A stretch of 63,898 nucleotides of DNA, the filler included, from Folioceros fuciformis (Eukaryota): the NCBI GenBank assembly GCA_049999805.1. It is 4 parts of 3 records of this genome, joined end to end, with 100 filler letters (N's around TTAATTAATTAA, not from the genome) between each part and the next. Parts side by side here need not be neighbours in the genome. Positions count along the whole stretch, not along the records: positions 35,919 to 61,449 come from JBNGIO010006316.1; 3 more parts are not named here. One strand, 5' to 3'. Shown one piece after another: positions 1 through 63,898 of this stretch. Made by a program: the position numbers and the translations under genes. Below the pieces are notes generated by a model. That model was not told where the DNA came from, ran no database searches, and saw nothing but the letters and a program-made list of their open reading frames with translations. Each line of letters opens with the position of its first letter. The first letter of the stretch is position 1.

Positions 1-404
1 GTACTAAGTAGAACAGAGGGTGAAAAGTGTGCCCCCACATGAGCCGGCAGTGACGATATGAGGCCGCTGCGGCTGCGCTGCGAGTCGAGCAGCGCGTCAC
101 AGCCTCACAGCCAACCAGGCATGCCCTCCTTTGAAAGCGACGTGGCGATGGGAACGAAGGTCAATGGCGACTCGAAAATACACTACAGTAATGTACCGTA
201 GTTTGCGTTCGATACATGACTCTCGGATTTCCCGAACTGTTTGTGTTCCTAGTGTTGGTCTATCAAGGCAACGCGGTTTCAAATTCATGCTCTCTGTGAC
301 GCCCGTCATGCCGTTCCGTCAGGTCCATTTGGCAGGATGCTGCTCAACAGCGCACTTTGGAGCAGGTATAGTATGATGTCTCCACCTTCTTCCCCAGTAC
401 TTAC

Positions 405-502
405 CGCGGATGGAAGAAAGTGGAGATGCCGCTAGCGGCCGAGGCCCGGTAGCAAGATGAGCCCACCCGTGACACAGCGACTTGGACCGTCCGGAGTGTC
501 AT
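405..502 (-). CDS. Possible first exon of an unidentified gene running off the left edge (transit-peptide-like)
   Basis: ATG at 502 gives MTLRTVQVAVSRVGSSCYRASAASGISTFFHP (S/R/A-rich, no acidic residues), ending at a strong CG|GTAAGT donor. No downstream exon identified. Confidence 0.25.
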
Positions 503-1080
503 CGTCGAAGGCTGCCATTCCTGTTGGCCGCTGATTTTCTCTACAGGGACATCACGTGACACTGGGAAAGGGAGACATCTCCCGCTGCGGCGGAATTCAG
601 TACCTCCAGCCTCTTCAGGCACGCTGGCCAACTAACCGCCCACTGTCCTCCGAAGAGTGTTGATAAATACTGCACAGTATTTCGAGCATTAGAAGCACCT
701 GCAATGTGGCACGAATGTAGACCAAGGTGACAGCGAGCCTTGCGCTGTAGGTTCCCGCCTTTCTTGCCGACCATCCGCCTGAATTACGTATGTCTAAGTC
801 TTGTTTTGTGAAGACGAATACGCATAACATTTGCACGTGCTGATCATGTTCCTCTAGAGAAACCACTGGGAAATGTACCTCATTAGCAATGATTCCTGAT
901 TTGCAGTCAAGAGCTGGGATGTTCCAGTCCCCACCAACAATCGAAGTCAGCGAACATAAACCCACGATGTATTTCCTTCGGAGAAAAAATCGCCACAAAG
1001 GTTCGATCGTGGTGCATCTGCAACAGCTCAGATCTCTTGCTCGTATGTAGTACAGGATCGGCCGACAGGGAAACCTAGAA

Positions 1081-4000
1081 TCATTGGGGACTAATCCTCG
1101 ACTTCTTCACGGCTTCCGAGCCCTTTGTCTTGCCATACAGCCGCTGACATTGCCGTTCGAGAGGGCAGGCTGGAGGAAGGACCCCGGCATTGTCAGTAGC
1201 TGAGGTGGTCATGGGCGCCGGGACGTTTGGAGCGGTTTGGGTGAGATGCCCGGCAGCTGTCACCAGCTGTACCGCGGATAACAGTTTCTTCTTCTTTGTG
1301 ACATCTGGTGCACCTGAAGAGTCGGAATGCTGTCGACTCGAGTCAGGAGTGCTTGGTTCTGACCGCATGTTGGATTCTCCCGACTCGCTGTCAGACTCAG
1401 CCCTCCTTCTTCTTGCCTGAGCTTTCGCACGCCAATTGTGGATACCCTCCATGACGTTTCGGTTGAACACAGTCTCCTTCAGAGAGCTTCCCATCTGGAC
1501 ATCCGTCATGCAGGTCCAGGTCAGGACTTGGCAGAACTTGTTGGGTGTTGCTGGGGTGGATGGCAGGTGTGGCTTTGGGTTTGGGTGGTTCTTACCTGGG
1601 AGATGAGGGCGTACGTTGGCAACGTACTGTAGCTGGCTAGTACGAGCGTCAGCGCCCTGCAGAGTCCCACTAGCTTGGTGTATTAGTCCCAGACAGAGGT
1701 GAGGTTCCCAAGGAAAACAGCGATCCGCAGGAAGCCACTCACCCCAGTACGAGTCGCACCCACAGAAGCGATTTCTTTCCAAAGAAGCACGTATCGTAGC
1801 CGAAGGTTGCCTGCAGTCACAGTCTGTTAGTATCATGACGCACCTCAATAGTTCTTCCAACGAAAGAATTCGAGGCACAGGTTCCGGGCTCACCAGCAAC
1901 CAAATAAAAAGTGCCAGTTCGAACGAGTTCTGCATTGCACCAAAGAGTATGCCATTCCAGTCACGCCTTGACAACACAAACTAGCACAAGAAAAACAAAT
2001 GGATCACACTTCCACCTGGAAAATGATGAAGTGAATAACCCTCTTAAGAAGCTTCGGTTTGCCTAGCCAAAACAGATCGTCACTGAGCTTTATGCCTGCC
2101 ACAAAGTTGTCGATAGTTTTCAGCTGCTCGGGGTCCTTGTTCTTTCCGCCATTCTCGTCTTTCAGAGCAAGTCTCTTCGCTTGCAGAGCAAGGGTTGCAA
2201 TAATATGCTCTTGTTTTGCTCCAATGATGAGGACCAGCTGCAAAACACAGGTTTGCATGAGCTACATTACATGGGGGATTGTGAAGCATACTGTGGCAAA
2301 AACCAGAAGTTTCTCGAGTTCCTGAGGATGGACACAGATGAGTTAAGACATGTGATTTGCGTACCAGAGTTGGAATGAAAGCCGCCCAGAAGTAAGTGTA
2401 CCAAGCTGCAAAGAAAAAATGGAAAAAGCTACAGCGTCAGAGAACACCTTGCCTGGTACAAGGAAAGTAGGACACTGTGATACGACGTTGACGCCCATTG
2501 TGGTCTCACCGTTGATATTGAGGAGGAGGAAGAGGACAACAAACGCCCAGAGCCACCAACTGCAAGACGCTTGGTCAGCTCGCAGGGGACATTGGTACAC
2601 CAACAACATTGAACCAATATTGCGGACCGAAAACACCTCGTTATCCAGCCGTGCCAACTCACCTGATACCAATGACAGATTTGAAATCTACTTCCAAAGA
2701 CCGCATGATGTAGTCCCGAAAATTGAACGAATCCGACAATTGGTGTTGCTGTGCCAGATGCTCACGTGTTTGTCAGAGGGAGAGGACGACCATGATAATC
2801 TGTCCAGTTACCCTCACACGTACAAGGCACAGAAACTTACATGCAGGAAGGCTACACGCATTGTGAGATAGTCATCGTGCGGTAACTGCCCGGCAAATTG
2901 TCGAAAGAAGCAGAGCTAGCAGAGAAACATAAACAAACCAGCCCTGTAATCCACGCAACTTGAACAGGATTCCACAACAATAAAGTACGAGCAAAAGTAA
3001 CGACTCACAATCCATATGAAGATCGGAGACTCGGCCCACGGGTGGCTTGCGTGTCTTTCAATGAAAGACTTCCTCGTAGCCACACAGCTAGACCTGTCGC
3101 AGATTCTAGACTTGAGCACTGCAACGAACCATCTGGAGTTGTGAGTAGGGCAAGCAAGAAGAAATATCCTCAGTTTGCAGCAGTCTACCAGCATGACAGC
3201 ACAAAGCAGTTGGATAGCACCACACAACCTGTAGGGCCATGGTAATCAGGAGTCCGAGTCTCTCGTTCCCACTTTTTCCAGTGATCCACCTGTGACGAGC
3301 AGCAACAGATTAAAATCTCACATATGTGCCTCTGGCCAGAACCATGGTGGAGATGACAGAGCCTCACCCTCAAAAACCCTAGGCAGACCGTCAGGAAGCA
3401 GTAGGCTACGTGCACCACTGCCAGTACAAAAATGAAAATGTGCAACTGGTGGAGACCTTCTACGGAAATAAAAGGAACCTTTCCCTGCACATCAATCACC
3501 AACAATATCTACGGTCACCAGGACGCAGGAAAGAGCTCAAACACTCAAGAAACCTTCAGGAGTTCAGCACATTACCTTGGCTTCACAGGCGGATCCCCCC
3601 CCGGACGCCATCAAACGACGTCTATGCCATGAAGCATGCTCTTCTGCTGGGGGAAGGACACCTCCCTCCGCAGCAGGTTGCGACCTGTCGCACGGGAGCA
3701 TGTGGCGTGCAAACTCTGGGGATACACAGATCTTGGAGACCGACGTCTGAAAGACCGTGAGAAGCAGAGAGATAAACCCCAAGAGCATGAGCTCTGCATC
3801 ATCCACGTTGCCCCGAGGTCAGCACGAGCCCCTAACGCAGGCTGAGTTGACTATGCAGGCATTCACAACACAAAGCTCGAGAGTAGCCTACCTACCCTCG
3901 GTCATCTTGTCCAACACCTTCCGCAGCGGCCTCTGGCCCGTCTTCTTCAAATACTGCACAAGAGTACAGACAACAAAGCAGCTCAAAGACCTGATCTGCA

Positions 4001-4151
4001 AGTTGTGGAAGCACCGGAAGGGGGAAGCAACTGCACCCACCTTCTTCAAGCGATGAATGCCTCGTTCCAGCAGCAGAGAAATGCCAATGAACAGAGCAAC
4101 GACAGACGCCACCGAGTAGGTGGGCGTGTCTTCAAGAGTTGCTTCAGCCAT
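1081..4151 (-). CDS. MLO: MLO family 7-TM protein (copy A), 15 exons
   Basis: Exons traced with GT-AG boundaries: LEDTPTYSVA (4041-4151), YLKK..KMTE (3896-3953), ELMLLGFISLLL (3576-3793), GLHQLHIFIF, WKKWE, CFFRQF, DDLFW, NSFELA, SYSTLPTYALISQ, and last exon MGS..IHNWRAKA (1081-1494). No stops found. Confidence 0.95.
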
Positions 4152-4719
4152 GACTCCTCTCTCACCCTACTTCACCGATCCTTGCTCCCTCAGCAGCCAG
4201 CTGTTCTCAATCCGAACAGCTTCCTGAGCCTTTTCCACTCCCGATTGCTGAGGAGCGGAGCCCTACTACTCTGCCGCATACATTCCCCATCCGAAACACC
4301 GTTCGAATGATCGCCGATTCAGCCAAGACGGAGATCCTGGCCGACCATGCGCCTGTGTCGTCCTTGTACACGGAACCTGGTCCTCAGGAGACCGGAAACT
4401 GACAGCCTCTCGCGCTTTTATCGGTGGACGCTGGATGCCCGCTTTGCATTCTGTTTTCGTCCATGTCAATTGGGCAGCAGCAGTAATCGGAGAAGAGACC
4501 AATCGCAGGACGCATCGAAATTTGCAACAGTAGTCCATTAGACCAGGGCCGCAAGATTAGGCAGTGCGAAGCTACCACCGCTCCTTCGCCACCTATGATG
4601 ACTTCAGGGGTGTACGTACAGAGCGCTGTTGAGCGCACACAGCGCGAACCTCACGTCTGCAGCTATCCTTTCTGTCGTCTTTGGACAGCGCAAATGTACG
4701 GCGGGATCAGGATACTAAG

Positions 4720-7700
4720 CTACCTCCCGAGTTCTTCTCGTTCACCGGGACTGGGATGGATGTTGTCGGTGAAACTGCTGTCGTCCGTTTTCGTCCCTTT
4801 AACGCCGGCGTTCGTGAGCTGAGCTGACTCACGCTCCGCTTTCAATGCACGCTCACGCCATCCCAGCAAACCATAGTAGACTCTTTCGGTGGTGACACTA
4901 TCGTCCGGGGGTTTTAGGGATGAAGCCATCTGGGCGACCCACATGCTGCATTGTGAGCAGAGGTGCAGATTGCGGAGTTTGGGTTGGTTGAAAAGCAGGG
5001 ACTTGTTAGGGAAGGTGTTGGGCACCTGGGTCACCAGAGCGTAGGTCGGCAGGGTGCTGTAGCTGGACAGCAGCTGGGTGAAGATCCTGCAGAAGCGCAG
5101 GGTGGTGGGTGATGTTCCTGGTGAGTTTGGGAGAGCGGAAAGCCAGGTGGTGTGCCGGTGACGCAATCTTACCCTAATGCCAGGCGGATGTAGAGGAACT
5201 GAGGGGGGCCCCAAATGCAAGCTTTGGAGCCGAAGGATATCTGCAGGCAAGCACTCACGCTGGATGAATACCAGTAGAAAGCAGGGAGGTTGTGGGATGC
5301 ACAGACCGTGAGGTAAGCGTGGGGACTGACCCATATCCAAACGATGGTGGCCAGTTCGAATGAGTTCTGCAAGACGTGCGTTTCAGTACATGAGTTCACT
5401 GTCAGGTATCGGTGCACAAATGCAAGGAAGAATTGGTGCACCGAAAGGATCGCATATGGATACTGCCTGGCGGTAGAGCAATCACCTGGAACATGCTTAC
5501 GCGAAGCAATGCAAGAAGTAGCTTGGGACGGTTGAACCAGAACAAGTTGTCGCTGGGCTTGATTGCGCTTGTGATCGCTTTCTTTTCGATGGCTAGCTCA
5601 GGGTCCAAGTTGACGTCATTCCCTGCCTGTGGTACGCTCTGAGCATGTCTTTCTGCTCGAAGGGTTAGGGTTGCCAGCACATGTTGCTGCTTGGTTCCAA
5701 CTGTGAGGATAAGCTGCGACCCTCGAGATCACATGTTTGCTCAGACTTCAGCTCCATAACCGTAATTGCAAAGGCCTGGCGTGAGATACTCACAAAAGCA
5801 GGGAAAAAAGATGCCCACGTGTATGTGTTCCAACCTGCATCCAGGTGCCAGACGAGGCTGAGATCAGGGCCTTTGCGCCGTCAAAGCCTGCTGTATATGC
5901 CGAAATGGGGGCCTTGGATTCAGTGGGTTCTCACCGTGGATATCCAATAGCAGTAGCAGGACCACGAAGAGCCAAAGCCACCAGCTTCAGAGAAGGAAAG
6001 GGGCAGCAAGTTAAATGCCCATCCCAAGATTTGTTATCATGGGCCTTCAAAAGGAGCAAGTCACTGGCTCACCTGATTGCGATGACCTCTTTGAACTCAG
6101 CCCCGATGGATCCCACCACGTAGTCCCGGAAGTGGAATGCATCCCCTAGGTTGTGATTCTGACGATTGCAAACCAACCACCGTCGTGAGACAATCTAGCA
6201 TATGTCCTTCTGAGCTCTGACAGCGTGCAACCCAATGCAAAGAAGTGGAGCAAGAACAGCTTCCTCCACCTTACATGTACAAATCCCGCACGAAGTGTGA
6301 GGTAGTCTTCACGTGACACAGGAACTAAGAATTGCCGTACGAAGCACTTCTGGATACCGGAGGGCAAGCCCAGACATTAGTTCCATTCTCTAGGTCATAC
6401 CTTTCATCTGCCTGCGGCTTCAGATTATTTACTTACGATCCAAACGAAAGCGGCAGAGTGATCCTGGGTAAAAAACCAAAGTCTTCGGGTACCACTCGGG
6501 GATTTGGATTTCTTCATGTATCGCATCTCCAAATCTGTCAGACACGAACAGAGTGTCATCTTATTGGAGATACGATGGAACTGGTTGCCAGGACTCGCCT
6601 GGTGATGTACGATGACATATACAGTATATGTCAGCGTGCAGAGATAATAGATGGTTTGCTTATTGCTCAGACCGACATGACCGAAAATATAGCTAGCATC
6701 ACCTTTCCGCCCACAATAATTTGCACAGCGAGCTTCGTTCTCCCACGCCTTCCAGCCGCGCACCTGGAATTTGAGCAAAGCAGGATAGTACAATAATAGT
6801 GAGACTTGCACTCGCAGGCGATCAGGCAGGACATTCTATGGAACTGGTTGCCAGGAGCCGTCTGATCGGAGGATGGTAAAATATTAGTGAGACTTGCAAT
6901 CGACTACAAGTTTACTGCAACTCACCTTGGAGAAGCCCAAGACCAGCAGAAGAAGGCCGTAGAAGATGTGCAGAATTGCCAGTAAAAAGATGAAAAAGTG
7001 CACATGATGGAGACCTTCCGATGGAATCAGAGAAACCTTGCCCTGTGGACATCATACGCCAATGGGCAGCCAACAGTGACCGAGACGAGTCTGTGCAGCG
7101 TGGACAGATTGGAATCTTGCATTCAAATTAAATCTAGAATTCAACTGAACTCACTTGTGCCGCGCAAACAAGATCAGACTTGGACGCCTGGCTCAACTCG
7201 TTGTCAGGAGCAGAGAGCAGTCTGCGAAGTTGGTGATCTGGTCTACAAGGCAGCATGTGGCGGGCGAATTTTTCCGGCACACACAACTTGGAGATGGGCT
7301 TGTGAAAGACCTCCAGCAACCACGATGCGAATCCCAGAAGCAGCAACTCTGAGACATCGAGGACACAGGACTTCACACCGCGTCCAGGGAGCGGTAGCGC
7401 ACAGGGAAAATGTACAGGGTGAAACGGGAGGAGGAAGCAAACCGTGGACCATCTTGTCCATCACCTGGCGAACCGGCCTTATCCGGGTCCTCTTCAGATG
7501 CTGCAAGAAGCAAGTCACGATCACACACTCGCTGCACGGACCTCGACAATATTGTTTCTGTAAGGGTAGTGCACACCACAAGACTGCCATCCAGCGCCGA
7601 ATCCTGATCCATCTTATCCAGGGTTGTGGGCACTATGTCCGACCCAGGAGCCTGTGTAGACTCAGGTGCTGTACCTTCTGGATGCTATCTTCCAGCAGTA

Positions 7701-7782
7701 GGGAGATGAGGATTATGAGCGCAGCTGCAGTAGCGACACAGTATGTAGGAGTGTGCTCCAGAGACTCTCCGTAGCCTGCCAT
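4720..7782 (-). CDS. MLO: MLO family protein (copy B, divergent), 15 exons
   Basis: LEHTPTYCVA, ELLLLGFASWLL, GLHHVHFFIF, WKAWE, CFVRQF, DNLFWFNRP, NSFELA, SYSTLPTYALVTQ, MAS..LLGWRERA. Intron positions match copies A and C; the C-terminal tail is short. Confidence 0.9.
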
Positions 7783-8798
7783 AGGAGCGCAGCCTGCAGA
7801 AGTCGCAGTGCAGTCCCACGCTTTGAGGATGGCCTGGCCTGGTCGTTTTATGAGCACGGCGTCCGCCTCGCCTCTTCGTCCTGACGATGTCCGCAGTTAA
7901 CGAGGAGCAGCAGCGCTAGCGGGCCGGCCACGGCCCATGGACAGTGACCAAGAGGAGAGGTACGAGTCTTGGTTAGGGAGCCCGTCAGAGTTCTGGATCC
8001 TTGGTAACAGAGCTCCAATGAGGCTTATAAGCCCGGGCCCCAGTCTCCAGTCCAGCGTCACTTGGAAGCTCAAATCCATAGCCTGTGAGGGCGCTATGTA
8101 CTGCAAGCTCCCTTCCTCCATGTGAGCCAACATTTTGGACATTTTGTTTATTTGCGGGGAAGATGTCCAAAGCTTCCAACGTGCTCGTGTCTGCCCTCTC
8201 GAACACGAGCTTTTACGGAGGAGCTTGGAACCACTAGTTACACCATAAACGCCTTCACCATCAGAGCCTGACCAGATAAGCCTCGCAACGAAATGGCTAC
8301 TAAATACTGAATCCGGGACCTGCTGGATGCTCCTGGGGCTCTGTGCCCACAAAGCCCGCTGACTCAAGGACTACGAAATGACGACAACATTCTTCCACAT
8401 GGTATCCTTCCCCAGCTTTTCAATCTTCTAGAACTAGTTGTTCCAATTCCAGCTGACAGCGTGCAGCAGCCTCGAGTGATATGTGGAAGCGAAGCTTGAG
8501 CTGTGGTCGATAGTCATCGGTTCACAATCTACAAACAGGTGGCAACGCCCACATCCTACCCATGGCTCAGATCTCCTACGTAAGCTGGCTGTAAAGTGCT
8601 GCTCGTCAAGATGCTGTGCATACAGCAGCATCTTCAGCCACTGAAGCAAGTCGGATCACCAGGCATTTCCACCCTTTTACAAATGCGGCAGCATCTTGAG
8701 ACGTTTGCACGTCACGCTCCTGGTTCTATCACACCGCCCTTTATGAGCATCTCCATTTCAAGTACAGAATCGGTACTTATCTATCATTTCCGTGAACA

Positions 8799-11700
8799 TT
8801 ACGGTGCTTGCCGTGAAGATGCTGAGCTTGCAACATCTCGAGCTTTTGCTGTTCCCTTCATTTTACCATACAGCCGGATGAACTTTTCTTGCGCTGCAAG
8901 ATGTGCAACGCTGGGTGCCGTGGGTTCAACTGCTGGAGCTGTTGGCGCTGCTGCTGCTGCTGCTTGCTCACCCCGGGGCAAGGTGCTCTGCTCCTGTTTA
9001 ACTTCCGCTAGTTGGGCAGCAGTCGTTCGGTATGCTGTGACGGTTGGAGGACTCGGTGCTCCATGATGTGACTCTGTCACACCTTCAGCCACATGCAACA
9101 CATGATTGGGAGCGCCCAACACGCTTCCCTCGGCAGGCTTTGTTTTCTCCTTTTGCTTCTTCTTGGCTTTGCCATGCCAGCCATGTAAGGCTGAATGGAC
9201 CGATTTCTTGAAGATAGTGGGCTTGTAGCCAGATCCCATCTGCAATCAAGATACGTCTGCCGCTGAGCTCAAGAAAACGGTAGAATTTGTCATTCAATTT
9301 TGTGCATACTTGTAGCCTAGCTTGTACAAATGGGCTTTCACCTGGTTTACAAGAGCATAAAGAGGCAGCGTGCTGTAGCTGCATAAGATTTGCGTCAACA
9401 ACCTACAAGAGTAACAGGAACTAAAGTTAATACAAACTCCAGATGGCCAAAAGCTTGGCCGCAAATCTCATTTCTACTGAAATGATCAAATGCTCATACC
9501 CGACGATGACACGCGCGAAGATCAGGCCACGTTTCTCAAAGAAACATGTGGCCCACCCGAATGTTGCCTGTAAAGTAAATATTAATTCAACTCGTCTTTC
9601 ATCACTGCGTCCTTACCGTGTAGTGAGCATAAAACGCAGAGAGACTGACATAGAACTGAAGTGCCTACCAACAGCCAGAAGAAGACTGCCAACTCGAACG
9701 CGTTCTGTAAGACCAACAGTTACACGCACGTTAGTGCATTTCTCCCCATTACAACGAAAAACGCATGTCTCACAGACTTGCAACTAGCCTGGGAGCTCAT
9801 GACATACTTGGAAAAGAATGAAGTGTATCAAAAACATGAGCAGCCCAGGAAAGTTGAACCAAAAGAGCTCATCTCGGGTCTTCACTGTTGGTGCCGTGGT
9901 ATCGTTCTTTGAGGGTGTAGGTCCTTCTTTGAGGCTGTTGTCCAAGGCATCAGCTCTTGCCTCTGCTGCCAAAACCGAAATGATCTTCTGCTGCTTCGTT
10001 CCAACAAACAGGACGAGCTGCATTTGAAGGCAATTGTTCATAACGAGGTCAAAATTCAGTCAACACTTCGAGAAGCTTTCTGTAACAACTTGCCAATTAT
10101 GCGGAAGGCTTGAAATTCCCAAGCAGCAATTTCCTGTCAGTTTCAGTTTGTGTGTTTGTGTGTGAAACTCACTATCAGAGGAACGAACGCCATCCAAAAG
10201 TATGTGTACCAGTCTGGCAGTACATGGCAGCATCGACTTAGCTACAGGCCACATTTCCGAACGAAAGACGGAAGAGAGGTTTAAAGCTTACCATGTACGT
10301 TGAGCAGAAGAAAAAGGACGACGAAGGCCCAAAGCCACCAACTGCAGCCAGACACAAGCTCAAGACGTAGGTAGCCCGACTAAACCTATGCCGTTTGCTA
10401 GCACATTGTCTCGGTTTACGGCTCTTGTTGCACAGACCTGATGCCGACAACAATTTTGAAGTCAAACTCCATAGAACGAATGACGTAGTCATGGAAGTCG
10501 AATTTGTTGGTCAGGTGGTGATTCTGCGGGCACAGAAACTGCGTTGGTTGGAGTTGTTGCAAAAGGGACAACAGGTACACATCGATGTACTCTACACAAC
10601 GAGTGCATGACGGGTAGGTGGAGTTGATGCTCACGCTGATAAATGCCAGCCGAAATGTCAAATAATCTGCTTTTGACACAGATCCAACAAACTGGCCGAA
10701 GAAACAACGCTGCAAGACACGCGAACGTTTGCCTGAGAAAAACATGTCAGGAAATCACAATACGAGTCTGATTGAAAGGCAGAGACGTACCAGCCACACC
10801 AGAAGAGGTGATTGACCTCGCATGCTGTGCCTATCTGTACACGCGTCTTGCTTTCTCGTCGTCAATGCTTCTCGCAACCCTGGAAACAGACGGCAAACGT
10901 AGTCGTCATACATTCACTATGCGGATTCCTTGAGCGATTGAATCAGATAGTCACAGGACGAGACTCCCACCAGTGAGGGTATCGTAGTAGGGCTCGCGGG
11001 TCTGAACTTCCCATTTTTTCCAATGATGCATCTGCAGCAGACGGCAGGACAGCACAAGACCATCCGACGGTTGTTCGAAATCTGCAATACAATTCTAACT
11101 GGCATCTTTGTGCAAGGCCAAACGTGCAAAATGAGTGTTGACAACATACTTTCACGAATCCCAGCACCATTGTGAGGCAGCTATAGACCACATGCACGAG
11201 CGCCAGCACAAAGATAAAGATGTGGAGTTGATGGAGACCTTCCAGTGAAACAAAGGGAGCCATTCCCTGGGCGCATCCAACAACACAAGTCAATTCTCCA
11301 CCGAGCCCGCGACACTCAAACACCACTAGTACAGCTGTGAATCTGACCGTGGATGCGCAGCGATCTCCTCCTGTCGACAAAAGCCTCCGATTAGAAGCGA
11401 GGTTAAACCCCATGAGCAGCTTCCGGGCGTGAGACTCTGTTTCTGCGGGGGAGAGTGGCGTTGCAGCATGTTTAGGTGATTCCTTGAGCTTGCAAGGCAA
11501 CCATCTCTGCGAGACTCTGACTGGTATGCATAGGTTGGAGACCGGGCCCTGGAAGGCTGTCAGGAGCAACGAGATGAATCCCAGCAGCATCAACTCTGCA
11601 ACCGAATACGTGGCCATCCATCAATTGATGCGCAGCATGAGAGAACAGAAATGCAACGCACCAAGAGCAATCCTCAAGAAAATTAGGATGAAACCGAAGG

Positions 11701-12162
11701 GAGAAGGTTCCGCTTCAATTGTCACCTTCCATCATCTTATGCAGAGCCTTCTGCAGAGGCTTCTGATTCCTTTTCTTCAAATACTGCACCCACCCGTGTC
11801 TGTCAGCTGGGACATGTGGATGAATGCCTTCAAAACTGACAGTCCAAAACGTACACCCATCCAAATACACAAGAAGAATCGCTCACGGCCGCATTAATCT
11901 TCCTCAGAGTGTTCCCGATCATGCAAGCTTCCCAACTTAGTACATAGTATGCATTCCACCAGCGCTATCACCACAGTCCTCAAGATTGGAAACGCACAAT
12001 TCACTTCAACAGCATCTGCTCGGAGGTGTGGGACAGTACTTTTCCAAGTTTGTGAAGGCCTCTCTCCATAAGCAAAGACGCGATGACAAACATCGAGACA
12101 GCTGTTGCCACAGCCCAAGTGGGAGTCTGCTCCAGCGAGGTATCCATTTCCGATTCCGCCAT
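8799..12162 (-). CDS. MLO: MLO family protein (copy C, closest to consensus), 15 exons
   Basis: Exon 1 MAESEMDTSLEQTPTWAVA (12040-12162), exon 2 11726-11783, ELMLLGFISLLL, GLHQLHIFIF, NAFELA, LCSYSTLPLYALV, last exon MGS..LHGWHGKAKKK (8799-9239). Confidence 0.95.
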
Positions 12163-12825
12163 GCCTCAATTCCTCACTGCACACACCCCCCCCCCCTCCC
12201 CTCCTCGAGATTCCGCCCGCGAGCTGCAGGCACTCGACTAACATGACTCTCGGGGTCCACAAATGTCTATCTTTCCCCGCTGCTCTGCCATTGCTTGTAA
12301 AGGCTGATCGGTCGAAATGTATCCCCGGACGCTCATTCTACAACATGCTTCAATGACCTTGCGTCGGCTGTCCTACATTTGGATATCCAATGCCGCTTGT
12401 GAGCAGGAATTGGAGACGCGTTCCTGGAGGCGGTCCGCGTCCACAGGAGCCCACTGGACTGTGATGAGGAGCTCCTTTCACGGTTGATGGATCCTTTTAT
12501 GCGAGATTAGCTTCCCGGGTCTTACTGCGATTTAGTCTGTCTCCAATAAGCGTTCTTGTGACTGTGAGACATCTCCTTTTTATGTTACGAGTCACAGGCT
12601 AGTCTTCGCTGAATCCACACTTCCAGAATTTTCGCCTCCGCGGGCCTTCACGAGGGACTCCCCCACGTCCGTTCATAACTGAATCATGAGCGTGTGCGGC
12701 GAGGGGTCGTTCGGTTCATTGACGTGCTCTCTCGTCACTGCAGGTACTGGATACAGGTAGGACAGATCTAGGTCTGTAGGTCAGTTGAGTGAAACGCGAA
12801 TCGTGCGTCATTACAGCATCAAGTC

Positions 12826-13674
12826 ATGGCGGAACGAGACTTCCGCCTGCTGCTGTGTTGCCCTAGGGCCGTACCGCGGGAGGGGCTGCGTGTGGATCTG
12901 AGCGAAGAGCACGACAGGGAGCCGCACCCGGAAGAGGCGCTGGAGCAGAGCATCGCTGCGACGTGGAAGCACCGGCTGGTAAAGCAACCGGATCTCTTCA
13001 ACGGCTCCAAGTTCAGATATGGCGGATGCGGGGAGGGCGTGGACGGGGCGGCCCTGCTGCGCCTTGGCTTGACGGACTACATGACCTTCGTCGGCACCAA
13101 TCTGAGCTCCGAGTGGGAGCGGTTCTTGGTGGAGGACGCGGATGACTCTCGCCGGTGCAGGCACTGTGCGAATCCGCTTGGCAACGGCGCCGTTGTGGAG
13201 ACTGCGGACGGGCTTATCCTGACTCTGCGCCGGAGCGGCCGTGTTGGGGAGTTTCCGGGCCATGTGGTGTTCCCCGGTGGCCACTCGGAGCCGGAGGAGG
13301 TAGGGATCCGTGGGCATGGGGATGTCCGCGGGCGGGAGAAGGTGAACGCCGTGATCGCGCAGGAGATGTTTGATGGAATTGTGAGGGAAGTGGTGGAGGA
13401 GACGGGAGTACCGGCTCCCGCTCTCCATGAACCGCTCTTCATCGGAGTTTCGCAGCGGGCCGTGAACGTGCGCCCTACCGCCTTCTTTTACTTGCGATGC
13501 TCGCTCCCAGCTGCGGAGGTGCAGCGGCTGTATGCCGACGCTGTGCACTCCTTCGAGTCCACGCAGCTCCGTGCCATCTCTCGCGACCAACTGGAGACAG
13601 AGGCACAACAGATGCCGGGCTGCCACCAGGGAGGCGCCGCGCTCTACAGGCTCATGAGAGATTGTCGGGCTTGA
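12826..13674 (+). CDS. NUDX9: Nudix hydrolase 9 / NUDT22-like, intronless
   Basis: 282-aa ORF with LFNGSKFRY, LGLTDY, PLGNGAVVET and a split Nudix box VFPGGHSEP...IVREVVEETG, plus MPGCHQGG; typical of plant NUDX9. Confidence 0.9.
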   Translation: MAERDFRLLLCCPRAVPREGLRVDLSEEHDREPHPEEALEQSIAATWKHRLVKQPDLFNGSKFRYGGCGEGVDGAALLRLGLTDYMTFVGTNLSSEWERFLVEDADDSRRCRHCANPLGNGAVVETADGLILTLRRSGRVGEFPGHVVFPGGHSEPEEVGIRGHGDVRGREKVNAVIAQEMFDGIVREVVEETGVPAPALHEPLFIGVSQRAVNVRPTAFFYLRCSLPAAEVQRLYADAVHSFESTQLRAISRDQLETEAQQMPGCHQGGAALYRLMRDCRA

Positions 13675-13787
13675 ATGAAACACCCTTTTCACAGACGCTC
13701 AATTCCAGGAAATCAACGAAGGAAAGCGAAGGACGGCATCTCGTTTACCCAATGGAACAATTTTGCGATTGAGATCCCTGTGTGAAC

Positions 13788-13875
13788 TCTTCCAAATTTT
13801 TGGCACCACTCTGGTGTCAAAGAACTCCAACGTCTTCCAAATTTTTGGGACCACTTTGGAGTCAAAGAACTCCAG
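13788..13875. repeat. 45-bp tandem duplication (2 copies)
   Basis: TCTTCCAAATTTTTGGNACCACTNTGGNGTCAAAGAACTCCA at 13788 and 13833. Confidence 0.8.
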
Positions 13876-14554
13876 CCTAATCAAAGGAGACCTTTTCTAC
13901 CAAGATCTTACATTACCTCCAATCCCAATACACTATTGTACTCAAAAGTTGGAGACAAATATCGCCTGCCTGTCAAAACCTATTTTCCAGAACCCTGAAT
14001 TTAACGGGGATTCGTACTCCCTTGTTGGGTGCCATTTGATGACTTGTTCTAAAAAAGACAGAAGAAGTAATCTTTATTCTTTGTTTGTGCAGAAATATCA
14101 GTTGTGAAAAATCTTTGAAATTCTATTGGAGTAGAACAAAAAAGGGTAGTTCAATGCTAGGAAAATACATTATTTAATGTTTCTTTTAATGTTAGAGTAC
14201 CACTTGAGCTTGAGTAGACTTTTATGGCATACCAAAGTGGATGGATAAGTCTCTTCATGCCAAAGTGGATGGATCAGTCTCTTTCTAGGTGTTCAAAAAC
14301 TTAGAGAAAGAATTCCACGTATTCCTCGCCCCAAGAAGATGAATGAGACCCTCCTCACCAAACAAGACATTTGGTTGATGGGGAAAAAGGTGTTGGCTGG
14401 AAGATTATTGAATGGACATCGAAAGAAAGCGCGGCACTCACAAAACTCAGTTGTGCTTTGCACCATGAACTCCATTGCACCGACCTATGCCTTCACTCTG
14501 CACCCATTGAGTACAGTCACAAGGCATGGGCACAAAACCATACCCCTTTGGTGA

Positions 14555-14890
14555 AATGTCCGCTTTGGTTGGTTGCCCAAATTGTTGTGTCCCCTTCGAT
14601 GCAATGTCCATTTTGATTGGTTTTTCAAATTGTTCAGTCCCTTTGATGCAATGTTCGCTTTGGTTGGTTTTCCAAATNNNNNNNNNNNNNNNNNNNNNNN
14701 NNNNNNNNNNNNNNNNNNNNNNNNNNNNNNNNNNNNNNNNNNNNNNNNNNNNNNNNNNNNNNNNNNNNNNNNNNNNNCGCTTTGGTTGGTTTTCCAAATT
14801 GTTCACTCCCCTTTGATGCAATGTCCGCTTTGGTTGGTTTTCCAAATTATTCACTCCCCTTTGATGCAATGTCCGCTGTGACTGGTTTCC
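14555..14890. repeat. 48-bp tandem repeat array spanning an N gap
   Basis: Unit ATGCAATGTCCGCTTTGGTTGGTTTTCCAAATTRTTCACTCCCCTTTG (e.g. 14816, 14864), with copies on both sides of the gap. Confidence 0.85.
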
Positions 14891-15533
14891 AATGTGGCCA
14901 CATCGAGGATCCAAGAATGGGGTAGATATACTCCTAGATACCCAAAGAGAATGGCCGCTTTGGTATACCCTAGACTTCACCAAGGACAGTATCCAACCAT
15001 GCCACGGAGTTTAATTAGTCCAGCTCCCCACACTCCAGATGCTGGTGAACTCCATATGCTAGTGTGGTTTTAAAACTTTGTCACCGACACACCGAATCGA
15101 CGCAAATGGCACCACTATCCATTCGGGTAGCTGTCCAATACAGTCCGGATGGGATGCGTTTGTGACTAAATCGAATTCTTCTTCGCTTAACGTCTTCCTT
15201 GAAATCGTCGAAGGCTGCGTTGAAGCGGAATGCTCTTGATGTGGCGCCCCCGGCTTCCTTTTCCTTTAAACTTTCGTAATGAAGGTATGGCAATGACTGA
15301 AGCGTTTGGTCACTGATTGAATGACAAAAAATCGGATTTGATCTACATACAATATTTTCGCTTGTCCTTGCTGGTACGTACAATTGGATTACGCACTTGG
15401 GCAGAAGGGCAGCCACGCTGGGATGCCTAATGGGATGAAAATATGATGTGGAAGTCGTGATGAGCACCTGTTACTGCTTTCAAATTAGTGTATGCTGCTT
15501 TCACTCCACAGTTCCCTCCTTGGTCTCTATCGC

Positions 15534-15910
15534 ATGGAATGAAGGACCGTTTGTGAAATGGGCAGACTCTGAGGAGGGTAACCGCAGCAAGTGAATGCTT
15601 GCCTCCTCAAACACACAACTTACAAGCCTGACTTCAGGCCGCCGCTTGATTGCAGGGTTGCAGGAATGGAGTGCCCACGGCAAGCGAGAGCTTGGATGGG
15701 CGATTATGCTGAGGTAGTCACGATGCATGTCGCTGTGGCAGCACCCGACCACAACGCTCAGGTTGCGCCTGATGAGAAAGCAGCCATCGTATCCATGATG
15801 TCCCGATTGCAAAACAATGAAGAGGTGCACGAATTACCTCGCCCGAAGTCGAAGACGTCTATGAAACCAGCTTCACATGGAAGGAGAGAACACCTGGAAC
15901 CAAGGATACA
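15534..15910 (+). pseudogene. Decayed, internally deleted paralog of the adjacent ankyrin-PGG gene
   Basis: Matches 16894-17030 (FRPPLD.RV), then jumps to ~17480-17690 (NAQVA.DE.A...MS.LQ.N.EV.ELPRPK). Upstream 15400-15530 also resembles 16770-16890. Frameshifted and truncated. Confidence 0.85.
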
Positions 15911-16893
15911 AGACGTCGCTCGCCGAAATGCGAGAATGGAAAAATCTCTCCGGCAAGAAACACGTCCTCTCATGCAAAACCTTTAACATGCTTTGGGATT
16001 TTTCGCACTCTGCATCTGGCTTCTCTTCATGGTCTACGGAGCTTATGGATCCGAATCTTGAATCACCTCAAGTGAGAAATGCAAAACACTGTCATCTCAT
16101 ACCCGCCATGGAAGGTGCCAGTGCTTTGTCAAGTTGAACCAACCAAACCTCTTATTCTCATCTCCAACACCGTCGTTTCGCTTGCTGATAGGTGCCATTG
16201 AATTGCGGGCTTGGCCAGGAGAAGCTACGATGGGATGCAGAACGAACCGGAAATAGCTCACTCGGCAGCGCTTTGTGGGGTTGGATGGGCCAAGGGACTA
16301 ATAGCCCGTTGATTACAAATGCCTTTCAGCACGTGCCTGTCGCCTCCACCAACCAGACTGAGGAGGAACTTGCCAATACGTACACACCTTACACATTCAA
16401 TCATGTTCTCTTGTTTGACTGGAAATCCTAGTGCCACCTGAGCATGTGGACTTGAATCGGAGCTTTCGCGGCTGTGCTACTAAGTAAATCCCCTACCAGC
16501 TACCCCTCGACAGTTGACATATACGTCTTTTCGATCGGTCCAGCTGCGGACAGTCCGGATGCTATTTGAACATTGTGGGATTTTGCGAGCTTTCTCCTCC
16601 TGGTAGGCTTCAGACTGCAGGTATTCCCGCTCGTTTCCCGCACCGAAATTTGCTTGAGGCTGTTTGTCACGGTCAGCTTTAGGTGATTGGGCAGATTGGA
16701 TGAAGACCTCTGATCTCCTTTACACTGTGCTTGTCTTGTGCTGATAGGTGCCATCGAACGAGGGCCTTTGGGAGAAGAGCAGCCACGCTGGGATGGCGGA
16801 TGGGATGAGAATAAACGCTGGTCCTGGGATGTGCACCTGTTAGTGCTGGATCGTTCGCCGCTTTCGCCGCACTTCATTCCAAACATCAGTCCC

Positions 16894-18866
16894 ATGGAAT
16901 CAGCTTCGTTTGTGAAAGCAGCAGAAGTGGGTAACCTGCAGCAAGTGAATGAATACCTTCTGAAGCACGCAGGTACCATGCCTCCCTTCCGGCCACCTCT
17001 TGATTTCAGGGTTGAAGCAATGCACAAGGCAGCAGAAAATGGGCACGTTTCTGTGGTCGAAACCATTGTTCGGCAATGGCCAGCGGCTCTATCTCATGAC
17101 TTCAACTATTTTGGTCGGACACTGTTGCACATTGTTGCGAGGTCGGGGCAGGACAATATGATAGACCTCCAGCCACAAAGCTTTGTGGCTGGAGAGGCGT
17201 TACATCGGATGCAACGTTCTCTCAGAAGCTCAATGCTTTGCATATGGCATCACACCAGGGGCATGGGAAAGTAGTGCGTGTGCTATTAGATGCCTATCGC
17301 ACACGAAGCCCTTCCAACCTGACGTCATTTGTCAATGCCAAAGATATTCTAGGTCGGACACCCCTTCATTATGCATGCGCAGGTGGCCATGTTGGTGTGG
17401 TGAAGGAGCTGTTAGGCCAGATCGAAGTTGACCCTTGCGTACGTGACAAGGTCATTGGGCTGGTACCTGTCCACTTAGCAGCTTGTATAGGCGATCATGC
17501 TGTGATAGTAAAGCTTCTTTTAGGGGTGCCAGCAAGCGACCCCAACGCACAGGTTGCTTCTGATGAGGATGCAGTCATGACGTCCGCCATGTCCCAATTG
17601 CAGACCAACGACGAAGTGCCTGAGTTACCTCGCCCCAAATTGGAGGAAGCTGTACGTCAAACCAGCTTCACATGGAAGGAGAGAAACCCTTGGAACGAAG
17701 AATACGAGATAGTTCTTTCCATAGGAGGCGGCACCGCACTTCACCTGGCTTGTCAACAAAATCACATAACAGTGGTGGAAGCTCTCTTACAGCACTCCAA
17801 AGTCGAGGCAAATCCGGTGGATAACAATGGCATGACTCCTTTACACTATGCCGCAGGCGAGGGCCACCTGGAAGTGTTAAAGGTGATGCTCTCGGAGTCC
17901 ACAGTGCATCTCAATGCTCAAGTCAGAGCTCCAGGGAAATACTGGCACGAAAAGGCCTATCGTTTGGACACCCCTCTGCATCTAGCAGTCCGCAAGGGAA
18001 GGCTGTCCGCTGTGAAGGAGCTGTGTGGCAACCCCAACTTGAGGCCCAACATCGAGAACTGGAAACACAGGACTGCACTGCACCTGACATGGGTCACCCA
18101 CCACGACAGCCGTGAAGGCATTAGGGACCTGCTCCTCGCACGACCTGAAGAGAAGAAATACGTGGGTGAGAAGGAAATGAGCAAACAGAGTCTGCAAAAC
18201 TCAGCAAACGGACTCCTTGTGGTGGGCACTCTTATGGCCGGGCTCTCCTTTACAGCAACCATCACACCACCCGCATCCATTTCGGTAGACTCGATGTCCC
18301 CGTCCCTTGCTCCCAGCTCACTCGGGGATGTTGTCGACCGGCTGCCAGTCCCCCTCCGCAAGTTCTGGTGGTTCAATCACCTCACCTTCTTCTTTTCCCT
18401 GGTGGGATTCACCGCTGCCATCGCCTGCCTTCTCCCTCCCCACGTCAGCTCCAAGAACTTATTCGTGGCGGCGGAGGTGGTGCGGCTCCACCGTCTTGTC
18501 GTCGTCAGCACCGTCCTGGTCCTAAAAGCTTTTTTCTTGGTCAGCTGCGCCTTCCTGTCAGTTGAGAGTGCGAACCTGGGGGGAAGCTTCCCGGGGACCT
18601 TTGCCAAACTGGTGGGCTCCGCGCTCCTGGCAGTCGCTTACAGTATGTCCAGTTTCGAGCTGATTATGCCCAACGTGTCGAGCGTCTTCAAGACATTCGG
18701 GCCTGATCCCTTAGGCCTGGCAGCGGACGTTGTCGAAATGCGAGCATGTAAAGATCCCTCCTCGAAACAAGCGGTGATCAAGCAGAAACTGTCTAAGACG
18801 GTCATCGAGAAGGTTATCTTTCCCGTATGTTGCACAATCATGTTCTTCAAGCTGTACGGAGCTTGA
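16894..18866 (+). CDS. Ankyrin-repeat protein with C-terminal PGG/transmembrane domain (ACD6/ITN1-like); one frameshift near 17170
   Basis: Ankyrin repeats (GRTLLHIVA, GRTPLHYA, GGTALHLA, GMTPLHYAA, DTPLHLA), then a PGG-like segment LLVVGTLMAGLSFTATITPPAS and several TM helices. The N-terminal ORF and the 17238-18866 ORF are in different frames with no evident intron. Confidence 0.8.
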
Positions 18867-19313
18867 GGAGCCCATTGTTGTATACCTGCCTTCAGGATTG
18901 CTGGCATTCTTATCCCCGTTACAAAATGTCAAGCCCTCCTACATCAGTACTGTCTGCACATGTGGTTGTGCTGGGTGCAGAGAGGTCTTTCGCCGGGCCA
19001 CGTACAAGGGATGCGGGCAATATTCTTTTGTAGTGCATGGCCAATCTTGCTTGATAATATATTCTAGATTATTACAGAAGGATATCCTCTGAATCATAAA
19101 CAAATAAGAAGTTTATTTTAGCAAGAAATATGATTTGTTTAGGTGAACATAAAATATGTATTAAGTACTTAAACTAATTTTAATTAAGACCTTTTATTTA
19201 GTTTCTCATAAATTATGTATAAATGATTATTTGTTGAATTTATTTTTTGAGTAGATTTATTCTGCCCTTCCCGTTGCCCACTCTAGTCATAAAATGGCAA
19301 GTATAGCTTTGTT

Positions 19314-19820
19314 TGTTGGACAAGTGCGAGTTATCCTAGATCTCACAACATTACCTTAATGTAAGCATCATTTCCAAATATTAGGTGGCAAGTGGGGAAG
19401 GAGTAGGAAGAGACAGGTGGGAAGACGTAGCTACTCATGTGTAGGGCCACCAAAGGTTGGCATGGCAAGGCTAAGCAATGAAAAATAAGGTAGAGGTGCA
19501 CCATTGAAGCGATCAAGGGGAGGAAGTTGTAGTAGTCCACCTAGTATAGTTCAAGCATTGCTTCCTTCCACCAATAAATTACAACTCCCAAAAGCATCCA
19601 TGTAGTGACAAGCAAGCCTCTTACAATCACACCTACTTGGTGGAGTCCAAGGTTTAAGAGAAAGGGATTGTGTGTGCCTTGTACAATCACACCTATTTGG
19701 TGGAGTCTAAGGTTTGAGAGAGAGGGATTGTGTGTGCACCAGAGATTGTGTTGGACTTGTGCAACTTAGACTACTTGCGTGCAAGTAGACCATATGCAAT
19801 CCTTGCCATCTTCATCCAAC
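19314..19820. mobile_element. Putative solo LTR
   Basis: Begins TGTTGGA and ends TCCAAC. Flanks TTGTT/CTGTT resemble a degenerate 5-bp TSD. Contains a 60-bp tandem duplication (19622, 19682). Confidence 0.35.
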
Positions 19821-20473
19821 CTGTTTTAGGTTCAGCAAGTGCAAATGGAAATTTCTCAAGGTCTAAAAGTACATCAAGTACCTTAAACCAAATGGACATG
19901 CCTCGAGGTCCAACTTCAAGTGCCATTGAGTTCGAAATTATGATTTATCTCTATAAGTATCATGTACAAGAAGAATCCTCTCATCAAGGTCTACAACCTT
20001 GTGTTTTTTTTTTCTTTTTTTATTCCAACGAACGATGACTTCTAAAACGGCTTCAAAATTACAAACTTTTAAATAGTTTCCTAAGTTTTTACCAGAACTT
20101 CAAATGTCATTCAATCCTAACATATGTCTTATGCACACACATATGCTATATGCCATTAAAATCAACTTGCTTAGTTGTACAAGCTTGTATTTTCACTTTT
20201 GGATTTTGATAAGACACTTCTTTGAAAAACAACAAATACACTTGTAGCTTTATTGAAGTATTTGTGCAAAAAAAAAGTATTTGTGCAAAAAAAAAGTACA
20301 CCACTCAAGCACATAAATGCAACACTATTGCTCTTGTCTTTGTCTTCACCAATGCTTGACCAAAGCATAGTGTTATGATAACATCTTCTTCTCCACTTGT
20401 CAAGATAATTAGAACATCACGTGGTAGAGGATACTCATCCACCCCTTAGCTCCGAAGGTTCTAACTCATTAAC

Positions 20474-20639
20474 CAAAATGCAAAAGTGGTGCTAAACACA
20501 ACAAGTACCTAGTGTCTTTGCAACATATTTCAATTGTACATTGATGTTCTTCAATATTCTCCACTTGTTTTTTTATTAAGGAGAAAGCATTTTCAATGGC
20601 TACTCGTCTACAAGAAAACCAAGAATTGAATGCTCTTTG
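20474..20639 (-). mobile_element. PIF/Harbinger (DDE_Tnp_4) transposase remnant
   Basis: Translates QRAFNSWFSCRRVAIENAFSLIK/NKWRILKNINVQLKYVAKTLGTCCV*HHFCIL (one frameshift, one stop). This fits the FN..hS..R..IE.aF..LK.RW..L...CcvLHNF C-terminus of Harbinger transposases. Confidence 0.6.
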
Positions 20640-21221
20640 CTATGCATTTTGAAGCATTTTGAAGCCTCCAATGAATACGAATGTGCCTTATTAAACATAA
20701 CTTGAAACATGAAGTAGAGCATAGCATTGATAACTAAAAATAAAATAATTTTGTCTTTCCATAGCCTCACAAGGATGGATGCAAAGTCCACACAAGAGTA
20801 GGTTCCCAAGTTGCCAAAAGTAGTATGCCAATACATGCATCACATTGTAATTGGATTTCATATTGTGTACATCGTCCGACTGCAAAGAATGTGAATATGA
20901 ACTTTGGACCATAACATGAAGCATTAAGCAAAATATAGGCTCCATAACTAAAAATAAGATACTCAATATAATTATGTCAAAGAAAAAAAGAACTAAGACA
21001 AAAGACTCTCAACTTAGGGAAGAGAACAAGTGAAGTCCAAGAAGTAGACACTTAGTAAGGTATAGATGACGAATGAAGATGGAGAGCTAGGGAAAGAAAA
21101 GCAAACCCGGATCACTTGTCCCAAGATAGAATAATGACTCCCTCTTAATTGAAACCCCTAGATATCATTGTCTATCATTTTCACCATGCCCAACTACAAC
21201 TTTGGATGAAATGAGGTCTCG

Positions 21222-21293
21222 TACAATACAATACAATACAATACAATACAATACAATACAATACAATACAATACAATACAATACAATACAATA
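21222..21293. repeat. (TACAA)n microsatellite abutting a gap
   Basis: About 14 perfect pentamer copies. Confidence 0.95.
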
Positions 21294-21337
21294 NNNNNNN
21301 NNNNNNNNNNNNNNNNNNNNNNNNNNNNNNNNNNNNN

Positions 21338-21349
21338 TTAATTAATTAA
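21338..21349. other. Assembly linker TTAATTAATTAA inside an N gap (also 35863-35874 and 61494-61505)
   Basis: The same 12-mer, with stops in all six frames, sits centred in three 100-nt gaps; a scaffolding artefact. Confidence 0.9.
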
Positions 21350-21393
21350 NNNNNNNNNNNNNNNNNNNNNNNNNNNNNNNNNNNNNNNNNNNN

Positions 21394-21572
21394 GTGGCTC
21401 GTTCTCCTCAGCCAATTTAGTCTCTCCGACCACCTTCAGGCGTATTAGTGACGACGATTGCTTAGTGAATGACGGCAATCCTATCCAAGCTGGTCAGATT
21501 TTGTATTTTCAGTATTCGAATTCTTTCGAGTATCCTCTGAAGGTGAAATACGCCCGCGGTTGCAACCTCTAA
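21394..21572 (+). CDS. TPD1-like peptide gene, copy A (3' part of last exon; 5' part lost in gap)
   Basis: GSFSSANLVSPTTFRRISDDDCLVNDGNPIQAGQILYFQYSNSFEYPLKVKYARGCNL*; near-identical to 28154-28332 (offset 6760). Confidence 0.8.
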
Positions 21573-21661
21573 TGATATAATAATGTTCTTCTTTCCGCAA
21601 TGCAAATGAATAAATAGTGCCAGCATGCGGCACACCACTAGCATGCTTGGTTGCCACGTAC

Positions 21662-22240
21662 TTTGGAGGATCCACTAGTACGGCTCATCATCTGTGATAG
21701 ACTTTGGTGATACTACTCGTCCACTTCAAAACACATAGTATTTATTTCCTTTCGTCCTTGGAGGAATCCAATAGAAACTCATCAACCCAAGAGTGATCGT
21801 CGATGGAAAGTTGTCCCAAGTTTGCTGTATGGGAGCTTTAGACCTATGCTACTAGCGATAAGCAGCCAGGCATGTCACATGAGGCAGTGACGCATGTAAA
21901 TGTTTTAAGCAACCGCAGACTTAACTATGCTAAAGAATTAACATAGGCAATGGTCATTTTAAAGAGTTGAGCTTTTTTTCTTACATGAACTTAAATACAT
22001 TTTATTTTTAAAGTTACTTAATTCAGAGGATTGCAAGCAACAAGGTCATTCTCAAGTTTGGTTGGAATACAAATGTATTGAGATTTTGTATAACATGCTT
22101 AAATTCCTCTAATGTAAAGAAGTTTATCACTCGTTTGTCCCAAGACCACTCTTGCTCTTAGATAAGAACTCGATGCTTTAGATATGTGTGCCACGCTAGA
22201 AGGATATGGGTATGGTGTATACTTGTAGGCGAGCCTAAGA
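21662..22240. repeat. ~580-bp non-coding segment X; inverted copy at ~29021-29608
   Basis: TTGGAGGATCCAC...CTTGTAGGCGAGC is the reverse complement of 29021-29608 at high identity. Confidence 0.9.
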
Positions 22241-22329
22241 TGTTTAAACATCTTAAGGTACAAAACATGCATAAAGTAAAGTAAAGTAAAGTAAAGTAAA
22301 GTGGAGTGTGAGTTTATTTTGTATAGGGA

Positions 22330-22950
22330 GTGTCCCTATACTTTGCACAACAGGGTTTCACTTAGAGTCGACCATTTTTTCACAAGGGGGGGGACAAGTT
22401 TGCGTTGCTGATGTGGTTGTTACGAATCCCACCAGGGATTTGATTAGCGAGCACGTCATCATCAACCCTTCCTACTTAGGCGGTGGAGGGTTGTGCAAGC
22501 GCCAATGTCCCTAAGCATTCTATCGTGCAAGACGGGCATACTTTAGTCCCCCTTGCCATTGAGACTCATGGGGCTATGAGCAAGGCCTTTTCAAGGTTTA
22601 TCATAATCATAGGAATGGTGTTCTCCCTCTTTCCTTTGTGGTGGCCTTCTTTTGACAATGCGTATCCATTGCTTTGCAAAGAGCATTGGCCAACGCGGTT
22701 TTTAGGACAGCATCAAGCGCAGGTCAAGCGGCTTCTTCGGCTTTGGTGGTAGGTAGACCTTTTGTTATTATTCCACATCATGACATTTAAGGAGCAGTAG
22801 GTAGTTTTTGAGAATGGTATTCGAAGGGGCTAGTTCTCCTTCTGCTCAGGCTGTTCCTCCAATCTTTGGAGTAGATGGGACTTTGCTCAGGGTGTTACTC
22901 CAATCTTTGGAGTAGATCTTTGGGACTTTCCATCTCTTTTTGAATAATAG
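22330..22950 (+). mobile_element. 3' fragment of a CRE-like (restriction-like endonuclease) non-LTR retrotransposon
   Basis: ADVVVTNPT...GHTLVPLAIETHGAM...VSIALQRALANAVL are RLE motifs. Followed by a 3' UTR ending TTTCCATCTCTTTTTGAATAATA and preceded by (GTAAA)n. Confidence 0.65.
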
Positions 22951-23470
22951 AAAATACAATTTAGTAGTGATTATGTCTATAAAACCTTTATGATAAAGTA
23001 AACTTTCATGAAAAACCTTATCTTATAGTCTTCTACCCATGCCTACACATACATAATCATGAACAATACAAACCGTTTGCAACAAGGAAGGGTTGAGACG
23101 ATAGGCTCATCACTTTGATATGATGACTAAGGTCTTTGGTTTGTACATTGCGCCCACGTATTGATCACTAGGCATCATGTAGTTGATTCTTCGATTTGCA
23201 GGTCCTACGTTGCTCACTAGCCCCATTTTGTGGATGGAGGTGATCTAAAACCCTAAACTGTCACCCTTCCTCGTACCCATCGACAATATTTTCACGGAAA
23301 TTGTCTTTGTAGAGAATTTTGTAGTAGGGCACAATAGCCATATATCTTTTTTTGTATGGCATGAGAAATATGTATAACATTACGATTTTTATATTATATG
23401 CAAGGGGATTGTAATATATGTTTTTAAATAATATGAGAGACGTTTCCATGTTTCAGTTCCGTAGGCCGAT

Positions 23471-25268
23471 GTGGATGAGGAAGCTCTTTGTGTCTATAGC
23501 GCTATGCAAAAGGAAGGTTTGTCCTCCCCCAATTTTGTGACATACGTGTGTCTCCTCCATGCATGTGCAAATGTGGGGATCCCTGCCTTGGAGACGGGGA
23601 AACAGCTCCATTCTCAAATTGGAGAAGGAGGACATCAAGCTGATGTGCTCATAGCCAACAGCTTGGTGAACATGTATGCAAAGTGTGGTAGCCTACAGGA
23701 TGCTAAGAGACTCTTTGAGGGACTTGGTTAGAAAGATGTGGTTACATGGAATGCCATGATAGCAAGGTGTTCCCAATAGCGGATCGGGCAGGAGGCTCTT
23801 TGTTTGTACACCCGGATGCAAGAGGAAGGCATGGCTGAACCTAATTCTATGACCTCTGTTTGCCTCCTGCAGGCATTTGCAGGCGTTGGGATCCCAGCTT
23901 TGGAGAAAGGGAAGCAGCTTCATGAGCAAATCAAAGGACAAGGACTTGAAGCTGATGTCTTTGTGGCCAACAATCTGGTAAACATGTATGCAAAGTGTGG
24001 GAGCCTTGAGGCTGCAAGGATGGTGTTTGACACACTTGATGAAAAAGGTGTGGTGACCTGGAATGCAATGATAGCAGCATATTCCCAGCAGGGCATGGGG
24101 TAGGAAGCTTTTGACCTTTACAGCAATATGCAGGGTACTGTAGACATCACTGCACCCGATTGTGCGACGTTGGTGTGCCTCCTGTAGGCTAGTGCAAGCA
24201 TGGGGAGCCCAACTTTGGAGAAGGCAAGGCGGGTTTATGCACAAATTGGAGAGTTCGGAAATGAAATTGATGTGTTTGTAGCTAATAGTCTTGTAAACAT
24301 GGACGCAAAATCTGGCAGCTTAGAGGATGCTTAGAGAGTGTTTGATGTGCTCGGCCAAAAGGATGCGGTGACTTGGAATGCGATGATAGCAATGTATTAT
24401 GAGCAGGGCATGGACCCAGGAGGCCTTGCATCTCTACTGTGGAATGCAAAACGAGGGCGTTTTTGTGCCTGATGCGGCGACATTTGTTTGCCTCCTGCAG
24501 ACATGTGTAGATGTGGCATCTCTGCATCTAGGAAGGGATCTACACGCACAAATTGAAGAACAAGGGCTTCAAGTTGATTTGTTTGTGGCATGCAGTTTGA
24601 TAAACATGTATGGAAAGTCTAGGAGCATGGTCGATGCGCAGCAGGTGTTTGATGAGTTGTCCCAAAGGGATGTTGTCGCTTGGAATGCACTGATAGCAGG
24701 CTACGCCTGTCAAGGAGACAGTGAAGGGGTCTTTGACTTGGTGCAGAGAATGAGAGAGGACGGCATACGGCCAATTGGCGTCGCCTTCCTTAGTGTACTA
24801 ACAGTATGCAGTCACACGGGCATGGTAACTGAGGGACGGGAATACTTCGAGGCTATGAGCAAGTACTACGAGATTGCCCCCACCATGGAGCACGACACGT
24901 GCATGGTGGATCTTCTGGGCCGAATAGGCCGACTGGACGAGGCACTAGATCTTATCAAGAGCATGCCTGTGCTGCCCAATGTTGCAGTTTGGCATTCTCA
25001 TTTGGGTGCTTGTCGAAACTGGAGCAACGTGGAGGTGGGTTGTCATGCTTTCAACGAAGCAATGAAGCTGGACCAAAAAGATGCAACAGCGTATGTGTTC
25101 ATGTCAAACATATACACCGGTGCCTAGATGTGGGAGCAAGCGCATAAGATGCATGAAAGGAGAGTGAGGTGCAGGGCATGGAAGCAACCAAGTCAAAGCT
25201 GGTGGACAGGTGGGGACAGGTAGGTGCACAGCGTTTTGGTCGGGAATGAGACGCAGCCCAAGGGGTGA
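23471..25268 (+). pseudogene. PLS-class PPR pseudogene with E domain and WW-type PG box, 5'-truncated, no DYW domain
   Basis: Repeated NSLVNMYAKCGSL/VVTWNAMIA motifs, CMVDLLGR, LGACR, AYVFMSNIY, AWKQPSQSWWT. Seven in-frame TAG stops and a frameshift near 24417. Confidence 0.9.
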
Positions 25269-26344
25269 CAAAGGAAGAGACAGGCAAATATTGTTTGATG
25301 TGATGTAGGATTTATGTTGATTGTCAAAAGGCCACGGGTACTTGTGTCCGTCAAGGGAAAGAAAACGTTCACGTGCAGCAATTGAAGTAGCGATCAGGTG
25401 CCAAGCTTCAAGTTCTTGGGACACAAGAGAGAGACGGTTTTGGAAATGCTTAAAACAAAACTCTGCAAAACGATGAGAATGCTTCACTCTAGGTATTGTC
25501 GAGGCTCTAACTCTAGCTCTCAACACGAGCAAGGAACCCACTAAGAACAAACACCCCCCCCCCCCCCGGTTCCCCAACAGCCTGTAGAGAAAAACTCTAC
25601 TGTGCAGGTCCTCCGCCTACCATGAACTCACGCAAGCTTGGGCTCGAGATTCCTCTAGCTGTATCATTCACATTTGTCCAACCATGATTTTTGATCTCCA
25701 GGGTCGGGCTTGCAAGGTGGCCATAAATTCCTTACCCGACTCAAATTAACTTTCACAATTATAGCACTACCTACATGCCAAAGCGGCGGGTGATATCAAT
25801 GTTAGTACATCTCAAGGGCTCTGATCATCAGCTTGATTCGTCTAAAAATCTACATAGAAACTAGCATGTACAAGCAGCTGGTAGAAAGAAAAAGGGCTGC
25901 ATTTTTCCAACCAGCACCAATTGATCACTTAACTTGCATTGTTGAATATCATAGTTAAATGTGAGCACACATAGCATGGATGTTGGTAGCAGCTCTACGG
26001 GCTGCAACCGTCCAACACTCCAAAGACATAGATGAACCACGATAGACGTGCCAACCAACAGGCCCTCCGCAACCACTTGTGACATATGTGGGCTCCCCAA
26101 GCATAAATAATAGTCAAGCTCCAACTTTAGTGGCCTGATGAAAGGTCACTGGTGGCGAACCTCACAAATGTGAGCGAAAGCAGAAAAGGACGATCAAGAA
26201 CCTGATGGCTGTCATGGCGTCACACCCGCCACATTGCAACTTGAAACGAGACGGTGAAACCGTCACACGCCGATGCGAGTGAAGAGAACGAGCATCTTAG
26301 GACATACCTTGTGCAACAGCCTTCCCTTGAAGGCTAGAACTCAC

Positions 26345-26407
26345 AGTCTCCGAGGATGGCAACATCGTGATTACCACATCAATCTGCTCAGCTACTCCAT
26401 GAGGACA
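26345..26407 (-). pseudogene. Exon fragment resembling 3-hydroxyisobutyrate dehydrogenase
   Basis: CPHGVAEQIDVVITMLPSSET followed directly by a GTGAGT donor. DVVITMLPSS is a hallmark of HIBADH-family enzymes. Confidence 0.45.
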
Positions 26408-26496
26408 TTATGCAGCAGCGGCAAGAACCTGCTGGCTGTCGTGGCGTCACACCCGCCGCATTGCAACATGAAAGGAGACGGTGAAACCTTCACAAC

Positions 26497-26848
26497 GATC
26501 TTCATCTAGCTTTGATGATTGAATGATGTGATAGAGATCAGTGTGTAGAACGATGTACGCATCGTGGACGTTTTCCCTGGAAGCTGGAACGATAATATCA
26601 CGAATGGGGATCACATTCTCGTGATTAGTGTGGCGCAGCAGCATGATCTCCCGGAGCGTTCGTAGAGCAGTGAGATTGTTCTGAAACGCCCTTGCTATCT
26701 TCTTTTATGGCCACCTTTTCCCCTGTCTCAGTGTCTATGAAGGGGAGAATACATCACCGTAGGCCCCAATACCAACCGGAGCAATGGGTAAGTACTCGGC
26801 ATACCCTTCGAAGTCATCCCCCCGAACCGAGTAACGTGCATGATTCAT
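26497..26848 (-). pseudogene. Truncated MAP kinase pseudogene (duplicate of 33172-34245)
   Basis: [31 protein letters not shown] matches the intact copy. The YELMD codons are deleted, there are frameshifts, and everything after KLDED is missing. Confidence 0.92.
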
Positions 26849-27479
26849 CAGGATCCCTTCAAACACACACCTGCAACGTCTTGAACACAGAGCACGCTCC
26901 TACTATGATGGGCTGGCGATCGGCAGGAAGGTGAGAAGTCCGGGAGGAGAGAGCGTTGAGCTCACGCATTGCCAAAGGCGCGTCGAGAGAGGGATTACGC
27001 AACCCCGCCGACCGGACTGACGCCTGGGACGGTCACCACAATTTCCCGAGATGCCATGCAACGCGGTCTTGTTGCGTCCAACGCCTTCCGCCTCTGCTCC
27101 TTATCTTGATTTCCACTGAGTAGGCTCCCAAACAAAGATGGAATGCAGCTTGTGGCCAGTTTGTGCTCCAGGGAGCGACGCTTCAGCCAATGCAGTCTCA
27201 ATGCAAAACAATTGTTTGGCGGCCTGCTAGCTTGAACCAGCAGCATCCTACTTTTGACTGCCCCTTGCGACTTCTCGCCGCTACCAATTATGATCGATTC
27301 TCGTTTTGGCCAGGAAGTATCTAGTCACATTGGCTGTATTCTGGATTGCGGCGCCGCCAACACACCCTCGCTCTCGATCTCACTTTGTCCAGGATTGTGG
27401 CGCCGGCATCGGCTCCTTGGTCTACTATATATGTCCTCGTTCCCTCCCTAGTTTAATCATCTATTTCACAACCTACAAT

Positions 27480-28332
27480 ATGGCAGCCGCTACACCTTCT
27501 CTCATGCTCCAACTATGTCTATTTCTCCTCTGCCTTCTCCTCTCCTCTCCCACGGCCTCCCTCGCCCACCCCGAAGCTCATGACAGCCAAGGTCTGTTTC
27601 CGAAAGCAACTCTTTTACACGCCAACCTCTCTCCATCGTCGTCCATTTTTTCGTGCCTTGCTCTGCTCTTAGACTGCGTTTGTCTCCTTCTGAATTTGTG
27701 CTTGGCATATGCAGCCCTTGCAGATTTGGAGCGCGCAGTGCAGGTGTTGTACAATCACATGGGGGCATTGCCTCCGCAGTTCCTCACAGCGGAGGACGTT
27801 GCAGCAATCCGTGCTAGGAGATCCAAGCACGGCAACCGGAAGCTCATCCGTGAGTCCTAGACCACCTTACTGCCTGTCTGCCTCCCCCCTTTTCTTTCTC
27901 TTTTTCTTTTTCTATCTTTCTTTCCGGTGCTGCTAATTCTCTTCTCGTTGCTCCCTTCTTCTCCTACCTTTCCTTTGTTCAATCTCCTCATGCTCCGTTA
28001 AGGTGTTTCTTATTGCAGAATCCTGTGGCAAACCTGATATTAGTATTTTTCAGGGCCATGCGGGCCCGTCTCCTAGCGGCATTCCAACTTTTATCGTTCA
28101 GATCTCCAACTTATGCGTCTTAGACTGCTCCATTTCCGATGTGCATATTTCCTGTGGCTCGTTCTCCTCAGCCAATTTAGTCTCTCCGACCACCTTCAGG
28201 AGTATTAGTGATGACGATTACTTAGTGAATGATGGCAATCGTATCCAAGCTAGTCAGATTTTGTATTTTCAGTATTCGAATTCGTTCGAGTATCCTTTGA
28301 AGGTGAAATACGCCCGCAGCTGTAACCTCTAA
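27480..28332 (+). CDS. TPD1-like (TAPETUM DETERMINANT 1 family) secreted cysteine-rich peptide, copy B, 3 exons
   Basis: Exon 1 27480-27591 (signal peptide), exon 2 27715 (or 27724)-27849 ending NRKLI, exon 3 28019-28332 with C..DI.I.QG..P.GIPTF.VQI.N.C...C.IS.VH.SCG.FSSA.LV.P..F...LVNDG..FQYSN.F.YPL.V..C. Confidence 0.88.
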
Positions 28333-29020
28333 TGATATAACAATGTTCTTCTTTCCACAATGCAAATGAATAAATAGTGCCAGCATGCGGCACACCACTA
28401 GCATGCTTGGTTGCCACGTTCTTGTTGGCAAATATCATTCCAGGGATGGAACAATGCTGTCACAGGTCGGTCAAATTCTGCTTTGCGCTTCGCCACTTCA
28501 CTCTACACCGACCCTTTTGCAACTCCTTAGTTAGCTTTCCGCACTTGCCACTTTGGTTTGTCATCACCTCTTGTCTCCACCCTCGCATTTGTTCAGAATT
28601 TCAATTTGGCCACGGGTAGTCTAATGCTTCTAATTGTGTCCTGTATGATGCCAGACCTTGCAGGTTGTGATGGCAGGAGCAATGGAGAACTTTGCGACAA
28701 GAAGCAAGCTCCTGCGTCGTGTCCTTCCACAGCCTTTTTTCCAACATTATAGTATCGTGGAGCCAATCCCGGCGGTCGCATTGCACGCCGTTGTTTCACT
28801 GATGGTCGTTCGTTCCAGCACGCGCACAGCCTTTGTTATGGTAAATTCCCCAACTTCAAATGTGTTGGGCCGAATCTCTACAGCCACGCTCTAGAAATGG
28901 TGCGATGCTTGGTGTGTGTTTCGTTTGCAAATACATACTCGGGTCTGCTTTCGCTGCTTACTTCTATGGTACCCACTTACGATGGATTGTAGCTGATTTT
29001 ACACAGCCAACCCACCGAGT

Positions 29021-29608
29021 GTCTTAAGCTCGCCTACAAGTATACACCATACCCATATCCTTCTAGCGTGGCACACATATCTAAAGCATTAAAGTTCTTA
29101 TCTAAGAGCAAGAGTGGTCTTGGGACAAATGAGTGATAGACTTCTTTACATTAGAGGATTTTAAGCATGTTATACAAAATCTCAATACATTTGTATTCCA
29201 ACCAAACTTGAGAATGACCTTATTGCTTGCAATCCTCTCAATTAAGTAACTTTAAAATCAAATGTATTTATGTTCATGTAAGAAAAAAAGCTCAACTCTT
29301 TAAAATGACCATTGTCTATGTTAATTCTTTAGCATAGTTAAGTCTGAGGTTGCTTAAAACATTTACATGCGTCACTGCCTCATGTGACATGCCTGGCTGC
29401 TTATCGCTAGTAGCATAGGTCTAAAGCTCCCATACAGCAAACTTGGGACAACTTTCCATCGACGATCACTCTTGGGTTGATGAGTTTCCATTGGATTCCT
29501 CCAAGGACAAAAGATAATAAATACTATGTATTTTGAAGTTGACGAGTAGTAAAACTAGTATCACCAGGGTCTATCACAAACGATGAGCCGTACTTGTGGA
29601 TCCTCCAA
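29021..29608. repeat. Inverted copy of segment X (21662-22240)
   Basis: Reverse-complement match read directly. Confidence 0.9.
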
Positions 29609-29609
29609 T

Positions 29610-30250
29610 AGCTCCGTTGGCAATCTAGGAGTTAGATCCTCACTGGGTAGCCATGCAGGTTGATATTGAGAATGCTTTCAAAACCGTCTCTAGGGTCACC
29701 ATCTTCTCGGAGCTCAAGAGTGCAGGAGGTCAATTGGCAAGTCTCATCCCTTTTGTTCGCTCCTTCTATGGCTCGCCATCCAAGCGCTACTACCAACACG
29801 GCCCGACTATTCAGGGGGTCTAAGTTTTCGATTCAGCAACAAGCACAAGGCAAAGAGATCCGCTGGGGGGTGCCCTTTTTGCAATGGCGCATTTTTAAGC
29901 CTTGTCTTCTACTGCCTTAGCATTTCGGGAATATCTTTTCCTATCCGTGGTTAATGACACTCATATTCTTGGGCAAGGAGTCATAGTTTAAGTAGCATTT
30001 GATTTCTTCTCGTTAGAGCTCTCCAAGGTGGGGTTGCATGTTAAGTTGTCTAAATGTAGGGTTTCGTCCCCTTCAGGCATCACTCCTTCCCTTCAATATT
30101 CGGGAGGGGAGGAATATCAACCCCTCGCACCCTTCAGGCATCACTCTTCCCCTTCAATATTCGGGAGGGGAGGGATATCAACCCCTCATAGGAACTTAGA
30201 CTCTTGGGTGTTTCCTATAGGACCTCTTGATTTTGTTCATACGTTCATAA
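29610..30250 (+). mobile_element. Degenerate reverse transcriptase of a CRE-like non-LTR retrotransposon
   Basis: WVAMQVDIENAFKTVSR, LIPFVRSFYG, STRQRDPLGGALF (QGDPL motif), SVVNDTHILG (xADD motif decayed), GLHVKLSKC; contains stops. Confidence 0.7.
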
Positions 30251-33171
30251 ATTTAAAAGTTAAAAAAATTATAAGGAATCCCTTAAGTATTNNNNNNNNN
30301 NAGGAATCCCTTAAGTATTATAAGATCATAAATTTAAAAGTTAAAAAATTATAAGGAATCCCTTAAGTATTATAAGAAACTCCATAAGTATGATATTTTA
30401 TTGCATTTTTCGCTCTCTCACATTTTGCTTATGGTTGCACACATCATAGTTTCTAGCCCTAGTGACTAATTGGTGCCAACTGGTTTCCATGTGAAAATAA
30501 TGAAGTAGATGTTGCAAGCTTTGAAGTATTTTTCATGTCTACATTGCTAACTTTATAATTTTTGTTCTCTTTGAAAGGGCCAGACAAACTTATGTTAAAC
30601 GACAACCGGGCACTGTTAAACGACAACCGGGCACTGAAGCAACTGATAATCCACGTCTTCAAGAGAGCCAAGGCCTTGCTGGTGAAGGAGAGTTGCCCGT
30701 ACCAGTTCGCTGCTGAAAGGTGATGCTTCTAGTGAATCCTCCACCCATCGAGAGCTCGTGTTGAAGCAACAACATGACATCCAACAAGTTCCAAGGATGA
30801 GCTCCATCACCTAACTATCAAAATCACAAAACCGATTGAACACCACATACGTTCACGAGTCTCAAATAAAAGATAAAGGCAGCAGGCATGAATCTACTGT
30901 AGTGGTAAGAAACTTGAGCATCTAAGCCAATCACCTGGCCATATCACAAAAGTGCGAAAAGATACTCAACTGGTCAACATGCGGTCAAAAATCTATAAAC
31001 CGAGAAATCTATGAACGTATTTGACTCGGTATAAAAAAGCTAACCCAGAGGAAACATTCCAAGATTTGGTAGCCAGCAAGCCCACGCAAGAAAATTAATC
31101 ATGTTCTCACAAATCACTTTGTTCAATTGCAAAGTTCACATTGTGGTTGGCATACTCTATCACAACGTGACCTTCATCCCCCACTATGTCCTCCAAGTTT
31201 TTGGCTTCTTCAGGGACGTTATCACCTAGTTTCGCCTCCAGAGAAGACACTTTACCAGTAAGATAATTCTACCCTGATCATAGAATGCCCCACAGCTACC
31301 CCCGGTACAGGAACTGTCCAAGACCAAAGAGCAGAACATAAAAATGCTGAAACACACAACTCTACAAAAAACTGACGGAGTGCATACATCTCTGATAAGA
31401 TGCCTCACTCTGTGAAGGCTTCAACTCTGGGAGTCAAGAAAAGCAGGGAACCCACAGAACAAGCGCCTTTCAATTCCGTAGTACAAGAGCTACGGGTCTG
31501 GACGAAAAACGTGTTCACGTTTGGCTTCAAAGGGGTACAGCCTTATCACTGGTTGTATCAATCCCATATGACACTGGTTTGCGCAACCTCTCCCGCCTTC
31601 ACTACAAGCTACGAGCAAACCTCCTCCTCTGCAACTGGCAAGAGAATTGAGAGCTGCCCGTGGAAAAAGCAGGCCAAGCAAAGTAATCAAAATCGTCCAG
31701 GACAAGAGCAGACTCTGTATTGCTGTCCCTAAATGTTTTCACATCACCTAATGCTCGCCTAGAAAATTTTCTTCCCCTGCAGGTTCAAACTTAGAGGGTC
31801 AAGCAGCATACAAGAAATCATATATCTGAAAGTACTTTACCATACTCTATCACTGACATGTATGACCCTATCGTGGTGAAGTAGCAACATGGCAACCCAC
31901 AAAATTTCACGGTTCCGTGATCCAAAGAAGAACCTGTTGCGTGTTGCTGCATGAATGCCGATCATGACGCGACACAGGTTNNNNNNNNNNNNNNNNNNNN
32001 NNNNNNNNNNNNNNNNNNNNNNNNNNNNNNNNNNNNNNNNNNNNNNNNNNNNNNNNNNNNNNNNNNNNNNNNNNNNNNNNGTCAAGTCGAATGGCGCTGA
32101 TACCTGTGTAGAGATGAAATCGCAAAAGGCAAGTCATTGAGAAATCAGGCCACCAGTGCTCAAAGGACTAGCTTGCCATTGCCCGCCACATTTAGTGTCA
32201 GGGACGAAGAGGGAAAGCAGGAAAACTTTCTCCTTTCAGAAAGATGGTTTCAATGAAAAGAAAAGAGAACGTGATTTAAACAAAAGAGAGACGGTTTCAG
32301 AAATGCTAAACCCAACTCTGCAAAAAACTGAGGTGTCCATAAACCTCTCATAGAACGCTTCACTCTAAGTATTGTCGAGGCTCTAACTCTGGTTCTCAAC
32401 ACGAGCAAGGAACCCACTGAGAACAACCCTCCCCTCCCGTTCCTCAGCAGCCTCTAGAGAAAAACTCTACTGTGCAGCTCCTCCGCCTATCATGAACTCA
32501 CGCAAGCTTGGGCTCGAGATTCCTCCAGCTGTATCATTCACATCTGTCCAACCATGATTTTCGATCTCCAGGGTCGGGCTTGCAAGGTGGCCATAAATTC
32601 CTTACCCAGCTCAAATTAACTGGCACAATTATAGCACTACGATTCCAAAGCGGGTGATATCAATGTTAGTACATCTCAAGGACTCTGATCATCAGCTTGA
32701 TTCGTCCGAAAACCTACATAGAAACCATCATGTACAAGCAGCTGGTACAAAGAAAAAGGGCTCCATTTTCCCAACCAGCACCAATTGATCAATTCACTTG
32801 CATTGTTGAATAGCAGAGTTAAATATGAGCCCACATAGCATGGATGTTGGTAGCAGCTCTACGGGCTGCAACCTTCCGACACTCCAAAGACATAGATGAA
32901 CCACGCTAGACATGTCAACCAACAGGCTCTCCACAGCCACTTGTGACGTATGTGGGCTCCCCAAGCATAAATAATAGTCAAGCTCCAACTTTAGTAGCCT
33001 GATGAAAGGTCACTGGTGGCGAACCTCACAAATGTGAGAGAAAGCAGAAAAGGACGGTCAAGAACCTGCTGGCTGTCGTGGCGTCACACCCGCAGCATTG
33101 CAACCTGAAAGGAGAGGGTGAAACCTTCACCTCCTTACACCAAGATGCCCTAGCCAGCCATAGTTCAGGAC

Positions 33172-34245
33172 TTAGAACCGCATGTGGGGGTTTAAGACAG
33201 ATGCCTCCTTCCAGATCAATTGCTTCACATGTTCTTCTGTGAGACTTGGATGGTAGACATCGAAGTCAAAGACAGTACGACACACTGGTTCATCAGTTAC
33301 ATCATGCAGTGATGAAAGGTAGCTATGACCCAATGCTTCCTCAGCTGTGACACGCTTGGCTGGGTCGAAACATAGCAACTTTTCGGCCAAATCCCAGGCT
33401 TGAGACGTGGAATATGGGTATCTTGCCGCAAGAGGCTTTCGTTCCTGCCCTGTCAGTGCACTGTGTATTCTTCTCCGTGATTCTTCATGAGTAAGAAAAG
33501 CTAAGTCTGTGTCATCTGGTGACCCTAGAAGCTCAGTAATAAGCTTGAGATGATTCACTGGATGCTCTTGCCTGGAGCGTGTAGGGAACAAAGGCTCACC
33601 AGTGAGCATCTCTACAAATATGCAGCCAACCGACCACATATCCACCGCAGCTGTATACATTGTACTGCCCAGTAGAAGCTCGGGGGCCCTGTATGGCCTT
33701 GTGACCACATACTCCGTAAGGTTTTCATCCTCCGAGGAAGTGCGGGCCAGACCAAAATCACAGATTTTTAGTAGACAGTCATTGCAGTTAATGAGTATAT
33801 TGCTGGGCTTCAGGTCTCGATGAAGAATGTTGGCAGAGTGTATGTACTTGAGGCCGCGGAGAAGCTGATACAGGAAAAACTGACAATAATCTTCATCCAG
33901 CTTCGATGACTGAATGATCTGATAGAGATCAGTGTCCATTAGCTCGTAGACGATGTACGCATCGTGGAAGTTTTCCCTGGAAGCTGGAACGATAATATCA
34001 CGAATGGGGATAACATTCTCGTGATCAGTGTGGCGCAGCAGCATGATCTCCCGGAGCGTTCGTCGAGCAGTGAGATTGTCCTGAAACGCCCTGGCTATCT
34101 TCTTTATGGCCACCTTTTCCCCTGTCTCAGTGTCTGTGAAGGAGCATACATCACCGTAGGCCCCAGTACCAACCGGAGCAATAGGTAAGTACTTGGCATA
34201 CACTTCGAAGTCATCCCCCCGAACCGAGTAACGTGCATAATTCAT
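33172..34245 (-). CDS. Mitogen-activated protein kinase, TEY type (group A/B-like), intronless
   Basis: [36 protein letters not shown] domain [10 protein letters not shown]. First ATG is at 34245; the frame is open a few codons further upstream. Confidence 0.93.
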
Positions 34246-34949
34246 CGGGATCCCTTCAGACACACACCCGCAACGTCTTGAACACAGAGCACGCTCCTGC
34301 TATGATGGGCTGGCGATCGGCAGCAAGATGAGAAGTCCGGGAGGAGAGAGCGTTGAGCTCACGCATTGCCAAAAACGCGTCGAGAGAGGGATTACGCAAC
34401 CCCGCCGGTACCCCAACCACGCCAGAACTGCGGGACCCGTTAGCCACCCGTACACCGCCACCTGTAGTGCGTTTCTCTCAAGCACCTTCAACCTACTTTC
34501 GGACAAGGCAAAAACTAAAAGCCCACCATTTGCTGCCTTGCCCGTCGCGATCCATCATCTCCATCCAGATAAATGGAGACAGACGTACGCAACACAAAAA
34601 TTCACTGCCTAAAACGTATGGACATATATATAAAAGCAAATATCTTGCCACACTGTACACTATGTGACGAGCCTGATAGTGTCTGCGATCAGCGATGCAG
34701 GCCGTCCTTTGATGGCAGGCCTGGGAGCCCAGTCGCAACCATCTCACCGCCGGTTGCGGCCGCATGCTCTACACATAGCTCTAGAGCCCAGTGGAAAATT
34801 TACGTCCAAGAGGCTCTCCAAACATGTACCAAATTCAATTTGTAGTTGTCCAAAGATGTTCCTCCTTCACCTAACAACACTCAACTCGCTTACTTAAGTG
34901 GAATCTACTTCCTTCTTCTCCGATTTGGTGAGCCACCTGAATCTCATTA

Positions 34950-35030
34950 ATCTATTATTTATTTATTTATTTATTTATTTTAGAAAAAATAAGATGGGAA
35001 ACCCATCTACCTCTAAAGAGCTAGAAAGGG
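34950..35030 (-). mobile_element. Possible 3' tip of a CRE-like element with (TAAA)n tail
   Basis: Minus strand CTCTTTAGAGGTAGATGGGTTTCCCATCTTATTTTTTCTAAAATAAATAAA resembles the 3' ends at 22860-22950 and 52400-52445. Confidence 0.4.
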
Positions 35031-35206
35031 AGATAAACCATGATAGGGACACTAGGGGCTAAGGGGTTTATAGGTATAAGCTCACTAATGGGTTAGATTG
35101 TTTTCGGATTTGAGTGTAAGCTTGTGGAGTCCAACTAAAAATGTCACAACTCTACAATCTTTGCTATGATTCTACCAAGCACTATACACCAACTGATCGT
35201 ATTATT

Positions 35207-35355
35207 CCATGTCTTGATGTTGACAGACTTGTAGGCATTTGATCTATGTCTTGATGTTGATAGGCTTGTAGGCATTTGATCCATGTCTTGATGTTGATAG
35301 ACTTGTAGGCATTTGATCCATGTCTTGATGTTGATAGACTTGCAGGTATTTGATT
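35207..35355. repeat. 37-bp tandem repeat x4
   Basis: CCATGTCTTGATGTTGATAGACTTGTAGGCATTTGAT at 35207, 35244, 35281, 35318. Confidence 0.9.
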
Positions 35356-35918
35356 GATATCTTTTCAATAGAGTATGAACATGTGAAGAGTACCGTTGAG
35401 ACTGACTAGTATACCATTTTGAGCTGAAATCCCAACCCATATTTTTTTGCAGGTGGGTCCAAGAGCATAGCCCTACTCAAATTTCAACCCACACCTTGTA
35501 AGACATCTAAAGATCCAATGGAAATACATTGCTGAAAAAGAGATACCACAAATTGTAGGAAGGAACCAACCCTATTCTTATGGATGTGTTGGGGTTTATC
35601 ACAACTCTTGCTAATTGAGACTCATCAAGCTATGGGTAAGGATTTTCAGCACTTTATCAATAGCTATCGTGCAAGGGCTGTCGACGGCTTTACTATTAGT
35701 TGTTTCCCAAGAGGTGTACTTATGAGCAATTGTTGCATATGCCTCAAGATGAAGGATTATGTGCATGGAGCTGTGAAACATTTGAGGATCTAACATACTC
35801 AAAGTTGTTCTCATGTTANNNNNNNNNNNNNNNNNNNNNNNNNNNNNNNNNNNNNNNNNNNNTTAATTAATTAANNNNNNNNNNNNNNNNNNNNNNNNNN
35901 NNNNNNNNNNNNNNNNNN

Positions 35919-45246
<9,328 letters not shown>

Positions 45247-46034
45247 GGCTGCAGCAGCGCACACCAGAGAAACAGAACAGAGCACACCAGAACAGAACAC
45301 AACAGAGCGGAGCCGAGCGGAGCAGCGGCAGCGGCCCGGGCTCCGTATCCTCTCGTCAAGAGGAGAGAAGGAGGAGAGAAAAAGAGAGGAAAGGGAGGGA
45401 TGTAGAGGAGGAGGAGTGCAGAAAACGGGGGACAGTTGTTGTTCTTGTCGCTGCGATATACATATTCCAGATATGTATATCTAAATATTCATGGCCAGCT
45501 CCCGCTTCCGGACAAGCCGTATCCACAGTGTGTATCCCTCAGTCCGGGCAAGAGGGCCGTTATAGTCGGGGTGCAAATGACGTACTGTGGCGCGGCTTCC
45601 GTGTTACGACACTTTCATGTGTATCAACATATCCACAAGGCGAGGACCAGCTCGGACTTCTCGCCGAGTGAGTTGTCGAGCAAGGCAGCACTAGACACAC
45701 GCCGCACACAGAGTCTCTGCACTGTACAATGTTGCATAGATACGTTACAATCGGTGTATCCATGTATACACTGATGATACCGGTGCACGCCACCAGCCCC
45801 CAGGAATGGGGTGAGGAGCCAAGCTACCGACAGCCGACCCGTCGCGTCGCGCCCCAAAGCGACTCGCGGAGCCGCAAAGATTCGCCTCGCCGGTTGACGC
45901 CACCACTGACACTGCCGCTGTCCCTCCCTGACGGATTCCAGAATCATAACATCCCAGGAGACGGGGACTCTCTCCTACAGTGCTGCGGGGAAAGTACAAG
46001 CTGCTCACCAACCAGGGTGCGCCAAATCCTTTCC

Positions 46035-47836
46035 TTACGTGAAAGGGTAAAAATTGGCGAACAGCAAAGTCCCGACCGCAGAGTAGACCAGGAAGTGCAG
46101 CCAAACGAGGCGCTCCACGCCCTTGGCTTCCGCCGCGAACCAGTAAAGCGCTGGACTCACGGAAAGGAAGCGGGTGGCGACCTGCAAGAGGAGGACGAGG
46201 ACGAGGGCGTCACAGCTTTCACCCAGGCCTTCCCGATGACGCTTTTGCTTGCAAACAAAACGAAGAGATAACTTTCGAGGGAAAAAAAAACAAAGGAGTG
46301 GAATCCGACGCACACACCTGCACGTGCATCACCAACGCCACAACAGCAGTCATCACAGCCAGCTGATAGACAAAACATAGGGACCCGTAAGACCCGAATC
46401 CCGTCGACTTCCTGGTCTTGTCACATTGGCCCACCCTGAGACCGCGCATATGCTTCAAAGATTCAGGGAGGCCCAGAGCCAAGAAGCCCAGCTTCTGACG
46501 TGCAGCCGTGGAGGTGACAGTGCATGTCGCCAGCAGCAGCATAGGTGACGCGAGCAGGAAGTTGGGAAGTTGCTTCAGCTCAAAGTAGCGAAACAACCCC
46601 ACGTTCCTGCAGGCAACCGAAGGAGGAGGTCAGAAACGCGTTGCAGTTGGAGTTGGGCCAGGGCATGCATGCATCGGGTGTATACCTGGTTGCTTACCAG
46701 TACCGGCTTTGGACGAAGCCGTAGATATACGGAATGGAGTCGGAACACCAGCCTCGATCTTGTCGCCTGCTGGGGTCATGGCACATCCGGTAATAGCCGA
46801 ATGCTTGAAAAGCAAGGAAGGGAGCAACGGTACCTAGCGTCTGTAAGAAAGCGATGAGCACAACTTTGAGGCAGCGTGCAAAGGCCCGGGGCCACGACTT
46901 CGTTGCCCTTGCCAGCGCCAGCGATGCCGCTGCTTCGTGCATGGCTTCGAACAGGAAGAAGCCGGCATGAAGCACTCCGTTGGAGCGGACAGCGCAAGAG
47001 AGGGCGAACAGGAGAACCGCTTTCCATTTGGCTCCCGAAACTAGGTGCCACAGGCCCGCGAAGGAGAGAAGGCTGAAGAGACTCTCACTGTATCTGTGGC
47101 AGTGCACAACCATGAAATTAGGCGGCAGGAGCAGGTGGTGTCAAGAAGCACAGCGAACGTCAAGGCTGTCAGCCATCAAACGTGAGATGTTACATGGAAG
47201 AATAGAAAACCGACGCCGGATTGAAGCAGAACAACGCTGTGGCCCTTCGTGCGCAACTTTCATCTTGCAGAACCATCCTAGACAATCTGATGTGGAGAGG
47301 CAACGGTCAAGCGTGAGCTACCAGATGTGAAGCGCAATGCATGAGCTGCCGCAGGCCGTAGACGCACCTGTACAAGTAACAAGCAGCCAGGACGAAAGCG
47401 GCATTGTTGATGACATAACCCGCAAGCGCGAGAGTCGCTCTGAAGCCCAGTAGAGGCGTCAACCTAGAAAAAACTGCGGGACAGTGAGGAGGAGGATTGA
47501 GAGCCAAAAGAGGAAGGCAAAGGCATTTCAAGTATCACCTGTGGTGGCCAAGAGGCGCATGGCGAGTGGCAGCAGAGGCAGGAATGCGTGCGTCTGCTCA
47601 TACTCATATCCGCACTGGGCGATCCGCACGTAGTACACCCCATCCCACACCACCGACTCCTCCAACACCCGGCCAAGACCACTAGCGCTGCTGCCCACAC
47701 TGCCGGACGAGCCGAGACACGGAACATCCAGACCCGCGGACGTGTCGTATGGGCCAACCACAGCGCGAGTCAATGCTAGCAGCGCTAGCAAAGCTGAGCG
47801 CGACAAGATCGCTAATCTCACCACGCGCAGTTCCAT
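46035..47836 (-). CDS. PIGV: GPI mannosyltransferase 2 (PIG-V/GPI18), 6 exons
   Basis: PYDTS, WDGVYY..IA..GYEYEQ..AFLPL, FCFNPASVF, YSESLF, RSNG, YGFVQSRYWNVG, QLPNFLLA, MHVQVATR, NFYPFT*. Confidence 0.93.
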
Positions 47837-48164
47837 CGGAGGCAGAAGGAGGTGGTGGCACTACTTACCCGACTAGAAGTAGGAACCAGCTCGAACCTTT
47901 GCCGGGGACACCTCTCAGAGATCACCTACCACAACAGCTATAGCATCATATGGTATGCGAAGTACCGCCCGATCGAGGCACTAGATACACATTTCTAACG
48001 CCAGTCCCAAAAATTTTAAAGTACAGTCAAAAGAGCTACAAAAGGCTGGAGGCAGGAGTTTCAGAGCGCCAACAATGCTCGACTGCCCCGGAATTGCTCC
48101 TATGGCCACAACCTTGCTACCTGCCGTGACAGTTTGGACAAGCAAAGATAAGAGACGAGAGTCA

Positions 48165-48272
48165 CCTGAGCTGAGCCCAGCCTAGCATAGGCTAGCGAAG
48201 CCTAGCCTGGCAGCAAGGCTAGGTTAGCCTAAGCTAGGCTAGGCTAGGCTAGGCTAGACTAGACTGAGTAGA
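48165..48272. repeat. Degenerate (CTAGG/CTAGC)n pentamer repeat directly after the RBM25 stop
   Basis: AGGCTAGGCTAGGCTAGACT etc. Confidence 0.8.
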
Positions 48273-51200
48273 CTATGCCTTGGCTCTGGAAGCCAGGCCA
48301 GTTTCAACTCGTCGGATCTCGAATATCAGCATCCTCCACATCTTCAAAACAAACATTTCAGCCTCATCGTCCAAAACCCTTTCCAAGTGCCCAAGCATGT
48401 TGGAAGCCGTTACGTGCTTTTGCGTGTGATTCACGATGAACTCAACCAAGGTGTTTTCTTCCTCCCCCAAAAATTCAGTGATCTTCTTAGCTATCCACGG
48501 CCGCATCCTCTCGTGCAGGTCATGCTGCCACAACAGAATCACCACAAATAATATGAGCGATTGTGAAATGAAATCACAGCCACACGGAGATCAAGCTCCC
48601 GGTACCTTGTCATAGATTTTCCAGTCCACCGGATATGCAAACAGTTCGTCCCTCGTCTTGGGTATACTGTCGATGAGTTGCTTCGTATCCATGACTTTGG
48701 GTTCCGTCACTTTTCCCTTATCCGACTGCCTCTCTTTGTCTCTGTCGTGCTCCTTATCCCTCTCCCTATCCCTATCCCTATCCCTATCCCTATCCCTATC
48801 CCTGTGCCTGTCCCTGTCCCTGTGACTGTGACTGTCCCGGTCCCTGTCCCTCTCTCTTTCTCTTTCCCTGTCCCGGTCCCTGTGCCGCCCCCTGTCCTTC
48901 TCCCTTCGACCTTTATCTCGTTCACCCCCTCGATCTCTCTCTTTCCTGTTTCTATCTCGGTCCATATCATCCGAGGGCCCACAGTTGGACAAGCTCTTCG
49001 CAAACTCTGCAGCTGCCGCAAGATTTGAAGCGAAACCAGGAGCCTGCTGATTAGACTGCTTGGAAGGAGCTACAGCCTGCATCTCCTCCGCACTGTAATC
49101 AATGGGAACCAAAGGCCGTAGCATTCGCTCCTTAGGAATTTCCTCTTCATCCTCCTGATGAAACACCGATGGAACAGCCGCACGCCTCCCCGATCCCATC
49201 AGACCAAATCCCAGCTTTCGAGGAGCAGAGTTACTTGAGTTACTTTTCAGTTTCAGGTCAGACTCATTAGCTGCCACGATATCCCCTCCTACTTCAGGCC
49301 TTGCAGTATCATGGCCACCATTGCTGGAGGTCATGAGCACCTCGGCTGAAAGGCCCCACAAGCCCATGTCAGTACCAAACGTACTTTCACCAGCAAGACT
49401 CTTAAAAAAAAGGCAACAGGCGGACACATGGAATGCTTCCTACGTGCTCACTTACCCTGTGGCTGTTCTCCTTCTGAGACACTTCCAGGACTTGCATCCT
49501 TCACTGGGACATGCTGTTGTGAAGGTACTCCAACATCCACAACCGCTGCAGCCGCAGGTACCTCATGGTCTTCAGGCCGGTACACATCTACTTCCATCGC
49601 ACAAGGGCTCACTTGCTTTGTTTTTTGTCTTTTCACTTCAAGCACTTCCTGCTCCTCTCTCACAACATCTGCCAAATCTTCTTCCTTTTCCCTTTGCCTC
49701 CTCTTCCTCTTCTCATCTTGCAAACTCTCCCTGTAACGCCTCTTTCTCCACTCCTCCTCATCACTCTCCTCCTCTTGCTCTTTTACCTCCCTGCGCCTAT
49801 CTCTTTCCCTATCCCTTTCACGTTCCCTGTCATGCGCTCGCTGACGTTCTCTTTCCCTCTCTCTGGCCTCCCACTCCCTTTCCCTCTCCTCATACAAACG
49901 CTCTGCCTCCCTGACCCTGATCTCTCTTTCCCTCTCTCGCTTCACCCGCTCCCTTTCTCGTTCTCTCTCGTATCGTTCCAACTCCCTATCCTTCTCCCTT
50001 TCCATCTCCCTCTCGCGATCTCTTTCCTTGTCTCTCTCACTCCGCCTGCCCCGCTCAGCAGCAGGACCACCATCAGGTCTTTCTACTTCTGCCGGTCCCT
50101 TGTGGTCCATTGTTGCTTCCTCATCGAGCTTTGCAGAAGAATCATCTACAAATCACAGAGAAACAGCCATTTGCAAACATGAGAACAAACAAAAGCGTGA
50201 ACCCCAGCCCTCTGGTGACAAATATCCAAATTTTTCAGCTTCCTTACTTCCATCCAGATTCGAATCACCCTCCTTGGACTTCGAAGTTGGATCAGCATTT
50301 GAGGTCCCCTTGCTAGAGGCATCTAAAGATGCAGTGGGTGGAAGAGGCTGTGGCATCAATCTTGCCCTGTAATCAAGTGTCAGGGACACATTGCTAAAGT
50401 TGCAGTGGATAACCAAGTACAAGCTGCCATCCGCAAGAACAAACAATTGGCTTCCCTCGCTGGACCCACCTTTCTTGCAGCAATGCAGTGAGCAGTTGGA
50501 CAGCCGAATTATCCGATTCCACATCCAGCTCGGTAACAAGTCCAAATTTTTTTGCATCATCCTCTGCTCCATCTATCTTTGCCACAAGCAGCGGATACGA
50601 TGGATGGTCCACAACCTCTACGCCAGGTGCAGCCTCCTCCTTGATCTCAGCGATAGCTTCCTCTTTGAGGATTCTCTCCCTTTCTTTCCTTCTGGCCACA
50701 TATCGCTCGAGATATTCACGAGTCGCTTGATTCACATTCAACTGCAAAAGCCAGGTAACAATAGTCATTCATATTTTACGAAAAGATGGCAGAGGGTCCT
50801 GGCAGCCCTGCCCTGATACGTTCGTGTGCGTGGCAGAACATGCAGACAGATGCAGGTGATCAGAGGAGTGAAAGAGGTACCACGAGCTCCTGGCCGTCGA
50901 GGGCAAACTTGTTGAGGAGCCTCAAAGCTCTGAGAACACCTTCAGCAGATTCAAATTCGCAAAACCCAAATCCCTTGGGCGACCCAGTAGTGGGATCCTG
51001 CGCCCTTTTCCAGCTTTTGATAGGACCACACAACTGCTCACCAAGGGAAGTGAAGTGAGTGAGAACTTACACCAAAAACGCACAACGTGGTACAAGGGAC
51101 GACAAAGACCTTAGCTGGTGGAGTGATGGATTCCTTCATCACAGCCGTGACGCATAAATTTGCAGCCTCACCTCCAGAATGGACCTTAAGACGTCATCCT

Positions 51201-51645
51201 CTACAGTTGTAGAAATTTTCCCCACGTAAACTGTGGTGTGAGGCTTTTCAGGTGGGGCGACAAGCTGACCCACACCCTTGGCAGCAAGATCCGAGAGTAT
51301 AATTCCAGGAGGTGGTTTGAGAACAGGAGGGTGAGGTCGAAGGCCGTTCCCAAGTGGCCTTGGCAGTGGCATGCTGCCGGTCGGCGACGGTGAAGGCCCG
51401 AGCATAGGACGTGGCAGGTACCCTGGGGCAGGTGGAGGCATTGTCGGAAAAGCCGGCGCCGAGTAACGCGGGACACCTTTCGCAGCAAGCTCGGGCACAG
51501 TCATTCCAGAAGGAGGCTGCAGAACAGGAGCATGAGTGCGAACTCCGTCGTTAACCGGTCTCGTAAGAGGCATGGTGGTGGCCGCCGGTGGTGGTGAAGG
51601 GCCGAGCATAGGCCGGGCCACATACCCTTGAGCAGAGTGAGCCAT
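48273..51645 (-). CDS. RBM25: RNA-binding protein 25 (Pro-rich, RRM, RE/RD-rich, PWI domain); start codon uncertain
   Basis: TTVYVGKIS (RNP2), KGFGFCEF (RNP1), long RE/RD tracts, LVPIDYS, LIDSIPKT, and a PWI domain (RPWIAKKITEFLGEEE...FVLKMWRMLIFE). Confidence 0.93.
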
Positions 51646-52399
51646 GGTAGGAAACGGCCGGTGCAGAGAAGCGCGACCTAACGGTAGCGGGCGGCACCAA
51701 CCGAGATATGGTGGCGGCTCCCCCGGCTCAGCATATATAGTTACAGCCGGACCCGGCACCCGAGAAATGGCAATAGAATGCGTTCCGACCCAAGAGCGAT
51801 TGCTGTGGCAGACACAAGCGCAAAGCTAGGGTTTCCTACAAACAAGCCCTGTGGTATGACATCCCAGGCCCAGCCATGGCCGCTCCACAAGATTGATCCC
51901 CCGGACGCGTACTCTTCCTCCTGCGGACGCCACAAAGGCGGCACACCGTAGTCGATGCCTGCCTGGCTTGCCCTCAACTGCCTGCTGTCGTCTCCCGTAA
52001 ATGAAAGGCAGGCAAGCTACAAGATAGCTCCCTCCTTCACGCAAATCTTACAACCTGCGTGTGCTTCCAGAGTGTGGTCCGAGACAACCATAGGTGACAG
52101 CAACCGACTGGCGAGACCGGCGCGCTGGACAAATGCATCATGCTCCTCCGTCGAAGCCAATCCCTGGCATCCCCGAAAACATGGTAGTATCCTCGTGGCA
52201 GGCGTCCCTAATATGCTTGCCCAACTCCTGATTATAGTAGCTATGGTCATGCGGCAGGAACTAATTACATACGAGAATTAAGTACAGTATCGAGAGTGTA
52301 CTTCGAAAAGCCGGAATTGTGGAGCCGACGCTTAATGTTCATATTGGAAAGGAAATAATTAAGATTTTACTCCCAAGGAATAAATTATTTAATCAATTT

Positions 52400-52660
52400 T
52401 TTATTATTGAAAAAGAGATGGAAAGTCCATCAACTCTAAAGATTGGAGGAAAAGAGAATAACCCGAGCAGGGCCAAACGCAAAAACGTACTAGCCCTTTG
52501 AATATCATTTTCAAAAACTACTTATTGCTCCTAAAGTGGTATGATTGTGGAATAACAAAAAGTTTACATATCACCAGTACGAAAGAAGCCGCTTGTTACT
52601 GTTGTACAAACAGCGTTGGCCAATGCTCTTTGAAAAGCAATGCATACACGTTGTCTGTTG
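52400..52660 (-). mobile_element. 5'-truncated copy of the CRE-like element (RLE C-terminus plus 3' UTR)
   Basis: RQRVCIAFQRALANAV and a 3' UTR colinear with 22650-22950, ending TTTCCATCTCTTTTTCAATAATAAAAAA. Confidence 0.75.
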
Positions 52661-52760
52661 TCGAAAGCTGAATACACGTTGTCGAAAGTTGAATACACAT
52701 TGTCCAAAGCTGAATACACATTGTCGAAAGGTGAATAAACGTTATCTAAAGCTGAATACG
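52645..52760. repeat. 21-bp tandem repeat (~5 copies)
   Basis: AATACACGTTGTCGAAAGCTG at 52671, 52692, 52713 and 52734. Confidence 0.9.
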
Positions 52761-53469
52761 AAAGAAGACACATCACTCTATTTAACATGGTGATTTGTGT
52801 TTCTCCTAAGACCTAGGATCCCGAGGCCTTGTCCAACCGCAAGCTCTGCCAACTAAGGGTGCTCCAAACTGATATCACAAGCAAGGCTTATATGAGTAGC
52901 TCAATGATAGATATATGTCTACATATGCAAGTTGCAATGGCAAAGATGCAAGGTTCTACGATGCAAGGCAACTTGCACATGTCTATGCAATTGCAAGACA
53001 TTATCGATAGAGATTCTCAAGGCGGAGAAGGCAACAGCTGGTGAAGGAGACATCATGGGTTGAAAGGGAACCTTAACTAGATAGTATTTTCTTTGCCTTA
53101 GCCCTAACAAATAGACACACATCTATACAGTAGATTAGGCATATCATCAGCTAATAGGAAGGATGGCCTTTGGACCAAGTATGTAGGTATACCATGGTAC
53201 TAAGTTATTAAGTACCAAAGTCTCATGACATAAATCGGACCTTACTATACTTTATTAATTGAATTCTTCTTCTTCTACTTCCATTTACTTCATTATGCCA
53301 ACACACTTTGAATACCCAAAAGAAGAAAACAAACTTTGTAACCAACATTAAATGTAGTTTCATTTATTGGGTTTTTGTCCTATGCACAAACTTTTATGTA
53401 TCCTCATCCTTCGTCTCCTTAATAATACTAACACACTAGAAGCAATGTGAGTCACTTCGTGAACGGCTC

Positions 53470-53800
53470 CCTATTGTTAATGGAAGCAGGAAAAGCTCAT
53501 TGAATATGATACATAGATGGTTACCTACTATTGATGGNNNNNNNNNNAAAAGCTCATTGAATATGATACATAGATGGTTACCTACTATTGATGGAAGGAG
53601 CAAAAGCTCATTGAATAGTCATGATACATAGATGGTCCCCTCCTGTTGATGGAACGAGCAAAAGCTCATTGGATAGTCATGATCCATAGATGGTCCCCTC
53701 TTATTGATGGAAGGGGCAAAAGCTCATTGAACAATCATCATACACATAGGGTTCCGTACAATTGATTGAAGTAGCAAAAAAGTCATTAAACAGTCACACA
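53470..53800. repeat. ~58-bp tandem repeat, probably inside the 5' LTR of copia-1
   Basis: AAAAGCTCATTGAATAGTCATGATACATAGATGGTCCCCTCCTRTTGATGGAANGAGC at 53602, 53660 and 53718, with shorter variants upstream. Confidence 0.85.
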
Positions 53801-54133
53801 AGAGATGGTTAGAGAGTTCAATAGTCCTTGACACTTGCACAAACAAGTAGCTTTTGGTGTGAACACGACAAAGCTACAAGGTATTAGAAAAGCAAGAGCC
53901 GTTATATTAAGTTTAGGAACAAATGGTACAGGTAGTTTCGCATTTCCAATTTAGACGACCGCTTAACATTTTGTATAAGACATTCGCTTTTCAATAAACA
54001 ATATCATTTTTTGCTTGACACTCGTGAGGACGTTTCTCTTCCATGGCTCACAAGAACATCCGTTGCCTTAGCCTTCTCAATTTGATCCTGCCATAGCTAG
54101 TTTCATAGCTTTTATGGTATCAGAGCCAGTTCA

Positions 54134-54655
54134 ATGAGTCCTTGGCAAATGCGATGGGTGTCAATCCACCTTGAATACATCACTTTCACCGTAAAGATGC
54201 CAAGACAAAGATTTCATGCACTCGACACGCAATCTTCTCTGACGCGCCCATCTTCTGCTTGCTTGGACCAGATTCTTTGTTCCTTTTGCAGATCTCTGGA
54301 GAAGAGGGCGACTTCGTCAACTCCCCGGAGTCATCCCACACGCTTTCGGACGCTGACACGTGAATGCCGACACCGACATCCCGCCATTGCGTTTGTTCTT
54401 CACTATGCGACCGGGAGAGGTTTACATACGAAGAAATCCCCAACTCCAAGACGTTCCAATGAAGATAAAATTGCATCTCTTCATAGAGAGCTCTACACTC
54501 TACAAAAGCGTGTAAGCGAGCAGGACGCATTCATCACAAGGATATTTGAAAACATTGAGGTTCTTCAGTTGTCTTGTGTAGAACATTTTCAAACGGATAT
54601 CAAATGTGTCAGTCTTTCTCGAGCCAGAACATACATGTCTAGCACCATGTTGTAG
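54134..54655 (+). CDS. Copia-1 leader ORF (ORF0), unknown function
   Basis: 173-aa ORF directly after the PBS, with CSFCRSL, a coiled-coil-like stretch and LSCVEHFQTDI; these motifs are shared with the copia-2 ORF0. Confidence 0.55.
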   Translation: MSPWQMRWVSIHLEYITFTVKMPRQRFHALDTQSSLTRPSSACLDQILCSFCRSLEKRATSSTPRSHPTRFRTLTRECRHRHPAIAFVLHYATGRGLHTKKSPTPRRSNEDKIASLHRELYTLQKRVSEQDAFITRIFENIEVLQLSCVEHFQTDIKCVSLSRARTYMSSTML

Positions 54656-55987
54656 TTTCTTGTTTATAATAGATAGTTCAGACTCTGAGGATGAAATTGT
54701 CGTAGACATTTCATCTCTCTTTGCTGAACCTCCTAACCTCTTTGTCTGGGATTTCTCCCCGAGCAATCTCTTAAAGAGACAACGTCCGCAACAATCAATC
54801 CCCAATGGGACTCTTAATCCTGTAGCCATGTCTGGAGCCTCATCCTCTGTCCCCGTTGTTCCTACCTTGAAAATTGAATTCAAGGACAAGGACAGGTTTA
54901 ATGGCACAGACTATAACTTTTGGGCTATGAGACTTACCCAAATTTTTGAGGAGAATGAGCTGTTGTCCATCGTGGATGGCACAGAACCTAAGGTGACAAC
55001 ACTTGCTAGAACGGCTGACGAAATCCTAGCCTGGGAGCGTACGGATAGACGAGCACGTTCCATACTCATTGCTGCCTTAGACAGAAATGTCATGCCACAC
55101 ACAATAGATGTGAAGACATCGGCAGATGTGTGGAAAGTTTTTCAGTCAATTTATTAGGATAAGAGCTCAGCATCTCTAGTGCATGCGCACAGAGATTTTT
55201 TCAATTTGAGAATGAGGGACAATGAGCCTGTTGAGGCTTACATCAACAAGTTTAGGACTCTTCGTGCTAATCTTGCGTATTGTGGCACAGTGCTCACGGA
55301 AGTACAAGCATCGAGAAGCATCCTAGCTTCACTTCCAGAGAGCTATCAGCACTTTGTTGGCAGTCAAAATGCCACAATACATGTAGGTGTTCAGGTGGCA
55401 ACATCAAGTCAGCCACCAAAAGTGACTCTTGAGGAAGTCATTGGTGCCCTCAAATCTGAAGAACACACAAGGAGCTTCCACAAGAATAAGAGTTCCACTA
55501 CCAACAACACAAGAGTGTTCTTCACATCAAGAGGACGAGGTAGCTTTCGTGGGCATGGCAAAGGACGCGGTTCCTATACAAACTCATAGCGTGATGTGAC
55601 CACAAAGAAGACCTTTGTTTGCAACTGGTGCAAGATACCTAGACATTATGAATGTGACTGCCGCAAGAAGAAGGGAGGTGAACCCAGACGTGAACATCCT
55701 CCAGAAAGCAACATCACTACCAGGAAGACTAAGCAGCCCACCATCCTGGCAGTTTGTTTGTCATCCACCCAGGTACAATCTGACACATAGTTCCTCGACT
55801 CTGAAGCCACAAGTCACATTTGCTTTCACAGGAGTGCTTTTTCTTCTTTCACTCCTTCTACTGATGCAAAACAGTTTGTCTTACTGGGAGACAACAGTGC
55901 ACTTTCTATCAAAGGCTCAGGCTCAATTATTATTTCCTTGCCAAATTCTTCTAGACTCAGACTCACAAATGTTCTTTATGTCCCTTC

Positions 55988-56326
55988 TGAAGGATCGCTA
56001 GGAGCTACATGGTGAAGGAGAGGAGAGGAGGAGGCAAGGAGGAGAGGAGAAAGAGAGATCTCACAGCGTCTCTCACAGCTCTGTTACAAAGGGAGCTCAA
56101 GAGGGTATTTATACCCTCTAGAAAAGCTCCCAAGGAAGCTTCACAAGAAGCTCACAGGAAGCTATGCAGGAAGCTTCCTAAAGATTAGCTTAAGCTAATC
56201 TAAACTAATGATACTTAATTAGACATTAATATTAGACTAGTTACATTAGTCTAGTTAAACTAATCACATTAGTTTAATTAGACTGATCACATTAGTCTAA
56301 GCACATTGGGCTTTAATAACCCTACA
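55988..56326. mobile_element. Solo LTR (339 bp) inserted in copia-1 pol
   Basis: TGAAGG...CCTACA termini with a perfect 5-bp TSD CCTTC (55983-55987, 56327-56331). Removing it restores LYVPSMTKNLMSV. Confidence 0.92.
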
Positions 56327-56704
56327 CCTTCAATGACCAAAAATTTGATGTCTGTTCTAAAGTTGTCATAGGAACATTATTACCAAGTGTGCTTTGATCA
56401 GCAAGGGTGTTATGTCACAAGTACCAGGTCTGGACATGATCTTTTCTTAGGCTCACGTTTTCATGACTTGTATCTCCTGAATGTTAAAATTGTGATCAGT
56501 ACCATTCAGTCAGTTCATTCTACAGAAGTCCCCTCCACACAATTGTGGCACTGTCGTCTTGGACATGTCGACTTCCAACGTCTTAATTCCCTTGTCTTAG
56601 GTGAGAGTCATAGAGAGCCTCTGGATTTTTCTTTTGTCAAAAATACTTTTTGCGAAGCATGTCAGTTGAGTAAGGCTCACTCGCTGCCTTTCAAGGATGT
56701 GGCC

Positions 56705-59700
56705 TGTTAAGGGGGGGGGGGTTAAACCTTAGCCTATGTATAGGTTATTTATCGACAAGGTATGGGTAGACATATCTGGATTAGGGTTGACGATGAACAG
56801 TCGTGATATATGTATTTAAAGACAATTTTGACATTATTGATATTCATTCTGACTATTCTTGCTAGGCTATCTTTGCTCCTTGTCTCGTTATATGGTATCA
56901 GAGCATCAGATGCTCTGCACCTTGGGCAAAGCTTTACATAATGCCGAGGTGCAGGGGTTGTAGAGACTTGCGTCAAGGTGAATTATCCCCTGCACAAAAT
57001 TACAATAGGGGATTTCAGCCACGACCCAAAGCACCATTTCTTTTTGATACGGTGCTGGATCTCTACGAGCAACAATACCCCGCCCTCTAGCTGCAGAAGT
57101 TTGTTGTAGAACACTCTCGAAGGACACCTTTTACTAGGTCAAGACCACTTGCAAGAGATTCAAACTCTGAAGTTGTGAGACCAGATTATTCTCAACGTTC
57201 TGCAACAACGAAAGACACACCTGTAATCAATCCTCATACGGGCGTTCAGATTATTGCTAATAAAACACAAGACTCTCTTACCCATGTTGAGAAGGTGTTG
57301 TCCACGATTTTACAAAATCAGGTCTTCCTCAAGAACAGGATTCACAGTCTGGATTCAGTGGTAGAGAGTGTTATTCTTTCCTGCAAAGACCAACTCTAGA
57401 AAGACATAGGCAAAGTCATTGATCTGTTAAAGGATATGGACATCTGCCTACAAGCTCTGGAACATAACACCTTATCTAACGATTCTGCATCTAGCTCACA
57501 GGTCCTGTGAAATCTTCCGCTGCTAGGGAGCAAGGCGATTTAGGCACATCAGCATCCCTTATGCACCTGATCTGAATAGGCACTATAGGCTTGGCGTTGC
57601 TTGGGTCAGATCTATCTTTATGTTGCTCATTGGCTTGCTTTAGAGTGTCTGTTCGCAAGACAATGACACGTTGGTCAGGTTGACCTAACCGTTTAACTGA
57701 AACGCCATAAAAAAAGGAATAGTTGCTGTTTTTTAGGGTTTCTTGCATGAGGTGCAACGTTTCATGTTACAACAGGAAGAAAAGGCTGAGGGGTTCAGCA
57801 GGGGTTGGGCATATCATCTAAACCAACCCAGGTTGACATTCTCAGCGTCTCTCCTACATATCATGATTAGTCCCTAATTATGAGCTATACATTGATACAT
57901 GAGTACTTAGCTTTGTTACCAGAGCCATAGCCCCCCCTACAACGTGATCAGTATTCATGTCCATCGATTCGTTGTTGCACTCGCTGAATAATTCCTTTGC
58001 ACAGCTTAGCCTACAACCACCAGTGGACCCATACCACCCGTTGTCCCGATACCACCTGCATTCAGAGTAACCATGGCTATAACCACTCCGTCATTTACGT
58101 CCGAGTTAAAGGAAAAGGATAGGTTTAAAGGGAATGGCTATCCTGTCTGGCGAGTGAGAATGAAAGCAACCTTACTTGCCCATGGTGTTTGGAGCACAGT
58201 TAATGGGACTTATGCTCAACCAAACCAAAACGTTGTCCCACCTCCTGATCCAGATGATATTGCCCAGTGGAACCAACACAATGCGATTGCTGTTGCTCTC
58301 CTCATTAACGGACTTGATGCAGATCTCGTCCCTGACGTCGAGTACCTCGACAAGGCAAATGAAATCTGGGATCAGTTGGAAAAGACCTACAAAGTGCAGA
58401 ACCTCATGACCCTCTGTTCTGTGAGGCAGGAATTCTACGCATTAAAGATGAAGGAAGGGGATAAAGTGGCAACTCATACTAGCAAGTTCCGGCACCTTTG
58501 GGCCTAGCTCATGGCCATGACTGGAGACAAGATGTCGGAGGTAGATGTTGTCGAACAGTTGCTCACTTCACTCCCTACTTCCTATCAGACCTTTGTCACA
58601 AGCCAGAACGGACCACTTCGAGTTGCTGGAAGTGCAGTGACCGTCACCTTGGAAGAGGTGATTGGTGCACTATTCCAGGAAGAGCAGAGCCGTGCCTTCA
58701 CCTCTGGATCCTTTAAGGGCAAGGGGGAAAAGGTGTTAGCAGCTAATTTCCGCTCAGGCAAAGGCAAAGGGAAACTTAAAGGAGGCAATTCACCTGGACA
58801 GAAGGGGGAATCCTCAAGCTCTACGAAGCAACCAGGCAACTACAATTGGTGTGGGACGCCTGGTCCCTGGGCACGAGAGTGCCGGAAAAAAAGAGTAGGT
58901 GAGCCCCAAAAACAACCAAGGCCAGCTGCAAGTGTTGCAGTTAAGGAAAAATCAAGAGAATCAAAAGCACCAGTAAAGATTCTTACTGTTTGCCTTTCAA
59001 GTTCTCTGAAAGATGATGGGTGCTGGTACCTTGACTCTGGAGCGACCACCCATATTTGTAAGGACATGAAGTTGTTTTCCTCTTTGCACAAAGGCCCAGT
59101 TATTGACAAAGGTTTCCTGGGAGATCAGCAAAGCAAATCTAGTTTGCACATAGAGGGTAAAGGCATGTGCACTTTCAGATTAAGTGATGGCACTGACCTA
59201 AGGCTCGAAGATGTCCTCTTCGTTCCTAGCATGCCTAAGAACCTCATGTCTATGAGTCAACTCATGCGTCTACGTACCTTCTACATGATAGCAGATCATG
59301 AACAGTACTGCTTTTACAGAAAGTCCTCTCTCGACACATGCGTGTTTAAGGGGATTCTCGAGCATGACCTGTACAGGTTAAACATAGTATGCACCCGGGC
59401 ATCATCCACTTGTTAGTATTCTGCCCGGTCCACTGGTGTTCCCACTATCAGTCCTCAGCAGGAGGCTATATTGTGGCACGCTAGATTAGGGCACGTAAAT
59501 AGAGCTAAGCTCATCGACATGTCTACAATAGAATGCCACAAAGAACCTCTTGCCTATTTGCGAGCCATGCATATTGGCGAAACAGAAGGAGTCTCCCTTC
59601 CCAAATGCACCTGCACATAGAGCTACAGAGGTACTTGGCTTAGTACATGCTGATATTTTAGGAAAGATCCATGAACCCTCCCTTGGGGGCTCTTGTTACT

Positions 59701-60725
59701 TTTTCACCCTCACAGATGATTATAGTCGTTACACATGGACCTTTCTCATGCACTCCAAAAGTATTAATTTCAACTATTTCAAGGCCTGGCTCACCACAGC
59801 TCAGAGGCAAACAGGCAGGTTACTAAAAATATTGAGGACAAACAACGGGATAGAGTTTGTTAACTCATCTTTTGAAGAATTTCTTCAAGAGGCTGGGATC
59901 TTGAGGCAACTCACAGTTCCCTATACCCCACAACAGAATGGTGTCTCAGAACGCAAAAAACCAGACATTGCTTGGGATGACACGAAGCATGCTGCTTTGG
60001 GCAGGCTTACCTCAGGGTTATTGGGCCGAAGCAGTGGTGGCAGCCACGTACATCCTCAATAGGGTCCTAACTAGTTCAGACCCTCACTAGACCCCCTATG
60101 AGGTGTACTGGCAAAAGAAGCCTAGTCTGCTGCATCTGAAGGTTTTCAGTCCCAAAGCCTATGCTCACATCCCATCTGAGAAAAGGAAGAAACTAGATCA
60201 ACGTGCATAGGCTTTCATTTTTGTGGGATACAGCGAGCAAGCTAAGGCCTACAAGCTTTTCAATCCAGTCACGGAGTCCATTGTGCTTGCAAGAAGTGTC
60301 ACCTTTCTTGAACCACATGCTCCTTCACCAACTGTTGAGTATGCTTCCATCAGTCCTGTAGAAAGTCTTCCTCCTCCTCTAGATTCAGTTGTGGACTACC
60401 ATCTGGATGATACTGATCCTGATGAGCTTGATTCTTTGGCTCCTTCCGTCCTTCCTGCTGCTCTTATCTCAGGAGCTAATGATCCTCCTCCAGATCCCCC
60501 GGATTCTGAAGCAAAGGGGGAAGAAGGTCAATAGGAGCAACAACAGGAGGCTGATGAAACCGCTTAGCATGAAGATGATGGTGATGCTGACCGTGCTGCT
60601 TCAGAACCTGAGGAAGACAATGCAGAGCCAGCCCTTATTCTGCGCCGCTCCACACGCCTCAGGCCACCCCCTGAACAGTGGAAGGAATCCCGATATCAGT
60701 CAATAGACTTCCGCACTCACCTTAC
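56705..60725 (+). mobile_element. Ty1/copia element 2 nested in element 1 (short 5' LTR ~56705-56892, PBS, ORF0, gag, PR, IN; RT, RH and 3' LTR missing)
   Basis: Starts TG right after copia-1 integrase codons. PBS 56893; gag ATG 58073; WYLDSGATTH; LWHARLGH; VHADI, DDYSR, PQQNGVSER; VGYSEQAKAYK. Confidence 0.9.
56941..57510 (+). pseudogene. Copia-2 leader ORF (ORF0), 190 codons with two TAG interruptions
   Basis: A single frame from ATG 56941 (MPRCRGCRDL) to TGA 57508, with TAG at 57088 and 57397; contains YPAL and VILSCKDQL*KDI. Confidence 0.6.
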
Positions 60726-60727
60726 TG

Positions 60728-61387
60728 CCCTTGTACCTCCAGCATTGCGCTCTAAGTTAGATCCTAAGGCATCAAGACATGTCTTTGTTGGCTACTCAGA
60801 AGAATTGAAGGGTTACAAGTTGTTCAACCCTGTCAATCGTCAACTCACCATCTCTCGGAGTGTGATTTTTCATGAAGCAGCCCTTCTTCGCCGTCATACC
60901 ACAGCTTTGCTTCCGGATGCTACTCCTTTACCTTCTTCTATACACGGCATCGAAGATTCAGCACTCATGGATATTGATGAGATTAGTATCTTTGACGACG
61001 AGGATGCTTCCCCTTCTCAGGAGCCAACAGGAGCAGTTTCAACTTTTGATCATCCAGATGGAGAGGATGACAAGGTTTCGGATGTAACGTATCCTTCAAC
61101 ACCTTTGCTATCACCAACAGGGCCTTGTGACGCCAGTGATTCTTCGGCTCTGTCTAACATAGATGTTCCTTCAACTGAGCCCATACCCACGTCTGTTGTC
61201 GAAAGTAACCCTATTGAGATAACTTCACCACTCTGTCGGTCCACCCGAATTCGACACCCTATGCATGAGTGGAAGGAGCCTCCCTTTTTTGCACATACAG
61301 TCTTTACTGAATTTTCTCCAACTACCGTCCTTAGTATCACAGCTTCCCTTGGCGAACCTCTAACTTACACTGAAGCTTTAGCTGGCC
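60728..61387 (+). mobile_element. Second copia integrase C-terminal/linker fragment (probably copia-1 resuming)
   Basis: RSKLDPKA..FVGYSEELKGYKLF..SRSVIFHE...RSTR...EPLTYTEAL repeats a region already present in copia-2. Confidence 0.8.
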
Positions 61388-61550
61388 TGATTAGGATTAG
61401 ACGCTAAAGGCGCGCCATTGTATTAGCATAAAGAAAAGGTGAATACAGCNNNNNNNNNNNNNNNNNNNNNNNNNNNNNNNNNNNNNNNNNNNNTTAATTA
61501 ATTAANNNNNNNNNNNNNNNNNNNNNNNNNNNNNNNNNNNNNNNNNNNNC

Positions 61551-63898
61551 ATGTCATGGTATCAGAGCGATACGACGATCTGTGTCGTGCGTTAACTTCC
61601 AGCGCACGAGCAATCTGGATCGGCTGTGTGCATTATGGTGCACGCAACGCGCGTGAAGTTCTAAAAGCCGTATCGATCTCATTTGCTAAACTTTTCTGCA
61701 TCTTGAATACTGGACGGGTTGTAGGAGTGCGCAGGGAATCTTTCTCGTGAGCAGATGCCTCCAGGCACCCTGCCTGAGAGAATGCTCACGAATAGATCAC
61801 TTCCTGTATCACCATGCCTGGACAGCGGAAGCAGGAGCGCTTAGCAAGACGAGCACGGCGTCAGCAGGAGTTTCAAAAATGGATTGACGAAAGAGAAGAG
61901 GCTTACCAGCAATCTCTTGCACCTACGCGGTGGCAGCAAGTGTGGGTTCGGATCTCGATTATGCTTGGTTTGATGGCGCACAACGTCCTTCAAGGTTATG
62001 ATGCGCTAGACGGGTATAACTTCAGCAAGTTTGACGTCTCCGACCTTCTGTGAGAGCGATGAGACTTCTTAGTAGGAGCATCTTCTATGCATTTCTACCA
62101 TCGACTGAAGTCGACCTGTATGCCAACCGGCACGGACACCTTTGTGCCCTTTTTGCGAGAGAGCCGGCGCACCTGCAGCCAACAGCGGCATTAGCACATC
62201 AGCATACAAAATACATACTAAACAATGTAATCTCACAGTTTCCCATATCAAGCAGGGACATAGTCCAAATCACCTTACGCATTCAAGAAGAATCTGCAGG
62301 AGAGCACTTATTTTGCAGTGCGTCTCATACTTCTGTTATGTTTTGAGAGAAGTCCCAAAATGGCTGCCAATGCACCTGTACAACAAACTCTCTCACTAAA
62401 TATTGCTAAGGAAGACAAGTTCGATGGAACCAACTTCCATGTCTGGAGAGACCGCATGGTGGAGATCCTCAAGTCTCGACGACTTTGGGGATATGTAGGA
62501 GGTCTTGGCAAACCTCCTGTGGTCATTCCCAAGCCAGTGGGAGCACCTGATTTGGCCGTCTGGGAAGAAGCTGACCAAACGGCCAGAACGCTCTTACAGC
62601 TGAGTGTGAAGAGCACCCATATTGGGGTCTTCCAAGGTGCACAAACCGCCGAACAATATTGGCAGCAAGTAAATGAAGTCTATGACTCTAGGGACTTGAT
62701 GCTACAGACGTACGTTCTCAAACAGTTTGCAGGACTTAAAATGACAGAGACGGATACAGTGGACAAACATGTCCTGGATTTCAGAAACTGGAGGGCGAAG
62801 TTAATCTCTGCCGGTTTTGACTTGGCTGAAGAATTGGTAGCAGTAATTTTGCTGACTACATTGCCCGACTCCTGGACTGGAGTCGTCCACAGCCTGCAAG
62901 AAGTACGCCCAATCACAGTTAACCGAGTGATTGCGGCCATGTTGACTGAAGAATCCAGAAAACGGATTGCCAGCACAAATTTGAGCAGTGACCGAGCACT
63001 GTACTCAAATGACAAGGCCCTTTGGTTAAACAAACCTGGACGGGGTCGTGGCCGAGGAAGCCGTGGAGGATTCATGAGAGGAGGCCGTGGCGGTAGAGGT
63101 GGCCGAGGAGGTTTTAGACCTCAGAACTCAGCTGGTGGCAGACCAAGACCACCATGTGGCCACTGTGGTATGACGAACCACTCTTGGGAAACCTGCAGGA
63201 CGAGATTGGCAGGTGAACGTGGCCATTCTGGCCCCTCTGGACACTTGGCNNNNNNNNNNGGCAGTCCACAATTGCGCTGTCTTCAGCTGAGGCGGAGTAC
63301 AAGAGCCTCACAGAGGCATGCAAGGAGGTCACCTGGACAGTGGGAGCTCTCACTGAGCTTGGAGTGCCACAAACTTTGCCGGTGACCTTATTCTGTGACA
63401 ATCAAAGTGCCATAGCACTTACAATGAACCCCAGGTTCCACGCACGCACAAAGCACGTTGAAATACAACACCACTACATCAGAGAAGTGGTAAATGCTGG
63501 AACTGTCAGAGTCAACTACTGCCCAACGGAGCTGATGACCGCAGATATTTTGACGAAGGGCCTTGGGCGTGTGAAGCACTACCAACATGCATCCGGGCTC
63601 GGGCTCCGTGCATCAGGCAAGGATCTAAGGTGGAGCGCGGCTCCTGATCCTGCAATCGGCAAGGGCAAGGCAGTGGCGGCACACGAAGACGAAGATGGAG
63701 GCGAAGATGAACCCTAATTCAAGCTTCTTTAGAATAGGGTTCAAGTTTCTTATTTAAGTTTCTTTTAATTTATTTTAGGTTTACATTTTTGCACCTAGAA
63801 TAGATTATATATATATATCCTAAATACACTAACCCTGCACCTGAGTGGGAGTGATAGGTTATATTTAATTTTACCTTTTATTAGTTCAGGTTAGGGTT
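61551..63898 (+). mobile_element. Ty1/copia element 3 (PBS, leader ORFs, gag, [gap], RNase H, PPT, start of 3' LTR)
   Basis: PBS 61557; gag ATG 62360 (KFDGTNFHVW), CGHCG..H....C; RNase H SSAEAEY, CDNQSAI, HARTKHVE, ADILTK; purine tract GAGTGGGAG then TG at ~63852. Confidence 0.9.

What the first reader, a model, noticed from the sequence alone, without database searches (positions are those of the whole stretch)
54134..57510. Conserved, unrecognised ORF0 between PBS and gag in two related Ty1/copia elements
Seen: both elements have a 170-190-codon sense ORF starting just after the PBS. Copia-1 (54134-54655) reads MPR...CSFCRSL...HPAIAFV...LQKRV...LSCVEHFQTDI. Copia-2 (56941-57510, broken only by two TAGs) reads MPRCRGCRDL...YPAL...FV...LKNRI...LSCKDQL*KDI. 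The order CxxCRxL, (H/Y)PA, coiled coil, LSCxxxxQxDI is shared although I see no obvious DNA-level similarity between the leaders. The two gags are of one lineage (VTLEEVIGAL, NWC..CRKK..GEP, IL.VCLSS). Known: copia elements normally carry a single gag-pol ORF; extra 5' ORFs are best known in Ogre/Tat gypsy elements, and SIRE copia extras lie 3' of pol. Inference: this is a selected accessory protein (e.g. anti-silencing, targeting or particle-related) of a seed-free-plant copia lineage.
Basis: partly seen in the sequence, partly recalled or inferred. Interest (0 to 1): 0.8.

Follow-up and report, generated by a model that had tools for sequence, protein, structure and literature searches.

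The report
Leader ORFs in two decayed copia elements
Two broken copia retrotransposons each have a long stretch between primer site and gag that contains a sizeable reading frame, but the likeness between the two frames is only borderline, so a shared extra protein is not shown.

Summary
C1 has an intact 173-codon sense ORF (54134-54655) starting 7 nt after the PBS. C2 has a 190-codon frame (56941-57510) broken by two TAGs.

"Conserved" is not established. BLASTP between the two gives E = 0.11. Shuffle, block-shuffle and unrelated-ORF controls put the likeness at about p 0.002-0.09, depending on the scoring. Other frame pairs of the same two leaders score as high. The leaders share no DNA likeness. 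A third, equally distant copia in the window (C3) has a 0.8 kb leader with no such ORF.

Pfam, PDB, the ESM Atlas and a phmmer run (C1 only) over 1.84 billion proteins found no relative of either ORF.

Some signals favour coding. The C1 ORF is longer than chance (10 of 1000 dinucleotide shuffles). The C-terminal part of C2 folds as two confident amphipathic helices.

The decisive test could not be run: open frames and dN/dS across family copies need a genome, and none is held. Contigs of other copies show that both leaders belong to multi-copy families and that gag starts further upstream than assumed.

Best reading: ordinary long untranslated copia leaders with incidental ORFs (0.55). A fast-evolving leader-encoded protein remains possible (about 0.25).

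The parts
54115..54126 (+). PBS of copia element C1 (TGGTATCAGAGC)
   Evidence: Pattern search. The same 12-mer opens the leaders of grapevine Noble copia elements (PMC2576258, passage seen).
54134..54655 (+). C1 'ORF0': 173 codons plus TAG, intact.
   Evidence: Length reached by 10 of 1000 dinucleotide shuffles. No Pfam family. 0 phmmer hits in 1.84e9 proteins. AF2 mean pLDDT 47.6.
54582..55157 (+). C1 gag frame, open from 54582 and overlapping the end of ORF0 by 74 nt. ATA ATA at 54666-54671, where one other copy has an ATG. ATG at 54828. Stop at 55155-55157.
   Evidence: Retrotran_gag_2 E 2.5e-9. Other-copy letters table 5c. Codon score of 54666-54827 is best in frame.
55983..56326 (.). Insertion of about 344 bp of a very high-copy short repeat inside C1 pol. 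Not part of ORF0.
   Evidence: summed word depth about 42,000 against about 100 for the flanks. One contig each in X1 and X2 skips 55982->56327.
56706..56892 (+). Inferred 5' LTR of C2 (about 187 bp, starts TGTTAAGG), inserted into the pre-integrase region of C1.
   Evidence: C1's gag_pre-integrs ORF ends at 56710 and the PBS follows at 56893. The boundary is inferred because no 3' LTR lies in the contig.
56893..56904 (+). PBS of C2
56941..57510 (+). C2 'ORF0': 190-codon frame with in-frame TAGs at 57088-57090 and 57397-57399; ends with TGA.
   Evidence: A window of 190 codons with 2 or fewer stops occurs in 91 of 1000 dinucleotide shuffles. AF2 helices 107-151 and 155-181 with pLDDT 83-96. 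No Pfam, PDB or database relative.
57511..57956 (+). Remainder of the C2 leader, closed in all frames.
   Evidence: codon scores are negative in all three frames.
57957..58507 (+). N-terminal part of C2 gag. The ATG at 57957 is out of frame with the ATG at 58073 in the window copy only. All other contigs differ by one base in length at 58026/58027, which puts 57957 in the gag frame.
   Evidence: table 4: X1 38.3 + 12.2 of depth 50.5; X2 25.8 + 38 of 63.9.. Retrotran_gag_2 E 2.1e-21.
58511..60062 (+). C2 gag C-terminal part, Pol beta-barrel domain and integrase core (copia domain order). The element is cut by a contig end at 61449.
   Evidence: Pol_BBD 5.6e-19, rve 4.7e-13.
61450..61549 (.). 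Spacer of 44 N + TTAATTAATTAA + 44 N. It reads as a contig-joining linker, so C3 is not nested in C2.
   Evidence: the same 100-base spacer occurs at 21294 and 35819. That such linkers join contigs is recalled.
61557..62359 (+). C3 PBS (61557-61568) and its 0.8 kb leader. The longest sense ORFs are 79 codons (61814) and 95 codons (62059).
   Evidence: No likeness to either ORF0.
62360..63249 (+). C3 gag
   Evidence: Retrotran_gag_2 E 4.2e-26. 29% identical to the N-terminal part of C2 gag, E 3e-17.

Best explanation
The two 'ORF0s' lie in the long leaders (PBS to gag) of two decayed Ty1/copia copies. C2 is inserted into the pre-integrase region of C1, and both are cut off by a contig end. Most likely these leaders are untranslated, as in other plant copia families. 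They would act in cis on the genomic RNA: tRNA-Met primer binding is shown by sequence, while packaging and dimerisation signals are inferred. On this reading the reading frames are incidental and are not a protein inherited from a common ancestor. C1's 173-codon ORF would be a chance survivor in a stop-poor stretch. C2's frame is already closed by two stops. The shared motif order is what two ORF translations with similar compositional layout (basic and Ser/Thr-rich first, Leu/Glu/Lys-rich later) can give by chance.
For: Likeness is at chance level or borderline:
- BLASTP E 0.11.
- 89 of 2000 shuffles reach the local score and 139 of 2000 the semi-global score.
- 5 of the 35 other frame pairs of the same two leaders score as high or higher.
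- The C-terminal halves alone are reached by 241 of 2000 shuffles.
- The gag N-terminal parts of the same two elements score z = 19 in the same kind of test (BLOSUM62 11/1).

The leaders share no DNA likeness.

C3's gag is as close to C2 (29%) as C1's is (27%). C3 also has a 0.8 kb leader, but with no comparable ORF and no likeness.

No relative was found in any library:
- Pfam.
- phmmer of the C1 ORF against 1.84e9 proteins: 0 hits.
- Word-indexed searches of 5.8e9 proteins with both ORFs: none.
- PDB sequence search: E >= 0.6.
- ESM Atlas: recognition 1427 and 1586, where 91 of 100 proteins of known families reach 2300; best hits 0.81-0.82.

C1's ORF0 shows no codon-position GC pattern (0.46/0.49/0.44 against 0.48-0.57/0.37-0.49 for the gags) and a codon score near 0. 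Its AF2 mean pLDDT is 47.6.

About 14 ATGs precede gag in each leader.

Paralogous contigs over the leaders carry 14 gaps in 1564 aligned nt. Those over gag-pol carry 18 in 5169 nt. I added these by hand from the 24 DNA-run pieces listed table 8, counting X1/X2 duplicates once, leaving out the identical self piece and records 19 and 20, which straddle the leader/gag border; 3932 further pieces were not listed.

Long copia leaders treated as untranslated are in print. In grapevine Noble the leader is 269-695 bp, begins with the same PBS, and varies by large indels (PMC2576258, passages).
Against: - C1's ORF is longer than expected: 10 of 1000 dinucleotide shuffles and 1 of 1000 mononucleotide shuffles reach it.
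- C1's ORF starts at the second ATG of the leader, counting the one that overlaps the PBS, and ends just before the likely gag start.
- With soft scoring the likeness reaches z 3-4, with 1 of 500 shuffles reaching it. Only 1-3 of 112 unrelated-ORF controls reach it.
- C2's ORF0 has a gag-like GC1>GC2 pattern and a positive in-frame codon score.
- C2's residues 107-181 are predicted from the single sequence as two helices at pLDDT 83-96. Their helical hydrophobic periodicity is reached by 62 of 5000 shuffles.
- Both models have the same rough layout: two short helices, then a helix of about 45 residues that ends at the LSC motif.
- The protein databases barely hold this lineage. C2's gag-PR finds only 2 proteins, so the empty searches weigh little.
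Confidence: 0.55

Rival explanations
1. A real, fast-evolving accessory protein encoded in the leader and homologous in C1 and C2. It would have a basic, disordered N-terminal half and a long amphipathic (coiled-coil-like) C-terminal helix. It would be translated from an early AUG of the genomic RNA, with gag made by reinitiation, leaky scanning or from another RNA. Its role (particle, targeting, anti-silencing) is pure inference.
For: C1 ORF length p about 0.01. C2 has only 2 stops in 190 codons, in a copy whose gag-pol is also broken. Likeness p about 0.002-0.03 with soft matrices and unrelated-ORF controls. C2's C-terminal helices are confident and periodic. The predicted helix layouts are similar. 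Both ORFs sit right after the PBS on the sense strand. Extra ORFs of LTR retrotransposons are known to diverge beyond recognition within a lineage (PMC6317226, passages; Retrosat2 abstract).
Against: Standard scoring is not significant. Other frame pairs score as high. C3 has no counterpart. C1's composition looks non-coding and its fold confidence is low. The position relative to gag differs: about 10 nt before the likely gag ATG in C1, 446 nt before it in C2. About 14 upstream ATGs precede gag. No copy-level evidence of selection exists. The features were picked by eye after the fact.
Confidence: 0.25
2. C1's ORF is not a separate gene but an N-terminal extension of Gag. In the family, gag would open a few bases after the PBS, and a one-base frameshift in this decayed copy splits it. 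C2's frame would be unrelated.
For: The ORF0 frame and the gag frame overlap, both open, over 54582-54655. That is the pattern a recent frameshift leaves. This copy has other lesions: stops at 55155, 55587 and 55788. The gag frame upstream of ATG 54828 scores as coding.
Against: One other copy has its own ATG at 54666 in the gag frame, which suggests that gag starts there (table 5c). No length difference within 54582-54655 is among the 12 listed (93 more were not shown). An extension of about 230 residues before the DUF4219/gag_2 start has no counterpart in C2 or C3.
Confidence: 0.1
3. Each family has its own leader ORF, born or captured independently. The ORFs would be real but not homologous, as proposed for the heterogeneous extra ORFs of SIRE and other lineages.
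For: The extra ORFs of 582 copia elements fall into 45 mutually dissimilar groups (PMC6317226, passages). The C2 helices look protein-like and the C1 length is unusual, while the likeness between them is weak.
Against: No relative of either ORF was found outside these elements, so capture is unsupported. C2's frame is closed. There are no copy-level data.
Confidence: 0.07

Closest known systems
Untranslated leader (UTL) of plant Ty1/copia elements, e.g. grapevine Noble and Tvv1 (PMC2576258, passages seen)
   Same: It begins with the PBS TGGTATCAGAGC(C) and lies between the 5' LTR and gag. It is hundreds of bases long: Noble 269-695 bp; here about 0.54-0.70 kb in C1, 1.05-1.17 kb in C2 and 0.79 kb in C3. 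Copies differ by indels (table 8).
   Different: The C2 leader is longer than the Noble range. C1's leader is almost filled by one open frame. No such ORF was mentioned in the passages I read for Noble.
Retrosat2 ORF0 of rice (PMC3485330; abstract seen. That it is a Ty3/gypsy element and that ORF0 lies 5' of ORF1 are recalled.)
   Same: An extra sense ORF called ORF0 in an LTR retrotransposon, with no relative outside the family and strong divergence between homologous elements.
   Different: Per the abstract, ORF0 sequences were compared across Retrosat2 and its homologues in several genomes; a Ka/Ks calculation is listed in its Methods outline. Here there is a single decayed copy per family and no such evidence, and the superfamily is copia.
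eORF-5'F of Ogre/Tat Ty3/gypsy elements, and eORFs in general (Neumann et al. 2019, PMC6317226, passages seen)
   Same: A sense ORF upstream of gag inside the element. eORF proteins are heterogeneous and mostly lack known domains.
   Different: Their working definition needs at least 250 codons; here there are 173 and 190. In the passages read, the only eORF named as typical of a copia lineage is the 3' sense ORF of SIRE (74% of its elements).

Membership tests
Ty1/copia LTR retrotransposon (the host elements) | PBS complementary to the 3' end of tRNA-Met, directly after the 5' LTR | tested here: met
   TGGTATCAGAGC at 54115, 56893 and 61557. It is identified as the PBS in PMC2576258. A full-length tRNA-Met PBS is the common copia type (PMC6317226).
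Ty1/copia LTR retrotransposon (the host elements) | Copia-type gag, with integrase ahead of reverse transcriptase | tested here: met
   Retrotran_gag_2 in C1, C2 and C3. In C2 the order is gag, Pol_BBD, rve, SH3_retrovirus, with no RT before the contig end at 61449. In C1, gag_pre-integrs follows gag. RT itself was not seen.
Ty1/copia LTR retrotransposon (the host elements) | Two LTRs and a target-site duplication | not testable with these tools
   No 3' LTR lies in the window: the contig ends at 61449 and no long direct repeats were found.
Conserved additional ORF (aORF/eORF) of an LTR-retrotransposon family | Present and open in all or most copies of the family (criterion in PMC7264820) | not testable with these tools
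   No genome is held. Read laying shows paralogous contigs over both leaders (87-88% alike, with 5 and 7 gaps) but gives no sequences. Collection scans found no copies.
Conserved additional ORF (aORF/eORF) of an LTR-retrotransposon family | Sequence conservation comparable to that of the element's other proteins | tested here: not met
   ORF0 against ORF0 gives E 0.11 and z about 2-4. The gag N-terminal parts give E 2e-13 and z 19.
Conserved additional ORF (aORF/eORF) of an LTR-retrotransposon family | At least 250 codons (working definition of Neumann et al. 2019) | tested here: not met
   173 codons in C1; 190 with two stops in C2.
Untranslated leader of copia elements | Lies between the PBS and the gag start, with no frame kept open across related elements | tested here: inconclusive
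   C2 and C3 have no unusually long open frame (298 and 341 of 1000 shuffles reach theirs). C1 does (10 of 1000). Whether C1's frame is kept open in other copies could not be read.

The most novel reading that the evidence does not exclude
A lineage of Ty1/copia elements in this plant carries a rapidly evolving protein gene in the leader, directly after the PBS. The protein would have a disordered basic half followed by a long amphipathic helix, and would be translated ahead of gag from the genomic RNA. That would be a 5' accessory cistron in copia, comparable to Ogre ORF1 or Retrosat2 ORF0 in gypsy elements.
Probability: 0.25. Interest if true: 0.6.

Novelty: already known. Interest (0 to 1): 0.28.

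Why it matters
If ORF0 were real, copia elements of an early-diverging plant lineage would encode a third protein ahead of gag. That would bear on how such elements balance translation against packaging and how they deal with host silencing, and it would make a 5' accessory cistron in copia directly testable. As the evidence stands, it is a lead and not a finding: two decayed copies, a borderline likeness and no copy-level test. What this check does add is a corrected anatomy of the two elements: the nested insertion, the contig join, and gag starts that lie upstream of the assumed ones.

Tried and rejected
- **Whole genome.** None is held.
- **Relatives of C1 ORF0.** Word-indexed protein search: none. 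phmmer over 1.84e9 representatives: 0 hits. Viral contigs: none. Metagenome contigs: none.
- **Relatives of C2 ORF0.** Protein search: none. The 102-aa open piece in viral contigs: none. In genome contigs there was one 27-residue match, in a bacterial collagen-like protein of a Bacillota MAG. It was seeded by an exact 8-mer and I rejected it as chance.
- **Relatives of C2 gag-PR, to reach related leaders.** Viral contigs: none. A four-row alignment was too variable for the tool. A two-row alignment in metagenome contigs found nothing, with only 2 patterns used. The protein search found 2 Logan proteins, at 71% and 45% identity.
- **Sequencing runs.** No RNA holder is listed. The one run guessed to be RNA (X4) laid only 5 contigs, none on either ORF0. 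This is no evidence on expression.
- **Synonymous versus non-synonymous changes.** I read 6 of the 40 best-supported letter differences (2201 more were not shown) that fall inside the ORF0s: 54507, 54517, 54615, 57284, 57298, 57445. Read by hand, they are 5 non-synonymous and 1 synonymous. I rejected this as a test. These are places where the window copy differs from most other copies, so they are private post-insertion changes and neutral under any reading. For 9 listed places of C1 gag-pol (two of them in one codon) read the same way, the count is 5 to 3.
- **The two TAG codons of C2.** No difference is listed at either among the 40 shown. This proves nothing, because most rows were hidden.
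- **Depth along the stretch.** Not used; the tool says contig depth cannot rank parts.
- **Fold search.** The C2 model against the PDB gave no match (best E 8).
- **Antisense and other leader ORFs.** No Pfam family.
- **RNA folding of the leaders.** z is -1.8, -2.4 and -1.8 against shuffles. This is a weak signal and fits any reading.
- **Earlier findings of this scan.** None.
- **Supplementary tables of Neumann et al. 2019.** These list eORF positions by lineage and may bear on whether copia 5' eORFs are described.

Full report
**Anatomy**

The last 10 kb of the window holds three + strand Ty1/copia elements. Each is marked by the primer-binding site TGGTATCAGAGC, at 54115 (C1), 56893 (C2) and 61557 (C3). 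Each has a copia-type gag: Retrotran_gag_2 with E 2.5e-9, 2.1e-21 and 4.2e-26.

C2 continues through a Pol beta-barrel domain, an integrase core and two SH3-like integrase tails. C1 runs through gag and a pre-integrase domain and stops at about 56705. There a short sequence starting TGTTAAGG runs to the C2 PBS. I read this as the roughly 187-bp 5' LTR of C2, inserted into C1. The boundary is inferred, because no 3' LTR is in the window.

The 100-base block at 61450-61549 is 44 N + TTAATTAATTAA + 44 N. It recurs at 21294 and 35819. I take it to be a six-frame-stop linker that joins contigs; that use is recalled. So C2 is cut by a contig end, C3 starts a new contig, and C3 is not nested in C2.

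All three copies are decayed. The gag-pol of C1 has stops at 55155, 55587 and 55788 plus a 344-bp high-copy insertion. The gag-pol of C2 is split at 58508 and 59417 and beyond.

**Observation**

C1 has an intact 173-codon ORF at 54134-54655. C2 has a 190-codon frame at 56941-57510, 36 nt after the PBS, closed by TAGs at codons 50 and 153. The leaders have no DNA likeness (best blastn E 0.33).

**Is it more than chance?**

ORF length:
- C1's 175 open codons are reached by 1 of 1000 mononucleotide shuffles and 10 of 1000 dinucleotide shuffles.
- C2's and C3's longest open frames are ordinary (298 and 341 of 1000).
- A 190-codon window with 2 or fewer stops occurs in 91 of 1000 shuffles of the C2 leader.

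Likeness between the two ORF0s:
- BLASTP gives E 0.11.
- Smith-Waterman with BLOSUM62 11/1 scores 40 against 30 +/- 4.8, reached by 89 of 2000 shuffles. The semi-global score is reached by 139 of 2000.
- Over the 12 scoring schemes tried, z runs from 2.2 to 4.0, and 1-20 of 500 shuffles reach the score. A reversed-sequence control sits near or below the shuffle mean in 11 of the 12 schemes; under BLOSUM62 11/1 it scores 38 against an observed 40.
- Shuffling within blocks of 10-30 residues, which keeps local composition, gives z 1.4-3.2, reached by 0-47 of 500.
- In 112 comparisons of the two ORF0s with 56 unrelated open stretches of the window, 1-3 reach the observed z.
- Among all 36 frame pairs of the two leaders, the ORF0 pair scores 40. 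Five other pairs score 40-44.
- The C-terminal halves alone are not significant (241 of 2000).
- As a yardstick, the gag N-terminal parts of C1 and C2 are 27 of 101 identical and score z = 19 and E 2e-13.

So the likeness sits at roughly p 0.01-0.1. It was picked by eye after the fact, and it is far weaker than the likeness of gag.

**Protein-likeness**

No search found a relative of either ORF:
- Pfam.
- PDB sequences, E >= 0.6.
- The 5.8-billion word-indexed protein set.
- For C1, phmmer over 1.84 billion representatives.
- The ESM Atlas gave low recognition values (1427 and 1586) and first hits of 0.81-0.82, the level that shuffled sequences reach a third of the time.

These blanks weigh little. 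The databases hardly contain this lineage: C2's own gag-PR finds only 2 proteins.

C1's ORF0 has flat GC by codon position, a codon score near zero and a low-confidence model (mean pLDDT 47.6).

C2's ORF0 looks more like a protein. Its GC1>GC2 pattern resembles gag and its in-frame codon score is positive. Its C-terminal 75 residues are predicted from the single sequence as two helices at pLDDT 83-96. The helical hydrophobic periodicity of that stretch is reached by 62 of 5000 shuffles. However, the best 45-residue window of several other leader frames comes close: 73 against 66, 59 and 55.

Both models share a rough layout of two short helices followed by a helix of about 45 residues that ends at the LSC motif. 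This is suggestive and not a test. The fold search found nothing.

**Other copies**

Two DNA runs of one sample hold the stretch. Laying their contigs at 80% likeness or more shows that both leaders belong to multi-copy families. One contig covers 54069-54439 with 47 differences and 5 gaps. Another covers 57138-58021 with 102 differences and 7 gaps (table 8).

In the listed pieces, the leaders carry 14 gaps in 1564 nt and gag-pol carries 18 in 5169 nt. I added these by hand, counting X1/X2 duplicates once and leaving out two pieces that straddle the leader/gag border, and 3932 further pieces were not listed. The contig sequences themselves are not returned, so I could not test whether ORF0 is open in other copies, nor estimate dN/dS.

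Two things could be read from the contigs:
- All other contigs differ from the window by one base in length at 58026/58027 (X1 38.3 + 12.2 of depth 50.5; X2 25.8 + 38 of 63.9). This puts the ATG at 57957 in the gag frame. So C2's gag probably starts 116 nt upstream of the ATG at 58073.
- One other C1-family copy has an ATG at 54666-54668, where the window has ATA at 54666-54668. It is in the gag frame and is followed by an in-frame deletion (table 5c). The stretch 54666-54827 scores as coding in that frame.

With these starts, C1's ORF0 ends about 10 nt before gag, and C2's ends 446 nt before gag. Those are two different arrangements.

**Third element**

C3's gag N-terminal part is as close to C2's (29%, E 3e-17) as C1's is. 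C3 also has a 0.79-kb leader, but its longest sense ORFs are 79 and 95 codons and show no likeness to either ORF0.

**Literature**

- Neumann et al. 2019 (PMC6317226, passages read) found extra ORFs of at least 250 codons in 582 of 5410 copia elements. These fall into 45 dissimilar groups, and only the 3' sense ORF of SIRE is named as typical of a copia lineage.
- Vicient and Casacuberta 2020 (PMC7264820, first part read) require that a conserved extra ORF be present in all or most copies of a family.
- Long copia leaders treated as untranslated are described for grapevine Noble: 269-695 bp, with the same PBS and size variation by indels (PMC2576258, passages).
- Retrosat2 ORF0 is the nearest named analogue (abstract only).
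- Searches for a copia ORF0 or 5' eORF found no description of such a feature.

**Verdict**

The ORFs exist as described, but "conserved" rests on a borderline likeness.

- **Best reading (0.55):** ordinary long untranslated leaders that act in cis, with incidental ORFs.
- **Homologous, fast-evolving leader protein (0.25):** not excluded. The length of C1's ORF and the C2 helices keep it alive.
- **C1's ORF as a frameshifted N-terminal extension of Gag (0.10):** suggested by the 74-nt overlap of the two open frames.
- **Independent family-specific ORFs (0.07).**

Copy-level analysis in the full genome would decide among these.

Noticed in passing
window 21294-21393, 35819-35918, 61450-61549: Identical 100-base blocks of 44 N + TTAATTAATTAA + 44 N. 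They look like six-frame-stop linkers joining separate contigs, so the window is a concatenation and neighbours across these blocks need not be adjacent in the genome.
   Followed up: partly
window 55983-56326: A short repeat of about 344 bp inserted in C1 pol. Its summed contig word depth is about 42,000 against about 100 for the flanks, and one contig in each of two runs skips it. It is a very abundant short element (MITE- or SINE-like), not characterised further.
   Followed up: partly
window 60054-60783: C2 carries two copies of the integrase SH3-like tail (ORFs at 60223 and 60745, both PF25597). One contig in each of two runs skips 60053->60784. This is a 730-bp internal duplication or foreign insert private to some copies.
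   Followed up: partly
window 57957-58073 and 54582-54828: In both elements the gag frame extends upstream of the obvious ATG. In the window copies this is hidden by a one-base length difference in C2 and by ATA in place of ATG in C1. Gag in this group may have an extra N-terminal stretch of about 40-55 residues, acidic or Pro-rich.
   Followed up: partly
window 53465-53780 and 52658-52762: Tandem repeats of about 58 bp (4-5 copies) directly upstream of C1, possibly inside its 5' LTR, and of 21 bp (about 5 copies) further upstream.
   Followed up: no
run X3 laid on window 54000-61400: Differences in this run are dominated by C>T (425) and G>A (370), unlike the two other DNA runs of the same sample. 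It looks like a bisulfite or enzymatic-conversion library and could give the methylation state of these elements.
   Followed up: no
window 56893-56920: In C2 the 3' half of the PBS (CAGAGCAU) pairs with AUGCUCUG just downstream, forming a hairpin in the minimum-energy and centroid folds. This may be a primer-site-occluding stem. C1 does not show it.
   Followed up: no
window 48273-51759 (- strand) and 1-47000: The rest of the window is gene-dense host DNA. I read the translations by eye only; they look like an RS/RD-rich splicing-factor-like gene next to C1, glutamate synthase, a MAP kinase, an ankyrin-repeat protein and a PPR protein. The copia cluster sits at a contig end beside genes.
   Followed up: no
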